Below, one piece after another: positions 1 through 64,000 of a stretch of DNA of 64,000 nt. The stretch is from assembly GCA_963719505.1 (NCBI GenBank), contig CAVRCF010000005.1, forward strand, positions 608,001-672,000, given 5' to 3'. Made by a program: the position numbers and the translations under genes. The notes under the pieces were generated by a model. That model was not told where the DNA came from. It worked only from the letters and a program-made list of their open reading frames with translations, and did no database searches. How positions within the stretch are numbered: position 1 is the first letter of the stretch; each line of letters begins with the position of its first letter. This DNA comes from Halobacteriovoraceae bacterium. GTDB taxonomy: Bacteria; Bdellovibrionota; Bacteriovoracia; Bacteriovoracales; Bacteriovoracaceae.

Positions 1-236
1 GTATTTTCAACAAGAGGAAACTTTTCTCCATCCCATATCCTACCGTATGCCTCTCCACTTTTCTTGGGCCTAAAAGGCAACACAAAAAGGTTGAGAATAA
101 TCCACCACAACGCTCGTGGGAGATCAACAACTCTGGGGTCCCCTAAGAACTCTTTAAGGTACTTCCTCACATCTTTAGTGTTCGGAGTTTCCGGAGAACC
201 TAGCTGACCGATGACGACTTTAACTTTACTATACAT
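1..236 (-). CDS. hemH: Ferrochelatase, N-terminal part (runs off the window start)
   Basis: Manual translation from ATG 236: MYSKVKVVIGQLGSPETPNTKDVRKYLKEFLGDPRVVDLPRALWWIILNLFVLPFRPKKS, matching the ferrochelatase LGSP...YLxEFLxDPRV motif. Confidence 0.9.
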   Translation of the reverse strand, partial: MYSKVKVVIGQLGSPETPNTKDVRKYLKEFLGDPRVVDLPRALWWIILNLFVLPFRPKKSGEAYGRIWDGEKFPLVEN

Positions 237-365
237 GACAATACCGATGGTCTCCCTAAAGGGCCTAACCAATTGATTTTTATTATTTAACAAGTAGTTT
301 TCTTTTTACACAAATTGTTATAAACAACAAAGAAAAAAATATAAACAAAGACTATACGAGTTATT

Positions 366-887
366 ATGCCACGCAAAAAAGACCATTCGAGAAAAGAATC
401 TGAACTTAAGACTGTCACCCTTCTTGGGAGTAACACCAACGAGTATAAGCAGGACTACGACCCTTCAATTTTAGAGTCATTTCCCAATAAGAATCCAACT
501 TCTGAAGCATGGACGACGTTTATCTGTACTGAGTTCACTTCTCTTTGCCCAAAAACAGGACAGCCTGACTTTGCAAAGATTTATATCAATTATATCGCTG
601 ATAAAAAAATGGTCGAAAGTAAATCTATGAAGCTTTATCTTTTTAGCTTTAGAAACCACGGTGATTTTCATGAAGACTGCATTCAAAAAATATGTAATGA
701 TTTAACAAAACTGATGAAGCCAAAGTATATTGAAGTGATTGGAGAATTTACTCCAAGAGGTGGAATTGCTATTTTTCCATTCTCACAAGCTTCAAATGCT
801 CAGGCAAAATTTAAAAAACTTAAAGAGACTCGCATGGCCAACTATTCTCCAGGAAGATATTCCATGGATCTAGCCCGACTCTATTAG
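366..887 (+). CDS. queF: NADPH-dependent 7-cyano-7-deazaguanine (preQ0) reductase, unimodular type
   Basis: EFTSLCPKTGQPDFA, ESKSMKLYLFSFRNHGDFHEDC and FTPRGGI motifs. Confidence 0.95.
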   Translation: MPRKKDHSRKESELKTVTLLGSNTNEYKQDYDPSILESFPNKNPTSEAWTTFICTEFTSLCPKTGQPDFAKIYINYIADKKMVESKSMKLYLFSFRNHGDFHEDCIQKICNDLTKLMKPKYIEVIGEFTPRGGIAIFPFSQASNAQAKFKKLKETRMANYSPGRYSMDLARLY

Positions 888-898
888 AAAGGAATAAA

Positions 899-1090
899 AT
901 GTTTGGATTAGGAACTACTGAATTAATCGTTATCGCATTTGTCATCGTTCTTCTTTTTGGAGGAAAAAAACTTCCTCAGTTAGGGCGATCTTTTGGTTCT
1001 GCAATAACTAACTTTAAGAAAGGCTTAAATGAGTCCGAAAAAGAAGAAAGTAAAAGCGAAGACTCAAAAGAGACGAACAAAGAATCTTAA
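899..1090 (+). CDS. tatA: Twin-arginine translocase TatA/E subunit
   Basis: MFGLGTTEL, TM helix, LLFGGKKLPQLGRSFGSAITNFKKG, charged tail. Confidence 0.93.
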   Translation: MFGLGTTELIVIAFVIVLLFGGKKLPQLGRSFGSAITNFKKGLNESEKEESKSEDSKETNKES

Positions 1091-2572
1091 TTACTTCTTA
1101 AAGTAGTCCACCGCAGCTCTTACTATAGATTCATTAGAGCTGCCCTTTACCTTAGCTTTATCAAAAATAAACCGCGCCACTTCATCATAAACTCCCTCAA
1201 TATTTTCCATGGCAAGAAGCCTTAGTGTGTACCTAGTAGCTCGATCGATAAGCTTGTAATTAGCCGGTTTTACCCAAGTCATGACATTTGATTCATACCT
1301 ATTGAGCCTTCCCATAATAAGTGTCGAAAGCGTATTGAGAAGAAGTTTTAACTGTATATGACTTAAAAGGAGATCATTACTGACTTTAACCTTACTTTCC
1401 AAATCATTTATTTTAAACACAAGTTCTCCCTCTTGCTCAATAATAGAAAAGACAGATCTTGTTTTTCGTCTATCAATAGCATTTTGGGAAATATCAAATT
1501 TTAAAATATTGTGAACACTTATACTACTAAAGTCACTTCCCCATTCAAGTTCTCTCAGATCTCGCTGAAGCATTTTTTGCCAGGCCTCCACACTTGAGTG
1601 GGTGTTTGCAACGGCAAGATAGCTTAAAGCTTGATATTCATCATCAGAGGACTCAAATGGTGGAAGATTGAAAGTGGGGCTCCTTTCAGTCGTATCGGTA
1701 AGGACACTTATGGCGTATCTTTCACTAGAGTTATAGGTAATCTTTCGACCCTCTATATATTCACTGGATTCTGCAATAATGAATTCTTCTAAAAATTGAT
1801 ACTTCAAATTCTTAAAACTCTCAATAGACTCCAAAAAGTATCTGCTAAATTGAGTTTCATCTTCAAATTGTTTTAATGCCAGGATTCCTGTGACAAACAT
1901 TTGAACTGAGGTCGCCTGCATTCTAGTCGATCCACTCAATGCCATAGGTCCTATTGTTAAATTAACAGTTGTGACTTTCTTATTATCCAAAATCATGTTG
2001 AATCGATCAAGTGTCTTTAGCTGTTCATCTGGATTGCAGTAAAGAAAGAATGATTGATTACTTCCAAGCTTCGCAGCTTCAAGTGCTGCTCCAATAACAA
2101 AGCTTGTTTCTCCACCCTCAGTCACGGCCAATAGAACATCACCATCTTTGAAGCCCAGATCCTTGAGTTGCCTTTTGCCGTATTCCATTTTGTCTTCGAA
2201 ACTCTCCACCGACTTTATAAGAGCAAAGTCTCCTCCGGCCATGAAACTGACTATATTATTTTTGCCTGAAAAACGTCCAATTGTTTCGATGGCCAGTGCT
2301 AACCGACCGGTCGCACCACAACCACAAATGAAAATCTTTGAACTCTCTTGCAAAGAACTTTGAACTTGCTGATAGACATCAAAAATTTTTCTTTCTAAGT
2401 TTAAAAGAAAGTTGAAAGCATCGTGATCAACTTCTTTTAACGTCGCAATAGCTTTTGGTAAATTTTCTTTAGAGTCTTTTGAGAGATTAATTGTTTTTGG
2501 ATGAAAGCTTTCGGTCGTAAGGTTACCTAAAGTGAATTGATTTTTGTTTTGTAAAAATTCTTCGAAGTTCAT
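1091..2572 (-). CDS. SIS-domain protein of the MurQ/glucokinase-regulator (GKRP)-like family
   Basis: GCGATGRLA, MAGGDFALIKSVESFED, GSTRMQ and NYKLIDRATR motifs; 493 aa, longer than MurQ. Confidence 0.7.
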   Translation of the reverse strand: MNFEEFLQNKNQFTLGNLTTESFHPKTINLSKDSKENLPKAIATLKEVDHDAFNFLLNLERKIFDVYQQVQSSLQESSKIFICGCGATGRLALAIETIGRFSGKNNIVSFMAGGDFALIKSVESFEDKMEYGKRQLKDLGFKDGDVLLAVTEGGETSFVIGAALEAAKLGSNQSFFLYCNPDEQLKTLDRFNMILDNKKVTTVNLTIGPMALSGSTRMQATSVQMFVTGILALKQFEDETQFSRYFLESIESFKNLKYQFLEEFIIAESSEYIEGRKITYNSSERYAISVLTDTTERSPTFNLPPFESSDDEYQALSYLAVANTHSSVEAWQKMLQRDLRELEWGSDFSSISVHNILKFDISQNAIDRRKTRSVFSIIEQEGELVFKINDLESKVKVSNDLLLSHIQLKLLLNTLSTLIMGRLNRYESNVMTWVKPANYKLIDRATRYTLRLLAMENIEGVYDEVARFIFDKAKVKGSSNESIVRAAVDYFKK

Positions 2573-2608
2573 TTAGATTCTTTATCATACACCTTTAAAA
2601 AAGGGCAT

Positions 2609-2688
2609 AAAAAAAGGGGAGCTCCTGCACTGCTCCCCCTCTTCTCTTCGGCATCCTTGCCTTCTCGAGTAACTTCCTGTCACTCACA
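2609..2688 (-). ncRNA. Candidate Csr/Rsm-type small RNA, or CsrA-binding leader, with GGA-loop hairpins and an intrinsic terminator
   Basis: Minus strand: GAGUGAC-AGGAA-GUUACUC hairpin, GGCA-AGGA-UGCC hairpin, then GGGGAGC-AGUGCAGGA-GCUCCCC-UUUUUUU terminator; TATACT -10 box at 2694-2699. Confidence 0.65.
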
Positions 2689-2693
2689 CTTAT

Positions 2694-2699
2694 AGTATA
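2694..2699 (-). promoter_or_regulatory. Sigma70-type -10 element for the GGA-hairpin RNA
   Basis: TATACT on the minus strand just upstream of the first hairpin. Confidence 0.5.
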
Positions 2700-2910
2700 A
2701 CCACATATGAAACTGAAAAAAAGAAGTTTTTTTATTAGGTAACAATTTCCTGTGGTTTCCTTTTGATACCACTGACGAGCTCTGTCGGTTATTGGTATAA
2801 AATATGTTTAATGTAAGCTAATGTAACGAACTACTACTTTACTTGTTGTTGATTATTAAACTTTGTAGGATAATTATTCAACATAACTTAATAAAATCAG
2901 GAGATAAAAA

Positions 2911-3252
2911 GTGTTTCAGTCTGTTTTAGACCTTTTTAAAAAAAAGTCCAAATACCATGCGATCCGAACCTTTACCTATTTTGTTCCAGCACCTCCAAAT
3001 AGAAAAACAGGCTACCAAGAAAAAGAGTTTGATCAGATTAGCGATCACCTGAGGAGTAAAAATTTCGATATCATAGATATAAAAATGGAAGCATTTGCAA
3101 GTTCAACATCAGCTGGAATGTGGATACTCTGTCTTTTAGGTGCAAAATCCTCTGAAGCTGCTTCAATGGCCCTTGAGTTTGAATACAGCGAGATCGCATC
3201 TCAAAAAGAACAGTATATCCACACTGACCCACTTATTGAACATGATCATTAA
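2911..3252 (+). CDS. Hypothetical protein
   Basis: 113-aa ORF with AGGAG RBS before the GTG start. Confidence 0.75.
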   Translation: MFQSVLDLFKKKSKYHAIRTFTYFVPAPPNRKTGYQEKEFDQISDHLRSKNFDIIDIKMEAFASSTSAGMWILCLLGAKSSEAASMALEFEYSEIASQKEQYIHTDPLIEHDH

Positions 3253-4453
3253 GCTTCTTCTTCTCTCTTTATTAACAGTCTCATGTTCTCAGTTCGTTAA
3301 TCGCCTGGACGATGATCTGTTCATCGATGAGTCAATTCCCTATAAAGAGGATAACCGAATCAATAGCTGCGAAGAAAACGAAAATGTTCAACTCCTTAGT
3401 CGAAACAAAACCGGGCAGGACAAGTTTTTACAGTTCATAGCTAAAGACAATTACACCTATATTGAGAAAATCATTCTATGGACTTTTGTTCAGATGAATT
3501 TAAACCCTCACCTCTCCTCACCTAGCTCTACAGCTCAAATTATCTTTAATGGTGATGTTTATTTAGAAATCAAAAGTTCTGACTCTATAAAATCTCCGAT
3601 CTTCTATGGACTGCAAAAGCTTTTAACGCTAACTAAAAATAAACGAAGTCTAAAGGATCTCGCTACTATTTTTGACAGAACCTATCCCAATAATTTTTTT
3701 GTTTCACAAAGTTTTTCTGTGTTTCTGAATCAGAACAAAGATCAAATCTTAAAAAATAAAATCTTGAGCCGAAATTTCGTAAGGGCCGAGGATACACTGC
3801 GAGAAAACGAAAGAATCCCCAAGCAAAATTTTTCACTTATCTTGGACAAAAACTTAAAAAATGACCAAAAAGTAGATTCCTTCTCTGATCTGAAGAAATT
3901 TGAAACATACCACTGTAACTTTGATATTAAGGGCTATCTCGAGGGATCATTCTCGCCAAAGGATGAAACCTATAGGTCAAATGTCTTTGGTCTAAAAGTT
4001 GGATCAAATACAACCTTAATCTCTTTGTCATCTAATACTGACAAAATAAAAAACTATGAAAGATCTATTTTTATTGAAGGGGAAGCATCAGATCATAAAA
4101 GTTATGTTTGTATCGATAAGAAAAAAGATAGGACTGTCTGGATTATGGGCTCTGGCAGTAGAGATCCAGCACAGCAAGTAAGCCAGTTTTTAGTTCTGTC
4201 TTCAGGTCAGAGTAAGAAAAAAATCATTAGTGCTCTTAAAGCTCCTCGCTATATTCGTTTAGATGATCCAAAAAGACTTATCTTTGAGTCGGAAAAAGCA
4301 ACTAAAGATGAGATCAATAATCTCCAGGATCTTAAAATCCCTCTTTATAGTACTTCTCAGATTGGAAATATAGCCGCTTATCTTTCATCAAAGCAAACCC
4401 AAACTTTCTTTTTAGATCTTCGAAGCCCTGGAAAGATCCAATGTGGAAAATAG
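3242..4453 (+). CDS. Hypothetical lipoprotein
   Basis: Likely start ATG 3242 (MIIKLLLLSLLTVSC, lipobox-like), overlapping the upstream stop. Confidence 0.75.
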   Translation: MIIKLLLLSLLTVSCSQFVNRLDDDLFIDESIPYKEDNRINSCEENENVQLLSRNKTGQDKFLQFIAKDNYTYIEKIILWTFVQMNLNPHLSSPSSTAQIIFNGDVYLEIKSSDSIKSPIFYGLQKLLTLTKNKRSLKDLATIFDRTYPNNFFVSQSFSVFLNQNKDQILKNKILSRNFVRAEDTLRENERIPKQNFSLILDKNLKNDQKVDSFSDLKKFETYHCNFDIKGYLEGSFSPKDETYRSNVFGLKVGSNTTLISLSSNTDKIKNYERSIFIEGEASDHKSYVCIDKKKDRTVWIMGSGSRDPAQQVSQFLVLSSGQSKKKIISALKAPRYIRLDDPKRLIFESEKATKDEINNLQDLKIPLYSTSQIGNIAAYLSSKQTQTFFLDLRSPGKIQCGK

Positions 4454-4674
4454 TTCTCAAAGGAGTTGCTTCAAACAAGAAGTGGCAGTTTGATGCTTGT
4501 GAGTCGGAGATGAAAATGAATCTTCTAGAATTCCTTGAATCTAAGCAAATTCCAATCGCTTCTAGTTGTAGAGGTGAAGGTGTTTGTAAAAAATGTATTT
4601 TTAATGGTTGCCACTTGGCTTGTCAGGTTTCGGTGGAGGAAATAACTGGTGACGTAGATATTGATTATTTATAA
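4441..4674 (+). CDS. 2Fe-2S ferredoxin-like protein
   Basis: SSCRGEGVCKKC...LACQ cysteine pattern. Confidence 0.8.
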   Translation: MWKIVLKGVASNKKWQFDACESEMKMNLLEFLESKQIPIASSCRGEGVCKKCIFNGCHLACQVSVEEITGDVDIDYL

Positions 4675-4713
4675 GACCACTTTATAGAAAGTACAAAGTG
4701 GCCTTGAATTGTT

Positions 4714-5433
4714 CTAGTATGCTCTTATTTGACCTTTTCCGTTTATCATAAACTTCTTCGTTGATTTTGTTTCTTTCAGTACTGTTTTCATAGTGTAACT
4801 AATCTGTAGAACTGCCGCAGCGATAGGATCTTCAGTTGTCCCTTGATTTACGATTGATTGCACTTTAAAGTTTGCATCGAGGTTATAGCCCCAACCAACT
4901 TGAACTTCTGTTGCTGATACTTCAGCTCCTGCAATATAGGCACCTGCACCGTCATAGCTTCCACCATAAGAGAAGATCACCATAAACTCAAAAGCAATCA
5001 TCGTTGATCCGAATCCATTTTTTGCAATGACCTTATATTTTTTGGCCTTAGGCATTTGCCAGTTTTCTAGATCAAAAGCACTGATATTAACTCCGCGTTC
5101 ATTCTTTGGAAGAATACTCACTGGCGTCGTGTCTCCAATCGTTACAACTGGTTTACCGGCTTCAATAATTTTATAAACTTCTTTTCCAAAAGCAATTAAC
5201 TGCCTACCAATCATGATGGTGTCGCCAATTCCACCTTTCATAGGTTTTCTTGCCACAAAGCCATCTAGCTCAGAGATGTCTGCATTTGGTAGTACTACAA
5301 GATTGTTGTCTTCATTTACTTCATAAACTTCAATTTGGTTAATTTCATTCATGTCCGATACATTTAAATTGATTGGACTCGCTATTGTTTGTAACGAGAT
5401 ACTAAGCGCCAAAGACGCGATCATTAATTTCAT
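4714..5433 (-). CDS. Secreted hypothetical protein
   Basis: N-terminal signal peptide, GGGGA RBS; convergent hairpin at about 4674-4705. Confidence 0.8.
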   Translation of the reverse strand: MKLMIASLALSISLQTIASPINLNVSDMNEINQIEVYEVNEDNNLVVLPNADISELDGFVARKPMKGGIGDTIMIGRQLIAFGKEVYKIIEAGKPVVTIGDTTPVSILPKNERGVNISAFDLENWQMPKAKKYKVIAKNGFGSTMIAFEFMVIFSYGGSYDGAGAYIAGAEVSATEVQVGWGYNLDANFKVQSIVNQGTTEDPIAAAVLQISYTMKTVLKETKSTKKFMINGKGQIRAY

Positions 5434-5715
5434 GTTTTCCCCTTTTGAATACTTCCCCAGTAATCTTGTGAGTAATGTTTACCTTTTGAGTCAAGTAAAC
5501 GTCAAGGAGAATTCATTTTTTATTGTCTAAAATAAACTTACACACTCACTGCGTAATTTTTTCATACCCAGCCAATAAGCTTTTAAATTCGGCATCTTAG
5601 CCTATTTACCTGTCAAAACATTATATAAGTCTCTCTAATCCTAAACATTAGGAAATCTTATTCTTTGCTCCAGACGTGAATTGACGTCCTCAGTATTCCA
5701 AATTAATCTGATGGA

Positions 5716-6297
5716 ATGAAATATTTAAGTTTTGACCTTGAGGCGACAGGTCTAGAAGAAGACGCCTTAATTATTGAATTTGCCATGGTTCCATTTTGTG
5801 CGAAAACCAAAACAATTGAGACCTCCTTGGCCCGTGAATTTTATGTGAAATGTCCACCCTTTGAACTATTAGAGCCCCATCTCAACCCGTGGGTGAAAGA
5901 AAATAATAAAACACTTATTATTAAGGCCAACAAAGAAGGTGTTTCACAAGAGAAATTCAAACAAATTTTAGAAGAATATCTTGAAAGTGATGAAATAAAA
6001 AAATACTTTGGAGATGAGAAGATTGTTCTGTTTGGAAAGTCTATAAGTGCTATTGACCTGCCTTTTCTCAATAGAGATTTAGGTTGGGAATGGATGAATA
6101 AACATTTTCACCACAGAAACTTAGACCTTTCTTGTTTCTGTCTCGGTCTTATTGATATGGGCGTTCTCGAAAAAGGCATGGATTCTGGAAATAGTTTAAT
6201 GGAAAAGTTTAAGATGGGTGCTGTTGCCCACACTGCTTTGGATGACTCCATCAATACGGCGAAACTATATTTTAAATTACTTGAAATGAAGTTGTAA
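5716..6297 (+). CDS. DEDDh 3'-5' exonuclease (oligoribonuclease/DnaQ-like)
   Basis: FDLEATGL (ExoI), DLPFL and HTALDD (ExoIII) motifs. Confidence 0.85.
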   Translation: MKYLSFDLEATGLEEDALIIEFAMVPFCAKTKTIETSLAREFYVKCPPFELLEPHLNPWVKENNKTLIIKANKEGVSQEKFKQILEEYLESDEIKKYFGDEKIVLFGKSISAIDLPFLNRDLGWEWMNKHFHHRNLDLSCFCLGLIDMGVLEKGMDSGNSLMEKFKMGAVAHTALDDSINTAKLYFKLLEMKL

Positions 6298-6371
6298 ATT
6301 TTACCTTGCTTTCTAAGTGAGGTGGCCATCTATTTTATATCTTAGTATTCAACAATAACAAAGCTCGTCTC

Positions 6372-6465
6372 TGTGTAGGTTACACATAAAGAGTGTGACT
6401 AAAGTCTAATTACTTTAGTCATATTCTGGGTCATGGGACTTCTCTCTCACAGATCCCATGACCCA
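6372..6465 (+). ncRNA. Candidate structured intergenic RNA with three consecutive hairpins; the last may be the fbaA terminator
   Basis: TGTGTA/TACACA stem; 15-bp stem 6391-6426 closed by G-U pairs only on the plus strand; perfect 12-bp stem 6427-6465. Confidence 0.35.
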
Positions 6466-6471
6466 CATACT

Positions 6472-7539
6472 CTACTTGTTTGTTCCTACGTTATTTAAAT
6501 CTTCAAATGACTTCTTTAATCGAGCGACAAAAGCATCTTCACCTGCTCTTAGCCATTTCCTTGGATCGTAGTATTTTTTATTTGGAATATCATCCCCATC
6601 AGGGTTTCCGATTTGTGCTTGCAGATAACCATGATTTTTTGCTTCGTACTCACGAACACCATCCCAAAAAGCCCACTGCATATCTGTATCAATATTCATT
6701 TTGATCACACCGTACTCAATAGCTTCTTTAATTTCAGAAGGAGTTGAACCAGATCCACCATGAAAAACAAAATTAACTGGATTTTTCTCAAGATTAAATT
6801 TCTTTTCTATATAGTCTTGTGAATTCTTTAAAATAACCGGAGTAAGTTTAACATTTCCTGGTTTGTAAACTCCGTGGACGTTTCCAAAAGATGCTGCGAT
6901 TGTAAAGTTTGGTGAAATCTCATTTAGCTTTTCATAAGAAAAAGAAACCTCTTCTGGTTGAGTGTAGAGTTTCGATGAGTCCACATCACTATTGTCAACA
7001 CCATCTTCTTCTCCCCCAGTAATTCCGAGTTCAATTTCTATATGCATATCAATCTTTGCCATTCTTTCTAAATACTTTGCACAGGTTTCTATATTTTCTT
7101 CTAAACTCTCTTCAGATAAATCGAGCATATGAGATGAGAACAGTGGTTTTCCCGTTTCTTTAAAGAACTTTTCTCCCTCATCTAAAAGACCATCAATCCA
7201 AGGAAGAAGCTTCTTCGCAGCATGGTCGGTGTGTAAAATAACGGGAACGTCATAGACTTTCGCCATTTGATGAACGTGCTTTGCACCAGAGATCGCGCCT
7301 GCAATTGCAGCTTTTTCTGATTCATTACTAACTCCACCACCGGCATAAAATTTAGCACCGCCATTTGAGAATTGAATGATCACTGGAGAATTTAATAATT
7401 TTGCTGTCTCTAAGACACCATTTATAGAACTTGTATTAACAACATTAACCGCCGGTAGAGCAAAGTTGTTTTTATTTGCATATTCATAAACATCTAGAAC
7501 TTCTTTGCCTGTTAATACACCTGAACTGAATCTTCCCAT
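6472..7539 (-). CDS. fbaA: Fructose-bisphosphate aldolase class II
   Basis: ILHTDHA, HMLDLSEE, GNVHGVYKPG and FVFHGGSGS motifs; ATG 7539 after GAGGAG RBS. Confidence 0.96.
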   Translation of the reverse strand: MGRFSSGVLTGKEVLDVYEYANKNNFALPAVNVVNTSSINGVLETAKLLNSPVIIQFSNGGAKFYAGGGVSNESEKAAIAGAISGAKHVHQMAKVYDVPVILHTDHAAKKLLPWIDGLLDEGEKFFKETGKPLFSSHMLDLSEESLEENIETCAKYLERMAKIDMHIEIELGITGGEEDGVDNSDVDSSKLYTQPEEVSFSYEKLNEISPNFTIAASFGNVHGVYKPGNVKLTPVILKNSQDYIEKKFNLEKNPVNFVFHGGSGSTPSEIKEAIEYGVIKMNIDTDMQWAFWDGVREYEAKNHGYLQAQIGNPDGDDIPNKKYYDPRKWLRAGEDAFVARLKKSFEDLNNVGTNK

Positions 7540-7615
7540 TACAATCTCCTCTAAGTTTAAAACTGAGAATATTGTGCAATAAAAAATTTGATTATTAAAG
7601 ACATGATGTGTTCTA

Positions 7616-8119
7616 TCAAGAAAAGTAATAGTGATAGAGTTCAGTATTGTCTTTGGCAAAAAGCTTCGTGAGCTTAATCTTCATCTCTTTTGAGATAAAA
7701 CGACTCTCCTTCTTGATACTTTTTAACGCACTGATGAGAAAGGTGTAAAAAGATACATCTCTCCACTTTGAAACCATTTTCATCTCTATAAGAACACCTA
7801 AGTAAAAGAGTTCAGAAAACTTCTGTGAGGACTCGAGAATATCTTTGCCCAAATAAAGAATTTTATTTAAGAGGTTTCTGTGTGTCTCAACCTCTTTAGC
7901 GGTAGCACCAATTGAGAAGAGCCTTTTCATGCCTTTACACAGAGTATACGTGTACTCACTGGTTTGTTCAGCAAGCTCAGCTTCAAGACAAACGGTATCC
8001 ATGGCTTTTTTGTAGTAAGCTTTTTGCGATGAGTAAGCTAATGGAACAGCTTCTCTTTGATGAGTCTGACTTTTGGACCATAGTGAACTAAATTGTTTAT
8101 AGGAATAACGACGATTCAT
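7616..8119 (-). CDS. Hypothetical protein
   Basis: Likely ATG 8119 after GGGGAGG RBS. Confidence 0.65.
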   Translation of the reverse strand: MNRRYSYKQFSSLWSKSQTHQREAVPLAYSSQKAYYKKAMDTVCLEAELAEQTSEYTYTLCKGMKRLFSIGATAKEVETHRNLLNKILYLGKDILESSQKFSELFYLGVLIEMKMVSKWRDVSFYTFLISALKSIKKESRFISKEMKIKLTKLFAKDNTELYHYYFS

Positions 8120-8222
8120 ATAAACCTCCCCAAGATAATCTGAGCATATGGAGATAACGTGCAGCTCTGGGATTATACCACTATTTTTTGCGATGCGCAA
8201 CAGAGCTCATAAATTCTGCTAT

Positions 8223-10544
8223 TTAGCTTCGTTCATCAATCAATATGGGTATTTTTCCAGTTCGAGGGTTTCTGACAAATGGAGACACAGTAAAGACGAG
8301 GTTCTTTGCGACAAAATCTTTAGAAACGCTTTGACGAAGATCGGCACAAAGCTCAAAGAGGATACGCAAGAAAGCCTCTTGATCAACCTCACGTTCAGTC
8401 CATATATCGAGAACATCAGTTTTTTTATCACCGTAATAGAGGTGAACTTGCACCTGCTCTATACCAACAACTGAGGCTGCCTGAAGCATTTGCTCCATCG
8501 TTATTCTTGCGCCCCAAACTGAAATTAATTTATTTTTCCTTCCGATTAGTTTGAACTTTTTTTCTGAAATTCTCTCTACTCGATCTCCAGAAAAATAGCG
8601 AAGGACAGGATCAACAGATTTGAGAGTCGAGGTAATAACAGCTTCCTCTTCAACAATATCCATATGGATGCCATCGAATAAAATATGCTCACCCTCACCA
8701 CATGTTTCGTCTTGAAAGCCTATGAGACCTATATCGACACTTGCATAGCCTGCAGAATAAAAATGCTTAACTCCAAACTTAGAACTGAGAATCTTTCGCG
8801 TCATTGAAGGTAGGTTCTCACCAGCATAAAAGAAAGTCTTGAATTGAATTTTACCGCCTTCATAGCTCGCTGCAAGCTCATGCATTGAAGAGGGAATTCC
8901 AAAAACTGTATCAGGATTAAATTTTTCAAGATAATTAACAACATCTTCTTTTGGCGAATTACCACCGATAGGCAGTTGTTGGGCCTTACAGTACTCAATA
9001 GCTTTATAGATCACGATAAAAGAAGACCACATATTTCCCGCAACAAATAAGTTAGCCACAAGTGAAGTTTCACCTAGCCCTCTATTTTTAAACGACTCTC
9101 CTAAAAGACTAGCAATATGATTGAATTCATAGTTTTTAAAAGTAGAGAATTTAGGATTTCCAGTCGTCCCCCCAGAGGCAAAGATCACACTATTTTCCTT
9201 GGTAGAGTTTTTAGAATTATAGCCTTCAAATTCATCAATACTGGCTTCAAACTCTATAGAGACTCTTCTTATAAAAAACTCCATGGGGTAATGACCGTCG
9301 TGACTTGCCCCGTTTACTCCCTCAAGCATTTGTCCAACTTTCGTAAATCTTGTCACTCCAGCTTTTGAAAGAGAATCCATGGCCAGCGCTGACCCCTTCT
9401 CAAGGCCTAACGAACATGTTTGAAGATAAAACTTAAACTTTGATAACATCTCACCTAAGGAATATAAATCATCATACTTTCTAATAATTAAAGTTCGATT
9501 TAGTGAGCTTGGAGATAAAACTTTTGACGAATCAAAACGAACGAGAAAATCTTCTCCAGCACTATAGTCTATGCCTGAAGAAAATAATTCGTAGTCAGCT
9601 TTTGATCGCTCTTTTAGGACTTCAACTCTCTCATCTGGGCTCAATTTCCCCCTTTTTATAGGAAATTTTTTAAAGGCAATAGAGAGATTTTTAATAAGAT
9701 TATCTACGTCTGTATCAGAGCTGACAAAAAGATTTTGCATATTTGCACAGGCTGATTGATCCCACATTGAAACATCTTTTGCAATAAGATCGTAAACATT
9801 CAAATGTCTTTCAATATATATTGAGTCTAAAACTCCAAACGAAATTTTAGGTCCAAAGTCGACAAGCTTTGTATCTATTGGAAGATTTTTCTTATAGCTT
9901 GCCACCATTTCTTCCCCACCCCAAGCGACAATAAGATCCATTTTTTCTTTAAAGAGATCTTCAATAGAGCTATCACCGCCTCTCCAGTTGAGGAAAACAA
10001 TTTGATTGAGAACACTATGAGTCGAATCAACTTCTAAAAGTGACTTCAGAAAAAGCTTCGGGAATTCTAAATTTGAAGAACTGAGCTTTATAAAAGATAA
10101 ATTTTTTGTCAACACTCCCATAATGAGAGTGTCTATAACAGAGAGAAAGACATTTCCTGCTGTGACATGAAGAACTGATCCAACAGGTGCTAAATATTCT
10201 CTTTTTAAATTTTTTGAACTTACAGGCCTATCTAAAGACTCCAACTCTCCTATCTCACATTCTATTCGAGTCACGAGTAAATCGTTGTTCAAAAGTGACG
10301 GAAGAATATTTAAAGTCTCTTCAATCATCGCTTTTGAGAAACTGCTACTGGAGTGAATAATTTCTAGAGCTTCTTGATAAAAGACTCCCTCTTTGTGCCA
10401 AAGCTTTCCCACACGATCAAGGAAATCAACGATATCTAAAACGTTTGGAGTCTGAGACGCGTTATATGTCTTTTGTGACTCCTCAATAATGTTACTGATT
10501 TCATCTTTTGATTGAGCTGAGATCCATTTTCCTTGAATAAACAT
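8223..10544 (-). CDS. LuxC-like acyl-CoA/acyl-protein reductase fused to a C-terminal PaaK-like adenylate-forming (ANL) domain
   Basis: HVTAGNV, AWGGEE, FGPKISF and WDQSAC (LuxC catalytic Cys region); C-terminal SGGTTGNPK, YASVD and RYFSGD ANL motifs; ATG 10544 immediately after the luxE-like stop. Confidence 0.85.
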   Translation of the reverse strand: MFIQGKWISAQSKDEISNIIEESQKTYNASQTPNVLDIVDFLDRVGKLWHKEGVFYQEALEIIHSSSSFSKAMIEETLNILPSLLNNDLLVTRIECEIGELESLDRPVSSKNLKREYLAPVGSVLHVTAGNVFLSVIDTLIMGVLTKNLSFIKLSSSNLEFPKLFLKSLLEVDSTHSVLNQIVFLNWRGGDSSIEDLFKEKMDLIVAWGGEEMVASYKKNLPIDTKLVDFGPKISFGVLDSIYIERHLNVYDLIAKDVSMWDQSACANMQNLFVSSDTDVDNLIKNLSIAFKKFPIKRGKLSPDERVEVLKERSKADYELFSSGIDYSAGEDFLVRFDSSKVLSPSSLNRTLIIRKYDDLYSLGEMLSKFKFYLQTCSLGLEKGSALAMDSLSKAGVTRFTKVGQMLEGVNGASHDGHYPMEFFIRRVSIEFEASIDEFEGYNSKNSTKENSVIFASGGTTGNPKFSTFKNYEFNHIASLLGESFKNRGLGETSLVANLFVAGNMWSSFIVIYKAIEYCKAQQLPIGGNSPKEDVVNYLEKFNPDTVFGIPSSMHELAASYEGGKIQFKTFFYAGENLPSMTRKILSSKFGVKHFYSAGYASVDIGLIGFQDETCGEGEHILFDGIHMDIVEEEAVITSTLKSVDPVLRYFSGDRVERISEKKFKLIGRKNKLISVWGARITMEQMLQAASVVGIEQVQVHLYYGDKKTDVLDIWTEREVDQEAFLRILFELCADLRQSVSKDFVAKNLVFTVSPFVRNPRTGKIPILIDERS

Positions 10545-10545
10545 T

Positions 10546-11640
10546 TTAACCTCTTGCGACCTCAAGGGCTTTAAGTGCACACCCTTTGTTTTTTGATACG
10601 CCCGCTCGTCCCATAATTTCAAGGCTGAGGGGAGAAATTCCATCAGGGTGTTGGTGAACGATGCCCCAGTCTGTTGTTAAAAGGCTAGAGGCTGGATATG
10701 AAGTATTGTATGAACACAGAAACTGGATTAATCCTTCTTGTCCATGAGGAAGAACCTTAAGAGTTTTAGGATCTCTGATGAAGACACGGGAATAATTTGG
10801 AATTCGCAATTTTCCCTCAGGGCAGTCAACGTATGGAATACCATGTTCAACCATGCCAAAGAGATCTCGAATATTTGATACTGGTATACCAAGGGCTTTA
10901 CTGACTTTTTCTCTAAAGAACTGTTTGGGTATCTCTTGGTCTGATTTTGATTTCCAACCACCTCCAGTTTGAATCCAAGAGTCTTGACCAAGGTTTAACT
11001 CTAGCTTGTAGGTATCAATAATTTCGTTTAGAAAAGCCGGAAAACCCAAAATTCTTGTCGGGAGTTTGGATTGCTCAAATCTTTTAAGCGTTTCAACGAC
11101 TTCACTTGTATTCATTTTGAAGTCATTTAACTTCTCATCAAATTGAAAGGTATAGTAGATCTCACCGATTCCTGTAAAGCTTGTCAAAAGCTCATCTGTG
11201 AAAGCCGTACCAAGATCATTGGCCACCTTAGGATCGTAGGTAAAACACAGGTAGTTGTAATCTTTCTTATCTACCATTCCTAAACTTTCATGAATAGAGA
11301 AAGCGAGTTTTTTTACATTATCCAATGAATACTGGTCTAAGTGCTGAACGCTTCTTTGCCCACTTGTCCCTGAACTTCCCAAAGTTAAAACAATTTCATT
11401 GCTACTTTTAAAGTCGTGCTCTTTAAATTGATTAACTAAAATCATGGGAGCTCTTTCCAGATCTTTAGGCGTTACAATATCTTTAGGATGAATTGATTCC
11501 TTATCCCAAAGAAATTTAAAAAAATCATTATGCTCATAGTGATGGGTGCAGTTTTCACGAAAACTTTGGACAAATAATAATTCATTTTCCTCACTAAAAT
11601 GAAAAGGATCTGTACAAAGTAGGGCGTCGGTAAAATTCAT
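10546..11640 (-). CDS. LuxE-like acyl-protein synthetase
   Basis: SSGTSG, TGGGWK, RDLFGMVEH, LLTTDWG and C-terminal GRAG...KGCA (acylated Cys). Confidence 0.9.
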   Translation of the reverse strand: MNFTDALLCTDPFHFSEENELLFVQSFRENCTHHYEHNDFFKFLWDKESIHPKDIVTPKDLERAPMILVNQFKEHDFKSSNEIVLTLGSSGTSGQRSVQHLDQYSLDNVKKLAFSIHESLGMVDKKDYNYLCFTYDPKVANDLGTAFTDELLTSFTGIGEIYYTFQFDEKLNDFKMNTSEVVETLKRFEQSKLPTRILGFPAFLNEIIDTYKLELNLGQDSWIQTGGGWKSKSDQEIPKQFFREKVSKALGIPVSNIRDLFGMVEHGIPYVDCPEGKLRIPNYSRVFIRDPKTLKVLPHGQEGLIQFLCSYNTSYPASSLLTTDWGIVHQHPDGISPLSLEIMGRAGVSKNKGCALKALEVARG

Positions 11641-12801
11641 TTAAATACTCACTGTCATAAATTTATTAAGTGAAATCTCTGACCAAGTCTTGATATATTC
11701 TTTTAGATACTGGTTGCTAACACCTGTTAGTTCTATATTGTTAAACTCTAAAATCTCAAAAGATCGGCTAAAAACCACGTAGTCGTATCTTTTGCCTTCG
11801 ATGAGTTGGAATGCCGGAACGTAACCACAGGGGATAAATTTGGCTTGAATAATTTTTTCTATAATATTAAGTCTATTCGCTCTAGCGATCATTTCAATAT
11901 ATCTAACACCCTGGTCTCTGAGCATTGAGCTGACCTTTAAAAAAAGTGACGTAAACGATACCTTTCGATCGATCTTCACCCCTATTATGACACAGTGATT
12001 ATCAATTTTATTGATATTAGCGAAAACTTGGATGTCACCGTCGGGAGATGTTATAAGAGTAGAAGGTTCATGAAATGGAAAAAAGCCCAATTCGATATCC
12101 TTATTCTTCTTAGCATTCATATAGCTTGTTTTAACAAACTCTTTAGCGTGAATAAACTCTAAGACAGGAGCATCCGCATGAAACTCTTTTATTTGTAGAT
12201 CCGTTGCCAATTCCATATCAGGCAGCTCGCATTCTTTTTTGGCGATATTGAAAAGAGGTAAAACTCTGGGGTGTTGTTTAAAGTCAGTGTAACGAAGATC
12301 ATTTGCGCCAGTAAAGTAGAGCCCCCCTAAAACATGGGTTTCGTACTCTTTAGTTTTGTGAGCATTTGGGAAAATGCCAAGCTTTTTAAATCCCATATTA
12401 TCAGTGAGATGTTGGGCGATTCTGTGAACAGTTCTCGTTGTAATGTACAAAAGAGCAATTCCCTGAGTTTGAGATTTAATATCATCAATGCCGTATTCGA
12501 TAAGCTTTCTTGTTAAGTTTTTTCCTTGAGCCTCTTTTGCAACGACTGCCGAGCCGGCTTTTGCAATTTTATTATAGGGATCATAGAGGAAGCTTATACA
12601 AGCGACTACATTTTCCTGCGGATCTCTTGCCACAAAAAGCTTCTTATTCTTTCTTTGAATCTCATTTTTTAAAAGTTGATAGTTAGTAAAGATAGGATCT
12701 GGGTACTGGCCTTCGTAACTGGTATTATAAAGACCAATAATTTCCGCAGTATCTGAAACCTCTGCGGAGGCAAATTGAAAATCGTCTATTATTGTACTCA
12801 T
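11641..12801 (-). CDS. GNAT-family N-acyltransferase with a C-terminal extension
   Basis: VVAKEAQGKNL acyl-CoA-binding motif A and MGFKKLG; abuts the luxE-like gene. Confidence 0.75.
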   Translation of the reverse strand: MSTIIDDFQFASAEVSDTAEIIGLYNTSYEGQYPDPIFTNYQLLKNEIQRKNKKLFVARDPQENVVACISFLYDPYNKIAKAGSAVVAKEAQGKNLTRKLIEYGIDDIKSQTQGIALLYITTRTVHRIAQHLTDNMGFKKLGIFPNAHKTKEYETHVLGGLYFTGANDLRYTDFKQHPRVLPLFNIAKKECELPDMELATDLQIKEFHADAPVLEFIHAKEFVKTSYMNAKKNKDIELGFFPFHEPSTLITSPDGDIQVFANINKIDNHCVIIGVKIDRKVSFTSLFLKVSSMLRDQGVRYIEMIARANRLNIIEKIIQAKFIPCGYVPAFQLIEGKRYDYVVFSRSFEILEFNNIELTGVSNQYLKEYIKTWSEISLNKFMTVSI

Positions 12802-12904
12802 AGCTCAAAGTACTTATCATGAAAGAAGAGTTTTGATATGATTTCAACTATATATGATAAAAATTACATCTCTAAACCACTATTTTTAATCCGGAGTTCT
12901 CACT

Positions 12905-13627
12905 TTGTTTTTAGTCTTATCTTTAAGTGCATTTGTAACAGCCATTATCTCAGGTGTCATCGGTATGGGTGGTGGAATTTTACTCCTGTCCATCATGACC
13001 TTCTTTCTATCCCCTACAATTATCATCCCTATTCACGGCTTTGTTCAGTTAGTAAGCAATGCCTCGCGAGTAGGATACCTTCTTGAGCACGTGAAAAAGA
13101 ATTTCTTCTGGTGCTTTTTACTAGGACTCCCTTTTGGTACCGTTTTAAGTGTCTATTTACTCAAGGACTTCATCTCAGATCTCCACATCTATTTGGCCTT
13201 ATTGGTCATGATAAGTTATTCGGTTTTCAAACCAAAAAAGCTTCCTCAGATAAAACTTAAGCCCAAATCTTGGATTATGGTGGGATTTATAAGTGGTGTG
13301 TTAGCTATTTTGATCGGTGCCGTGGGCCCTTTATTGGCCGTCTTTTTTATCAGAGATGACTTCACCAAAGAAGAAATAGTAAGCACCAAATCGGCCATGC
13401 AACTAAGTGCCCACTTTGTAAAGATACCGGCTTTTCTCTTTTTAGAATTCAATTACCTGGATCATGTTTGGCTCATTATAGCTATGAGTGTGAGTGTTAT
13501 TCTAGGAACAAAGGTTGGTGTGACCTTACTCAAACGAGTCGACTCAAAGAGGTTTAAGTTACTTTTTAAAGGTGTATTATTAATAGCAGGGATAAGAATA
13601 GCGATAAGGGTTTCGGAATTAGTTTAA
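12905..13627 (+). CDS. TauE/SafE (TSUP) family transporter
   Basis: SGVIGMGGGILL and GAVGPL motifs, multiple TM helices. Confidence 0.85.
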   Translation: MFLVLSLSAFVTAIISGVIGMGGGILLLSIMTFFLSPTIIIPIHGFVQLVSNASRVGYLLEHVKKNFFWCFLLGLPFGTVLSVYLLKDFISDLHIYLALLVMISYSVFKPKKLPQIKLKPKSWIMVGFISGVLAILIGAVGPLLAVFFIRDDFTKEEIVSTKSAMQLSAHFVKIPAFLFLEFNYLDHVWLIIAMSVSVILGTKVGVTLLKRVDSKRFKLLFKGVLLIAGIRIAIRVSELV

Positions 13628-13662
13628 AAGCCACCTCTAGAAAAAGAGGTGGCATAAATTTT
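13626..13662. terminator. Bidirectional intrinsic terminator between convergent genes
   Basis: GCCACCTCT-agaaaa-AGAGGTGGC stem. Confidence 0.7.
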
Positions 13663-13868
13663 TATGCAAGAATATCGTAAGGTCTAATCGTTTTTCTACC
13701 GTTTGCTTCACATCTTTTTTGTGCTTGCTCAACTAACCAGTAAACCTGCTCATTTAAAGCCTCTAATGTGTCACTTGAAACATTGAAAGTTTTCTTTCCA
13801 GAACCCTTAAGAGCCTCTTTTGTTTTTGATCCTACTAATAACATTTCTTTTGATTTTTTCTTAGCCAT
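13662..13868 (-). CDS. Bacterial histone-fold protein (Bd0055/HBb-like)
   Basis: 68 aa; LLVGSKTKEALK, NVSSDTLEAL and the RCEANGRKTIRPYD histone-fold RKT-x4-D signature; GGAGG RBS. Confidence 0.85.
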   Translation of the reverse strand: MAKKKSKEMLLVGSKTKEALKGSGKKTFNVSSDTLEALNEQVYWLVEQAQKRCEANGRKTIRPYDILA

Positions 13869-14020
13869 GATTCCTCCGTGTTGGTTAGCTTATTTCATTA
13901 AAAAATACAGAATTTTTTGTAACAAAATGATCTTTTGAACAAGGATAAATGTCAAAGCATTAACGGGATTTTAATGTGTAATTTTATTAACTTTTGAGTT
14001 TTCAAATATTTAAATGACTG

Positions 14021-14446
14021 TCATTTTTGGTCAAACATTGACTCAAATTGCTCGTAACCCTCTTCTTTTAAACGCTTGCGAGGAATAAATCTTATACTTG
14101 CTGAATTGATGCAGTAGCGCATACCGGTTTGTGTGGGGCCATCGTTAAAAAGATGTCCAAGGTGACTATTCCCCTCCTTCGACCTTACTTCAACCCTCTT
14201 ATAGCCAATATCATAATCTTCGTGCTCAGATATATTCTGAGCGGCAAGAGGCTTATCAAATGAGGGCCAACCACAACCGCTATCAAATTTACTCTTAGAA
14301 CTAAATAAAGGCTCTCCAGAGACAATATCGACGTAAATCCCCTCTTCTTTATGGTTCCAAAACTCATTTTGGAAAGGGGGTTCGGTAGCGTTTTCTTGGG
14401 TGACTGCGTACTGAATTGGAGTAAGTTTATCGAGGCTATTTTTCAT
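14021..14446 (-). CDS. msrB: Peptide-methionine (R)-S-oxide reductase
   Basis: [26 protein letters not shown] and RYCINSAS motifs. Confidence 0.95.
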
Positions 14447-14471
14447 TAGATAAGTATACGAGAAATTTTTC

Positions 14472-14502
14472 AAAAAAAAAGCCCTCAAATAATTGAGGGC
14501 TT
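14472..14502 (-). terminator. Intrinsic terminator of the 14525-15406 gene
   Basis: AAGCCCTCAA/TTGAGGGCTT stem followed by a U-tract on the minus strand. Confidence 0.7.
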
Positions 14503-14524
14503 ATATATGGGGGTTTTATTTCTC

Positions 14525-15406
14525 TTAGTAAGCGCTGATACCACAAATTGATTCAAGGGTTTCAGCTTGTGCTTTGTGCTTGTAAGCTCCATTTAGATTT
14601 CTTGGGACATAACGGTCGCACCCAACAGCATATATTTCTTTTGCGATTTCTAAGGCCAATGGGTATTTAACAGTGTAGGTCTTGCACATCTCGACTTTCT
14701 CAGTCGCAAACTCTAGAGCACTTAGATTAGCTTGTTGAACAGAGTCTGACTGAAGCAGTTGAATCTGTGCCTGCTCTTTTTTACTCACTAACATCTCTAA
14801 AGTCGGCTGTGCATTTTTAATCTGATTTCTTTTATCTTTTAGAACATTGATCTTACTAAGCGATGCCATGATAGATCTCTCAAGACTAGAAATAGAACTC
14901 ATCACCGGCTGAATTTGACCGTTTAAGAAAACTATTTTTGCTTGATTTGCTTCAATTAATTTCTCTGATCTTTTTCTCTCTCGAAGGGCCACTCGACGGG
15001 CATTACTTCGAGCTGGAAGATTATCGATTTGCATGGAAAGCTGATTCATGAGCTGAGAAAGAGATTGATTCTCTGAAACCAGAGCTGACTTTTCTGCCTC
15101 AATTGAGCCTATAGAACTAACAAGGGATACCTTATCATTTTCTTTTTGAGAAACGAGTTGTTTTTCGTTTTGAATATCTGAAGCGACCTGTGAGATCTGA
15201 TTTCTTTTATCGTCTAATTTATTTTCGATACGTCCCAGTTTGCTTTCTAATTTAGAGAGTTCTTTAGAGAAATTGGCGACGATATCACTTTGGGCATCCA
15301 TTTCTGCGATCATTGGACCACAAGAGATAGTTTGCGCTGCATTTGCAGAACCGATTAATAAAGTAGCTGCTAAAGTCATTGTTGTTGCACTGATAAGTCT
15401 TTTCAT
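14525..15406 (-). CDS. Secreted coiled-coil protein
   Basis: Signal peptide ending in ANA-A, long heptad-rich region; likely start ATG 15406. Confidence 0.8.
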   Translation of the reverse strand: MKRLISATTMTLAATLLIGSANAAQTISCGPMIAEMDAQSDIVANFSKELSKLESKLGRIENKLDDKRNQISQVASDIQNEKQLVSQKENDKVSLVSSIGSIEAEKSALVSENQSLSQLMNQLSMQIDNLPARSNARRVALRERKRSEKLIEANQAKIVFLNGQIQPVMSSISSLERSIMASLSKINVLKDKRNQIKNAQPTLEMLVSKKEQAQIQLLQSDSVQQANLSALEFATEKVEMCKTYTVKYPLALEIAKEIYAVGCDRYVPRNLNGAYKHKAQAETLESICGISAY

Positions 15407-15481
15407 ATTTACCCCCCAAGGTAGAGTTGCGACCTTCAAAATGCCAATTCCATTTAGCTATTTCGTTATACGGATTAGTTG

Positions 15482-15497
15482 TGCATTAAACGTGCCA
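15482..15497 (-). promoter_or_regulatory. Sigma54 (-24/-12) promoter
   Basis: Minus strand TGGCAC-GTTTA-ATGCA upstream of the coiled-coil gene. Confidence 0.55.
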
Positions 15498-15685
15498 ATA
15501 AATCTTGGCATAATAGTAACTTTTAACGGTGCATTCTGACTTTTAGTCCCACTTTGACACCTCATTTGAGATTGAAAACAAGTCACTAAGGCACCATACA
15601 ATATTTTCAGTGTCTGAGTTGTAGACAGTAACGACAAGTTGAACACACTTAAACGTTATAAATAACTAAAATCTGGAAGGATCTC

Positions 15686-15701
15686 TGGCATTGAGATTGC
15701 T
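15686..15701 (+). promoter_or_regulatory. Sigma54 (-24/-12) promoter
   Basis: TGGCAT-TGAGA-TTGCT about 35 nt before ATG 15737. Confidence 0.65.
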
Positions 15702-15736
15702 CTATATACGGTATTATGAATTTAGACGGGATATCT

Positions 15737-16636
15737 ATGAAAAATTTTATGACAAAAGGTTTACTCCTCTCACTTGTCTCTTTCTCAGCTTTTGCTCAGG
15801 AGAAGGCATCCTTTCCTACCTATATGTACACCGAAAAAGGTTGCTCCCAGAGCTATTTTGAAAAAGCAAGAAAGACAAATAAGATTGTCGGCTTTGGTGC
15901 AGGAGCAGTGGGAATTATAGGATCGACTGTTATGCCACTGTCCGCTGTCTTTCTCATAGGTGGCTTAGGCGCAGCCGCAGAGACGGGATACACATATTTA
16001 GAAGAAAGTGAAAAGCCGGACAAAAAGAAAATGGCACCTAGAGTTCGCTATCCGATTGCAAGGCAGTATTACGATATCAATAATACGCTTGAACTGAATA
16101 AAATTATTAAACAAAATAAATCTAATGACCTCGCAGCTTACATTCCGATGTATATGGATGCCATTGTAAATTCTAAAAAAGCAGCAAAACCCTATAAAGA
16201 ATGTAAAAGTCTTGCAAGAGTTGAGGGCATCTCAAGAAGTGAAGCAAAAGAAATTGAGTCAGACATCATGAGCTTTCTCATCGCCCTTGAAGAAGAACAA
16301 GATACTAGAAATCTCACTCCTTTAGAGGCGGCCAAGAAAAACCTGGCAAATTGCTTGTTAGAAATAAAAGTAGGTGAAACCTATCCCATTGCAGATCTTC
16401 TACTGTTGAGAAATGAGCTAGCAAATACTAATCTAATGACGTGGAGACTTCAAAGTAGCATTAGATTTTTTGCTTATGTTGAGAAAAAGGCATCGAAGCA
16501 AAATAAAACGATTAACGCTGAAAAGTTTTTTAATATCATCTCAAAACTTGATGGTGACAAATCGATTTGCTCAAATGGGAAAAAACCACTTAATAGAAAG
16601 AACCTCGCTCAAGAAATCATTGTTCAATTAGAATAA
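15737..16636 (+). CDS. Secreted hypothetical protein with a Gly/Ala-rich hydrophobic hairpin
   Basis: Signal peptide ending in AFA; segment GFGAGAVGIIG...IGGLGAAA. Confidence 0.75.
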   Translation: MKNFMTKGLLLSLVSFSAFAQEKASFPTYMYTEKGCSQSYFEKARKTNKIVGFGAGAVGIIGSTVMPLSAVFLIGGLGAAAETGYTYLEESEKPDKKKMAPRVRYPIARQYYDINNTLELNKIIKQNKSNDLAAYIPMYMDAIVNSKKAAKPYKECKSLARVEGISRSEAKEIESDIMSFLIALEEEQDTRNLTPLEAAKKNLANCLLEIKVGETYPIADLLLLRNELANTNLMTWRLQSSIRFFAYVEKKASKQNKTINAEKFFNIISKLDGDKSICSNGKKPLNRKNLAQEIIVQLE

Positions 16637-16661
16637 GGGGATTATCTCAATCCCCTCTCAT

Positions 16662-19600
16662 CTAGTTCAAATGAGTATCGATATTTTTTGAAAGTTCAAA
16701 AATAAGTTCTTTGGCCAATTGCTGCGCCAATGAATCAAACCCTTCAAAATGAGAAGTTAAATCTTTTTCAGAGATATCCAATAGACAACTCTTTCTTTTC
16801 ACCCTCATTAAGCTATACCGTGGCCTTGGGTATTTAGTTTTACATTGTTCAATACTTTTATTCATCTGCTCTTTTAAATCTTTTGAAAGACTGATCTGAG
16901 TGCTCGCTTTAAATCCATCCAGATATTCTAACCAATTGTTTGCAACAAAAGACAAACTTGGCTTTGCCACAGCGCAATCACAAGAAATAGCTTTAGAGAC
17001 AAGTTGCTTTTCAACTTCCCACTCATTAACAACACTTTCACAAAGTTCTTTGTCTTTTTCAGCTTTTACTTTCTGAGAATTTACAAAGAGAGAGTTGTTA
17101 AAACGCCCAGCCGTGCTTGCCATTCGTTTTTGACATTCATTTAAAAGTGCAACTTTGGAAAAAACAAACTTCCAATTCCAATTAGTTTTTAAATTGGATT
17201 CAATGAACCTATCTTTTAACGCTTCATACTCTGTTGAAAAAGATTTCAGATCCGCATCTTTTTGCTTCTTCAAAAGAAGACAAGAAGCTTTCACAACATC
17301 ATCTTTTACTTTTTCTTGAGTATAGTAGTTAATTTCAGCCGTATAAGTTCTATTTTTTAGAAGAGACTTTATATTACTTTCACAAAGGGAATTAAACTGA
17401 TCATCGGAGTATCCAATCCAGTTCAGAGCTGAAAGATCACCCAAAGCAATGCGACTTGACTCTTTTTCAACATATTTTTTCACTTCAACAATCTCATTTT
17501 GTGCCTTTCTATTGGCCCTTTTAGAGACTTCATTTTCAAGAAGTTGAACTAACTCGTTAGAGAACTCATTCAAAGAAATGGTAATTGGATAACCACCTAG
17601 TGATGGATAGTAGGAAACGAGTTTTTGTTCTATATCTTTTTTTAAGTTCGTTAATTTTTTAGTTCTAAAATACTCAATAAGAGTCTCTTCTCTAGATAAA
17701 GCTTGATCAAAAATAGAGGAAGCACTTTCCACGATCTTCTTCTTATATTTAACTTCTTCAGTATTAAAAATATTAATGATCTCTTTATTAAAAGCATTTA
17801 CATATTTTTGACTATAAAGTTCGCTTATATATTCAAGTCCAAGAGGTGATAAATTATATTTGCCTTGAAGATAGAGCTGTATCGTTTGATCATAGTCTTT
17901 TGTGAAGTTCTCATTAATACAATTTAAAACTGATGCTTGGACAAATGTTGTTCCACCATCAATCGGAGTAATACTTCTTAGTTCCTCTTCCCTGAAAGCT
18001 CTACAATCCATGATGGACTCATTCGCTCGAGACTCAAATGAGGACTCTATCCCTTTCGTTAAAAGAGTAAATTTCTCTTTTGTTTCTTTTTTTGCTGAAT
18101 CAATTGAATTAAGCCTAATATAGGATTCAACTTCATCATCAAAAATAGAATGATTCTCGCCAAGACTAACCAGCTGATCAAGTGCACATGCTTTTATTTC
18201 TGTATCATAGTTTGACAGAGAACTTTTTCTATTTTTTAAATAGATGGTAACTGGACTACAGTTTTGAGCAAGATTCTCTCTGAGCTCTTTCCAAGTCTTT
18301 TTTATACCATCAAGTCCACCTATTTGATCAATTGCTTTGTCTATAGTTTTTGAAACTGAGTTGATAGCAGACTGCAAAACATCTGAGTCATTTTTCTCTG
18401 TAACAAGACATCCTTGATAGTTCTCCTTCCTAAAAAGAGAGAGACGAGAATAAAAATGACTTTCAACTTTTGATTCAATACAGTTTTTTTGAGCTGGCTT
18501 CAAGAGTCTTACTGAACTTGGAAAAGAGAGACTACTTCTCGAAAATCCAGAATCTTCATCTAATGAACACTCTTTTATTTGGCTCCAAAAGACTTGTGAG
18601 AAATCTTGAGTTAGAAAGTCATTTGCTTTTTCTAATTCTGACTTTTTCAAAAAGCTTGAACGATTATAAAATTTATTACTTATCACGCTGAGTTTCTTTG
18701 GGGAGATTTTCTCCATGCTACTTGCACTTATAACAAAGTTGGCGCCAGAGTCAGCAAAGTCTTCTTTATGACTTGTCCTTTGATAACCTCTAACAAAGCC
18801 TTCTTCTTTGATCTTTTCTTTATCTACAATCCACATCATTTCTACAACTTCGTACTCTTCTCTTACGCCGTTAACTGTTCTGTACTTCGTTGTTTTCCCC
18901 TCTCCCCATGACCATGAAAGATTAACCCAATCTTCATAGCCTGAAAAATGTTCTGAGGCAGCTTGATCACCAAATGTGAAGTCGAGAGCATGACTGAGCT
19001 CGTGAATAACAGTGTGAATATAGTGACCTCTAACAAGATTTGAGTTTTTATCAAACCTTACATCTTGATCCGTTAAAAATATTGTTCCCGGATTTTTCTT
19101 TGAGCCATAAGAGTAGCTAAACTGACCAGCAACGAGGACTCCAGGAGAGGTTCCATCTGGAAATCGGTGCAATGTAGAAACAAGAATATTTCTGTAATCA
19201 TCTGAGACAATTTGAGAAACCATATTGAGAAGCTTTAACTCATTGTCTGGAAATAAATAGTCTTTAGCCGACCTGTTTTCATCTCTTCTGTATCCTGGAA
19301 TAAGGTCGAGAGTTGATATTCCTGAACCCATTGTAAGAAACCAATGATAAATTCTATAGCCCTCATCCGCTTCTTTATTACCATAGGCAATATTCAACAA
19401 GCACACAAGAGAGTCACAACTTTTTGACTCCTCAGAAAAATACATCTGCTCATAAAAACGACTTATATAATGCGTTTCCGCCGCTTTAAGGCTTGTAAAT
19501 TTAAACTTATCCGGCACTTCAACTCGAGTGGTATAAGCTTTTTCTAGAGTTTCGATATCCGTTTTGATTCTATCGATTCCAAATTCATCGATAAAGCAAC

Positions 19601-19739
19601 TTTCATCACCAATTTTTGCTGGCATCCTAATTTGTTGAGAGTCTCGTTTATCAAACTGGTTAAGAAAGGATAGCTTTGTATAGTCTTTTGAGCAGCTAAA
19701 TACCATAAGGCAGGTCAACAGGATAAAAAATTTATTCAC
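16662..19739 (-). CDS. Large lipoprotein with a zincin-type metallopeptidase motif
   Basis: GTG start, lipobox VFSC, HELSH and downstream EDFADS. Confidence 0.7.
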   Translation of the reverse strand: MNKFFILLTCLMVFSCSKDYTKLSFLNQFDKRDSQQIRMPAKIGDESCFIDEFGIDRIKTDIETLEKAYTTRVEVPDKFKFTSLKAAETHYISRFYEQMYFSEESKSCDSLVCLLNIAYGNKEADEGYRIYHWFLTMGSGISTLDLIPGYRRDENRSAKDYLFPDNELKLLNMVSQIVSDDYRNILVSTLHRFPDGTSPGVLVAGQFSYSYGSKKNPGTIFLTDQDVRFDKNSNLVRGHYIHTVIHELSHALDFTFGDQAASEHFSGYEDWVNLSWSWGEGKTTKYRTVNGVREEYEVVEMMWIVDKEKIKEEGFVRGYQRTSHKEDFADSGANFVISASSMEKISPKKLSVISNKFYNRSSFLKKSELEKANDFLTQDFSQVFWSQIKECSLDEDSGFSRSSLSFPSSVRLLKPAQKNCIESKVESHFYSRLSLFRKENYQGCLVTEKNDSDVLQSAINSVSKTIDKAIDQIGGLDGIKKTWKELRENLAQNCSPVTIYLKNRKSSLSNYDTEIKACALDQLVSLGENHSIFDDEVESYIRLNSIDSAKKETKEKFTLLTKGIESSFESRANESIMDCRAFREEELRSITPIDGGTTFVQASVLNCINENFTKDYDQTIQLYLQGKYNLSPLGLEYISELYSQKYVNAFNKEIINIFNTEEVKYKKKIVESASSIFDQALSREETLIEYFRTKKLTNLKKDIEQKLVSYYPSLGGYPITISLNEFSNELVQLLENEVSKRANRKAQNEIVEVKKYVEKESSRIALGDLSALNWIGYSDDQFNSLCESNIKSLLKNRTYTAEINYYTQEKVKDDVVKASCLLLKKQKDADLKSFSTEYEALKDRFIESNLKTNWNWKFVFSKVALLNECQKRMASTAGRFNNSLFVNSQKVKAEKDKELCESVVNEWEVEKQLVSKAISCDCAVAKPSLSFVANNWLEYLDGFKASTQISLSKDLKEQMNKSIEQCKTKYPRPRYSLMRVKRKSCLLDISEKDLTSHFEGFDSLAQQLAKELIFELSKNIDTHLN

Positions 19740-20151
19740 CTTTAACCTCCAAATCTTTTGCAACTCTTAAAACTCTTCCAGATTCATCAAAAACTAATGT
19801 CACACCTTTTTTGGTATTTATTAATTTATAACTTTTAGTATGTTCTGTTTGTTCATAGACATTAATTTTAAAGTCATCATCTTTATAGAGATGTCGCCAA
19901 TACTGGATAGAAACTTCTCGGCCTTTTGGCTTTTGAAACTTCATGTGAACCAGATCATCTTTCACTTGAAAACTTTTATCCTCGTAATGATACATCGTAG
20001 ATTTTTCATCAATCTTACTTTCTGTCATGCTTGAAGGCGAGCCCTCTTTGGCGATCAGCTCATCCACTGAAGGAAGGCTCTTTTTGGAATTCGTCCCCTT
20101 CTCCCCACAACTGATGAGAGCAAAAGAGAGTATAATCATTACTAGTTTCAA
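19732..20151 (-). CDS. Hypothetical lipoprotein
   Basis: LISC lipobox; GGAGG RBS. Confidence 0.8.
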   Translation of the reverse strand: MKLVMIILSFALISCGEKGTNSKKSLPSVDELIAKEGSPSSMTESKIDEKSTMYHYEDKSFQVKDDLVHMKFQKPKGREVSIQYWRHLYKDDDFKINVYEQTEHTKSYKLINTKKGVTLVFDESGRVLRVAKDLEVKGE

Positions 20152-20178
20152 AGAAACCTCCGTTATCTATTCAGATTC

Positions 20179-20205
20179 TTATCGGTTATCATTGAAAGTC
20201 TTTTA
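20179..20205 (-). promoter_or_regulatory. Sigma28 (FliA)-type promoter
   Basis: TAAA-N15-ACCGATAA on the minus strand. Confidence 0.65.
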
Positions 20206-20334
20206 ATTTATCTGTATTGACTGAGTGAATAGCTCCAGAAAAGAGAAAAACTGCCCACAAAAGCAGAAATTTGAACTAAAATGAGTTACACTCTAGTGAT
20301 AATTTTGACTGAAATACAGTAATAGTGAGGTATC

Positions 20335-20691
20335 GTGATGAGCTTTAAAGACCAAATCCTTAAAAATTTAGAACAAAATGGTTACCCAAGTAAAAAGGTC
20401 TCCTTTGATTTAGAAAAGCTCTATGAGCTAGCTGATGCCAAATCAGAGTCTCTCAACAATATATTAGAGGATCTCACCAATAGTGGAACCGCTCACAAAA
20501 AAGAGGGTGATAAAATAATTTTTTATCAAGAGTCAAAAGGTGATCATGAAGAAATGATGAAAAAGGCAAATGAAGCTATGGCCAATATGAGTGAAGAAGA
20601 ATTGAATAAGATCAAAGAGATGGCCGAAAATATGAGTGATGAAGAAAAAGCTCAAATGATGGAGCAAGCAAAGAAAATGGGACTATTTTAA
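20335..20691 (+). CDS. Hypothetical protein with a Met/Glu-rich helical C-terminus
   Basis: 118-aa ORF, GAGG RBS, stop overlaps the next start. Confidence 0.75.
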   Translation: MMSFKDQILKNLEQNGYPSKKVSFDLEKLYELADAKSESLNNILEDLTNSGTAHKKEGDKIIFYQESKGDHEEMMKKANEAMANMSEEELNKIKEMAENMSDEEKAQMMEQAKKMGLF

Positions 20692-21446
20692 TGAATATAT
20701 TTTTACTTCGAGGTCTGGTAAGAGAAAAAGAGCATTGGGGAGCATTTAAAGATGAAGTTCAAAAAGCTTTTCCTAAGGCCAATATTATCACTCCTGAGAT
20801 TCAAGGTGTTGGGCAATATGTTGAGATGATCAGTCCCAACAACTTTGATGATATGATCGAGTTTATGCGCAATAATCACCTTGAAAAATTTGGGCAAGAA
20901 GAAGAAAATATCCTTTTGGCCATGAGTCTAGGTGGTATGATTACCAGGCGCTGGATTGAGCTTCATCCTGCTGATTTTAATAAAATAATTTTAGTCAACA
21001 CCAGCTTTAAGGGTATTAACTCTCTCTTTCACAGGCTAAAGCCAGAAGCAATCCTAAATTTTTTAAAAATATTTGCTACCCCCAAAATTGAAGATAGAGA
21101 AAGAAAGATCGTTAAAATGGTCAGTAATAATGATAGCAACCATGAAGAAATTATAAAAAATTGGATTGAAATTCAAAAGAAAAGACCAGTTAAGAGATCG
21201 AGCTTTATCAATCAAATTAAAGCAGCTCTAACTTTTAGTCCAGCTCAAACATGGCCAAAAGAAACTCCACTACTCATTCTAGGGGCAAAGAGTGATAGGC
21301 TTTGTTCAGTGGAGAGCAGTGTGAAGTTACACGAAGTCTGGGGTGGTGTCCTTCATCTAAACGAGAAAGCTGGTCACGATCTTCCCATTGACGACTCACC
21401 CTGGATGTTAGAAAAGATAAAGAGCTGGTTAGAAGCGGAGAAATAG
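20691..21446 (+). CDS. Alpha/beta-fold hydrolase
   Basis: AMSLGG nucleophile elbow, SDRL and GHDLP. Confidence 0.85.
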   Translation: MNIFLLRGLVREKEHWGAFKDEVQKAFPKANIITPEIQGVGQYVEMISPNNFDDMIEFMRNNHLEKFGQEEENILLAMSLGGMITRRWIELHPADFNKIILVNTSFKGINSLFHRLKPEAILNFLKIFATPKIEDRERKIVKMVSNNDSNHEEIIKNWIEIQKKRPVKRSSFINQIKAALTFSPAQTWPKETPLLILGAKSDRLCSVESSVKLHEVWGGVLHLNEKAGHDLPIDDSPWMLEKIKSWLEAEK

Positions 21447-24158
21447 ATGTTTAAAGTTGGACAAAGATGGTTTTCAGAAGCCGAGCCCGAGCTAGGACTT
21501 GGGACAATAATAGAGGTTGTAGACAAGCAAATAAAAGTTGCCTTTAACGCCTCCGAAGAAGAGAGAACGTATGGGAGTAAAACAGCTCCCCTAAAGCGGC
21601 TTCATTATAGTGTTGGCGATGAAATCCAAACCAGCGAAGGAACAAAACATATCGTTACTGAAGCCATAGATAATGACGGATTGATGACCTATCTGTGTGG
21701 CGAGACTAAAATAGATGAAGCCTTTCTGAAGGCTGATCTCAATTTTTCAAAACCCCATGACAAACTTTTTGCTGGCGCATTTGATGAACCAGCACTTTTT
21801 AATTTAAGATATGAGTCGTTTCTAAAGAAAAGGGCCTACCAACAGTTTAAGCATAAAGGTCTCTTAGGTTCGAGAGTCCGTCTCATTCCCCACCAAGTCT
21901 TTTTAAGTGGTTCTATTTCTGAAAGAATGAATCCAAAAGTTATGTTAGCAGACGAAGTTGGTTTGGGTAAAACGATCGAAGCGGGTTTAGTTTTAAACTC
22001 TCTGATTGAGAAACATAAGGTTCACCGAGCACTTGTCATCGTTCCTGACTCCTTGGTCTATCAGTGGTTTTTTGAACTTCAAAACAAGTTTAATATAACA
22101 GCAAAAACGATGAGTTTAACCGATGAACTTGGAATAGAAGCTGAAGATCTTGAAGAGGGTTCTCACTATGTCATCAGTTTAGGAAGGCTTGTTGAAGACG
22201 ATAGACTTAGAGAAAATGTACTGAGCACCACTGACTGGGATATTCTCATTATTGATGAAGCCCACTCTCTTAAGTGGACCAAGGAGCAGTCATCACCTGA
22301 GTTTGATTTGGCAAAGAATTTGTCAAAGATCATCCCCTCTTTGATACTCCTTAGTGCGACTCCAGAGATTTTAGGTGTAGAGGGACATTTCTCAAGGCTT
22401 AATCTTCTTGATGAAAGTAAGTTTTCCAATCTTGAAAAATATCTCGCTGATTCTAAAAAGTATAGAGATCACTTACCTTTAATTTCAAAGATTATTGCAA
22501 ATAATCATACCAATGATGATTTAAAATCTTATTTTTCTGATGATGATATTAGCAGTTTAAAAAATCATGGTGAAATTATCAAAGCCCTCATCGATCGACA
22601 CGGTACTGGACGGGTTTATTTTAGAAATACGAGAGAGTATCTTGAAAAATTCGATTTATTTTTTCCCAAACGAAAACTTCATGATTACCCTATTTCAATT
22701 GATGGCGAAATTAATGATAAAATTGTCTTCTCAAAAAAATTACTTCTCCTTAAAAAGGTTCTAGAAGAAAACGAAGATGAGAAAGTTTTATTATTAGTTC
22801 AGTCAAAGGTCATCGCTTTGAAAATTCAAAGGCAACTCGAAAGCCTCACTTCCATCGATGTCGGTCTGTTCCACTCTGGACAATCCTTAATGGAAAGAGA
22901 CAGACAAGCCGCCTATTTCGCCAATCCTGATGGTGCTCGCATTCTCCTGTGTACCGAAATTGGAAGTGAAGGACGAAACTTTGAGTTTGCCCATCATCTC
23001 TACCTTTTCGATCTTCCAAAACTTCCTGAGCAACTAGAACAAAGAATAGGACGCCTCGATAGAATTGGTCAGAAGAAGAATATCAATATTCACGTCCCTT
23101 TTATCAAAGGAACTTTTGAAGAGATTTTATTTAGATGGTATAGCGAAGTTATTGGATCTTTTACAGCTGCGCCTAAGGGGGCGACAAGTTTTTATTCAAT
23201 AAACCGAGAGGAGTTTCAAAAGCTTCTTATTGAAAGATTTAACTCAGATCATCTCTCTGATTTTATCGAAAGAAAAAAACAAGAGTATGCCAAGCTTTGT
23301 CAGGAACTCAGCCAAGGACATGATGCTCTACTAGATCTCAACTCCTTTAACAAAGAAGAAGCTTTTAAAATTATTGAGACCATTAAATCATTTAACGAAA
23401 ATAATAATTTACAAGAATACCTCGAATTGTCATCTGAAGCTTGTGGACTTCATCTTGAAGAGCTTTCAAAAGATGTCTTTTTTATAAGACCCAATGACAA
23501 TATGCTCATCCCCTCTTATCCAGCACTCGACAGTGAAGGCTTTAGCTTTACAAAAGATAGAGATATGGCACTCGTTCGTGATGATTTAAAATACCTTACT
23601 TGGGAACATCCACTTGTGCGCGGAACCATTGATCTATTCTCTCAATCAGAAATTGGTAATATGACAGCTGTCACTCATAATGGGATCTTAGGTCAGGATG
23701 TTTTCTTCGAGTTTATTTTTAAACTAGAATGTGTAGGGAGCGAATCCTCAGAGATAACTAGGTTTCTTCCGTTAACACCAATCAGGGTTCTCCTTGACTC
23801 CAAAGCACAAGATGTGACGGCGAAAATTCCAAAAGCCAAAATTGACAAAATTAGTGACCCCTCTGTGGCCGTTGATAGGAAACAGCAAATATCAAAAATT
23901 CCAAAAGATGCATTTAAGGAATTTCTTATCAAAGCTGGAAAGCTTGCAAGCTCAAGATCTGAAAAGTACAAAACCATGGGGCTTGAGGCATTAACGATGT
24001 TTTGCAAAGGTGAGATTGGTCGATTAGAGTCTTTAAAGAAATCAAATGATCTTATTAAAGACAGTGATATTCAGCAGTGGCAAGACTTCTTTGAGAATTC
24101 AAAGTCAAATATTATTGATGCTAAAATTTCTATTGATTCAATTCGAGTTATTCTTTAA
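21447..24158 (+). CDS. rapA: RNA polymerase-associated SWI2/SNF2 ATPase RapA (HepA)
   Basis: GQRWFSEAEPELGLG, LADEVGLGKTIEAG, DEAH, EIGSEGRNF and QRIGRLDRIGQ motifs. Confidence 0.93.
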   Translation: MFKVGQRWFSEAEPELGLGTIIEVVDKQIKVAFNASEEERTYGSKTAPLKRLHYSVGDEIQTSEGTKHIVTEAIDNDGLMTYLCGETKIDEAFLKADLNFSKPHDKLFAGAFDEPALFNLRYESFLKKRAYQQFKHKGLLGSRVRLIPHQVFLSGSISERMNPKVMLADEVGLGKTIEAGLVLNSLIEKHKVHRALVIVPDSLVYQWFFELQNKFNITAKTMSLTDELGIEAEDLEEGSHYVISLGRLVEDDRLRENVLSTTDWDILIIDEAHSLKWTKEQSSPEFDLAKNLSKIIPSLILLSATPEILGVEGHFSRLNLLDESKFSNLEKYLADSKKYRDHLPLISKIIANNHTNDDLKSYFSDDDISSLKNHGEIIKALIDRHGTGRVYFRNTREYLEKFDLFFPKRKLHDYPISIDGEINDKIVFSKKLLLLKKVLEENEDEKVLLLVQSKVIALKIQRQLESLTSIDVGLFHSGQSLMERDRQAAYFANPDGARILLCTEIGSEGRNFEFAHHLYLFDLPKLPEQLEQRIGRLDRIGQKKNINIHVPFIKGTFEEILFRWYSEVIGSFTAAPKGATSFYSINREEFQKLLIERFNSDHLSDFIERKKQEYAKLCQELSQGHDALLDLNSFNKEEAFKIIETIKSFNENNNLQEYLELSSEACGLHLEELSKDVFFIRPNDNMLIPSYPALDSEGFSFTKDRDMALVRDDLKYLTWEHPLVRGTIDLFSQSEIGNMTAVTHNGILGQDVFFEFIFKLECVGSESSEITRFLPLTPIRVLLDSKAQDVTAKIPKAKIDKISDPSVAVDRKQQISKIPKDAFKEFLIKAGKLASSRSEKYKTMGLEALTMFCKGEIGRLESLKKSNDLIKDSDIQQWQDFFENSKSNIIDAKISIDSIRVIL

Positions 24159-24163
24159 TCGTT

Positions 24164-24928
24164 TTAAAAGTTAAATCTTACATCGTCCGCAAAAAGTGGA
24201 TGAAGCCTTGATTCACCAAGCTCCGTAATCTCTTTTAAAAGTTGTTCTTGATAATTGGGTTTTAAATGTCCCAGATAAACAGGGATATCAGCTGGCATTT
24301 TTAAAAGTTCTTTTTTCATACTGTTTGGCGTGTGGTGATCTGAAAGATCAGCGATATTCTGTAAAAAATTAGGAAAGCTAACTTCAGTAAAGATGGCCTT
24401 TAAATTTTTTATATTCTTTGCAACTTCCCAAATTTCATCTGTGGCTTTTGTATCAAGGGTAAAGAGAACAGCGGTCTCTCCTTTCTCGATGATGAATCCC
24501 ATCGCCCCACCGGGGTGATTGACATAAACGGGAGTGACTTTATATCCACCAACTGTGAAAGCCTTTTTGTTTTCGATATTGTTAAAATTAATTGTTGGAT
24601 TCTCAGGCGTTGGCAATTTTGAAAAATCTGGCCAGATTGTCTCATTGAAAATATGGGTTTTTATCGACTCGTGTACTCGTTTGTCGGAGTATACTTCAAA
24701 AGGTGATTTTTTTAAGCCAAAACAATTATCACAAATAAAAGCGAGATCTTTAATATGGTCAAGATGGGAGTGAGAGATGAGAATATTATCAATTTTTAAT
24801 TGATCTTCAATATCTAAACCACTGGCCACACTTCCAGCATCAATCAGCAGTGAATCATCAATGAGATAGCTTGTGGCGTGATAATTTTTAGTGACGCCTC
24901 CATGGCCTCCGATAATTTTAACTTGCAT
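24164..24928 (-). CDS. Class II cyclic-nucleotide phosphodiesterase (metallo-beta-lactamase fold)
   Basis: SHSHLDHI, FNETIWPDF, EVSFPN and HLKP motifs. Confidence 0.85.
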   Translation of the reverse strand: MQVKIIGGHGGVTKNYHATSYLIDDSLLIDAGSVASGLDIEDQLKIDNILISHSHLDHIKDLAFICDNCFGLKKSPFEVYSDKRVHESIKTHIFNETIWPDFSKLPTPENPTINFNNIENKKAFTVGGYKVTPVYVNHPGGAMGFIIEKGETAVLFTLDTKATDEIWEVAKNIKNLKAIFTEVSFPNFLQNIADLSDHHTPNSMKKELLKMPADIPVYLGHLKPNYQEQLLKEITELGESRLHPLFADDVRFNF

Positions 24929-24996
24929 TGAATCCCTTTATTGTCCTTATATATTAAGCCAATTTAAGAATTTAAACAAAATAAAATAAGAAAAAC

Positions 24997-25824
24997 CTAT
25001 TTCTTTCCGATGGCTTGGTAAATATCCTTAGCGTTTCCGTCGGTTATCTCGGCTAAAAGCTTACTCACCTTTTTTGGACTTGCACCCGCTTCAATAATCT
25101 CCATGGCCATCTCTCTAATTTTTTTTGATCCCCCTTGGTTTTTATTTGAGCTGGTAAACAGGATAACAAACTCACCTTTGAGGACAACTTGATCTTTAAT
25201 ACTCTCCCATTCTGATCCCAAAAAGCGATGAACAGATTCGTGAGTTTTAGTGAGTTCTCTGGCAATACAGAAGCTTTCATCTGGATAGCTACTTGTCAGT
25301 TCATTGAGAGTTTTCTCGACTCGACTTACTCCTTCAAAAAAAATGTGAGTCCCGTATTGATTCATACATTCCTCAAAAAAACTTATTTTTTTACCATTGT
25401 CTCTTGGAATAAATGAATGGAAGTGAAATGGACTCGGAGGCAGAGCACTTAACTCAAGGGCCGCTATAACCGCAGAGACTCCAGGTGCAGAGCTTATTGG
25501 AAGATCATTTTCTTTAGCTGCTAAGACAAGAGGAAAACTTGGATCTGAGATGATCGGACTTCCGGCATCACTGACGACGGTAACACAACTATTTTTCATC
25601 ATTGAAACCACTGAGCTGGTTTTCATCTCCCCTGTGTGGTCGTGGAAAGAATTTATTTTTTTGCCATCAAGGTCAATATCATTATGTTTACAAAATTCAC
25701 GAAAAACTCTGGTATCTTCGGCATAAATTATTGTAGAAGCTATGAGATCCTCTTTTGCCCTTTGAGTAAGATCCCTATTATTTCCAATGGGTAGAGTTAC
25801 TAAATGTATTCCTGACTTATTCAC
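24997..25824 (-). CDS. rsmI: 16S rRNA (cytidine-2'-O)-methyltransferase
   Basis: PIGN, AEDTR, SDAGSPIISDP, RELTKTHE and KGEF motifs. Confidence 0.92.
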   Translation of the reverse strand: MNKSGIHLVTLPIGNNRDLTQRAKEDLIASTIIYAEDTRVFREFCKHNDIDLDGKKINSFHDHTGEMKTSSVVSMMKNSCVTVVSDAGSPIISDPSFPLVLAAKENDLPISSAPGVSAVIAALELSALPPSPFHFHSFIPRDNGKKISFFEECMNQYGTHIFFEGVSRVEKTLNELTSSYPDESFCIARELTKTHESVHRFLGSEWESIKDQVVLKGEFVILFTSSNKNQGGSKKIREMAMEIIEAGASPKKVSKLLAEITDGNAKDIYQAIGKK

Positions 25825-25944
25825 TTTGGTCTCCTTTGACACTTTCTTCACTCTATCATTGAATTTGGACGCATGTTAGTATGAGTAAAAGCTTAACGCC
25901 AATTGAGAGGTATTCAAGGGGCAATTTATACAGGAGAAATACAC

Positions 25945-26346
25945 ATGTCAATGAACGCAAATGTCTTAAGAGATGCACTTGGTAATATCACGATTCAAAT
26001 GTCAGGAGATCTCGACTATGAAAATAGTATGCCACTTCGTCGTGAATTGAATGAATTATCTACTGAAAATCCACACTCAAGAATTACAGTTGATCTAGGT
26101 GGAGTTGACTTTGTTGGCTCAAGCGGAATCTGCCATTTTGTTGAAACAATTCAAATCATCAATAAAGATAAAAATGAGACGTCTAAGATCTCTCTCTCTA
26201 ATGTCTCTCGGGACTTTAGAAAAGTATTCAAACTTTATACAGCTGAAGAAGCTGAGCTCATTTGGGATGAAATGGATCTGGATTCGGATGATACATCTAA
26301 CTTGAACTCGAACTTTGGCAATAGAAAAAGAACTTTTCAAAACTAA
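25945..26346 (+). CDS. STAS-domain (anti-sigma antagonist-like) protein
   Basis: GDLD...VDLGGVDFVGSSGI; AGGAG RBS. Confidence 0.85.
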   Translation: MSMNANVLRDALGNITIQMSGDLDYENSMPLRRELNELSTENPHSRITVDLGGVDFVGSSGICHFVETIQIINKDKNETSKISLSNVSRDFRKVFKLYTAEEAELIWDEMDLDSDDTSNLNSNFGNRKRTFQN

Positions 26347-26371
26347 GAATATTTAAATTTTTTAGCACTTC

Positions 26372-26398
26372 TGGGCACTCAGTTTGAGTGCCTTTTTT
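26372..26398 (+). terminator. Intrinsic terminator
   Basis: GGCACTCA-gtt-TGAGTGCC-TTTTTT. Confidence 0.7.
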
Positions 26399-26466
26399 AA
26401 TTGACGCACGCCTTTGCTCATGAGAGTTTGGACCATACTAAAATTTCTCATTTAAAAGGCGCTCTC

Positions 26467-28092
26467 GTGGACAATAATTCAAAAAATAGTCTTATCCCCC
26501 TTCTTATTCAAAAACCTGAAAATCTAAAAAATGATATATTGTCGGGACTAACAGTTGCTCTTGCACTGATACCTGAAGCCATCGCATTCTCATTTGTTGC
26601 CGGAGTCTCTCCGAAAGTTGGTCTCTATGCGGCTTTTATGATGGGACTTATTACGGCCATCTTTGGTGGACGCCCAGGAATGATCTCTGGGGCCACAGGT
26701 GCTGTTGCTGTTATCTTCACCCCTTTGGTTGCAAAAATCATGACTGAGTCTCAATCAAATGGTTTAACATTTGATCAAGGCATGGATATGGCTTTGGGAT
26801 ACCTCTTTGCTGCCGTTATCTTAATGGGTATTATTCAAATTCTTTTTGGTGTTTTTAAACTTGGAAAATTTATTCGTCTCGTTCCCCATCCGGTTATGCT
26901 CGGCTTTGTAAACGGGCTTGCTATTATAATCTTTAAAGCCCAATTTTCTCAGTTTACTAGTGGAGGAGACATTCTTCCAACAAATCAACTGATGGTTATG
27001 TTTGCTTTAATCGCTCTTACAATGGGCATAAGTGTCTTTTTACCAAAGCTTACAAAAGCTGTACCAGCGACTTTAGCTGGAATCGTTATCGTCTCCATTA
27101 TTGGCTACTTTGTTAATCAATCAAGTCCAGGTCTTGTGAGAACAGTTCTCGATTTTGTTAAGGATATGGACCCCAATATTACTACAATTAAAGCGGGCTT
27201 TCCGACTTTTGCTCTTCCCCAGTTTCCTATGACAATGGAAGCTCTTAACTTTATTCTCCCTTTTGCTGTCATCGCAGCCGCTGTTGGTCTCATTGAATCT
27301 CTTATGACGTTAACACTCGTTGATGAGCTGACAGAGACCAGAGGGAAAGGAAATAAGGAGTGTATCGGTCAAGGTGTGGCCAATGTCGTCAATGGTTTTT
27401 TTGGTGGAATGGGTGGATGTGCCATGATTGGTCAATCCATAATCAATATTCGTGGTGGTGGAAGAGGAAGGACTTCAGGTATTACTGCGGCAGTTGCTCT
27501 TTTAGCTTTTATTATTTTTGGCTCATTCCTAATCGAAATGATCCCTCTTGCCGCATTGGTTGGAGTCATGTTCATGGTTGTTATCGGAACCTTCGAATGG
27601 TCAAGCCTTCGCCTATTTAACAAGATCCCTAAAGCAGATATCTTTGTCGTTATACTCGTCTCCACAGTTACCGTCTTTTTTGACCTGGCCATTGCCGTTA
27701 TCGTTGGGATTATTGTCTCTGCTTTGGTCTTTGCCTGGGAACATGGAAAATCTATCAAGGTAGAGATAACAGAGAGTAAGGGAGCAAAATATTATAAACT
27801 TCACGGTCCCCTATTTTTTAGTTCAGTCACCTCTTTTAAAGATCTGTTTGATTTCAAAAAAGATCCAGAACATATCTACATCGACTTTGAAGATTCTAAA
27901 ATTTGGGATCACTCTGGAATTGAGGCTCTTCAAAATATCACTGAGAGATACGCTCAAAATGATAAGAAGCTTCACCTTTTAAATGTTAATCCAGACTGCA
28001 AGCTGCTTCTTGAAAAGGCATCAAATATTGTTGAATTAAAAGTTGTAGACCACGCAGAATACCATATTGCAGATGATGCGCTAGATAGTTAG
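26467..28092 (+). CDS. SulP/SLC26 family anion transporter with STAS domain (start uncertain, 26401 or 26467)
   Basis: LIPEAIAF, GRPGMISGATGA, GGMGGCAMIGQS and C-terminal GPLFF STAS. Confidence 0.92.
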   Translation: MDNNSKNSLIPLLIQKPENLKNDILSGLTVALALIPEAIAFSFVAGVSPKVGLYAAFMMGLITAIFGGRPGMISGATGAVAVIFTPLVAKIMTESQSNGLTFDQGMDMALGYLFAAVILMGIIQILFGVFKLGKFIRLVPHPVMLGFVNGLAIIIFKAQFSQFTSGGDILPTNQLMVMFALIALTMGISVFLPKLTKAVPATLAGIVIVSIIGYFVNQSSPGLVRTVLDFVKDMDPNITTIKAGFPTFALPQFPMTMEALNFILPFAVIAAAVGLIESLMTLTLVDELTETRGKGNKECIGQGVANVVNGFFGGMGGCAMIGQSIINIRGGGRGRTSGITAAVALLAFIIFGSFLIEMIPLAALVGVMFMVVIGTFEWSSLRLFNKIPKADIFVVILVSTVTVFFDLAIAVIVGIIVSALVFAWEHGKSIKVEITESKGAKYYKLHGPLFFSSVTSFKDLFDFKKDPEHIYIDFEDSKIWDHSGIEALQNITERYAQNDKKLHLLNVNPDCKLLLEKASNIVELKVVDHAEYHIADDALDS

Positions 28093-28093
28093 T

Positions 28094-28454
28094 TTAAACT
28101 TTAAGGTGCATAAGTGATACAGTATTATCATCACTAAAGGCACCACCAGTACCTCCTCCACCGAATGGCACATGGAGAGGAAACTGTACTTTTCGCATAA
28201 GCTTTTAGCTGATATTCATCAAGAAGATCATCTGTCGGTTGACAGTGACTTTACCATTTAGTAAATCGAAGTCCCCTCGTGAGTTGAAAAGTGTAATTAA
28301 ATGAGTCAGTTCTCAGTAATTACATCTTTTCCAAGGTCGACTTCAAGATTCTTTACAAGCGTCTCACCTTCAAAAACAATGATATTTCATCGTGAATAAG
28401 GTAGAGACGATCTTCGTCATTGTAGGTGTAGGAGTTCTTATAAATATTTATCAT
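28094..28454 (-). pseudogene. Small frameshifted gene of about 115-120 codons with a Gly-rich C-terminus
   Basis: Stitched frames: MINIYKNSYTYNDEDRLYLIHDEI / IVFEGETLVKNLEVDLGKDVITE / DFDLLNGKVTVN / DDLLDEYQLKAYAKSTVSSPC / FGGGGTGGAFSDDNTVSLMHLKV*; GGTGG RBS-like before ATG 28454. Confidence 0.45.
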
Positions 28455-28649
28455 ATCTTAATCTACCACCATGATTTGATTAATTTCAATCTAATATGAA
28501 GTGACTTCAACAGAAAGTTATTGGTAAGCCTTATTCGACTTGCTCAGTGCAAGTTCAGAACAAGGAATTTAACTTCATATTTCGGCTATAAACTATGTAT
28601 ATCGAAAAAAGACTATTAAAGACTATTTATGGCCATACACCAATTTTTT

Positions 28650-30293
28650 GTCGGCAGTAAGTTGAAGCCAGAAGAGATTAAGGTATCCTTTCTGTTAGCT
28701 TTGGAAAAGTTTTTGTAACTTGTCGCTTTGATATCATAGCTGTGGATACTGCTATTTTTGTAATGGTGTAATTGATTCTAAAAACTGATAGCTTCCAACT
28801 GTGAAAAACGGTTTCTTACCGCCTTTTATTTACGAACAGATATTGAGGAATCAGGGAACAATGCTCTATTAAATGCGACAGATATCTTGTGAGACCTTGG
28901 ACGTTGAAAGGTTATGCTTTAAAGATGTCGCGAGGATTGATTGCAATGATTTCGAATTTCGAGGAATACTCTTCAGTCTTTCATATTTGAAATCTTTAAC
29001 TCCGAATCATTAGAAGTAACTGAATGTATTTTAATTCTGAATAAGCTTTATTTTGGTCTCGAAATTACAAATTATATGTAACCTGTATTGATGCTAATTC
29101 TGAAACTTTTGAGAAAACGCTTAAAGATTCACCTAAAAGTCCGGGGTAAGACCATGCAGAATTCGAAATACTCTTTTTATCTTCTCGCTTCGTCGACTTG
29201 AAAGTTTTCTTTTAGACATTGAACCCAAAGGTCACAGGAGTTTTACTTTTAAATTTGAATTATTTTTAGAGCAGACTCGATTACAGACGCAAAATGATTA
29301 GATAATTATAACAATCATTATGAGCAAGTACAAGACATCAGGATCTGTTGGAAACAGCTTCGATTAAGTGAATCTAAGTTAGGTCCCGCGAGAATCATCT
29401 AGGCACATGACATGGATGACAAAATGAAGATGAATTAACTTCAGGCTCCACAACCAACGTCTGACTATCAATAATTTTCCCACATATGAGGGCATTTTCT
29501 GCATTTAATGCTCCGTGTCGGAGTCCGTTTAAGAGACCAGAGGTTAGAGTGATTAAATGGGCATCAAGGAGGTTGTTCCGAGCACCATTAAAGTTTTTCT
29601 ACAATCGAGCAGAAAACTTTGTTAATGCTATCGTTAAACTTCAAGTTTAACTGTAGCATTACAAAGTCTCATTGATGTTCGTGCTCTAAAACAAAGATAA
29701 TCTTCTGTCCCTACTAATATTAGAAATTGCACATACTCTTTCAGCTCCTAAGAGGAAGAGAGAGGTTTAAAAGATTGCCATAAAAGAAATCCAGTAACAA
29801 TTCATTTAGAGTCGCTTTACCACTAGAATGAGCATAATCTAACCGCTGAGCATGTTTATTTCTTCCGGCGCCTTTTATATCAAGCCCCCTTAAAAATAAA
29901 TGTCTGAGGATCCCGAATTGGAAATTTCACACCCGACTGGAATCTTTCAGCTGGAGTATAGTCCCATTAAATGCTTCGTAGAAGACTCTTGTTCACTTTA
30001 TAAAAAGCTTTATCACTTGGATCTGAAACATAACTTAGGATTGTCAATAATTTATCTTTCTCAATATCGATAATTGCATTTAGTTGTTCTTTTGAAGCGG
30101 CATCATTATGGAGCTTGTCATAGACCTTTACGAAATTTCTGTATGGGCACATCCTTGGATCTTCTAAATTTTTATTTATAAATACGGCTGCTTCTATGAG
30201 ATAATCTTTTAAAGATTCATCATAGAAAACGACTTTAGTTTCTACTGATTTTACTTTTGTTGGAGAAAAGTGTGGATGATCAAAGTAGAACAT
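28650..30293 (-). pseudogene. SelO/YdiU-like protein adenylyltransferase (pseudokinase fold), disrupted by many frameshifts or assembly errors; 3' end approximate
   Basis: The 29967-30293 ORF is the probable N-terminus; downstream frames give DIKGAGRN (29858-29881), LPLGAERVCAI, MRL and HGALNAENALICGKIID (29467-29517), matching SelO KGxGR and HGxxNxDN-x6-ID motifs in the expected order. Confidence 0.7.
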
Positions 30294-31108
30294 TTTTAAT
30301 TGACCTTATCGTTGTTGCTAAAAGTATAAATTCTGAAGTACTCCAATTGCTATCTCACGCTGAAGGATACTTGAAAGAAGTCAGAGTTGACTCTAATATT
30401 ATCATCGTTCACCACCACAAACAAAAAAATATTGAAATACCCAGAGGTTTTTTAACTATTAGCACTCAAAGGCATTCGGCTGCTCGAAGTAGAAATTTAG
30501 CCTTGAAAGAAGTTAAAAATGAAGCTGTTATTTTTCTTGACGATGATACTCTTACAAATTCTGAATGGGCCAATAATATAAGAAGGTTTTTAGAAGCAAC
30601 CTTTATCGATATTGTATGTTTCAACACAGGCTCAGAAACGTCAACGTTTAATGTTTCTTCCCTTCAAAATGGTAGGCTTTTTAAAGCTGACACAGCCGGC
30701 ATGGGAATAAAAATATCATTATTCAAATCGGGTCTAAAATTTGATGAAACTTTTAAAAGAGCTGAAGATTGTGACCTTGTCACAACAGCCATAAGAATGG
30801 GATTTATCTGCTGGTTTTGTGAAACAAAAATTTTCGATAAAAATAAAGATGGATTTATAAAAAGATTGATTCTTAAAAGAAAAAATAATTTTTATATGAA
30901 AAGATTGTTCAATAAACATTTTTCAACAACGAAGAAAGTTAAAATGCTTAAGAAGAATTTTGTTTATTTATTTAAAGGACAGAAAATCCAAGGAAATATC
31001 TATATTTTGAATTCTGCTCTAGTCATTGACCAGGTTGAAAAGAAGTTCGATATGAGGTCTTATGATATTATTGAGAAAAATAATATTCGCATCATCACAG
31101 AAATTTAA
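30257..31108 (+). CDS. Glycosyltransferase family 2 (start codon uncertain)
   Basis: SAARSRNLAL, IFLDDD (DxD) and FDETFKRAEDCDL motifs. Confidence 0.8.
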   Translation: MLEKSVDDQSRTFLIDLIVVAKSINSEVLQLLSHAEGYLKEVRVDSNIIIVHHHKQKNIEIPRGFLTISTQRHSAARSRNLALKEVKNEAVIFLDDDTLTNSEWANNIRRFLEATFIDIVCFNTGSETSTFNVSSLQNGRLFKADTAGMGIKISLFKSGLKFDETFKRAEDCDLVTTAIRMGFICWFCETKIFDKNKDGFIKRLILKRKNNFYMKRLFNKHFSTTKKVKMLKKNFVYLFKGQKIQGNIYILNSALVIDQVEKKFDMRSYDIIEKNNIRIITEI

Positions 31109-31142
31109 TGACCTCACACTGCATTTAAATTTAAATGAAGAT

Positions 31143-31685
31143 TTAAAAAGTAGAGTTGTATAAATTTAAATATATTGGCACTCTCGATAGAGTATTGCCA
31201 TGAGTTCCAACAGCTTGAAAGCTTCTCTCATATTCGAAATTGATCTCTTGCACGCGTCCACCAAAGAAACCACCATCTTCTTGAGGAGGAGGAGCACCAA
31301 AGCCACCACCTGATGGTGCAGGAGGCGCAGGATTTCCATAAGGATTTTGATTGTATGGATCTCGAGGAGCATAAGGATCTCTTGCAGGAGGGGCATACGG
31401 ATCGTACGCCGGCTCTGATGAAACGGGATTATTTCTCGAATTATGGGTATTTATAACGTAAGCCCCAAAGCCGATACCAGCGTATAGCCCCAAAGAAGCC
31501 CCTTGAGCAATGGCCCTAGAGTTATTTCCAAAGGCTAAGGTCGCAAAACCTAAAAGTGCACCGCCCACAGTTCCATAAGCCGTCATGATCATAAAAGCTT
31601 TAGCTTTTGGATCAAGAGCTTGCGCTTCTTTAACAGGAGTAATGAGGGAAAATAGTAAAACCAATGATATTAGTAACTTCTTCAT
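31143..31685 (-). CDS. Secreted/membrane protein with a glycine-zipper-like segment and Pro/Tyr-rich repeats
   Basis: Signal peptide, YGTVGGALLG...GASLGLYAGIGFG, repeats DPYAPPARDPYAPRDPY. Confidence 0.75.
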   Translation of the reverse strand: MKKLLISLVLLFSLITPVKEAQALDPKAKAFMIMTAYGTVGGALLGFATLAFGNNSRAIAQGASLGLYAGIGFGAYVINTHNSRNNPVSSEPAYDPYAPPARDPYAPRDPYNQNPYGNPAPPAPSGGGFGAPPPQEDGGFFGGRVQEINFEYERSFQAVGTHGNTLSRVPIYLNLYNSTF

Positions 31686-31707
31686 GTAATTAAGGTTAAC
31701 GAGGCTC

Positions 31708-32001
31708 TTAGCCTTTGGCAATAATTTTGACGATAAATTTGACACGGGTTGGAATATTTAAAAGTGATTCAAGAAATTCCGCAGAGCGTCTAAGGCGCAA
31801 AGACTGTCCCCTTCTCGCCTGTACAACTCCAAGTTGAGAGGACTTAACTTCTATCAAGTTAAGAATTTTTTGATCTATAAATGAGATATCAATCTGTCCG
31901 CAGCCGTAGCGTCTGAGCATTGCACTTGAAATCAAGACGGGTATATTTTTTTTATGAAGGGATAAGCTTAGCTTTTTTTCATTTAACAAATTCTTTAACA
32001 C
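31708..32001 (-). CDS. YraN/UPF0102-like PD-(D/E)xK nuclease-fold protein
   Basis: GQIDI...LIEVKS motif; usual position directly after rnhB. Confidence 0.65.
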   Translation of the reverse strand: MLKNLLNEKKLSLSLHKKNIPVLISSAMLRRYGCGQIDISFIDQKILNLIEVKSSQLGVVQARRGQSLRLRRSAEFLESLLNIPTRVKFIVKIIAKG

Positions 32002-32632
32002 CTTTAAAAGATTTTCGATGAATGGGTGATATCCCCAAAAGTTTTACGGCTTCTTTATGGGCCGCCGTTGGATACCCTGCATGTCTTTCTAAACCATAAC
32101 CTGGGTAAAGAACTGAATATTCAGCCATTTTTTTATCGCGATACTCCTTTGCGATAATCGAGGCAAGTGCTATGACCACTGACTTTGAGTCCCCCTTTAC
32201 TACAGCTTCAATTTTATTTGAAGTTTCAAACGTTTTATTTCCATCGATAAGAATAATAGATTTTTTGCATTTAAGATTCGCACTCGCCTCTTTCATACTT
32301 TCAAGTGAAGCCTGTAGAATATTAATCTGGTCAATCTGTTCTGGGGATTTTTCACAGACACAAAAATCAAATTCAAATTTTTGTGTTTTTATTTTTGCAG
32401 GAACCATAATTTCGATAGTGTCTAAATCGACAGCTAAACTCTCAAGAATAGACAGACGTTTTTTGGTGGAAAGTTTTTTTGAATCGGTAACTTGTAATTC
32501 TTTTAAATATTCAATTGTGTGCACATCGCTGATTTTTACAGCGCAAGAATTCACGGGTCCTGCGATAGGACCTCTTCCAACTTCATCACAACCAATAATT
32601 GAGGGATAACTTTTAAGACGATCTAAGTCCAT
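31979..32632 (-). CDS. rnhB: Ribonuclease HII
   Basis: GCDEVGRGPIAGPV, DSKKLS, KGDSKS, ASIIAK and HRKSF motifs. Confidence 0.95.
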   Translation of the reverse strand: MDLDRLKSYPSIIGCDEVGRGPIAGPVNSCAVKISDVHTIEYLKELQVTDSKKLSTKKRLSILESLAVDLDTIEIMVPAKIKTQKFEFDFCVCEKSPEQIDQINILQASLESMKEASANLKCKKSIILIDGNKTFETSNKIEAVVKGDSKSVVIALASIIAKEYRDKKMAEYSVLYPGYGLERHAGYPTAAHKEAVKLLGISPIHRKSFKGVKEFVK

Positions 32633-32709
32633 CTTTGTCTCCATAAAAAAACAAAGCCCCACATAAATGTGAGGCCATGATTTTTAAACTTTTTTCAAAT
32701 GAAAATGAA

Positions 32710-33078
32710 TTAGTTTTTTGCGCTGTAATCAGTTTCGATTCTAGCTGCTTTACCAGTTCTTTCTCTAAGGTAGAAGTGCTTAGCTCTTCTAACTTTACCT
32801 CTGTTAAGAACTTTAATAGCCTCAACATTTGGTGAATGAAATGGAAATACTCTCTCAACACCAATACCGCTAGAAAGTTTTCTAACGCGAAAGTGTGAGT
32901 CAGTAGTTCCTCTTCTGCCTTTCATAGCGATAACAACACCGTCGAATAATTGAATTCTAGATTTTGCACCTTCTGTGATTCTAACAGATACTGAAACAGA
33001 ATCCCCTGCTTTGAAAGCGGGAAACTTTTCAACATTTTTACTTGTGTAGTTTTTGTTAACTAAATCTACTAAGTTCAT
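32710..33078 (-). CDS. rplS: 50S ribosomal protein L19
   Basis: RIQLFDGVVI, VRKLSSGIGVERVFP and RGKVRRAK motifs. Confidence 0.97.
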   Translation of the reverse strand: MNLVDLVNKNYTSKNVEKFPAFKAGDSVSVSVRITEGAKSRIQLFDGVVIAMKGRRGTTDSHFRVRKLSSGIGVERVFPFHSPNVEAIKVLNRGKVRRAKHFYLRERTGKAARIETDYSAKN

Positions 33079-33160
33079 TTTTCTCTCCTAAAGAGTGCCT
33101 TCCATTCGCCTTCTCAACTTTTTCCAACATGGCCAGAGGGGAGGATTATAATTTATAGAC

Positions 33161-33724
33161 TCAGAGGCTTCTGTGTAAACGGTCACAATAAATTGCAACA
33201 GCCGACCTAACTGAAAGATGATTATAACCATCTTTTGAAGCACCATAAAGTGGTTCAAGTTTGTAGTCTGCACTTTCAGTTACAGAGGCATGTAGTCCCC
33301 AACCTGTACCAAATAACAGGAGCATGGGTCGTTTGTCAACTTGAAACGCCGAGCGTAATTGCTCTGTATTTCCGTCAAACTTCTCAAAATTAGCTCCAGT
33401 AACAACAACAAAGGGTTCTACCCCTTCAATTTCTTTAATTTTATTTTTAGCTGACTCTATTGACTCTGCGAGTCTAATAAAAGATAAAGCTTCTTTTCTA
33501 TCTGGATTATAGGAATTTCCGTAGTCCGTATTCCAATGGTCTAGGATCGTTTGAACGAGTTCATGTTGTTTTTGAATGGGAGTCACAATAAAGTATCCAT
33601 CAAATCCAAAAGTTTTAGCACTTCTTGCTATGTCGTGAATATCGAGGTTTGTGACAGATGTTGTTACCGTCTCCCCTCTCTTATCAACTATGGGGTGATG
33701 AATGAGTCCAATATATTTGTTCAT
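33161..33724 (-). CDS. SPOUT-class SAM-dependent RNA methyltransferase (TrmD-associated family)
   Basis: TTSVTNLDIHDIAR, LFGTGWGL and YNHLSVRSAVAI motifs. Confidence 0.88.
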   Translation of the reverse strand: MNKYIGLIHHPIVDKRGETVTTSVTNLDIHDIARSAKTFGFDGYFIVTPIQKQHELVQTILDHWNTDYGNSYNPDRKEALSFIRLAESIESAKNKIKEIEGVEPFVVVTGANFEKFDGNTEQLRSAFQVDKRPMLLLFGTGWGLHASVTESADYKLEPLYGASKDGYNHLSVRSAVAIYCDRLHRSL

Positions 33725-33792
33725 ATAATCCTGCTGCTTTTTAGATAGTAAATTATATGAATCGGCTTATTTTGTCATTTTTTTGTGGACTC

Positions 33793-34731
33793 CTAATGAA
33801 ATAAAACTTCTGAGCCAGCCTCAGAGGTATACATCCCATATTGAGTATGACCAACTCCCGGAACTGTAACTAATGAGTGTTTATTTTGAGGATAAAATTT
33901 ATCTAGATGTTCTTTAAAAGAGACTCCTCTTCTAAAACGGTTGGGACCTTGAACTCTAGCTTCACATGATTGTTCCACATCACCAATGTCATCTTCTCCC
34001 AACAAATAGACAACGTCCCTTTCCAAGAAATTGGTTACCATCTTTGAGAGGTCAATTTTTTTCATATAATGATTTCTTCTGTCCATTCCATACTTGTAGT
34101 CGTTATAAGCACATCTCACATTTGGAATTTCAAACTGTCCTCTATGATTTGGCACAGGTCTAAACTTATTCAAGTACGCATAGGTCCCAGGATTTGCCAC
34201 GACATACTTAAATTGGATCTGCGGATACTTATTCTCAATGACTGAACCCAAGGCATATCTCTGAGTCAGATGTCCACCTGCTGAGTGTCCTGTAATTACA
34301 ATCGACCTTAAATTTGGAAATCTCGTTTTGTTTGCCAACCTATCAACCAACATATCGATCACTTTGAAAGAAGAGGTACTACTTCTATCGATGGAATTAT
34401 TACCTATCCACCAATCAAAACCCCAAGCATTGTAAACGTACTCACCAGGCACCACACTATCGCCTCTTTCTTTAAAGTTTGGAGAAAGAATAAATGTACT
34501 TTTCTCAACTCCCAAGCGCTTGGCCATTCTTGCCACTGACTTAAAGTATGTTCCCCCGTTTCTGGTTGAACCGTGAATGGTGATAATTGCTTTTTCAATA
34601 TCACTATTGATTGAGTCGATTGCATGACTTTGAAATGCCATCAATTTATTGCCATTAAGTTCGATATAACTCGCATCTGGAACCTGAGAAAAGACAGAGA
34701 TTGAGACTAAGAGAAGAAAGATCTTAAGCAT
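33793..34731 (-). CDS. Secreted alpha/beta hydrolase
   Basis: Signal peptide, IHG, GHSAGG and VPGVGH motifs. Confidence 0.85.
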   Translation of the reverse strand: MLKIFLLLVSISVFSQVPDASYIELNGNKLMAFQSHAIDSINSDIEKAIITIHGSTRNGGTYFKSVARMAKRLGVEKSTFILSPNFKERGDSVVPGEYVYNAWGFDWWIGNNSIDRSSTSSFKVIDMLVDRLANKTRFPNLRSIVITGHSAGGHLTQRYALGSVIENKYPQIQFKYVVANPGTYAYLNKFRPVPNHRGQFEIPNVRCAYNDYKYGMDRRNHYMKKIDLSKMVTNFLERDVVYLLGEDDIGDVEQSCEARVQGPNRFRRGVSFKEHLDKFYPQNKHSLVTVPGVGHTQYGMYTSEAGSEVLFH

Positions 34732-34844
34732 GTTTACTCCTTAGGGGTTGAGCAGTGACTATAGCTTAAAACCATAAACGAAAGGTAAAAGTTGTAAAAA
34801 ATACTGGAGCTTTGACTCTCCAAGCCTATGTTTTTAGGATAGAT

Positions 34845-35588
34845 CTAGCTTTTCTGTAAGAGGTCAGGACGATAGGTTTTTGTTATTTCTAAAGAGGAGA
34901 TCTCCTTGAAGCGATTAATTTGTTTTGGATCTCCACTTAACAGTTCAGAAGGAATCCCTTTGCCCTCAAATTCTCTGGGCCTTGTATAAAGAGCATACTC
35001 AAGTTTATCACTGGCAAAGGATTCATCTTGAGCAGAAAGTTTATTCCCCAAAACTCCGTCAGAGAACCTCATCGCTGAATCAAGAATCACCATTGTCGCC
35101 AGCTCCCCCCCTGTCAGGATATAATTTCCAACAGAGATAAATTCATCAACATAGTTTTCTAGAAATCTCTCATCGATTCCCTCATATCGTCCGCAAATGA
35201 AAACGAGGTCCTTTTTTGAACTCTCCGAGAGGTTTTTAGCTGCAAAGTTTTTAGCAAAGTTATTATCCCAAGTTTTTCCTCTGGGGCTTGGGCAAACAAT
35301 ATGAAGGTCTTCTTTTATATCTTTGTAGCCCCCAGGCTCCACCACACCCTTTATAAGAGCTTCTTTTAGAATATCTGAACGCATGATCATTCCGACGCCT
35401 CCACCAAAAGGAGCGTCATCTACGCCTTTAAAGCCCTTTTTATTAAAGGCCGATAAATTAACTGGTAAAAGTTCAAAAGTGACACCACTACCTCTTTCAT
35501 TTCTTAAAGCACTACCGAGGACGCCGTACTCTTTAAGTGGAGCAAAATAATCCTCAAACATGGTTAATATCCAGATCTTTCTAATCAT
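34845..35588 (-). CDS. trmD: tRNA (guanine37-N1)-methyltransferase
   Basis: VDDAPFGGGVGM, CGRYEGIDER, ISVGNYILTGGE and YTRP motifs. Confidence 0.96.
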   Translation of the reverse strand: MIRKIWILTMFEDYFAPLKEYGVLGSALRNERGSGVTFELLPVNLSAFNKKGFKGVDDAPFGGGVGMIMRSDILKEALIKGVVEPGGYKDIKEDLHIVCPSPRGKTWDNNFAKNFAAKNLSESSKKDLVFICGRYEGIDERFLENYVDEFISVGNYILTGGELATMVILDSAMRFSDGVLGNKLSAQDESFASDKLEYALYTRPREFEGKGIPSELLSGDPKQINRFKEISSLEITKTYRPDLLQKS

Positions 35589-36112
35589 TAGAGCTCACCC
35601 GGATTATTCATCTCTATTCTTTGAGCTTCGATGTCTACAACGGGAAAAAATTGATCGACGAAAGGGAGCTCTATTTCTCCGCCTCTAGTTAAAGAAATCA
35701 CCAGAACAATTTGAGCTCCGTTATCATAAAAATTATCGACGACACCAACTTGATTCTCTCCTTCGAAAACTCTAAGAGAAATAAGATCTGACAGATAAAA
35801 CTCACCTTGATTGGGTTCATCTAGCCTTGAGCGTTCAACCCAAATAGTAAAAGGGATCAGATCCTCTACAATATTTCTATCGCTTATATTTTCTAATCTC
35901 ACGATCACTTTATTGCCAAATCTAATGGATTCAATTTTAAAGCTTTGTCCCGCTTTTGGTAGAGTGCTATTTGCACTTTGAGGCTTCAACACAAGAGGAA
36001 GATCTTTTTTCAAAGAACTTTCCTCACTATTGAAAAGATTAAAGATAAACTCACCCTTTATACCGTGAGGCTTAAAGCAAGTTCCAAGTTGAATATATTT
36101 TTCTTCTTTCAT
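35588..36112 (-). CDS. rimM: Ribosome maturation factor RimM
   Basis: KPHGIKGE, EFYLSDL and LPFV motifs; gene order. Confidence 0.92.
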   Translation of the reverse strand: MKEEKYIQLGTCFKPHGIKGEFIFNLFNSEESSLKKDLPLVLKPQSANSTLPKAGQSFKIESIRFGNKVIVRLENISDRNIVEDLIPFTIWVERSRLDEPNQGEFYLSDLISLRVFEGENQVGVVDNFYDNGAQIVLVISLTRGGEIELPFVDQFFPVVDIEAQRIEMNNPGEL

Positions 36113-36185
36113 TTTTTTTCCAAAAAAAAACCTCAATAAAACCGAAGTTGTATTGAGGTTTATTAAAACTATAATTTAAAACTAT

Positions 36186-36425
36186 TTATTCAATAATTTC
36201 TAATACAGATCTCTTCTTAAGCTTTGTAGAGGCAGCGTTTAGAATAGTTCTAAGTGCTCTTGCAGTCCTACCTTGCTTACCGATGACTTTTCCAAGATCG
36301 GACTTATCAACTTTAAGTTCGATAACGGTAGTTTGCTCACCTTCGATTTCATTTACTTCCACTTTATCAGGAATATCCACTAGGGCTTTTCCGACGTAAT
36401 GTATAAGTTCTTTTAATTCACTCAT
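36186..36425 (-). CDS. khpA: KH-domain RNA-binding protein
   Basis: [17 protein letters not shown]; located between rpsP and rimM. Confidence 0.93.
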
Positions 36426-36536
36426 GATACCTTCTTAATAAAGCTTAATTAATATTTATCTAATATTTATAACCCAATGATCGGAAATTACAAACTTAAA
36501 AATAATTAATCTTTAAGATTTTCTTAACAGAGAGTG

Positions 36537-36788
36537 TTACGAAAGAGAAATCTTATTGCTTTTCAATAAAGATCTAACAGTGTCTGAAACCTGAGCGCCT
36601 TTACCAATCCACGATTTGATAGATTCAACATTAACTTGTGATAATGTTTTATCGTTTTCCAAAGTTGGATTATATTGACCTAATTTTTCAAGAAACTTTC
36701 CATCTCTTGCGTTTCTAGAGTTTGCAGCAACAATTGTGTAAACTGGCGCGTGTGTTCTACCACCACGGCTTAACCTAATTTTAACCAT
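36537..36788 (-). CDS. rpsP: 30S ribosomal protein S16
   Basis: MVKIRLSRGG, RDGKFLEKLG and GAQVSDTV motifs. Confidence 0.97.
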   Translation of the reverse strand: MVKIRLSRGGRTHAPVYTIVAANSRNARDGKFLEKLGQYNPTLENDKTLSQVNVESIKSWIGKGAQVSDTVRSLLKSNKISLS

Positions 36789-36897
36789 TTATATCTCCTA
36801 TAATATATATATCTGTGCAAATAAGACTGTATTTTTAATGCACTTGGTTTTTAAAGTCAACTTATTTAATCTGATAAGTCACTACTATTACGTGACC

Positions 36898-38319
36898 TTA
36901 AAAGAACTTTTTCCCAAAAGTTCCCTTCTTTTTGCCATTCTTCTTTTTTCCAGCTCCAGCTTGCTGTCTAAAGCCTGGCATTGGTGGCATGCCCGGAATG
37001 TTTGGCATTCCACCGCCTTTCATCATTCCCATCATATTAATCATCATCCCTTGCATCTGTTCAAACTTCTTAATGAATTCATTAACGTCATTCACTTTGG
37101 TTCCAGATCCTTTGGCAATTCTCTCCACTCGCGAAGGATTCAGAAGTTTATGATCGTCTTTCTCTTTGGTGGTCATGGAGCTAATGATGATTTTCATTTT
37201 TTTCATCTCATCTTCAGCAGGACTTAAATCACCAACTTGTCTGAGCATTCCACCCATACCTGGGATCATTTTTAAAATTGAACCCATTGAACCCAGTTTT
37301 GAAATTTGATCCATCTGCTTCATGAAGTCGTTGATTGAGAATTGTTTATTCTCAAGGCGCTTCATCATCTTCTCAGCTTCTTTCTCGTCCACAACATCTT
37401 GAGCCTTCTCAACAAGTGAGACAACATCACCCATATCGAGAATTCTTTTTGCTAAACGATCTGGATGAAAGGGATCGAGATCCTTCATCTTCTCGCCAGT
37501 TGAGATAAACCTTATAGGAACCTGAGTAACATAACGGATTGAAAGAGCGGCACCACCACGAGCATCAGAGTCCATCTTTGATAGAACTGCTCCCGTTAAG
37601 CCAACTTTTTCATGAAATATTTTTGCGACATTAACGGCTTCTTGACCTGTCATCGCATCTGCGACCAGTAGAACTTCTGGATCTTTTAATTCATTCTTAG
37701 CATCTACCAATTGACCCATAAGTTCTTCGTCAACTTGAAGGCGACCGGCAGTATCAATAATAACAACTTCTTTTCCAAGCTTTTTAGCTTCCGCCATCCC
37801 AGCTTTCACGATATCTTTTGGAAGCATTGAGAGATCGGAGTCAAAGTAGTCAACTTGCATATTCTTTGCGTGAACGATCAATTGATCTTTTGCTGCTGGT
37901 CTAAAATTATCGGCAGGAATGAGGTAGACATCTTTTTTCTTTTTGCTTTTTAAATAAAGAGCCAGCTTTCCAGTAAAGGTTGTTTTACCCGCACCGTTTA
38001 AACCAACAATAAGGATTGGAGTAATAGGTCTTGAAAAATCTAATTCTTGATGTTCCTCACCCATAAGCTTAGAGAGCTCATCGTGCATGATTTTTGTGAA
38101 CTGCTCACCCGGATTGACACCTTTAATAACTTTTTCACCAAGAGCTTGCTCTTTTACTTTAGCAACAAATTCTTTGACGACTTTAAAGTTAACATCAGCT
38201 TCTAGAAGGGCTGTCCTTACTTCTTTAAGTGTATCCTCGATATTTGACTCAGTAATTTTTCCTTTACCTGCAATATTCTTAAAGGCACTGGAGAATTTAT
38301 CACTTAAATTATCAAACAT
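36898..38319 (-). CDS. ffh: Signal recognition particle protein
   Basis: ALLEADV, GAGKTT, DTAGR, KMDSDARGG motifs and Met-rich M domain. Confidence 0.97.
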   Translation of the reverse strand: MFDNLSDKFSSAFKNIAGKGKITESNIEDTLKEVRTALLEADVNFKVVKEFVAKVKEQALGEKVIKGVNPGEQFTKIMHDELSKLMGEEHQELDFSRPITPILIVGLNGAGKTTFTGKLALYLKSKKKKDVYLIPADNFRPAAKDQLIVHAKNMQVDYFDSDLSMLPKDIVKAGMAEAKKLGKEVVIIDTAGRLQVDEELMGQLVDAKNELKDPEVLLVADAMTGQEAVNVAKIFHEKVGLTGAVLSKMDSDARGGAALSIRYVTQVPIRFISTGEKMKDLDPFHPDRLAKRILDMGDVVSLVEKAQDVVDEKEAEKMMKRLENKQFSINDFMKQMDQISKLGSMGSILKMIPGMGGMLRQVGDLSPAEDEMKKMKIIISSMTTKEKDDHKLLNPSRVERIAKGSGTKVNDVNEFIKKFEQMQGMMINMMGMMKGGGMPNIPGMPPMPGFRQQAGAGKKKNGKKKGTFGKKFF

Positions 38320-38330
38320 TTTACTTCCTT

Positions 38331-38795
38331 TTATTCATTGATCCAATTTAACAAAATACTTTTACAACTCTCCACTGTCTCACAAATGTGATCAGCCGGA
38401 CTTTGCTTAAAGTAGGCATAAATATCTGGGTGATTACTCCCCCAGATTGCAGCGATCGTTTGTGCACCGTAAACTGAACCGCCATTAATATCCGTCATAG
38501 AGTCTCCGACAACATAAACGTCGTCTTTGTCAGCTTCTCCAAGCATTATTTCAAGTCCTGCCGTTGAGGGTTTGGACTCACAATCACTCGAAGTGCTGAT
38601 TCCTTTGAAGTACTCTTTGATCCCAAGGGATTCTAAAATTTCTAGCGTCGATTGTCTATCTCTGGCCGTCCAAAGATAGAGGTTTGCGCCAGCCATCTTT
38701 GTGGCTTCTAAAAGGTCGAAAACTCCTGGATAAAGACTAGGTTCTCCATCGGTGTTGACAAGAGTTCCATCGTGGTCAAAAACAATATGGTGCAT
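38331..38795 (-). CDS. HAD-superfamily hydrolase
   Basis: FDHDGTL, KP and VGDSMTD motifs. Confidence 0.85.
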   Translation of the reverse strand: MHHIVFDHDGTLVNTDGEPSLYPGVFDLLEATKMAGANLYLWTARDRQSTLEILESLGIKEYFKGISTSSDCESKPSTAGLEIMLGEADKDDVYVVGDSMTDINGGSVYGAQTIAAIWGSNHPDIYAYFKQSPADHICETVESCKSILLNWINE

Positions 38796-38843
38796 AAGAA
38801 TTCCTTTGCAAAGACAGCTCCCACAGTGTAGATAACTTTTCCT

Positions 38844-39932
38844 ATGCAAACAAGAGAATTTTCAAAAGACCTACAGCACAAAATTGATGCCCTTAAGGCC
38901 CTAAGACAGCCTATAAATATGGGCTCAGTCAGTTTTGATTCCAAACTACTTCTGGCCCCAATGGCCGGTATCTGTACTCCTCCGTTTAGATTAGTGATGG
39001 AGGATCTCGGAGCTGGTGGAACGGTATCTGAGCTGATCTCGTGTCACGGGATAAATTACGAAAATAAAAAAACTCTCGAGATGCTCAAGATAGATGACCG
39101 AGAAAGAAATATTGGTATTCAACTTTTTGGAGAAGACTCTGAGTCTTTTGCCAAAGCAGCTGTGATAGCTCAACAAAGAAATCCCAAATTCATTGATATC
39201 AATATGGGTTGCCCTGTAAAAAAGGTTGTCTCCAAAGGTGGGGGCTCGGCCATGATGAAGGATGTCGAAGCTCTTGGACCCTTTTTTAGAAAAGTAAAGA
39301 AAGCGATCAGCGTTCCTCTTACTATCAAAATAAGAACTGGCTGGGATGCCGATGATGTTAACGCCGATAAAATCGAATATATTGCAAGAGAAGAAGGCGT
39401 AGAATGGGTCGCCATTCACGGTAGAACACGAGCCCAACAATACACGGGCTTTGCTAATTGGGAATATATTGAGTGGCTCGCCCAAAATTCAATACTTCCT
39501 ACGATTGGAAACGGTGACCTCCATCAACCCCATCAAGTTTCCAAAAGATTGGCCCAAACAAACTGTGATGCTTTAATGATCGCTAGAGGCTGCCTTAGAA
39601 ATCCTTTTATCTTTTTGGAGTCACTCAAAGAAGAGTCACAAACATATCGATCTGAATTTATGGGGAGTGATTACTTTGAAGTTATCGAAAGACTTTACGA
39701 CTATACAAATCAGACCTATGAGAATGAAAGAGCGAGACTTGTTCAATTAAGAAAGCTCATCGTTTGGTTTGCAGCAGGCTTTCCCGGTGTTGCAAAGTTT
39801 CGCGGTGATATGTTTAAGTCTAAGACTCTCGAGGAGACTATGCAAAATGCACAGGAATACTTCAAAGGTCTTGGTGACTCTTATAAACGCATTAATTATG
39901 ATGAAATTTTTATGAGCTCAGGTCATGGATAG
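38844..39932 (+). CDS. dusB: tRNA-dihydrouridine synthase (DusB-like)
   Basis: LAPMAG, DINMGCP, KIRTGWD, HGRT and GNGD motifs. Confidence 0.9.
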   Translation: MQTREFSKDLQHKIDALKALRQPINMGSVSFDSKLLLAPMAGICTPPFRLVMEDLGAGGTVSELISCHGINYENKKTLEMLKIDDRERNIGIQLFGEDSESFAKAAVIAQQRNPKFIDINMGCPVKKVVSKGGGSAMMKDVEALGPFFRKVKKAISVPLTIKIRTGWDADDVNADKIEYIAREEGVEWVAIHGRTRAQQYTGFANWEYIEWLAQNSILPTIGNGDLHQPHQVSKRLAQTNCDALMIARGCLRNPFIFLESLKEESQTYRSEFMGSDYFEVIERLYDYTNQTYENERARLVQLRKLIVWFAAGFPGVAKFRGDMFKSKTLEETMQNAQEYFKGLGDSYKRINYDEIFMSSGHG

Positions 39933-39982
39933 ATAAAAATTAATCGACCAAAGTGGGGAAACCTTGGCCGATTGAATTTAAT

Positions 39983-40165
39983 TTACCGAACTGTATTTAG
40001 AGCTAACTTCTCACCACTGAGCTTGATCATTTTTACCTGTTGATCAGCTTTACTGGCCTGAAGTGCCCGCTTAGAGTTTTGTGTAAAATTCATATGAATT
40101 GACAAAACCGTGCTAAATAGTAGCGAGGCAAATAAGAATTGTTTAAGGTTTTTTACTAAATTCAT
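39983..40165 (-). CDS. Small membrane-anchored or secreted hypothetical protein
   Basis: AAGGAG RBS before ATG 40165; hydrophobic N-terminal segment. Confidence 0.55.
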   Translation of the reverse strand: MNLVKNLKQFLFASLLFSTVLSIHMNFTQNSKRALQASKADQQVKMIKLSGEKLALNTVR

Positions 40166-40359
40166 TAGTTTCTCCTTATCGGGGTAGACCGCAAAATACC
40201 ACAAAACCAACGCCACGCAACAGAAACCTAGAAGTATGTATTTATTCCATACTCTAAATTATTGATTTCCCGTAAAAGTGTTTCAAAAAGATCAAATATT
40301 TTGAAACAAAAGTCTTGAATTCCCTTAATATATAAGAAAGAAAAGCCGACAAGGAGACT

Positions 40360-42627
40360 GTGAGATATAACTTCTTAATAACTATTCTCTTAATTGGGTC
40401 CACGGCGACCAACTCTTATGCTCAAAGCTGTAAGGAGTTAGTGGATAGTGTTTTTGCAATTGAGACGAAGCTTAAAACAACGACTCTTCCAGCTTGTTCA
40501 ACAAAAGCGAATATAACTGAAGATTGCTGCTCAAAAGGTGATCCTGACTCTTGTTTAAACTTAAACCAAATTGAACTTGATTATAATAAAGCGCTAGCTG
40601 AAGTAAATATTTACGAAAGTCTATTGGCCATTGGCCAAAGCGCAGTTAACGATCACAGAACCATAAAAAGTCTCTCTCAAAAAGAGCTCGCAAGTGCTAA
40701 AGAGTTGATCGAAAAGTTTGATAAAAGCATTAAAAAACGTGATCTTGTTAATTCTGCTTTAGAAATTGATAAGGTTACATCTAAAGATGCAAAAACTCTT
40801 TGGCATGGGTATACGGCAGACAACAAAAGTGATCTCCTGGCAAACCTTACTGACAAATGTAAAACAGCGGCACTCTACCAGCCAAAAGCAGATGAGAAGA
40901 AACCTTATCGAGACTTTTGCGGGCGTCTTCCAAAACTGGAAGAAGATGAAGTCGACACTCTTTATAACTTTTACCTCTCACAACAGAGTATTGAGTCAGA
41001 GGATACTTTAAATAAAATTGGTGATATTGTCCCCCGTTTTGAAGAATACAGTAAGTATTTAGCGATCAAAGTAGACGATAAAATTGTGTCGGGGTCATTT
41101 GAAGGTACAAAGCACTATAAAGAATATATTGAACTAAAAGATTTACTTAAATCTGACAAACAACCTACTGAAGCCGAGGCGATAAAAATTTTATCCAAGG
41201 CTTCTTCACTTTCCAAAGTCTCTATCGACATGGATGATATAAAGTTTTCAGACCAAGACAGCTTTGCTGGGCGCTTCCAAAAAGATGTCGTCAGTGAACT
41301 AAAAACAAATATTCTTCAGACTGAAAGCTCTACAAGTATTCTCACCAATCAGAGTCAAATTTTAAAAAATATTAAAAACGCAGATCAGTCAATGGATTTA
41401 GAGCTTAGAGCGAAAGAGGATGTTGTAAGACAGATGCTTACAGAAAGCGACCGCTTAAGTAACGCTTGTCCAAAAAGCAAAAGCCTCCATGACTGTGCTT
41501 TAACGATTTGTGGAGAAAACTATAATCAAGAAAAAGTATCATGTTCAAATTCTTCCTTTCAAAACATTGGATCTGTTGCGATTGCGAGTCAGATTTCAAA
41601 AGTTGAACAAAGTAGAAAATTAAAAGCTGCCCATAAAAAAATAACTGATTGCGTGAGTAAACGCATTCCACAAGAAAGAGATAAGTGTATAAAAGAAGCT
41701 GATCAGTCGGACCTGAAGCTCACGTCTAACAATCTGTCGGATGCAAAACAGAGACTAGAAAAAGCAAATAATTTATTAAGTTTATACTTGAAAAAAGAAC
41801 CTTTTAATAAGCTTACTGGTTTAAAGAACTTAAATTTAGCCGCGCTTGATGAAAAAGGCTGTATTGGCGAAAAAGACAAAGAACAAAGTGAAAAGATTGA
41901 AAGCTACTGTAAAACGCCTCTGCTAGATGGACATATTACAAATGTTTTAAACCTTGAGTCCTCCGCATCCAAAATCACGTTAAAAATGAAATTTGATTTA
42001 GAGAAAGGTTATTACAAAAAACAATTTGGAGATCACAATTTTGGCTCAAATTTAAATTACGCTAATGAAGTGTGCAAAAAGCAATTCAATGAAAAACTTG
42101 CTGTGTGTGACTATATGCAGGCGGCCAATGAGACAAGAAAACAAAAACTTGTTGAAGCTCAAAATGCAGAAAAACTTAAAGTTCAAAAACAAATAACTCG
42201 AGAGGAAAATTTCTACGCCGGTTGGCAAGAAGAAAACGAGGGACCGACAGCTTTTGAATCGGGACTCACCGGTCTCGCAACTGGTGCAGCACAGGGTATG
42301 CCTCAAATTTTTGGAATGATTCAACAAAAAAGACAACACGACAGACAGATGGATTATTATCAAAGTCTCTATAATTACAGACAAAGAACATACGACTCAA
42401 ACTATACAAATTACCAACCTCAGTATTACTGGAATAACTTTCAAGATCCAATGACTTTTAATGCTGCTCCTACGGCCATGATTGATATGAGTGGTTTTAA
42501 CTACAACTTTCAAACAATTCCAAGTAGTCTATCCAATAACAATGCACAGTCCCCTGTATTCACCTCACCGGCCCCTGCAAGTATTCCAGGAACGGGATCT
42601 AATCTAGGATTTGACTTCGGCAACTAG
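40360..42627 (+). CDS. Large secreted protein with scattered cysteines and a Tyr/Asn/Gln-rich C-terminus
   Basis: Signal peptide ending SYA; AGGAG RBS. Confidence 0.8.
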   Translation: MRYNFLITILLIGSTATNSYAQSCKELVDSVFAIETKLKTTTLPACSTKANITEDCCSKGDPDSCLNLNQIELDYNKALAEVNIYESLLAIGQSAVNDHRTIKSLSQKELASAKELIEKFDKSIKKRDLVNSALEIDKVTSKDAKTLWHGYTADNKSDLLANLTDKCKTAALYQPKADEKKPYRDFCGRLPKLEEDEVDTLYNFYLSQQSIESEDTLNKIGDIVPRFEEYSKYLAIKVDDKIVSGSFEGTKHYKEYIELKDLLKSDKQPTEAEAIKILSKASSLSKVSIDMDDIKFSDQDSFAGRFQKDVVSELKTNILQTESSTSILTNQSQILKNIKNADQSMDLELRAKEDVVRQMLTESDRLSNACPKSKSLHDCALTICGENYNQEKVSCSNSSFQNIGSVAIASQISKVEQSRKLKAAHKKITDCVSKRIPQERDKCIKEADQSDLKLTSNNLSDAKQRLEKANNLLSLYLKKEPFNKLTGLKNLNLAALDEKGCIGEKDKEQSEKIESYCKTPLLDGHITNVLNLESSASKITLKMKFDLEKGYYKKQFGDHNFGSNLNYANEVCKKQFNEKLAVCDYMQAANETRKQKLVEAQNAEKLKVQKQITREENFYAGWQEENEGPTAFESGLTGLATGAAQGMPQIFGMIQQKRQHDRQMDYYQSLYNYRQRTYDSNYTNYQPQYYWNNFQDPMTFNAAPTAMIDMSGFNYNFQTIPSSLSNNNAQSPVFTSPAPASIPGTGSNLGFDFGN

Positions 42628-42779
42628 ATAGCCAGAAAAAGTTGCTATTTCCCAAACCGACCAAAGTCTATTACTCAAGTACGCCATACACAAATTCAAA
42701 GACTTAGACAGTAAAACTCCTCTATTGGATAATAAAAACCAGCATTTTCTGCAGTCCCTTAAAATATTATTTAAGTTAT

Positions 42780-42806
42780 TAAAATAAGGTCTAAATTGAC
42801 CGAAAA
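42780..42806 (+). promoter_or_regulatory. Possible sigma28-type promoter
   Basis: TAAA-N15-ACCGAAAA upstream of the 1878-aa gene. Confidence 0.45.
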
Positions 42807-42849
42807 GTAAGATAGCGGGAAATGAGTCCTGCTAACTATTGGATCGATT

Positions 42850-45800
42850 TTGAAAAACTGGATTGTCTTTTCACTCTTTCTTTTATTCACCGTTACTGGG
42901 TGTATTCCAGGAACGACGACTCCTGCCAAAAGAGAAGCGGCTGGTGATAATATTTCAGACTCTCCTTTTGGTGACGATTCTGAACAGACGACTGTTACGG
43001 AAACCGCATATTGGTTTGATGGTGGAATTAAAAAGCAGACACTAACACTCGATATAACAAATTTAAAAACGACTTTTATCTTTGGTGATGATGTCAGCCT
43101 TCTTCTGTCTGAAAACAATAATAGCTCTAGAAATTACTGCGTCTATGTTGATTTTCAAGCTGGCTTTGGAACCTCTCCAAAACAGCTGAGAATGAGAGCA
43201 ATCCCCTCTTTTACATACGATCCTATCGCTGGCAAAATTAAACGCTATTATCGGATTCTCTCAAATGTCGAATCAGGTAATGAAATCTGTAATGTGGCAA
43301 CGGTTAATTCTTATTCAGGAGCCGGAGTTCCAAACTTTACGGCACCAATTCTAAGTCAGATTTCAAATAGCGTGACAAGCGTTTGTACCAATTGCCTTAA
43401 TATCATTTCATCAACGCAAGTTAGACTCTACGAGCAAAGAGATGGCGCAAATCATATCGTCACAAACGAAACCGTTGCGATGAATAAATTAAATTTCAAA
43501 ATAGATATCAATTCAAATACTGGAAATGAAACACCAAACTGTTCAACACTAAACTGTCAAAACCAAGGTTTTGATTGTTGTGTTAACGGACAATGTGTAA
43601 AAGATGCGAGAGCTAAATTTTCAAGAAGTGAATTAGCAACTCAATTTCCTCAAAGTAACGATGGAGACTCCATTAGTGATGCTCTTCAAGAATTTGATCT
43701 AGCGGAGCTTCTCAAAGGCAGTGACCCTAACTGGTATAGAGACTACCCTCAGTACTATTTTATTTGTCTAGAAAATATTCCAGGTGACGGCGGAAGTGGA
43801 AACGGAGACACCGGTGGTGGCGAGATAGACGAAGCACAAGCCAGACTCAATAGAAATATTCAAGACTACTATTGTATTGAAGAGCTGAAAGAAAATACTG
43901 AAATTGATCCTTTTCACACAGACCCAATAAGCTCAACAGGAACATATACAGTTTGTTCTCTTTCATCAACACCTGGTCAAACACCAAGCACCTATTTTAG
44001 AGATGTCATGACAAGACTCTATGAAAACTGTGGGTGTTCTGAGACTAGTTTCTCAAATATGGTTGCCAACTGTCCAAAGTATACTTATAAGGCAAACTCT
44101 GAAAATCCAAGTCTGACTTTTTCATTGTCGGATATCACAAATTATATGGTGACCAATAGTTTGAGTGACCTCAATGGAGTTACTAACCTTGGAGAGCTTA
44201 CAAAAATAAATTCAATCGAATGTGTCGCTCCACAGGTTGATCCAAATGATCTTCCCTTCCAAGACCTCGATGTTTTAGTACCTTCACGATCCGTTGCTCA
44301 CAGATTTTTTGATCAAAATTCAGATTCAAACGGTAACGATATTGAAATCACTGATGTTGCAAACCTTCCGGTTGGAGCAAGCGGGGTTCAAGAAGGCGCG
44401 GAATTTAGATACTTAGATAATGAGAGACTTTTTCCTGATAATAAAGAGTTTAATATGAACTCTCTACTGGGACAGATGAATGTCAATCTAACCGGAGCAG
44501 TCCCTGCAAAGATAGTTAATGTTGAATTTGATAAGCAATATTATATCGCCACGATTGATGGCTTCTATACCCCTTGTCCGACGTGTGCGAAAGACTCTTG
44601 GTTTCCAAGTTTCTCACCAAATCCAAACACAAACTATGGCGTTGGTCTCACAAGTATTGGTCACACAACCAAAAGAGATGCATGGGGATCAAATTCAACT
44701 TTTGGAAACTACGAAGATACAATCTTTGGTAGAGCATGTTGGCTTCCTCCAACGATGCTTCCATTTTCTCACCTATCACTGAGTTCAAAAAAATCTCAAA
44801 GACTAAACCGACTTAAAACACAAGCCGCTATGTATGTTAATGGCTATCAAAGAGATTGGTTTGGATTTAATAAAGGTGCTCTCATTGGATCCTTTGACGG
44901 TGTCAGCTGGTTTGCTATCGGTAAAGGAAGAGTGGCAAAGTCCACAACAAATAAGCTCTACTTAGCTATTAACGCACCTTTTGGTGACCTAACCTCTCCA
45001 AACGATCACCTAGTTTCAGTTCAAGAGTGGGACTTTATCACAACTGGTGCTCAGTATGATTACAATATCGATTTAAGTATTAATCACCCAAGACAAAATG
45101 AAGCCGGTCAATGTCAAAGAAGTCACCGCTGTGAGACTGATTCAGACTGTATTACTCAGCTGGGCTGGGAATATGCATGTGCCGATATCAATTCGATCAA
45201 AACATCATGGCCTAAATTCTCAGTAGAAGGTGCCAACGAAATTGCCAATGATCCAAGATCTGGCACTATCTTAAGCCTTCTCAACCAACAAGTTCTTCCA
45301 CCGGGCACAAGTTCTAGAAAATGTGTCTACCGAGGAGCGGGTTCTCCTTGTCGAACTGACTATGAGAATATTGCTGATGAAAACTTACGTAAAACACTTA
45401 CCTGTGCACCAAATTTTTACTGTGCAGATCTTGATACAAATGCGGTCTTTAATAATGAAATTGCAAGATATGGTCAACCTCTAGAGAACCTTGCTTTGCC
45501 GGCGAATCACCTTTTTGGTCAAGAAGCAAATATTCTAGGACGCCCTAAACAATATATGGCCAATGGAGTGAGTGCACTCTTTTCTTTGCCTACGGATGTT
45601 AAAACCACAATTACTGACAACTTAGAAGTCACTAACCCAGGCATTGGAACAAACGCTGGGATTTGTCGCCCGGGTAAAAAACTTCCAAAAAGAAACCTCG
45701 CTGGAATCAATGGCACACAAGACTGGAAACCGGCAGATCAACACACAACTTTTGATCCCGACTATAGAACAGACTACATCTCTCAAATTGCGGGATGTAA

Positions 45801-48486
45801 TAGTGCTTTCTTTAGCTCGATGAAAACGACAAGCTGTCCAGTCCTTGGATCAGATGGAAATTACGAATTTACAAAAGATAGCTTTATCAATACATCTGAT
45901 CTCTTTAAGGCAACTGAACTAAGCCGCTTAGCAAATAGTCAAAACTCTTGTGGTTTAGAGTCTATTAATCCAGCGGCTATTATAAACTCTTCGACAACCG
46001 CTTCTGACCTTCGAGATGATTCAGCTTTTAAACTCATCGAAGGAAGACCACTCAGTAGCTCTAGCGTAAACTTTGAGCCAACCCTCACCAGAGATGCCTG
46101 TTTTAGAAGAGCCGGTTCAGTTTGTCACACAGATCTAGACTGTTCTCCAAACTATAAACACGCTGAGCTTGTTGATATTATCAACCCAGCTTTCTTTGGT
46201 AATGAAGCTGAGAAAAAGTATTGGACTGAAAGTTTAGTTTGTGGGCAAGGCGCTGATGAACCTAGAAATGTGAATGATCCAACATTTAACACTTATAATA
46301 TTAGACGAAACCTTTGTTGTAGAGAAGTTGGAAAAGATATAACAATCTACACAGAAAAAACTCCTGGTGTTGCAGGAATTCCAAATTTTACGGAAACTCT
46401 AAACTCACGAAAACTTGCAAGTACCTTCCCTAACGATCCGGATAGATACTCTCGTTTTAGCGTCCTAGACGAAGGTGTCGATCCAGTTACAGGTGAAGCT
46501 CTTTTTACTCCGCCAAACGCATCAACTGAAAAAGATAGTAATGATGAATTAGTTGAAGTTAATAATATCCTTCAAGGTAAACAGTGGAAAGTTATCAATG
46601 AGACGGCAACGAGAACTTGTTGTGGTGGTGGCTGGATTAGAAAGTTCGCTGACGGGACAAATAACTGGCAAATTAACCGCCTCAATCTTGATGTTAATGA
46701 CTTTAAATGTTTAAACTTTAGAACTCCTCTTGTTAACACAGAAAATCCAGAATTTTTTGGATTAACACCTGGGCAAAATAGTCAAGACTCTCAAAATACA
46801 TGTCTTGATCCTGGCCTTGCTGGAGCTGGTTGTTCCCAATATGTGGGCTCTCAGGCAATGGGTGCTCTACAAAATCAAATTATAAAACCAAGACTTATAA
46901 AACCAAGGCCGAATCGTCAAAGTGGAAGAATGAAACTCCACTCTGATCCACTTGAGATGGTTGATAACGATAGTTGGAGTAATTTTCTTTGGTCATTCAA
47001 TGAAATGTCCTCTGCTGACACTAACCCTCTGACTTACCTGGATTGGAATCTGCCAAGAGACGAGGTTACTAGGAGAAACATCTCTGTTAGCCTCCCGTCT
47101 TTCATAACATGGCCAGGTGACTATGATTTATTAGGTGAAAACTTATCAGACGGCTTTATCACTCCTTCAACAATAACTACGGGTGTAACTGTCAGATTAG
47201 AAAGCCGAAATAGCGCAGGATCAATCGATGGAAACTACTACAATCAATGTGCCGAATTACCTATTCAAGGAACTGGTCCTGGGACAGATTGTTCAAGTGG
47301 TACAGGTTGGTACGGTATATGCTCACCGGATCTTCCTGACGTAACAACTTCTGCCTTTAATAATGCTTGTGCAGCAGCGGTGTCCGTACAAGGAACTGAT
47401 CCGTGCTGTTACATGTATGATAAATTCTCTAGGATTTTAAAAGTCGCTTACACGTTTGGTGTAACCAATCAAGATCAGTCATATGGTAAACATAAAAAAG
47501 ACTTTATTATCGAGTTTATAGCTCCTGGAACAGAGCTTTGGGAGTCTGTCACGGTGGACTCTTCAGTCCTTGCTAGTGACTCTGTCTCAGATGCTGCTTT
47601 TCCTGCACAAGGCTCAGTTGCAGATCACAGAAGATCCTCGCTACCTGGGAATGCGACTTATTATCTTGATAAGCTTTCGAAACTTGAACTCATAGGTATT
47701 CCTCAAATTAATTATGAGCCTTTATATTGTAATGATAATTATCAAAAGCTTGTACCTGGAATCTTTAAGGAAGCCACTACTGGTGGGCCATTAACTAATA
47801 TCAACGAATTTAACCAACACCCCGATACTTTTATAAGTAATGAGTTGGAGTACGGAAATGATAAGGCTCCATTTGGTGTATTCTTAGCTGGAGATTCGGT
47901 CATGGACTATACCAATATCAATCAGCCTTATGTTACAACCTCTCAACTGCTTGATCACGAACCAGTGTTCTCAGCTGATGAGTTCATGTGCTGTAAGCCT
48001 CTAGGGACTCAAATTGATCTCAACGTTGAGGACGGAACGGCTTGTTGCTCTGGATTTGCAGCATCTGGACAAAATAGCTCAAGTGGTGGGCTTGGAAAAT
48101 GTATGCTCGCCCCTGGAACTGACCTTCATGTCTATTTTAATAAGTTTGTATCGGGAGAAGGTATGAGTGAGGAGATCGAAAATCCTCTGACAGAGAGTGA
48201 TTTTGACGAACTTACCGGAACACCTAAACTTGAACCAACAATCATTAATAAAATGCAGGATATCGCTCGAGAGTACTGTACAAGTGGTTCGTTTACCCAA
48301 GGTGCAGCTTATGGACCATTTAACGCCGAACCAATCGGAGGCCTAGGTCAACAACAAGGATCAGGGTCGGAGTTTAGCTTTATCGACTCGATAAATGATA
48401 GCGGAACAAACAATCAAGATCCGGCTGGGTATAATCCATTCTCGGCTGGTTATAGATGGAATAATCATATATACTGCCTCGATTAA
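42850..48486 (+). CDS. Giant cysteine-rich lipoprotein (1878 aa)
   Basis: Lipobox VTGC; many CC/CxxC clusters; recurring CxTDxDC motif. Confidence 0.85.
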   Translation: MKNWIVFSLFLLFTVTGCIPGTTTPAKREAAGDNISDSPFGDDSEQTTVTETAYWFDGGIKKQTLTLDITNLKTTFIFGDDVSLLLSENNNSSRNYCVYVDFQAGFGTSPKQLRMRAIPSFTYDPIAGKIKRYYRILSNVESGNEICNVATVNSYSGAGVPNFTAPILSQISNSVTSVCTNCLNIISSTQVRLYEQRDGANHIVTNETVAMNKLNFKIDINSNTGNETPNCSTLNCQNQGFDCCVNGQCVKDARAKFSRSELATQFPQSNDGDSISDALQEFDLAELLKGSDPNWYRDYPQYYFICLENIPGDGGSGNGDTGGGEIDEAQARLNRNIQDYYCIEELKENTEIDPFHTDPISSTGTYTVCSLSSTPGQTPSTYFRDVMTRLYENCGCSETSFSNMVANCPKYTYKANSENPSLTFSLSDITNYMVTNSLSDLNGVTNLGELTKINSIECVAPQVDPNDLPFQDLDVLVPSRSVAHRFFDQNSDSNGNDIEITDVANLPVGASGVQEGAEFRYLDNERLFPDNKEFNMNSLLGQMNVNLTGAVPAKIVNVEFDKQYYIATIDGFYTPCPTCAKDSWFPSFSPNPNTNYGVGLTSIGHTTKRDAWGSNSTFGNYEDTIFGRACWLPPTMLPFSHLSLSSKKSQRLNRLKTQAAMYVNGYQRDWFGFNKGALIGSFDGVSWFAIGKGRVAKSTTNKLYLAINAPFGDLTSPNDHLVSVQEWDFITTGAQYDYNIDLSINHPRQNEAGQCQRSHRCETDSDCITQLGWEYACADINSIKTSWPKFSVEGANEIANDPRSGTILSLLNQQVLPPGTSSRKCVYRGAGSPCRTDYENIADENLRKTLTCAPNFYCADLDTNAVFNNEIARYGQPLENLALPANHLFGQEANILGRPKQYMANGVSALFSLPTDVKTTITDNLEVTNPGIGTNAGICRPGKKLPKRNLAGINGTQDWKPADQHTTFDPDYRTDYISQIAGCNSAFFSSMKTTSCPVLGSDGNYEFTKDSFINTSDLFKATELSRLANSQNSCGLESINPAAIINSSTTASDLRDDSAFKLIEGRPLSSSSVNFEPTLTRDACFRRAGSVCHTDLDCSPNYKHAELVDIINPAFFGNEAEKKYWTESLVCGQGADEPRNVNDPTFNTYNIRRNLCCREVGKDITIYTEKTPGVAGIPNFTETLNSRKLASTFPNDPDRYSRFSVLDEGVDPVTGEALFTPPNASTEKDSNDELVEVNNILQGKQWKVINETATRTCCGGGWIRKFADGTNNWQINRLNLDVNDFKCLNFRTPLVNTENPEFFGLTPGQNSQDSQNTCLDPGLAGAGCSQYVGSQAMGALQNQIIKPRLIKPRPNRQSGRMKLHSDPLEMVDNDSWSNFLWSFNEMSSADTNPLTYLDWNLPRDEVTRRNISVSLPSFITWPGDYDLLGENLSDGFITPSTITTGVTVRLESRNSAGSIDGNYYNQCAELPIQGTGPGTDCSSGTGWYGICSPDLPDVTTSAFNNACAAAVSVQGTDPCCYMYDKFSRILKVAYTFGVTNQDQSYGKHKKDFIIEFIAPGTELWESVTVDSSVLASDSVSDAAFPAQGSVADHRRSSLPGNATYYLDKLSKLELIGIPQINYEPLYCNDNYQKLVPGIFKEATTGGPLTNINEFNQHPDTFISNELEYGNDKAPFGVFLAGDSVMDYTNINQPYVTTSQLLDHEPVFSADEFMCCKPLGTQIDLNVEDGTACCSGFAASGQNSSSGGLGKCMLAPGTDLHVYFNKFVSGEGMSEEIENPLTESDFDELTGTPKLEPTIINKMQDIAREYCTSGSFTQGAAYGPFNAEPIGGLGQQQGSGSEFSFIDSINDSGTNNQDPAGYNPFSAGYRWNNHIYCLD

Positions 48487-48498
48487 AAGGAAAATAAG

Positions 48499-48981
48499 TT
48501 GAAAGATTCAAAGTCCCCCAGCGAAAGTGAAATTCAAATGCGCCAAATGGTTATGCCTGGCGATACAAATATCCATGGAACTATTTTTGGTGGAAAGATA
48601 ATGTCTTGGATTGATATCGCCGGTGCAATGGTTGCTACCAAGCACTGCGAGAACCCTGTTGTCACTGCAAACATATCAGACATAGACTTTTTTTCACCTA
48701 TTAAGGTTGGATACCATGTCATCATTAAAGCATCAATTAATTACGCTGGTAAAAGCTCAATGGTCATAGGTGTAAAAGTTGAAAGTGAAAATCCCTACAC
48801 GGGTAAAGTCAGAAAAACAACTAAAGCCTATCTCACCTTTGTGGCATTAGATGAGTATGGAAAGCCCGTCGCAGTTCCTAAAGTCTCCCCTCAAACGGAT
48901 ACGGAAAAAAGAAGATACGAAAATGCTAAAAAAAGGAAAGAGGCTAAAATCAGTCTTAATAAAACTCTAGCAAATGATTAG
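48499..48981 (+). CDS. Acyl-CoA thioesterase (hotdog fold, YciA-like)
   Basis: PGDTNIHGTIFGGKIMSWID, GKSSM and LTFVALD motifs. Confidence 0.92.
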   Translation: MKDSKSPSESEIQMRQMVMPGDTNIHGTIFGGKIMSWIDIAGAMVATKHCENPVVTANISDIDFFSPIKVGYHVIIKASINYAGKSSMVIGVKVESENPYTGKVRKTTKAYLTFVALDEYGKPVAVPKVSPQTDTEKRRYENAKKRKEAKISLNKTLAND

Positions 48982-49004
48982 ATAATGGGAAGTTTTAACT
49001 TCCC

Positions 49005-52000
49005 CTATTGTTTTTTCTCATCCAAAAATTTTGAATATCTTAAAATATATCTTTTTGATAAAAGCTTAAAAATTGAGACATCTTTTTTCTTTGAGATATC
49101 GTCGTGCTTCATTTCAAAATCACTCATTGAGACCGCTTCTTTATCTGATCCTAGATCCTCCATAAACGAGCCGTCATCGCTTCCAAAATCTAGGTCCATT
49201 CCGGGAGTTGTTGCAACTGCTGGACTCGTTGGAACTTTATATCCCGTTGGCAACGAGTCTTTCTTTTCTTCTTTCTTCTCTTCTTCAGAATTCGTAGCAA
49301 TATTTTTCGTCGGAAGCCCACCAATTTGATTCCTTCCAGCATTATCAAGAAGCGTTTTCCTAATTTTAGCGACTCTTTCTTGTAAAGATCCAACACTATC
49401 AGCGATCTTTTTATCTCCGCCTTTCATCATCTTATCGTACTCTTTTCTATTTTTATCGTTCTTAGCACGGATGGCATTATTTAAACTCTCCATTTTACCT
49501 AAAGTCGCATCATCAAATGAATCACCTGTTAATTTTCCATTTGCTCCAAGAGAGTTAAAATCACTCATTAGGTTCGCTCCTTGAACATAAATAGATCCAG
49601 CACCTGAACTAGCTCCCATCTGTAAGGATGGAACAGTAAAATTAGACCTTGGGCGAGTCGGTCCACAAACAGCTGGTGAGTAACCACTTCCGTTCTTCTG
49701 AACACATGCGGTTTTGCCTTTGAATCCGTTCGGATCATTTGGATCAACAGAGGCGAGATTTAGATCAACTCCTCCTCCACCTTCTCCAAGTCCGTTCGTA
49801 TTAACTGCTGATTTTTCGAACTTCTCTTTTTCATTTTTCACAATTTCTAGGTTTTTCTTTGCTTGATCGTAGGAGTCTTTAGTCATTTTAAAAGATACCC
49901 CAGACATGGCACTCAAAGCTGCCCAAGTTATGGTTCGTCCAATTGGTGAGGTTAAACCCGTTCTTTTCATAAATTTTCCAAGCATCCCATGTAGAGTGAC
50001 TATATTACCCGTCAATTTAAGAACACTAGACCATGGACCATCTATTGCACCAGCTCCTGCAGAAACTCCTGCACCAATAAGAGTTGCTCCCAATCCTGCA
50101 TTTGCATTTGGAACAACTAAATCAACAATACCAGCTAAAATATTTTGAAAATTCTTTTTCTTAGGATCAAAAGTTTGATCCTTGTATAAATAATAGAACT
50201 CTTCTTCTATAAACTGATTAATATTTTTCAATATTTTATCAACTTTTAAATTAATTTTTACAATTTTATCAATATTATCTTGAGCACTTATATTTTTACT
50301 AAACTGGAATTGTTCGAAGGCAATTTTTCTAATTTGTGCTTCGAAGGCATTTTTGAAAAAGAACTTTGAATCCTCTAATTCCTTTAGTTTTTTATTGTCC
50401 AGTTGCGGTGTCATCATTGCATTTTTACCAAAAGCAAACAGATTACGAACTTTGATGTCTTTATTTAAAGAGGCAGTACCAGGTGCTGCTGGTACCCCCT
50501 GGATTGGCAAAGTTCCATTCTTTCCTATTTCTAAGCCTTTTGTAGGAAGCAAATCTCTAGGAACACCAATTATTGACTCTACAACAGATTTAACAATCCT
50601 ATTAATTATCGTTGATTTTGTCGTATCTGCTAGTTTACTTTGAATGACTTCATAGTAATTATCAGTCATTGATCCATCTATTGCTTGCTCAATTGGCACC
50701 GTAATACCTGGTCCGCCACAGCAACTCATACCTTTTTTGAAATATATACTCAATGCTGAAGTATATTGCTTTGCAAGGATTCCTGTTGTCGGTCCCGCAG
50801 GAACACAGAGTTCAGCTTGTTTCTCTAGAGCAACGCTACTTGCTTTCAATTTCATAACCTGCGCTCCTGTAGCAACGGAAATCGCTGAAGCCGCTATTTC
50901 ATCGGCAGTCTCAATAGCAATATCCACAGCCCCTGATCCAAGCTCAAAACCTTTACTTAAAGAATCACCAAGAAGATCATTGCCGCTTATTTTAGCGACA
51001 TCAGTTAAAAACTTGGTTGAGGAAACTAGCTCTTTTCCCTTTCTAGCAGTATCCAAAGTAACTTTTAGACCTTGTGCTTGAGCTGCAATTTCATCAGCAG
51101 CTTCATTTGCTCGGGCAGTGATAGAAGTAGCTTTTACACCAATACAAATTCCAACTAGAGCTGAGGCTGTACCAAATGTCCCAGTAGACTGCGCAGTAGC
51201 AAGTGATATGTCTGATATTATCTTGGTTTCTAATGCAGCAAACTTGGCTTGATTTGAAGCCTTTTTTGGAACTTTAATTCCCCACTCCGCTGTGCAAATA
51301 CTATTCATCGACAACATATTAGCGATCTCAATTCCGTCTGAAACACCGTAGCCAATTGAAGAAGCTAAAGCCATTCCCTTTTTAACTTTTAAAGCATCTA
51401 CCTGCCCCTCTATTATTTTAATCAAAGCCTCATAAGCCTTCATTTGTTTATCATCTTCTTTTTGTGCATGGATTTGTTCATCTGAACCATCTTTTGCCTG
51501 GCTACAAAAGCCAGATCAGTTGCTTCTTTTGCAAATTTTGAAACTTGGTATTCGAAACTAAGTCACCAACAACTAAGGATAAACCCGACAGTGCTAGCAA
51601 CAGGTATACCAACCATAGCACCAAAGCTACTGTTTACAATCTCTCCCATATGCAATTGGGTTGTACTTGTATAATCTTTGATAGTTTAACGAATTGATTA
51701 AAATGACACCTGTCAAAGCAACAATATATTGTTCAATAAATCCAGGAAGCTTTTCTAGATATTTTGTCACCCTTTTCGTTGTACCTAGCAGTAGACTTAA
51801 AACTAGTTGCCTTCAAAGCATCATTAAAATCACACCCCGGAACATAATACTCTCCATCGCTCTTGCTCATCAGTTCTACAGTCGGGCTGCAACTGTATCC
51901 TGCGCATAAACGACTCCAACCCTTGGAATCGGCATAAGGACAAAGCTCAGCATCATCACAGAAGATACAAATCCAGTTGTAAGTCTTTTCAGAGAATTTT

Positions 52001-52016
52001 TTAGAGTGTTTTTCAT
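49005..52016 (-). CDS. Large secreted protein whose 5' ~570 nt is broken by several frameshifts (intact ORF 49005-51443)
   Basis: ATG 52016 gives signal peptide MKNTLKNSLKRLTTGFVSSVMMLSFVLMPIPRVGVVYAQ; protein-like segments in shifting frames connect to the 812-aa ORF; C-terminus DISKKKDVSIFKLLSKRY. Confidence 0.65.
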
Positions 52017-52151
52017 AATTATTTCCAGTGTTTGGTTTAACTCATTTTAACAATAGACGTCTTTCGCCTTAACTAAAAAGAGCCAAACCACTGATAACAC
52101 AAGGAAATCGTTGATTTAGCTCTCTACATTTTGACCACTATATTTGGCTAT

Positions 52152-52910
52152 TTAAGATTTCTTATTCTTTTTTGATTTTTTACCTTTTTTGCCACCCTTT
52201 AACTTCTTAAGGGCGAAAAGAGCTGCGAGCGCAATCCCTCCATAAATCATGAGGTCTTCAGTATCACTTCCATCATCTTTCTTTCTCTTTCTTCCTACTC
52301 CAATATCTGAAAGACCATCTGTAGGAGCGAAGACTTCATCGTCAAAATTTGCTCCTGCATTTTTCTTCCCAAGTCTGAGATCAGCAAGGTTTTGTTTCTT
52401 TTGTCTAAAGACTCTAAGAGTTGCAACAACTTTATCAAAAATACCTTGATAAGATGTAAAGAGCTCTTTAGTGACTGAGAAAGTTACAGCGACACCAAGA
52501 TCTTCTTTAACGGTTGCAAGATAACGAGTATAAAATCCAGGAACCTCAGATGCTAGGTGCAAAGAGTCTGCCCATGAATGGTTATTGATTTGCTTAAGCT
52601 TCGTATACTTCGCTTCAGATCTTTGCATCTTACCGCCTGGTAGCTGATAGGTTTTACCTTTATTAAGATAAGCTTGATACTCAGCAAGAGAGTCTTGCTC
52701 TCCACGAATCTTAGCGGCTAAAATGATAATCGCCTCTTTTCTTCTATCTTGATTTTCAGACTGACAAACCCATTCACTTCCTTCAATTGCACATTGCCAA
52801 CCTGCTGGAAGATCAAATTGAATGTACTGGTTGGAAAACGTCTTTGCGTTCACCGAAAGTGAGAAAAAGCTTAAGATAACGCTTAAAGCTATCAAATTCG
52901 ACCTAATCAT
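52152..52910 (-). CDS. Exported protein with a C-terminal membrane anchor and Lys-rich tail
   Basis: Signal peptide, FDLPAGWQC, C-terminal TM helix followed by KK-rich end. Confidence 0.8.
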   Translation of the reverse strand: MIRSNLIALSVILSFFSLSVNAKTFSNQYIQFDLPAGWQCAIEGSEWVCQSENQDRRKEAIIILAAKIRGEQDSLAEYQAYLNKGKTYQLPGGKMQRSEAKYTKLKQINNHSWADSLHLASEVPGFYTRYLATVKEDLGVAVTFSVTKELFTSYQGIFDKVVATLRVFRQKKQNLADLRLGKKNAGANFDDEVFAPTDGLSDIGVGRKRKKDDGSDTEDLMIYGGIALAALFALKKLKGGKKGKKSKKNKKS

Positions 52911-53016
52911 GAAATAATCCTTGTCATAAAAAAAATAAATATTTATACCTCAATTTTAATATAGTTTGGCGAACTTACAAAGACTTAAATAATTTACCGC
53001 ACTTAAAAGATGAATA

Positions 53017-53760
53017 ATGAACAATAAAACTCAGAGATTTAATATAGTTGGACCCTGCTCAATGGAAAGCCGTGAGCAAATTGAAGAAGTCTTCAAGGTG
53101 GCACAAAATCTTGGTTTAACCTATGTTCGCGCTCAGGTTTTTAAACCGAGAACAAACCCAAATTCTTTTCAAGGTCTTGCAGATGAGGGAATCTCTATAT
53201 TAAAAGAGCTCAAGTCCTCATACCCAAAGATTAAGTATGTCTGTGAGGTTTGTTCGAATGAGCATTTTGATAAATTAAAAGATGTTGCTTCGGTGATTCA
53301 AATTGGTGCAAGAAATATGCAAAACTTTGAACTTCTAAAATATGTCTCTATGAATTTTAAAAATGATTATGTGCTTTTAAAAAGAGGTTTTTCAAATACT
53401 CAAAAAGAGTGGCTCTCCTCTGCTGATTATCTTATGAGTGGTGGAATTCCAAAAGAGAAAATTATTCTTTGTGAAAGAGGAAGTCGATCTTATACCTCTC
53501 CAACAGGAGTGAGTCTTGATTTTATAAATGCTCTTATGGCCCGCGAAGCTGGATTTAAAGTCATTATCGATTCTAGTCACGGAACTAAGGAAGCTCGTTT
53601 TGTTATTCCTCTAGCGAAAGCTGCTGTGGCCATGAACTTTGATGGTGTCATGATAGAAGCTCATCCTAATCCTTCTGAATCAGTGAGTGATAGAGATCAG
53701 GCGATTGGCCTTGATGAATTAAGTGAGTTTTTTAACGGATTAACCCAGCGCGAGCAATAA
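53017..53760 (+). CDS. DAHP synthase, type I-beta-like catalytic barrel without a regulatory domain
   Basis: GPCSMES, FKPRTNPNSFQG, QIGARNMQNFELL, LCERG and DSSH motifs. Confidence 0.85.
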   Translation: MNNKTQRFNIVGPCSMESREQIEEVFKVAQNLGLTYVRAQVFKPRTNPNSFQGLADEGISILKELKSSYPKIKYVCEVCSNEHFDKLKDVASVIQIGARNMQNFELLKYVSMNFKNDYVLLKRGFSNTQKEWLSSADYLMSGGIPKEKIILCERGSRSYTSPTGVSLDFINALMAREAGFKVIIDSSHGTKEARFVIPLAKAAVAMNFDGVMIEAHPNPSESVSDRDQAIGLDELSEFFNGLTQREQ

Positions 53761-54919
53761 CTCCAGGCTTTAACTTTTGCTTTGAAAACTTTTTGGTGAT
53801 TTTAACAATCGACTTTGAAGCCCCAACTTTAACAACATAACCTGATGCAATCAATTGGTTTCCCTCTAAATAATCAAAAAAGTAAAAGTCTACTTTTGAT
53901 CCCTTATCGACACCCGTCTCTAAACCCATATCGACTGAGACAGCCCTTTTACTTTTTGACACTTTCGTAATCGTCCCTTCATATTGGTACTCTTTAAATT
54001 CAGCATCAAACTGCTTGAAGTTATTACTACTAGATTTTCTTCTTACCAGGTTTAGTAAGAATTCATTTCCTAAAACAGTTGAGTTTCCAGATATTCTTGA
54101 GAGCGTTTTAAATTCTACTCTCCACATTGAGCCAATCCCAATATTGATACCAAGATAGGGAGCTGTCCAACTTCTATTTATACTATTAAACTCTGGTGAA
54201 CTCGCTCGAGAAAGCTGTGGTTTTTCTTCAGGATCATCAGAGAATGCATCTTGATTAAGAGAATAAACATTTTCAACGCCAAAAAGCATAGTAAAATATT
54301 GCCAAGCAAAAGCGACTTCAATTTCGGAATAAATCTCGGATGAAAGTTTCTCTCCAGGGTTTCTATACAATACTCTTCCCGAAAAGAAATTTTGATCTTC
54401 GGTCATAAAGGTAAAGCCACCACCAGCTGATAACTCCGTGGACCCCTCGCCTATGGCCGTCGCCTCTGGCACCTCTTGAACTTCACTCACTTCAAAGTAC
54501 TCATTGTCATAGGTGGCATTTCTATAATTGACTTCGAATGAATATTGGAGCTGATTAACCATGGGAAACGAATACTTTAATTGAACAATAATAGATTCAA
54601 GACCGGAGGCAGAAAGCTTTTTTTCTTCATTATCAAAAGTACCACTGGCTTGGACGAGTCTAAAATTGGCACCAATACTTGTTTGCAGTTGGCTTGTGAA
54701 TCCGTACTTAAAATCTAGCAGAAGATCTGTTCTGAAATAACCTTCATTCTCTTCAAAGTCTTCCACTTCGCCATTATCATTTGAAAATTGAGTTGGAATA
54801 AAAAAAGTTGTATTGGCACCAAACTCGGTGCCCTTTTCATCAAGAGTCTCAGTCTTATTGATGTATGATCGCGCCACAGCACCAAAAGAGAGAGAAAATA
54901 ATAACAGAAGTTTTAGCAT
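53732..54919 (-). CDS. Putative outer-membrane beta-barrel protein with a small C-terminal beta domain
   Basis: Signal peptide, alternating aromatic beta-strands, C-terminal DMGLETGVDKG. Confidence 0.6.
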   Translation of the reverse strand: MLKLLLLFSLSFGAVARSYINKTETLDEKGTEFGANTTFFIPTQFSNDNGEVEDFEENEGYFRTDLLLDFKYGFTSQLQTSIGANFRLVQASGTFDNEEKKLSASGLESIIVQLKYSFPMVNQLQYSFEVNYRNATYDNEYFEVSEVQEVPEATAIGEGSTELSAGGGFTFMTEDQNFFSGRVLYRNPGEKLSSEIYSEIEVAFAWQYFTMLFGVENVYSLNQDAFSDDPEEKPQLSRASSPEFNSINRSWTAPYLGINIGIGSMWRVEFKTLSRISGNSTVLGNEFLLNLVRRKSSSNNFKQFDAEFKEYQYEGTITKVSKSKRAVSVDMGLETGVDKGSKVDFYFFDYLEGNQLIASGYVVKVGASKSIVKITKKFSKQKLKPGVIARAGLIR

Positions 54920-54926
54920 TCCATTA

Positions 54927-55526
54927 TTATATGGCAGTACTCTGATATTGTAAAAAGATGTCTTTTGTGTTCTTAAAAGAGATCAAATTTTCCTCTGTTG
55001 TCCAAATTCCATATTTCTTTCTAAATAATGAAATTCCAGTAATCGTCAGATCACTATTATTTTCAAACTCCACTTTAATAGCATCCATAATTTCAATGAG
55101 AGGATCTGTTTGTTTAAATGATCCTAAAGGAAGAAATTGTTTTGGATTGGCCTTGTACTTAACGTTACGTGGAATAAAAGAAGTACAGATATCACGAACA
55201 AGATCCATACAGTGCTCTAAATCCGGAGAGAACTCTGGGTTTAGATAAAGAATATTATTTTTTTTGGTTTGGAGAAAATTGACACCCGTAAAGCTCAGTT
55301 TCAGTGGGGACTCTTGACCAAAGAAAAAGCTATCTAACTCTTCTCTCAATTCATCTTTGCAGCTTTCAAGATCTTCGGCTTGAATTTCGAAAGGCGCTAA
55401 TAGAGACATGTGAGAAAAAGATGCTTTAGTGTAGTTGTGATCAAAGCGCTTTCTAAAGCCTTCAATCTTGCGGGCAAGGTTGTCGTCACTTCTGAAAGTT
55501 AAACCGACAAAGAGTTTTTCATTCAT
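54927..55526 (-). CDS. 2H phosphoesterase / 2'-5' RNA ligase-like protein (second HxT/S motif degenerate)
   Basis: FRKRFD...SHMSLLAPF; AAGGAGG RBS. Confidence 0.65.
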   Translation of the reverse strand: MNEKLFVGLTFRSDDNLARKIEGFRKRFDHNYTKASFSHMSLLAPFEIQAEDLESCKDELREELDSFFFGQESPLKLSFTGVNFLQTKKNNILYLNPEFSPDLEHCMDLVRDICTSFIPRNVKYKANPKQFLPLGSFKQTDPLIEIMDAIKVEFENNSDLTITGISLFRKKYGIWTTEENLISFKNTKDIFLQYQSTAI

Positions 55527-55607
55527 ACTATCCTCCTTTAGAGGCAAGCAGACATCGCTCTATACTATTGTAAAATGGAACCTTGGATTATTACAAGAAA
55601 AATAAAT

Positions 55608-55632
55608 ATAGGGGCAGATAGTTCCTGCCCCT
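55608..55632 (-). terminator. Hairpin downstream of eno, probable terminator
   Basis: TAGGGGCAG-atagttc-CTGCCCCTA. Confidence 0.6.
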
Positions 55633-55646
55633 ACTTGTAATTTTAG

Positions 55647-56937
<1,291 letters not shown>

Positions 56938-57091
56938 AATATATCTCCTTAACTTAATAATTTCGAGCTAGTTTAACTTAAGCATCTATCTTACACACAG
57001 GGCGGCGCATATAGTTAATGAGTCTCTTTTCTTCATGGAAAAATCTGGTAAAGGCTTAGGCTTTAAATTGGTAAATGAGGAGAGAGAAAAC

Positions 57092-57805
57092 CTATTCTTG
57101 ATCCACTCTAACGGGCTGCACAGGCTGCTCGCTAGCACTTGAAGGCGTCCCAAAGAGATTCTTAATAACCACATCTCTCATGCTATCATCCGAGATCTCA
57201 TTCTCATTGGCACTACTGAAGGTTACTTTTACCACTTTAAAAACGTGCTGCTCTACCATGGGATTTGGCATATGCCCTTTTTCTAAAGTGTAATATCCAA
57301 CAACAAATGCTAGTTTGTTGAGATAGTCATCTTTGCTAATAGAAACTTTACTATAGTCGGCTGTGGCCTCAATATCTTTTCGATCCACTTTCATGCTAAT
57401 ACTGTCTGCACAGCCTAGAGCTTGGGTTGTCTGCTCTAGATGACAAATTCTTAATTTTGCATCTGTCTTATAAACATATTTAAAAATATTTTGTTCAACC
57501 ATGGGGTTTGGCATATGACCTTTCTCTTTGGAGATGAAACCATAACTATCAACCGTCATCCCAAGTGAGACACCAGCTTCTTTCATTTTCTGAAATCCAT
57601 CCAGTTTATGCGGATCAAGGCTTGTTATATCAAGATTAAACTTTTCGGTATCTACTGAGACTGATGGAACACAGCCTAAGCTACTTTCTTTACAGAGATT
57701 TATATTCACACGGTTGTATTTCTTTGAATTGATAATATCTTCACTATCCAAAACTTGCGCATATAAGTTGAGAGTAAATAAAGAAATTAGAATCCACTTA
57801 ATCAC
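57092..57805 (-). CDS. Secreted hypothetical protein with a duplicated EKGHMPNPMVEQ motif
   Basis: GTG 57805 signal peptide; identical 12-aa repeat at 57248-57283 and 57491-57526. Confidence 0.75.
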   Translation of the reverse strand: MIKWILISLFTLNLYAQVLDSEDIINSKKYNRVNINLCKESSLGCVPSVSVDTEKFNLDITSLDPHKLDGFQKMKEAGVSLGMTVDSYGFISKEKGHMPNPMVEQNIFKYVYKTDAKLRICHLEQTTQALGCADSISMKVDRKDIEATADYSKVSISKDDYLNKLAFVVGYYTLEKGHMPNPMVEQHVFKVVKVTFSSANENEISDDSMRDVVIKNLFGTPSSASEQPVQPVRVDQE

Positions 57806-57815
57806 ATTATGACCT

Positions 57816-58964
57816 TTAAGCTGCCTGCTTTTTCTTATCCGCAACAATATACGGGATAGCCCACTCTGCTGGTTTGAATTTTGATTTTGGAAAGGGAAGT
57901 TTATTGGAAACAAATTCTTCAAACCATGAAGGAATATATCCGCATGGCACCATCTCTCCGATAAAGCGCCCTGTTTCAGGATCTTTACCCGTTTGAATCC
58001 ATCTAAAAATATCTTTTGTTATATATCTTCCATGCTCATCGACTCCGAGAACTTCTGATATATGAGATGTTCGTCGTCCACCATCGTGATAACGAGAACA
58101 TTGAACAATAAGTTGCAGTGATGATGCGACCATTTTTCTAATAGCATCAGCTGGAATTCTTGTCTCACCCATCAGACACAATGTCTCTAAACGAGTACAA
58201 GCATCCAGTGGTGTATTGGCGTGAACTGTACCCATACTCCCCTCATGACCAGTTCCCATGGCATTGAGAAGATCTAGAGCCTCGGGTCCACGAACCTCTC
58301 CGACAATAATTCTATCGGGACGAAGCCTAAGTGCAGATTCAACAAGGTCACGAATTGTGACACCTTTAATCCCACGAACAGGATCTTCTTTTCGCGTTTC
58401 AAATTGAACAACATGCTCAGCGTGAATTTGCAGCTCTACCGCGTCTTCTATAATAATAAGTCTTTGAGTTTTTGGCATACGAGAACCTAGAACATTGAGC
58501 ATTGTCGTTTTACCAGAGCCCGTTCCACCAGAGACGAGAGTATTTTTTCCAAGGTACATACAACAATCTAAAAATCTTGCACCATCTTGAGATAGAGATC
58601 CAAAGTCGATTAGGTCTTTCAGACCAAGCTTTTCTTCGGAGAATTTTCTAATCGCTACAGTCGTACCACTTTTGGCCATAGGAGGGATAACAACTGCTAT
58701 CCTTGAACCATCGGGTAGCCTTGCATCTAATCTTGGATTATCAGCGTCGATTACTCGCCCAACAGATTGAGCAATGGCACGCATTGAAGCCATAAGGGCT
58801 TCTTCATCTGGAAATTTATTTTCGACTTTAAAGACAAGACCTTTTTGTTCAACAAAGATTTCAAAGGGACCGTTAATCATGACCTCAGATACTTCTGGAT
58901 TTTCCAATAAATTCTTTATCGGAGCAAGCAGCGTACCAATGGCATCTTGAAAAACTGAACTCAT
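57816..58964 (-). CDS. CpaF/TadA-family secretion ATPase
   Basis: EVMING, DARLPDGSR, GGTGSGKTT, LRLRPDRIIVGEVRG and TGHEGSMGTVHAN motifs. Confidence 0.92.
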   Translation of the reverse strand: MSSVFQDAIGTLLAPIKNLLENPEVSEVMINGPFEIFVEQKGLVFKVENKFPDEEALMASMRAIAQSVGRVIDADNPRLDARLPDGSRIAVVIPPMAKSGTTVAIRKFSEEKLGLKDLIDFGSLSQDGARFLDCCMYLGKNTLVSGGTGSGKTTMLNVLGSRMPKTQRLIIIEDAVELQIHAEHVVQFETRKEDPVRGIKGVTIRDLVESALRLRPDRIIVGEVRGPEALDLLNAMGTGHEGSMGTVHANTPLDACTRLETLCLMGETRIPADAIRKMVASSLQLIVQCSRYHDGGRRTSHISEVLGVDEHGRYITKDIFRWIQTGKDPETGRFIGEMVPCGYIPSWFEEFVSNKLPFPKSKFKPAEWAIPYIVADKKKQAA

Positions 58965-58989
58965 TTGTTTCCTTTTCGTTGTTCTTTAA

Positions 58990-59445
58990 TCAATCATAGT
59001 CCCTTGGGGTCCAGTAGCTTGGTTTCTCACTCGCAACTTCCCTTGTGGGCATTATACTTTCAGGCTCTTTACTTTCCGTAGGTTTTTTAAGAACCGTGAT
59101 CAAACCTTTGTAGTGACTAGAGGGACAATAAAACTTGTACTCCCCAGCTTTTTTAAACACCGATTCACCATGGGTGATCTTTCCCTTAGTCGCTTCTAAA
59201 AAGATCTTATGATCTTCAACAACTAAGCACTCCGGTTTATCAATCGTTGAAGTGACAAATAATTTAATTTTGTCTCCTTCAAAAGCCACAATCTTCTGTG
59301 GAAAATATCCGCCCTCGGTTAAGATGACAGAAAACTCTCGATAAGGGTGTTCAAAAACTTCAGCTCTATTTTGAGCATCACTCTTCTTCATTAAACTTAT
59401 CGGTAAAACCAATAAAAATAATAAGAAAAGACATAGATTTTTCAT
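58990..59445 (-). CDS. Secreted cupredoxin-like protein
   Basis: Signal peptide, YFPQKI, GDKIKL and GEYKFYCP...KGLITV motifs. Confidence 0.75.
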   Translation of the reverse strand: MKNLCLFLLFLLVLPISLMKKSDAQNRAEVFEHPYREFSVILTEGGYFPQKIVAFEGDKIKLFVTSTIDKPECLVVEDHKIFLEATKGKITHGESVFKKAGEYKFYCPSSHYKGLITVLKKPTESKEPESIMPTREVASEKPSYWTPRDYD

Positions 59446-59483
59446 GTTTTCTCCTCAAGGTACTTTCTCATACCTGAGCTTCT

Positions 59484-59510
59484 TTATCGGAAAAACAAGA
59501 AAAAACTTTA
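59484..59510 (-). promoter_or_regulatory. Sigma28 (FliA)-type promoter
   Basis: TAAA-N15-TCCGATAA on the minus strand upstream of the cupredoxin-cpaF unit. Confidence 0.65.
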
Positions 59511-59837
59511 ATCTAGAGTAAACTGATCCTCTATTTTATAAACTTCAAAAGCTATTTCCTCGTAAGGGTGTGAATTCTTTAAGGCAGCGAGAGCACCTTG
59601 CATTTGGTTTTCTAAAACTAATATTTCCACCTTAAGCTCTTGCACTGTTTCTAATTTATCCTGACTACCTATAGCAGGAGAAGAGCCATGCAAGGGTTTA
59701 AACTGACCCATTCCCAATGTTTCGAAAGAGCAATGAGAGTAGTTTCCAATACACCCCGCCCCTGTTGCAAAAATAGTTTTCTTTACTAAATTGGCCGATT
59801 CTTTTGGTACGAAAAAGATAAGTTTATATTTCTTCAT
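59508..59837 (-). CDS. Stand-alone NIF3/YqfO-associated PII-like domain protein
   Basis: YKLIFFVP, GAGCIGNYSHCSF and HPYEE motifs. Confidence 0.88.
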   Translation of the reverse strand: MKKYKLIFFVPKESANLVKKTIFATGAGCIGNYSHCSFETLGMGQFKPLHGSSPAIGSQDKLETVQELKVEILVLENQMQGALAALKNSHPYEEIAFEVYKIEDQFTLD

Positions 59838-59969
59838 GGCATATTTTCCTTTTACATATAGCTGTCAGTTCAAACAACTTCTTACAGATGTTAAATTTAT
59901 TTTACAACGAATAGTTTATTTCTTTAAATATAAGGACTGAAGAAATTTAAAATATTCACGGAGGAATAT

Positions 59970-60851
59970 ATGTTCAAAAAAATTATGCTCACGACGGCAA
60001 TCTCAAGTATCCTAGCAGTTCCTGCATTCACATGTACAATCGATGGTAAAGAAGGTCTCCTTCCAGAAAACAACGAATGGATCAGCACAGATGCAAAATC
60101 AATGGTTAATTCAAATCTAGATGAAGTAAAATTTAACGAAGTTATCGACAGTGTTCTTGCTGTTTATGACCCTATCGTTTCTTCAATGGGCGGAAAGCTT
60201 AAAGTTGAAAGAAACTGGGAAGACGGTACTGTCAATGCATACGCAAGTAGACGTGGCGGAACTTGGAATGTGGCAATGTTTGGAGGTCTAGCAAGACACC
60301 AAGCAATTACACCTGATGGTTTTGCACTTGTTGTCTGTCATGAATTAGGTCACCACATCGGTGGAGCACCTAAAAAGAAAAGCTGGATGTCTTCATGGGC
60401 TTCAAACGAAGGTCAGTCTGACTATTTCGCAACATTAAAATGTCTAAGAAAAACTTTTAGAAATGATAACAATATTGAGATCATGGCAAAAGTTCAGGTT
60501 CCAGCAGCAGTTGTTTCAACTTGTGCGACTCAGTTTAACAATGCTGACGACCAAGCTCTTTGTCAAAGAGGTGCAATGGCTGGAATGAGTACAGCAAGAC
60601 TTTTCCAAGAATTAAGAAAGCAACCTGAATCTCCAAAGTTTACAACACCTGACTCAAAGGTTGTTTCAAAAACTGACGATGCTCACCCAGGAACTCAATG
60701 TAGACTAGATACATATTTCGCTGGTGCGATTTGTGCTGAATTAGATGCTGATGATGTTCACCAAAGTAACGAAGACGAAGGTGTTTGTTATAGAGCAAAT
60801 GGTGACAAAACTGGTGTTAGACCACTATGTTGGTTTGCTGCTAAAAAGTAA
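59970..60851 (+). CDS. Secreted zinc metallopeptidase-like protein
   Basis: Signal peptide, VNAYA, CHELGH, NEGQSDYFA and HP..QCRLDT motifs. Confidence 0.8.
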   Translation: MFKKIMLTTAISSILAVPAFTCTIDGKEGLLPENNEWISTDAKSMVNSNLDEVKFNEVIDSVLAVYDPIVSSMGGKLKVERNWEDGTVNAYASRRGGTWNVAMFGGLARHQAITPDGFALVVCHELGHHIGGAPKKKSWMSSWASNEGQSDYFATLKCLRKTFRNDNNIEIMAKVQVPAAVVSTCATQFNNADDQALCQRGAMAGMSTARLFQELRKQPESPKFTTPDSKVVSKTDDAHPGTQCRLDTYFAGAICAELDADDVHQSNEDEGVCYRANGDKTGVRPLCWFAAKK

Positions 60852-60885
60852 TTAAAAGATCAATGATAAATGAGAAAGGGAGTCA

Positions 60886-62181
60886 TCAGACTCCCTTTTT
60901 TATTTTATTTATATGAGAAACAATATTGGCCCGAGCGTACTTTAAAATTTTCTCAGGGATATCAAAATAAATAGACTTTAACATCTCTTCGATATTCATT
61001 CCTTTATCGAGCATCTCTCTAATTTGCTCCTCTCTAAATTTTCTATGTTCTAAGGTTTTCTTTAAGATCTCTGTTCCACCTAAAGCGATTCCATGGCTAG
61101 GAATAACACATTTTGGATCGAGCTCAATAACCTTTTGAAGAGTATTAAAATACTTTGTCATATCCCCTTCATCACCACCGACGACAACAGTTCCAATTCC
61201 CTGAAAAAGGTCTCCGGCCAAAAACCATTTCTTTGATCGAGGCATAATTGCAAGTTGACCTTCATCATGGCCTGGAACTTCAACGACAATGACTTCCTCA
61301 TCAAGCCAAGAACATAAAACATCACCTTCTTTAAGAAAATGGACAGTAATTCCTTCAAAGTACTCAGCATTTATTTTTGTAATCCGATTAAAAGTATCCT
61401 CAGACAAATGAATATCTAAATTAAATTTTCTCGCTATTAATGGAGCATACTTGTGGTGGTCTCCGTGATGGTGGGTAATCATTATTTTTTCAATCGTATA
61501 GTCTTTAATAGTGTAAAGAAATTTATCCAACTCCTCCTCGCTCATAGGACTTGGATCAACTAGAACTTTTTTCTCATTTCCAATTAAAAAAGCATTAGTT
61601 CTATCGGCAGGAGGAACAGTAAGAGATCTTGGCATCACTTGAATAAAATTGCGAATGGGTTCAATCCAAGGCACTTCCACATCAAAATTATAACGATCTT
61701 CAAAGGAGAGCTCCCCTTCAAAGTCTAAATCTTTATCAAGATGTTCAATAAAATATCTTACCGGTGGGACCATCAGTCTCTCACCTCTATCAAAAGACTC
61801 AAGAAGCTCAGCGGGTCTCAACCACTGAAAACTTTTTGCTTCATTGGTATCAACTTTAAAACTAGGAGAAACTTTTAATTTGATTCTATAAAAATGGGTA
61901 TTGAATCTGAGTGGATTGAATTTAGGAGATAAAGCCCTTCCGATATAATCGATTCTAGAGACGTCATCACAAAGTATATCAAAATCCAGCTCTTCCAAAG
62001 CCTCTCGTCTTGCAGCTTCAATGAGAAAGTCTTTGGCCTCTCGATCGCTTAGATCAACCTTTCCCCCAGGAAATGCTGTATAACCGGGGAAAGCTCGCAG
62101 AAAATTTTGTCGAACAATCGCAAAGACTTTGTCTTCGAAGATAAATATAAGGGAAACGGCATCTCTAACGGTATTTTTCAT
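60886..62181 (-). CDS. NUDIX + metallo-beta-lactamase (LACTB2-like) fusion protein
   Basis: FPGGKVD...AARREALEE Nudix box; THHHGDH, PGHD, GD and PSHG motifs. Confidence 0.88.
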   Translation of the reverse strand: MKNTVRDAVSLIFIFEDKVFAIVRQNFLRAFPGYTAFPGGKVDLSDREAKDFLIEAARREALEELDFDILCDDVSRIDYIGRALSPKFNPLRFNTHFYRIKLKVSPSFKVDTNEAKSFQWLRPAELLESFDRGERLMVPPVRYFIEHLDKDLDFEGELSFEDRYNFDVEVPWIEPIRNFIQVMPRSLTVPPADRTNAFLIGNEKKVLVDPSPMSEEELDKFLYTIKDYTIEKIMITHHHGDHHKYAPLIARKFNLDIHLSEDTFNRITKINAEYFEGITVHFLKEGDVLCSWLDEEVIVVEVPGHDEGQLAIMPRSKKWFLAGDLFQGIGTVVVGGDEGDMTKYFNTLQKVIELDPKCVIPSHGIALGGTEILKKTLEHRKFREEQIREMLDKGMNIEEMLKSIYFDIPEKILKYARANIVSHINKIKKGV

Positions 62182-62195
62182 CTATGCACTATAAC

Positions 62196-63503
62196 CTATT
62201 TTTTACAAGAATAGTACGAGTGTAAGCTTGGATAACTTTGAGATATGAAGCCACATCTTTGACTTTGGCTTAGACCAACACTTGATTCAGCTTTTGTAAA
62301 TCCCATCAAAAAGAGCTCCTCTAAGGCATCTTCTAAGCTCATTTTCTTTAATTCAAAATATCTTGAATTAATCTGTTGTAAGTAAGTGTATATGAAATCA
62401 AGTTTATCTTTGGTGTCTAATTTACCTTCATCCAAAACTCGAAAAAACGCATTGGCCATAACGGCACCTATTGTATGAGTATCTTGGAAATTGACACTCT
62501 TTAAGCAGTCAATCGCACCAATTTTTCTACTGCTGAAAAATTCTCCAAGAGAATGAGAATTTAAAATCTTAGGCTCTCCATTAGCAAATTCATTTTCGCT
62601 GACATCACGATTTTTCTCTAAGCACGTCAAACCTTTCATGACTATTTTCTCATCTATAACAAATCGAGCAAAAAGATCTGCTAAACCTTCATTTAGTGAC
62701 TTCATAATATCGACAAATTCAACCTGTCTCACATTACTAGCGCCATCATAATGACTATCAAAGCACACCCTAGCTGAGTGACTGATTTGTTCATCTTGTA
62801 AGAAATTTGTCATAAAGTGAGAAAAAATATGATGGCCATACTCATGGGCCCCAACAAAAGGTATCTCCCACATTGGTATTCCAGAAAAGGGTGTAAGCCC
62901 ATAATCTGGGGTCCCCTGTGGCACGAAGATAATTTCTCTATCTTTTGAACTATAAAATGCGTTATTAATGAGTTGTTTCTCTTCTCTAACGAGGACACCA
63001 CTTTCAGATCTCTCATATATATTTCGAACTTTCGTAGAGACTCTCACTCTTACTTTTGAAATTGCTGTAGGAAGGAGATGCTTTATCTGATCAATTTTTG
63101 AAAAGCTGTAAAGAGCACTGGCCGCGGCACCTTGGTAAGATTTACTTTTTGTATAGTCATGACCACCACAAGGCTTAAAACTTCTGCCCAGTAAACTCAA
63201 AGGTGATCGATGCCTAAAACCGATGGCACTTTTAAAGACTTCTTTTTCTCCGCCTAAATGAATAGAGCTTATTAAGGAATTAATTGGGGAGATCTTTTGA
63301 TCTCGCAGTTTATAGTCGTTATAGATATTTGCTTTAAAAACTTTTTCTAGATCACAATCCTTAGGAGTTTTTTCCTGAAGAAGTGGTGTGGGTGTTCCAT
63401 CTGAAATGTCCACAACTTCAACTTCCATATCTTTTGTATTACGTACACTCACACCGCAAGAGCTCACTAAAAGAATTAGAGACAAAAAGATACATTTAAA
63501 CAT
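62196..63503 (-). CDS. Lipoprotein with gluzincin (M4/M36-like) metallopeptidase motifs
   Basis: VSSC lipobox, NNAFY, AHEYGH and SLNEGLAD motifs. Confidence 0.75.
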   Translation of the reverse strand: MFKCIFLSLILLVSSCGVSVRNTKDMEVEVVDISDGTPTPLLQEKTPKDCDLEKVFKANIYNDYKLRDQKISPINSLISSIHLGGEKEVFKSAIGFRHRSPLSLLGRSFKPCGGHDYTKSKSYQGAAASALYSFSKIDQIKHLLPTAISKVRVRVSTKVRNIYERSESGVLVREEKQLINNAFYSSKDREIIFVPQGTPDYGLTPFSGIPMWEIPFVGAHEYGHHIFSHFMTNFLQDEQISHSARVCFDSHYDGASNVRQVEFVDIMKSLNEGLADLFARFVIDEKIVMKGLTCLEKNRDVSENEFANGEPKILNSHSLGEFFSSRKIGAIDCLKSVNFQDTHTIGAVMANAFFRVLDEGKLDTKDKLDFIYTYLQQINSRYFELKKMSLEDALEELFLMGFTKAESSVGLSQSQRCGFISQSYPSLHSYYSCKK

Positions 63504-63565
63504 AAGAAATCTTACCAAACCCTTGATAAGACAGTGAAATTTTTGATGGTTTTGTAACAATTACA

Positions 63566-63592
63566 TAAAAAAGCCCCGACATTGTCGAGGCC
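63566..63592 (-). terminator. Intrinsic terminator after flagellin
   Basis: Minus strand GGCCTCGAC-aat-GTCGGGGC-TTTTTT. Confidence 0.7.
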
Positions 63593-63617
63593 TTCAAGCT
63601 TTTTAAATGTTTTTTTA

Positions 63618-64000
63618 TTAGCCAATTAGTCTTAATGCATTTTGACCTTGAGCATTTGCTTGAGCAAGCACTGAAGTACCAGCTTGATTAAGAATGTTGT
63701 TAGTCGCGTTTTCAGCAGATACTTTAGCGTAGTCTACGTCTCTGATTCGAGAGTTAGCTGCACTTAAGTTTTCAGTTGAAGTCTGTAGGTTGTTACTTGT
63801 AGAAATCAATCTGTTTTGTATTGCACCTAAGTTTGCTCGTTGACCAGAAACGTTTTCAATTGCTGCATCTAGTACCGCAAGAGACTCTTGAGCACCTTCT
63901 TTAGAGCTAACGTCTATTCAGTCAATTCCTAATGCTTCCATTGAAGAATTTGTTTTTTGAGCATCGAAAGAGATTCTATCTTGAAAATCATCATTGTTGA
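63618..64000 (-). CDS. fliC: Flagellin, C-terminal part (start outside the window), with an in-frame TGA at 63918-63920
   Basis: QRANLGAIQNRL, ENLSAANSRIRDVDYA and QAGTSVLAQAN conserved flagellin C-terminus. Confidence 0.9.

Follow-up and report, generated by a model that had tools for sequence, protein, structure and literature searches.

The DNA analyzed here is a 64,000-nucleotide stretch (hereafter, the window) of a Halobacteriovoraceae bacterium, and its largest gap without any open reading frame of at least 90 amino acids covers 1874 nt at positions 28093-29966. A preliminary description had proposed that coding fragments lie inside this apparently empty stretch of approximately 1.9 kb, and minus-strand translation recovered each of the peptides that it quoted. 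All six fragments map to the minus strand of 28094-30293, spread over the three frames of a three-frame translation. FSPTKVKSVETKVVFYDESL sits within a 108-aa open reading frame (29967-30293), and the translation also shows YTPAERFQSG, DIKGAGRNKHAQRLDYAHSSGKATLNE, GAERVCAI, MRL (in TSMRLCNATV) and GLRHGALNAENALICGKIID. The longer string “LPLGAERVCAI” stood in part, as GAERVCAI is present but the whole string spans a frameshift and joins two frames. These fragments are beyond chance because, taken in order, they line up with intact proteins of 556 aa. The “empty” 1.9 kb contains two real, broken genes beside an intact glycosyltransferase gene (Table 1); the latter and the enzyme gene are divergent, their starts overlapping by 37 nt.

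Table 1. Features of the locus, in positions of the window
Feature	Position	Strand	Basis or interpretation
GT2-like glycosyltransferase gene, intact, 283 aa	30257..31108	+	ORF and Pfam PF00535
MchC-like (distant SelO-fold) enzyme gene, in pieces	28793..30293	-	Frameshift-aware alignments
Small tail-bearing protein gene (~118 aa), in pieces	28104..28454	-	Alignment to P0125
Frameshift-bearing stretch, first to last placed break	28123..29984	none	Likely consensus-error patch

The enzyme gene begins with an ATG at 30293 and is traceable for residues 1-494 of approximately 556, while its last ~65 codons, to about 28600, are untraceable in the alignments. Frameshift-aware alignment gave 62% identity (299/482) to the relative P0130 across residues 1-491 and 52-55% identity to P0007 across residues 1-494, with about 17-24 one-base frameshifts and 0-5 in-frame stops, the range being set by the penalties used. 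The small gene aligned with the 118-aa protein P0125 along residues 1-118 at 83% identity (95/114), with five one-base frameshifts and no stops, and its tail reads ...EYQLKAYAKSTVSSPCA/FGGGGTGGAFSDDN/CITYAP, matching the family alignment (A6). A “small Gly-tailed protein” had been described at this end of the locus; the conserved Gly-bearing tail is there, but the 34-aa open reading frame at 28094-28198 is only the out-of-frame 3' end of a gene for a protein of ~118-130 aa.

Broken reading frames and the assembly

Across the locus, 25-29 one-base frameshifts were counted, about 20-24 of them in the enzyme gene and five in the small gene, versus 0-5 stops, and breaks were absent from the first 310 nt of the enzyme gene, from the GT2-like gene and from the SulP gene ending at 28092. 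Other genes of the same assembly are broken in the same way. In the gspE/gspF region (G000:C5:971000-974500 of this genome), gspE, which is 88.5% identical to its orthologue in the same-genus genome G002, carries 15 frameshifts without a single stop, and gspF, 79.6% identical to its orthologue, carries 12 frameshifts and one stop; a catalase-peroxidase gene is likewise in pieces. Testing 21 large gaps without open reading frames revealed frame-switching coding signal in 10 of them. Given the state of gspE at that identity, the broken frames most likely reflect a patch of single-base assembly errors, and the genes are probably intact in the organism. The case for assembly error is argued by analogy from the assembly's other loci rather than from reads, and the closest references are at 62% (enzyme) and 83% (small gene). 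It had been stated that normal gene calling would miss these genes; their frames are indeed broken, but the cause most likely lies in the assembly and not in biology.

We regard true pseudogene status of the two minus-strand genes as unlikely; in that case the module would be inactivated in this lineage and decaying, and the glycosyltransferase would be a survivor or still unhit. The disruptions are numerous, the end of the enzyme gene is no longer recognizable, and some alignments, depending on penalty settings, give two to five in-frame stops. The module is also accessory, as it occupies another place in G002 and was not found with P0001, the intact enzyme relative from G002, as query in the same-genus genomes G001 and G003 (87% and 82% complete). 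Against decay, the breaks are nearly all one-base indels and the corrected readings keep every invariant family column, eight of eight in the enzyme and four of four in the small protein. Divergence by codon position still follows the order 2 < 1 < 3 that the intact GT2-like gene shows, in an alignment that is biased by amino-acid guidance, and the identities of gspE and gspF, broken in the same pattern, leave no room for the substitutions of neutral decay. As dS is saturated, dN/dS against the metagenome contig L044 could not date an inactivation. The clean first 310 nt of the enzyme gene must be accommodated by the assembly-error and pseudogene readings alike. We also weighed, and rejected, an alternative genetic code or programmed frameshifting, as the breaks have both signs, irregular spacing and no common motif, and unrelated genes are affected alike.

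The enzyme: SelO fold and kinship to MchC

The AF2 model of P0001 had a pLDDT of 91.7. In the VIA structure search, its seven best rows were YdiU/SelO structures (Z 18.0-20.9, rmsd 3.8-4.4 Å, 287-306 aligned residues, ~14% identity), followed by rows at Z 11.8 and then 9.7, with kinases near 7; the seven best Foldseek rows were likewise YdiU. The enzyme family profile matched SelO chains at E 4e-10, with the R..R, N and D motifs aligning with those of YdiU, in agreement with the SelO/YdiU fold first proposed from the sequence. At the level of family models, P0001 had no SelO match in Pfam or NCBIfam even at E up to 1, and as a single query it matched nothing in Pfam, NCBIfam or PDB sequences. 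The PF02696 matches of this genome do not include the window stretch, SelO matches occurred in two of 56 scanned relatives (both below cut-off), and the NCBIfam YdiU model was matched by 8/96 family members. The earlier label of SelO family therefore holds for the fold, but “SelO family member” is too strong, because the enzyme matches no Pfam or NCBIfam SelO model, and “MchC-like” is used instead. This genome also encodes a canonical SelO (E 1e-96), and a tblastn search of the stretch with both of its SelO-like proteins returned a single 32-aa match at E 0.004, too weak to decide.

The eight invariant columns kept in the corrected reading are R127, K137, G140, G155, R197, R203, N258 and D267 in P0001 numbering, and the Lys, both Arg, the Asn and the Asp are invariant in 96/96 members. 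We take the Lys, the Arg..Arg pair, the Asp-Asn and the Asp of the ID/DYG motif to have nucleotide-site roles in SelO. At the column of the SelO Asp that precedes the invariant Asn, 38 of the 96 members have E, 25 have S and 23 have D, in support of the Glu noted in the window in place of the Asp.

The likeness to MchC/MceJ suggested in the preliminary description was supported by profile comparison. Alignment of the enzyme family (A1) with MchC of E. coli CFT073 (L041:27322-28872) using hhalign gave 99.86% and E 4.3e-31 over 319 columns, compared to 95.5% and E 1.5e-8 over 165 columns for this genome's own SelO; by this sequence-based measure, the SelO of this genome is much more distant from the family than E. 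coli MchC is. BLASTP of P0001 against MchC gave E 5e-7 across the KG.G.N/HS.G region, and the Atlas neighbours of the enzyme include an “MchC protein” cluster (score 0.96). A word-index search found only three enzyme relatives, and in one distant relative, P0076, the enzyme is fused with a HlyC domain. To our knowledge, MchC/MceJ is the sole SelO-fold branch tied to natural-product maturation.

Small protein, glycosyltransferase and the conserved trio

The conserved tail of the small protein reads E-Y-x-L-K-A-Y-A-K ... C ... GG.G ... SDDN.C-ITYAP, and all four invariant columns of the family are retained in the window gene. The tail and the motif preceding it are the most conserved portion of the protein, and this motif is similar to the ...L-S-A/V-F/Y-A... 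stretch that precedes the Cys-rich end in the short peptides. The small protein has no family in Pfam or NCBIfam, and its Atlas neighbours score no higher than 0.80. Its model (pLDDT 61) has an N-domain of three strands, two helices and two strands, with the tail disordered from residue 85, and the structure search (best Z 3.7) indicated no known fold. A regular-expression search for more tail-bearing small open reading frames near other family members returned only those already known, and a complex prediction of enzyme and small protein scored 0.00 in a run without controls that counts neither way.

Assignment of the third protein to GT2, as initially proposed, was upheld by a Pfam PF00535 match (E 5.7e-6, 26.8 bits versus a cut-off of 23.3) that covers only profile positions 59-124, and by a profile of three such sequences that matched solved glycosyltransferases at E 2.6e-4 to 5e-4. 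The G002 glycosyltransferase scored 22.7, just under the cut-off. The window protein is 60% identical in amino acid sequence to the product of the syntenic L044 gene (dN/dS about 0.10, with saturated dS) and 26% identical to that of the G002 gene, and all three sequences have FLD[DN]DT (FLDNDT in G002), ADTAG and R.ED motifs in common.

Intact neighbourhoods of enzyme, GT2-like and small genes, which the preliminary description had suggested looking for, do exist in other genomes. The trio is intact at L044:2713-5598, where the SulP, STAS, Pro/Gly-rich and RNase HII neighbours are as in the window, and in G002 at L008:9103-12038, elsewhere on the chromosome; in two more genera (G076, G072) the order is small gene, enzyme, GT2. 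A glycosyltransferase lies within 4.5 kb at 12/13 loci with an enzyme family member, and at least five of eight small-protein relatives share a contig with the enzyme. Neighbours of enzyme family members include PqqD-like, glycosyltransferase, oxygenase and ABC-2 genes, and the three-gene loci have no transporter, peptidase or further small gene. No HlyC-type partner (MchD/MceI, PF02794) occurs among 144 neighbouring proteins of 13 loci. The window flank proteins scanned against Pfam are SulP, STAS and Pro/Gly-rich, and the L044 neighbours are the same kinds of genes. No class IIb precursor, enterobactin glycosyltransferase or esterase, or MchEF was present within 4.5 kb at the scanned loci, L044 or the window.

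Proposed function and comparison with known systems

We consider it probable that the region at 28.1-31.1 kb is an accessory three-gene module of a Halobacteriovorax-like predatory bacterium (Bdellovibrionota), hidden by assembly errors, in which a GT2-like glycosyltransferase and an MchC/MceJ-like SelO-fold enzyme would modify the tailed small protein. By analogy with MceJ/MchC, the enzyme would use its conserved Lys, pair of Arg, Asn and Asp to bind ATP, and it would activate the tail of the small protein, at a C-terminal or Asp carboxylate or, as in SelO, at a Ser, Thr or Tyr hydroxyl. The glycosyltransferase would supply or attach a sugar, yielding a glycosyl-linked, modified tail. AMPylation, or the nucleotidyl activation and glycosylation of a dedicated substrate envisaged in the preliminary description, may be the chemistry of this locus. 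Points that stand against such chemistry are the lack of an HlyC-type partner at the 13 loci, the variable catalytic-Asp position, the lack of a transporter or peptidase, and a small protein that belongs to no family.

Two other assignments of roles within the trio were weighed. It is rather improbable that the small protein is an RRE-like recognition or chaperone subunit with an incidental tail, the true substrate being encoded elsewhere, as a short peptide or non-peptide acceptor. Paralogous clusters do pair a separate PqqD-like protein with a 60-66-aa two-Cys peptide, and the N-domain is predicted to have the order strand-strand-strand-helix-helix. Among the 50 listed rows of the small-protein structure search are six proteins that we take to be RRE-domain proteins, at a noise level of Z 2.8-3.4; these rows contain lasso-peptide B1 proteins with bound leader peptides (Z 3.1-3.4, also noise level), presumably RRE proteins. 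Conservation nevertheless peaks in the tail and the motif before it, which recalls the short peptides themselves, and the three-gene loci offer no other small gene. Comparison of the small-protein family with 10 PqqD-like neighbours using hhalign gave 0.8%, and none of eight members matched Pfam PqqD. Far less likely still is that the enzyme is a SelO/YdiU-type AMPylase or UMPylase of cellular proteins in stress control, with the small protein and glycosyltransferase as mere neighbours. The fold of the P0001 model, the alignment of the conserved Lys, Arg, Arg, Asn and Asp with the YdiU nucleotide-site motifs, and the 8/96 members touching the NCBIfam YdiU model would fit this role. However, the genome already has its canonical SelO, the family is far nearer to MchC, the trio recurs in four genera, two gene orders and two chromosomal places, and family members reside among PqqD-like, glycosyltransferase, oxygenase and ABC-2 genes.

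Beyond the modification of a tailed protein in the window, a more tentative possibility is that MchC-like SelO-fold enzymes form an undescribed class of ribosomal peptide or protein-tail modification in Bdellovibrionota. In such a class, an ATP-using enzyme of pseudokinase fold would activate the Cys/Gly-rich tail of a precursor for glycosyl-linked modification, with no need of an HlyC-type partner. The precursor could be either a peptide of 60-66 aa, with a separate PqqD-like protein to present it, or a protein of 118-134 aa with a fused recognition domain, and the window trio may be the minimal, self-contained form of the system.

These results place the MchC/MceJ branch in predatory bacteria, without a siderophore, microcin or HlyC-type partner, and show the enzyme in tight linkage with glycosyltransferases and with a small protein whose conserved tail has two Cys and is rich in Gly. 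Should this protein be the substrate, the trio would be a compact three-gene system for direct testing of SelO-fold chemistry on a defined tail, the chemistry in question being carboxylate activation or hydroxyl AMPylation. As patches of single-base errors in this assembly hide whole genes, its “pseudogenes” and empty stretches call for reads before any biological interpretation.

With SelO/YdiU (PF02696), the enzyme has the fold and the aligned Arg..Arg, Asn and Asp motifs in common, whereas the position of the Asp before the Asn is variable, the neighbourhood looks biosynthetic and the canonical SelO is separate in the genome. With MchC/MceJ, it shares the signature ...ER(F/Y)..N.G..R...Q.KG.G.N.L...D..HS.G... 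and ...N...DGR.(I/M)D, and a glycosyltransferase accompanies both the microcin (H47, M, E492) clusters and the trio. The microcin-cluster glycosyltransferase is IroB-like, another class than GT2, while that of the trio is GT2-like. In contrast to MchC/MceJ, the trio has no HlyC-type acyltransferase, microcin precursor, enterobactin genes or MchEF exporter alongside, the protein presumed to be its substrate is 118-134 aa long and has an N-domain of its own, its host is a predatory Bdellovibrionota bacterium instead of an enterobacterium, and the long form carries ~90 additional C-terminal residues. In the literature, MchC is described as a distant SelO subfamily (PMC3281104) that, together with MceI, helps attach a glucosylated siderophore at the carboxylate of the microcin's C-terminal serine (PMC3281104, PMC7680869), and MchC/MceJ appears there only in siderophore-microcin clusters of a few gamma-proteobacteria (PMC3281104). 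We found no paper connecting SelO- or MchC-like enzymes with PqqD-like RiPP clusters. The three-gene form differs from RRE (PqqD-like) RiPP pathways in having no separate PqqD gene, but paralogous enzyme clusters, including one in this genome (G000 C3, L035), resemble those pathways in carrying PqqD-like genes, which adjoin short two-Cys peptides, glycosyltransferases, 2OG/JmjC oxygenases and ABC-2 exporters.

A module read in broken frames and its intact counterparts

On the minus strand of the window, 28094-30293 contains no ORF of at least 90 aa, and the 1874-nt gap that it holds without such an ORF is the largest of the window. Three-frame translation of this strand recovered every peptide fragment quoted in the preliminary description; LPLGAERVCAI joins two reading frames. 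With frameshift-aware searches against intact relatives, the proposed frameshift-hidden enzyme gene could be traced along most of this stretch, next to a small gene and an intact GT2-like glycosyltransferase gene (table). The G+C content of 0.29-0.32 in the GT2 gene region (30000-30999), versus 0.35-0.43 in the flanks, is consistent with acquisition of the module as an accessory element.

When 41 related genomes were searched at the DNA level, the window stretch had a 204-nt match (67% identity) in G002, a genome of the same genus, where three intact genes lie at the matched place. The metagenome contig L044 also carries the intact trio, consisting of a GT2-like protein of 278 aa, an enzyme of 556 aa (P0007) and a small protein of 121 aa. 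Its flanks correspond to those of the window, with genes for a SulP transporter and a STAS protein to one side and for a Pro/Gly-rich membrane protein, RNase HII and RplS to the other; flanking proteins are 79-95% identical between the two. The GT2 proteins of the window and L044 share 60% identity, with a dN/dS of about 0.1 at saturated dS. As the trio is intact in both G002 and L044, and in L044 stands among the window's own neighbors, the window's genes represent the orthologous module, here read in broken frames, and the suggested SelO-like, GT2 and small-gene neighborhood does occur intact elsewhere. Adjoining the module in both the window (31143-31745, minus strand) and L044 is a 200-aa protein, 90% identical between them. 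It has a single hydrophobic stretch, is rich in Pro, Gly and Tyr in its middle (…PYAPPARDPYAPRDPYNQNPYG…), and matched no family in a Pfam search.

Features of the module, its G002 counterpart and related regions of the window's genome (G000; L035 and L053 are excerpts of it)
Feature	Location	Strand	Length	Description
GT2-like gene	window 30257-31108			intact ORF; over Pfam PF00535 cut-off, mid-domain coverage only
Enzyme gene	window, ATG at 30293, traceable to ~28800	minus		frameshift-aware alignments
Small gene	window 28454-28104	minus		aligned to all 118 residues of P0125, the closest small-protein reference
GT2-like gene	G002		292 aa	intact
Enzyme gene, P0001	G002		559 aa	intact; divergent from GT2-like gene; contains DIKGAGRN..., ...HSWGG..., PLGAER, HGALTLENSLISGKFID
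Small gene, P0002	G002		130 aa	intact; C-terminal end ...AYAKYPSSTSCPGTFGGMGQGSTMSDDNTCLIEAPADP
Paralogous cluster	G000:C3:182763-187074 (L035 5763-10074)			intact; outside window
gspE and gspF patch	G000:C5:971260-974230 (L053 862-3834)			single-base frameshifts; outside window

The enzyme family and its kinship to MchC

As a single query, P0001 matched nothing in Pfam, NCBIfam or PDB sequences. An exhaustive search gathered 117 cluster representatives of its family at E ≤1e-3, and two of the 56 scanned matched Pfam SelO, below its cut-off. In structure searches with an AlphaFold2 model of P0001 (pLDDT 91.7, alignment of 96 representatives), the claimed SelO/YdiU fold came out on top for this intact relative: the seven top rows were all YdiU/SelO in Foldseek and likewise in VIA (Z 18.0-20.9, model residues 5-470), where siderophore synthetases (Z 11.8 and 9.7) and protein kinases (near 7) came next. 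The family profile matched SelO chains at E 4e-10, aligning R..R, the Asn of ...DN and the Asp of ...LDYG. The likeness to MchC/MceJ, suggested previously, was borne out, as the family matched MchC at 99.86% (E 4.3e-31, 319 columns) versus 95.5% (E 1.5e-8, 165 columns) for the canonical SelO of G000; MchC here is the 516-aa “hypothetical protein” of E. coli CFT073 located between mchB and an HlyC-type acyltransferase. Dudkiewicz et al. (2012, PMC3281104) described MchC as a distant SelO subfamily with variation at the kinase HGD-equivalent motif. Glu, noted earlier at the NxDN acid position of the window gene, precedes the invariant Asn in 38 of 96 family members, with Ser in 25 and Asp in 23.

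In a phylum sample, 79 of 401 genomes matched the family profile at E ≤1e-10, and by our tally 26 had matches at E ≤1e-28 starting at the profile's start; the weaker matches are presumably ordinary SelO. Many strong matches sit in open frames 610-754 aa long. P0076 (735 aa), one of the 56 representatives scanned, has an HlyC acyltransferase domain fused C-terminally, combining MceJ and MceI in one chain. Outside the window, a 609-aa open frame of G000 (C3:388537-390363) scores weakly against Pfam SelO (E 3.4e-7) and is a divergent, third gene of SelO type besides the canonical SelO at C5:702006-703139.

Thirteen loci with 15 family members in related genomes were scanned within 4.5 kb. A GT1 or GT2 gene was present in 12, the exception being a sequence that ends 600 nt past the gene; PqqD-like genes occurred in five (two over Pfam's cut-off), 2OG or JmjC oxygenases in six and ABC-2 exporters in three, and an HlyC domain was absent from all 13. 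In G076 and G072 the small gene, enzyme and GT2 follow one another on one strand. The paralogous cluster of G000 encodes a 60-aa two-Cys peptide, a PqqD-like protein, a GT1 enzyme on each side of a 466-aa MchC-like gene, and a DUF6445 protein. A second, PqqD-type MchC-like cluster lies 10 kb from the G002 trio on the same contig (C19:24000-40000), adjoining a BrnT/BrnA toxin-antitoxin pair.

The small-protein family has eight members at E ≤0.01, with the enzyme on the same contig for at least five. In a model of the small protein (pLDDT 61), the N-domain has three strands, then two helices and two further strands, and the tail is disordered from residue 85; structure search returned no known fold (best Z 3.7). 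Kinship to PqqD was tested and not supported.

Consensus error or gene decay

Aligned to P0007 (52-55% identity), the window enzyme gene shows 17 frameshifts with five stops or 24 without any, depending on alignment penalties; against the closest reference, P0130 (62%), it has 20 frameshifts and two stops. The small gene is 83% identical to P0125 across 118 residues, with five frameshifts and no stops. Nearly all breaks in both genes are one-base gains or losses, with no long homopolymers at the break sites; the enzyme gene's first 310 nt, the GT2 gene and SulP are free of them. After frameshift correction, both genes keep every position that is invariant in their families: eight columns for the enzyme, and E, A, G and C for the small protein.

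Across G000, 64 stretches of at least 700 nt lack any 90-aa ORF, and ten of the 21 largest tested have at least five coding-like segments, which in most cases change frame along a single strand; rRNA probably accounts for one of the ten. Two were examined further. In one, six colinear Pfam T2SSE fragments make up a type II secretion ATPase; in the other (C5:1240852-1242897), a catalase-peroxidase is split into three or more pieces. Against intact G002 orthologues, the type II secretion gene gspE (88.5% identity over 574 residues) has 15 frameshifts and no stops, and the adjacent gspF (79.6%) 12 frameshifts and one stop. This indel load without matching substitutions rules out neutral decay of gspE/gspF, and by these alignments the assembly contains patches of single-base consensus error, including this one. 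The window stretch bears the same signature and is probably such a patch; that its enzyme and small genes are true pseudogenes is considerably less probable. Their hidden state is most likely technical. ORF-free multi-gene tracts of ~17-18 kb with frame-switching coding signal also occur at C1:203650-221521 and C4:4291-21375.

Proposed modification and known systems

Nolan and Walsh in 2008 reportedly described ATP dependence in the MchC/MceJ system. By analogy, the MchC-like enzyme may activate a group in the small protein's tail at the expense of ATP, with the GT2 enzyme supplying or attaching a sugar. The position of SelO's catalytic base is variable in the family, which would fit a carboxylate as nucleophile better than a hydroxyl. 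Short peptides beside PqqD-like genes carry ...TLS(A/V)(F/Y)A... near the end and then a two-Cys stretch, which recalls the small proteins, where ...L(K/E)AYAKY... precedes C...C. Literature searches returned no account of such a module in predatory bacteria, where a GT2 and a tail-bearing protein accompany the enzyme, an HlyC partner is lacking and paralogous clusters are of the PqqD type; the kind of enzyme itself is already known.
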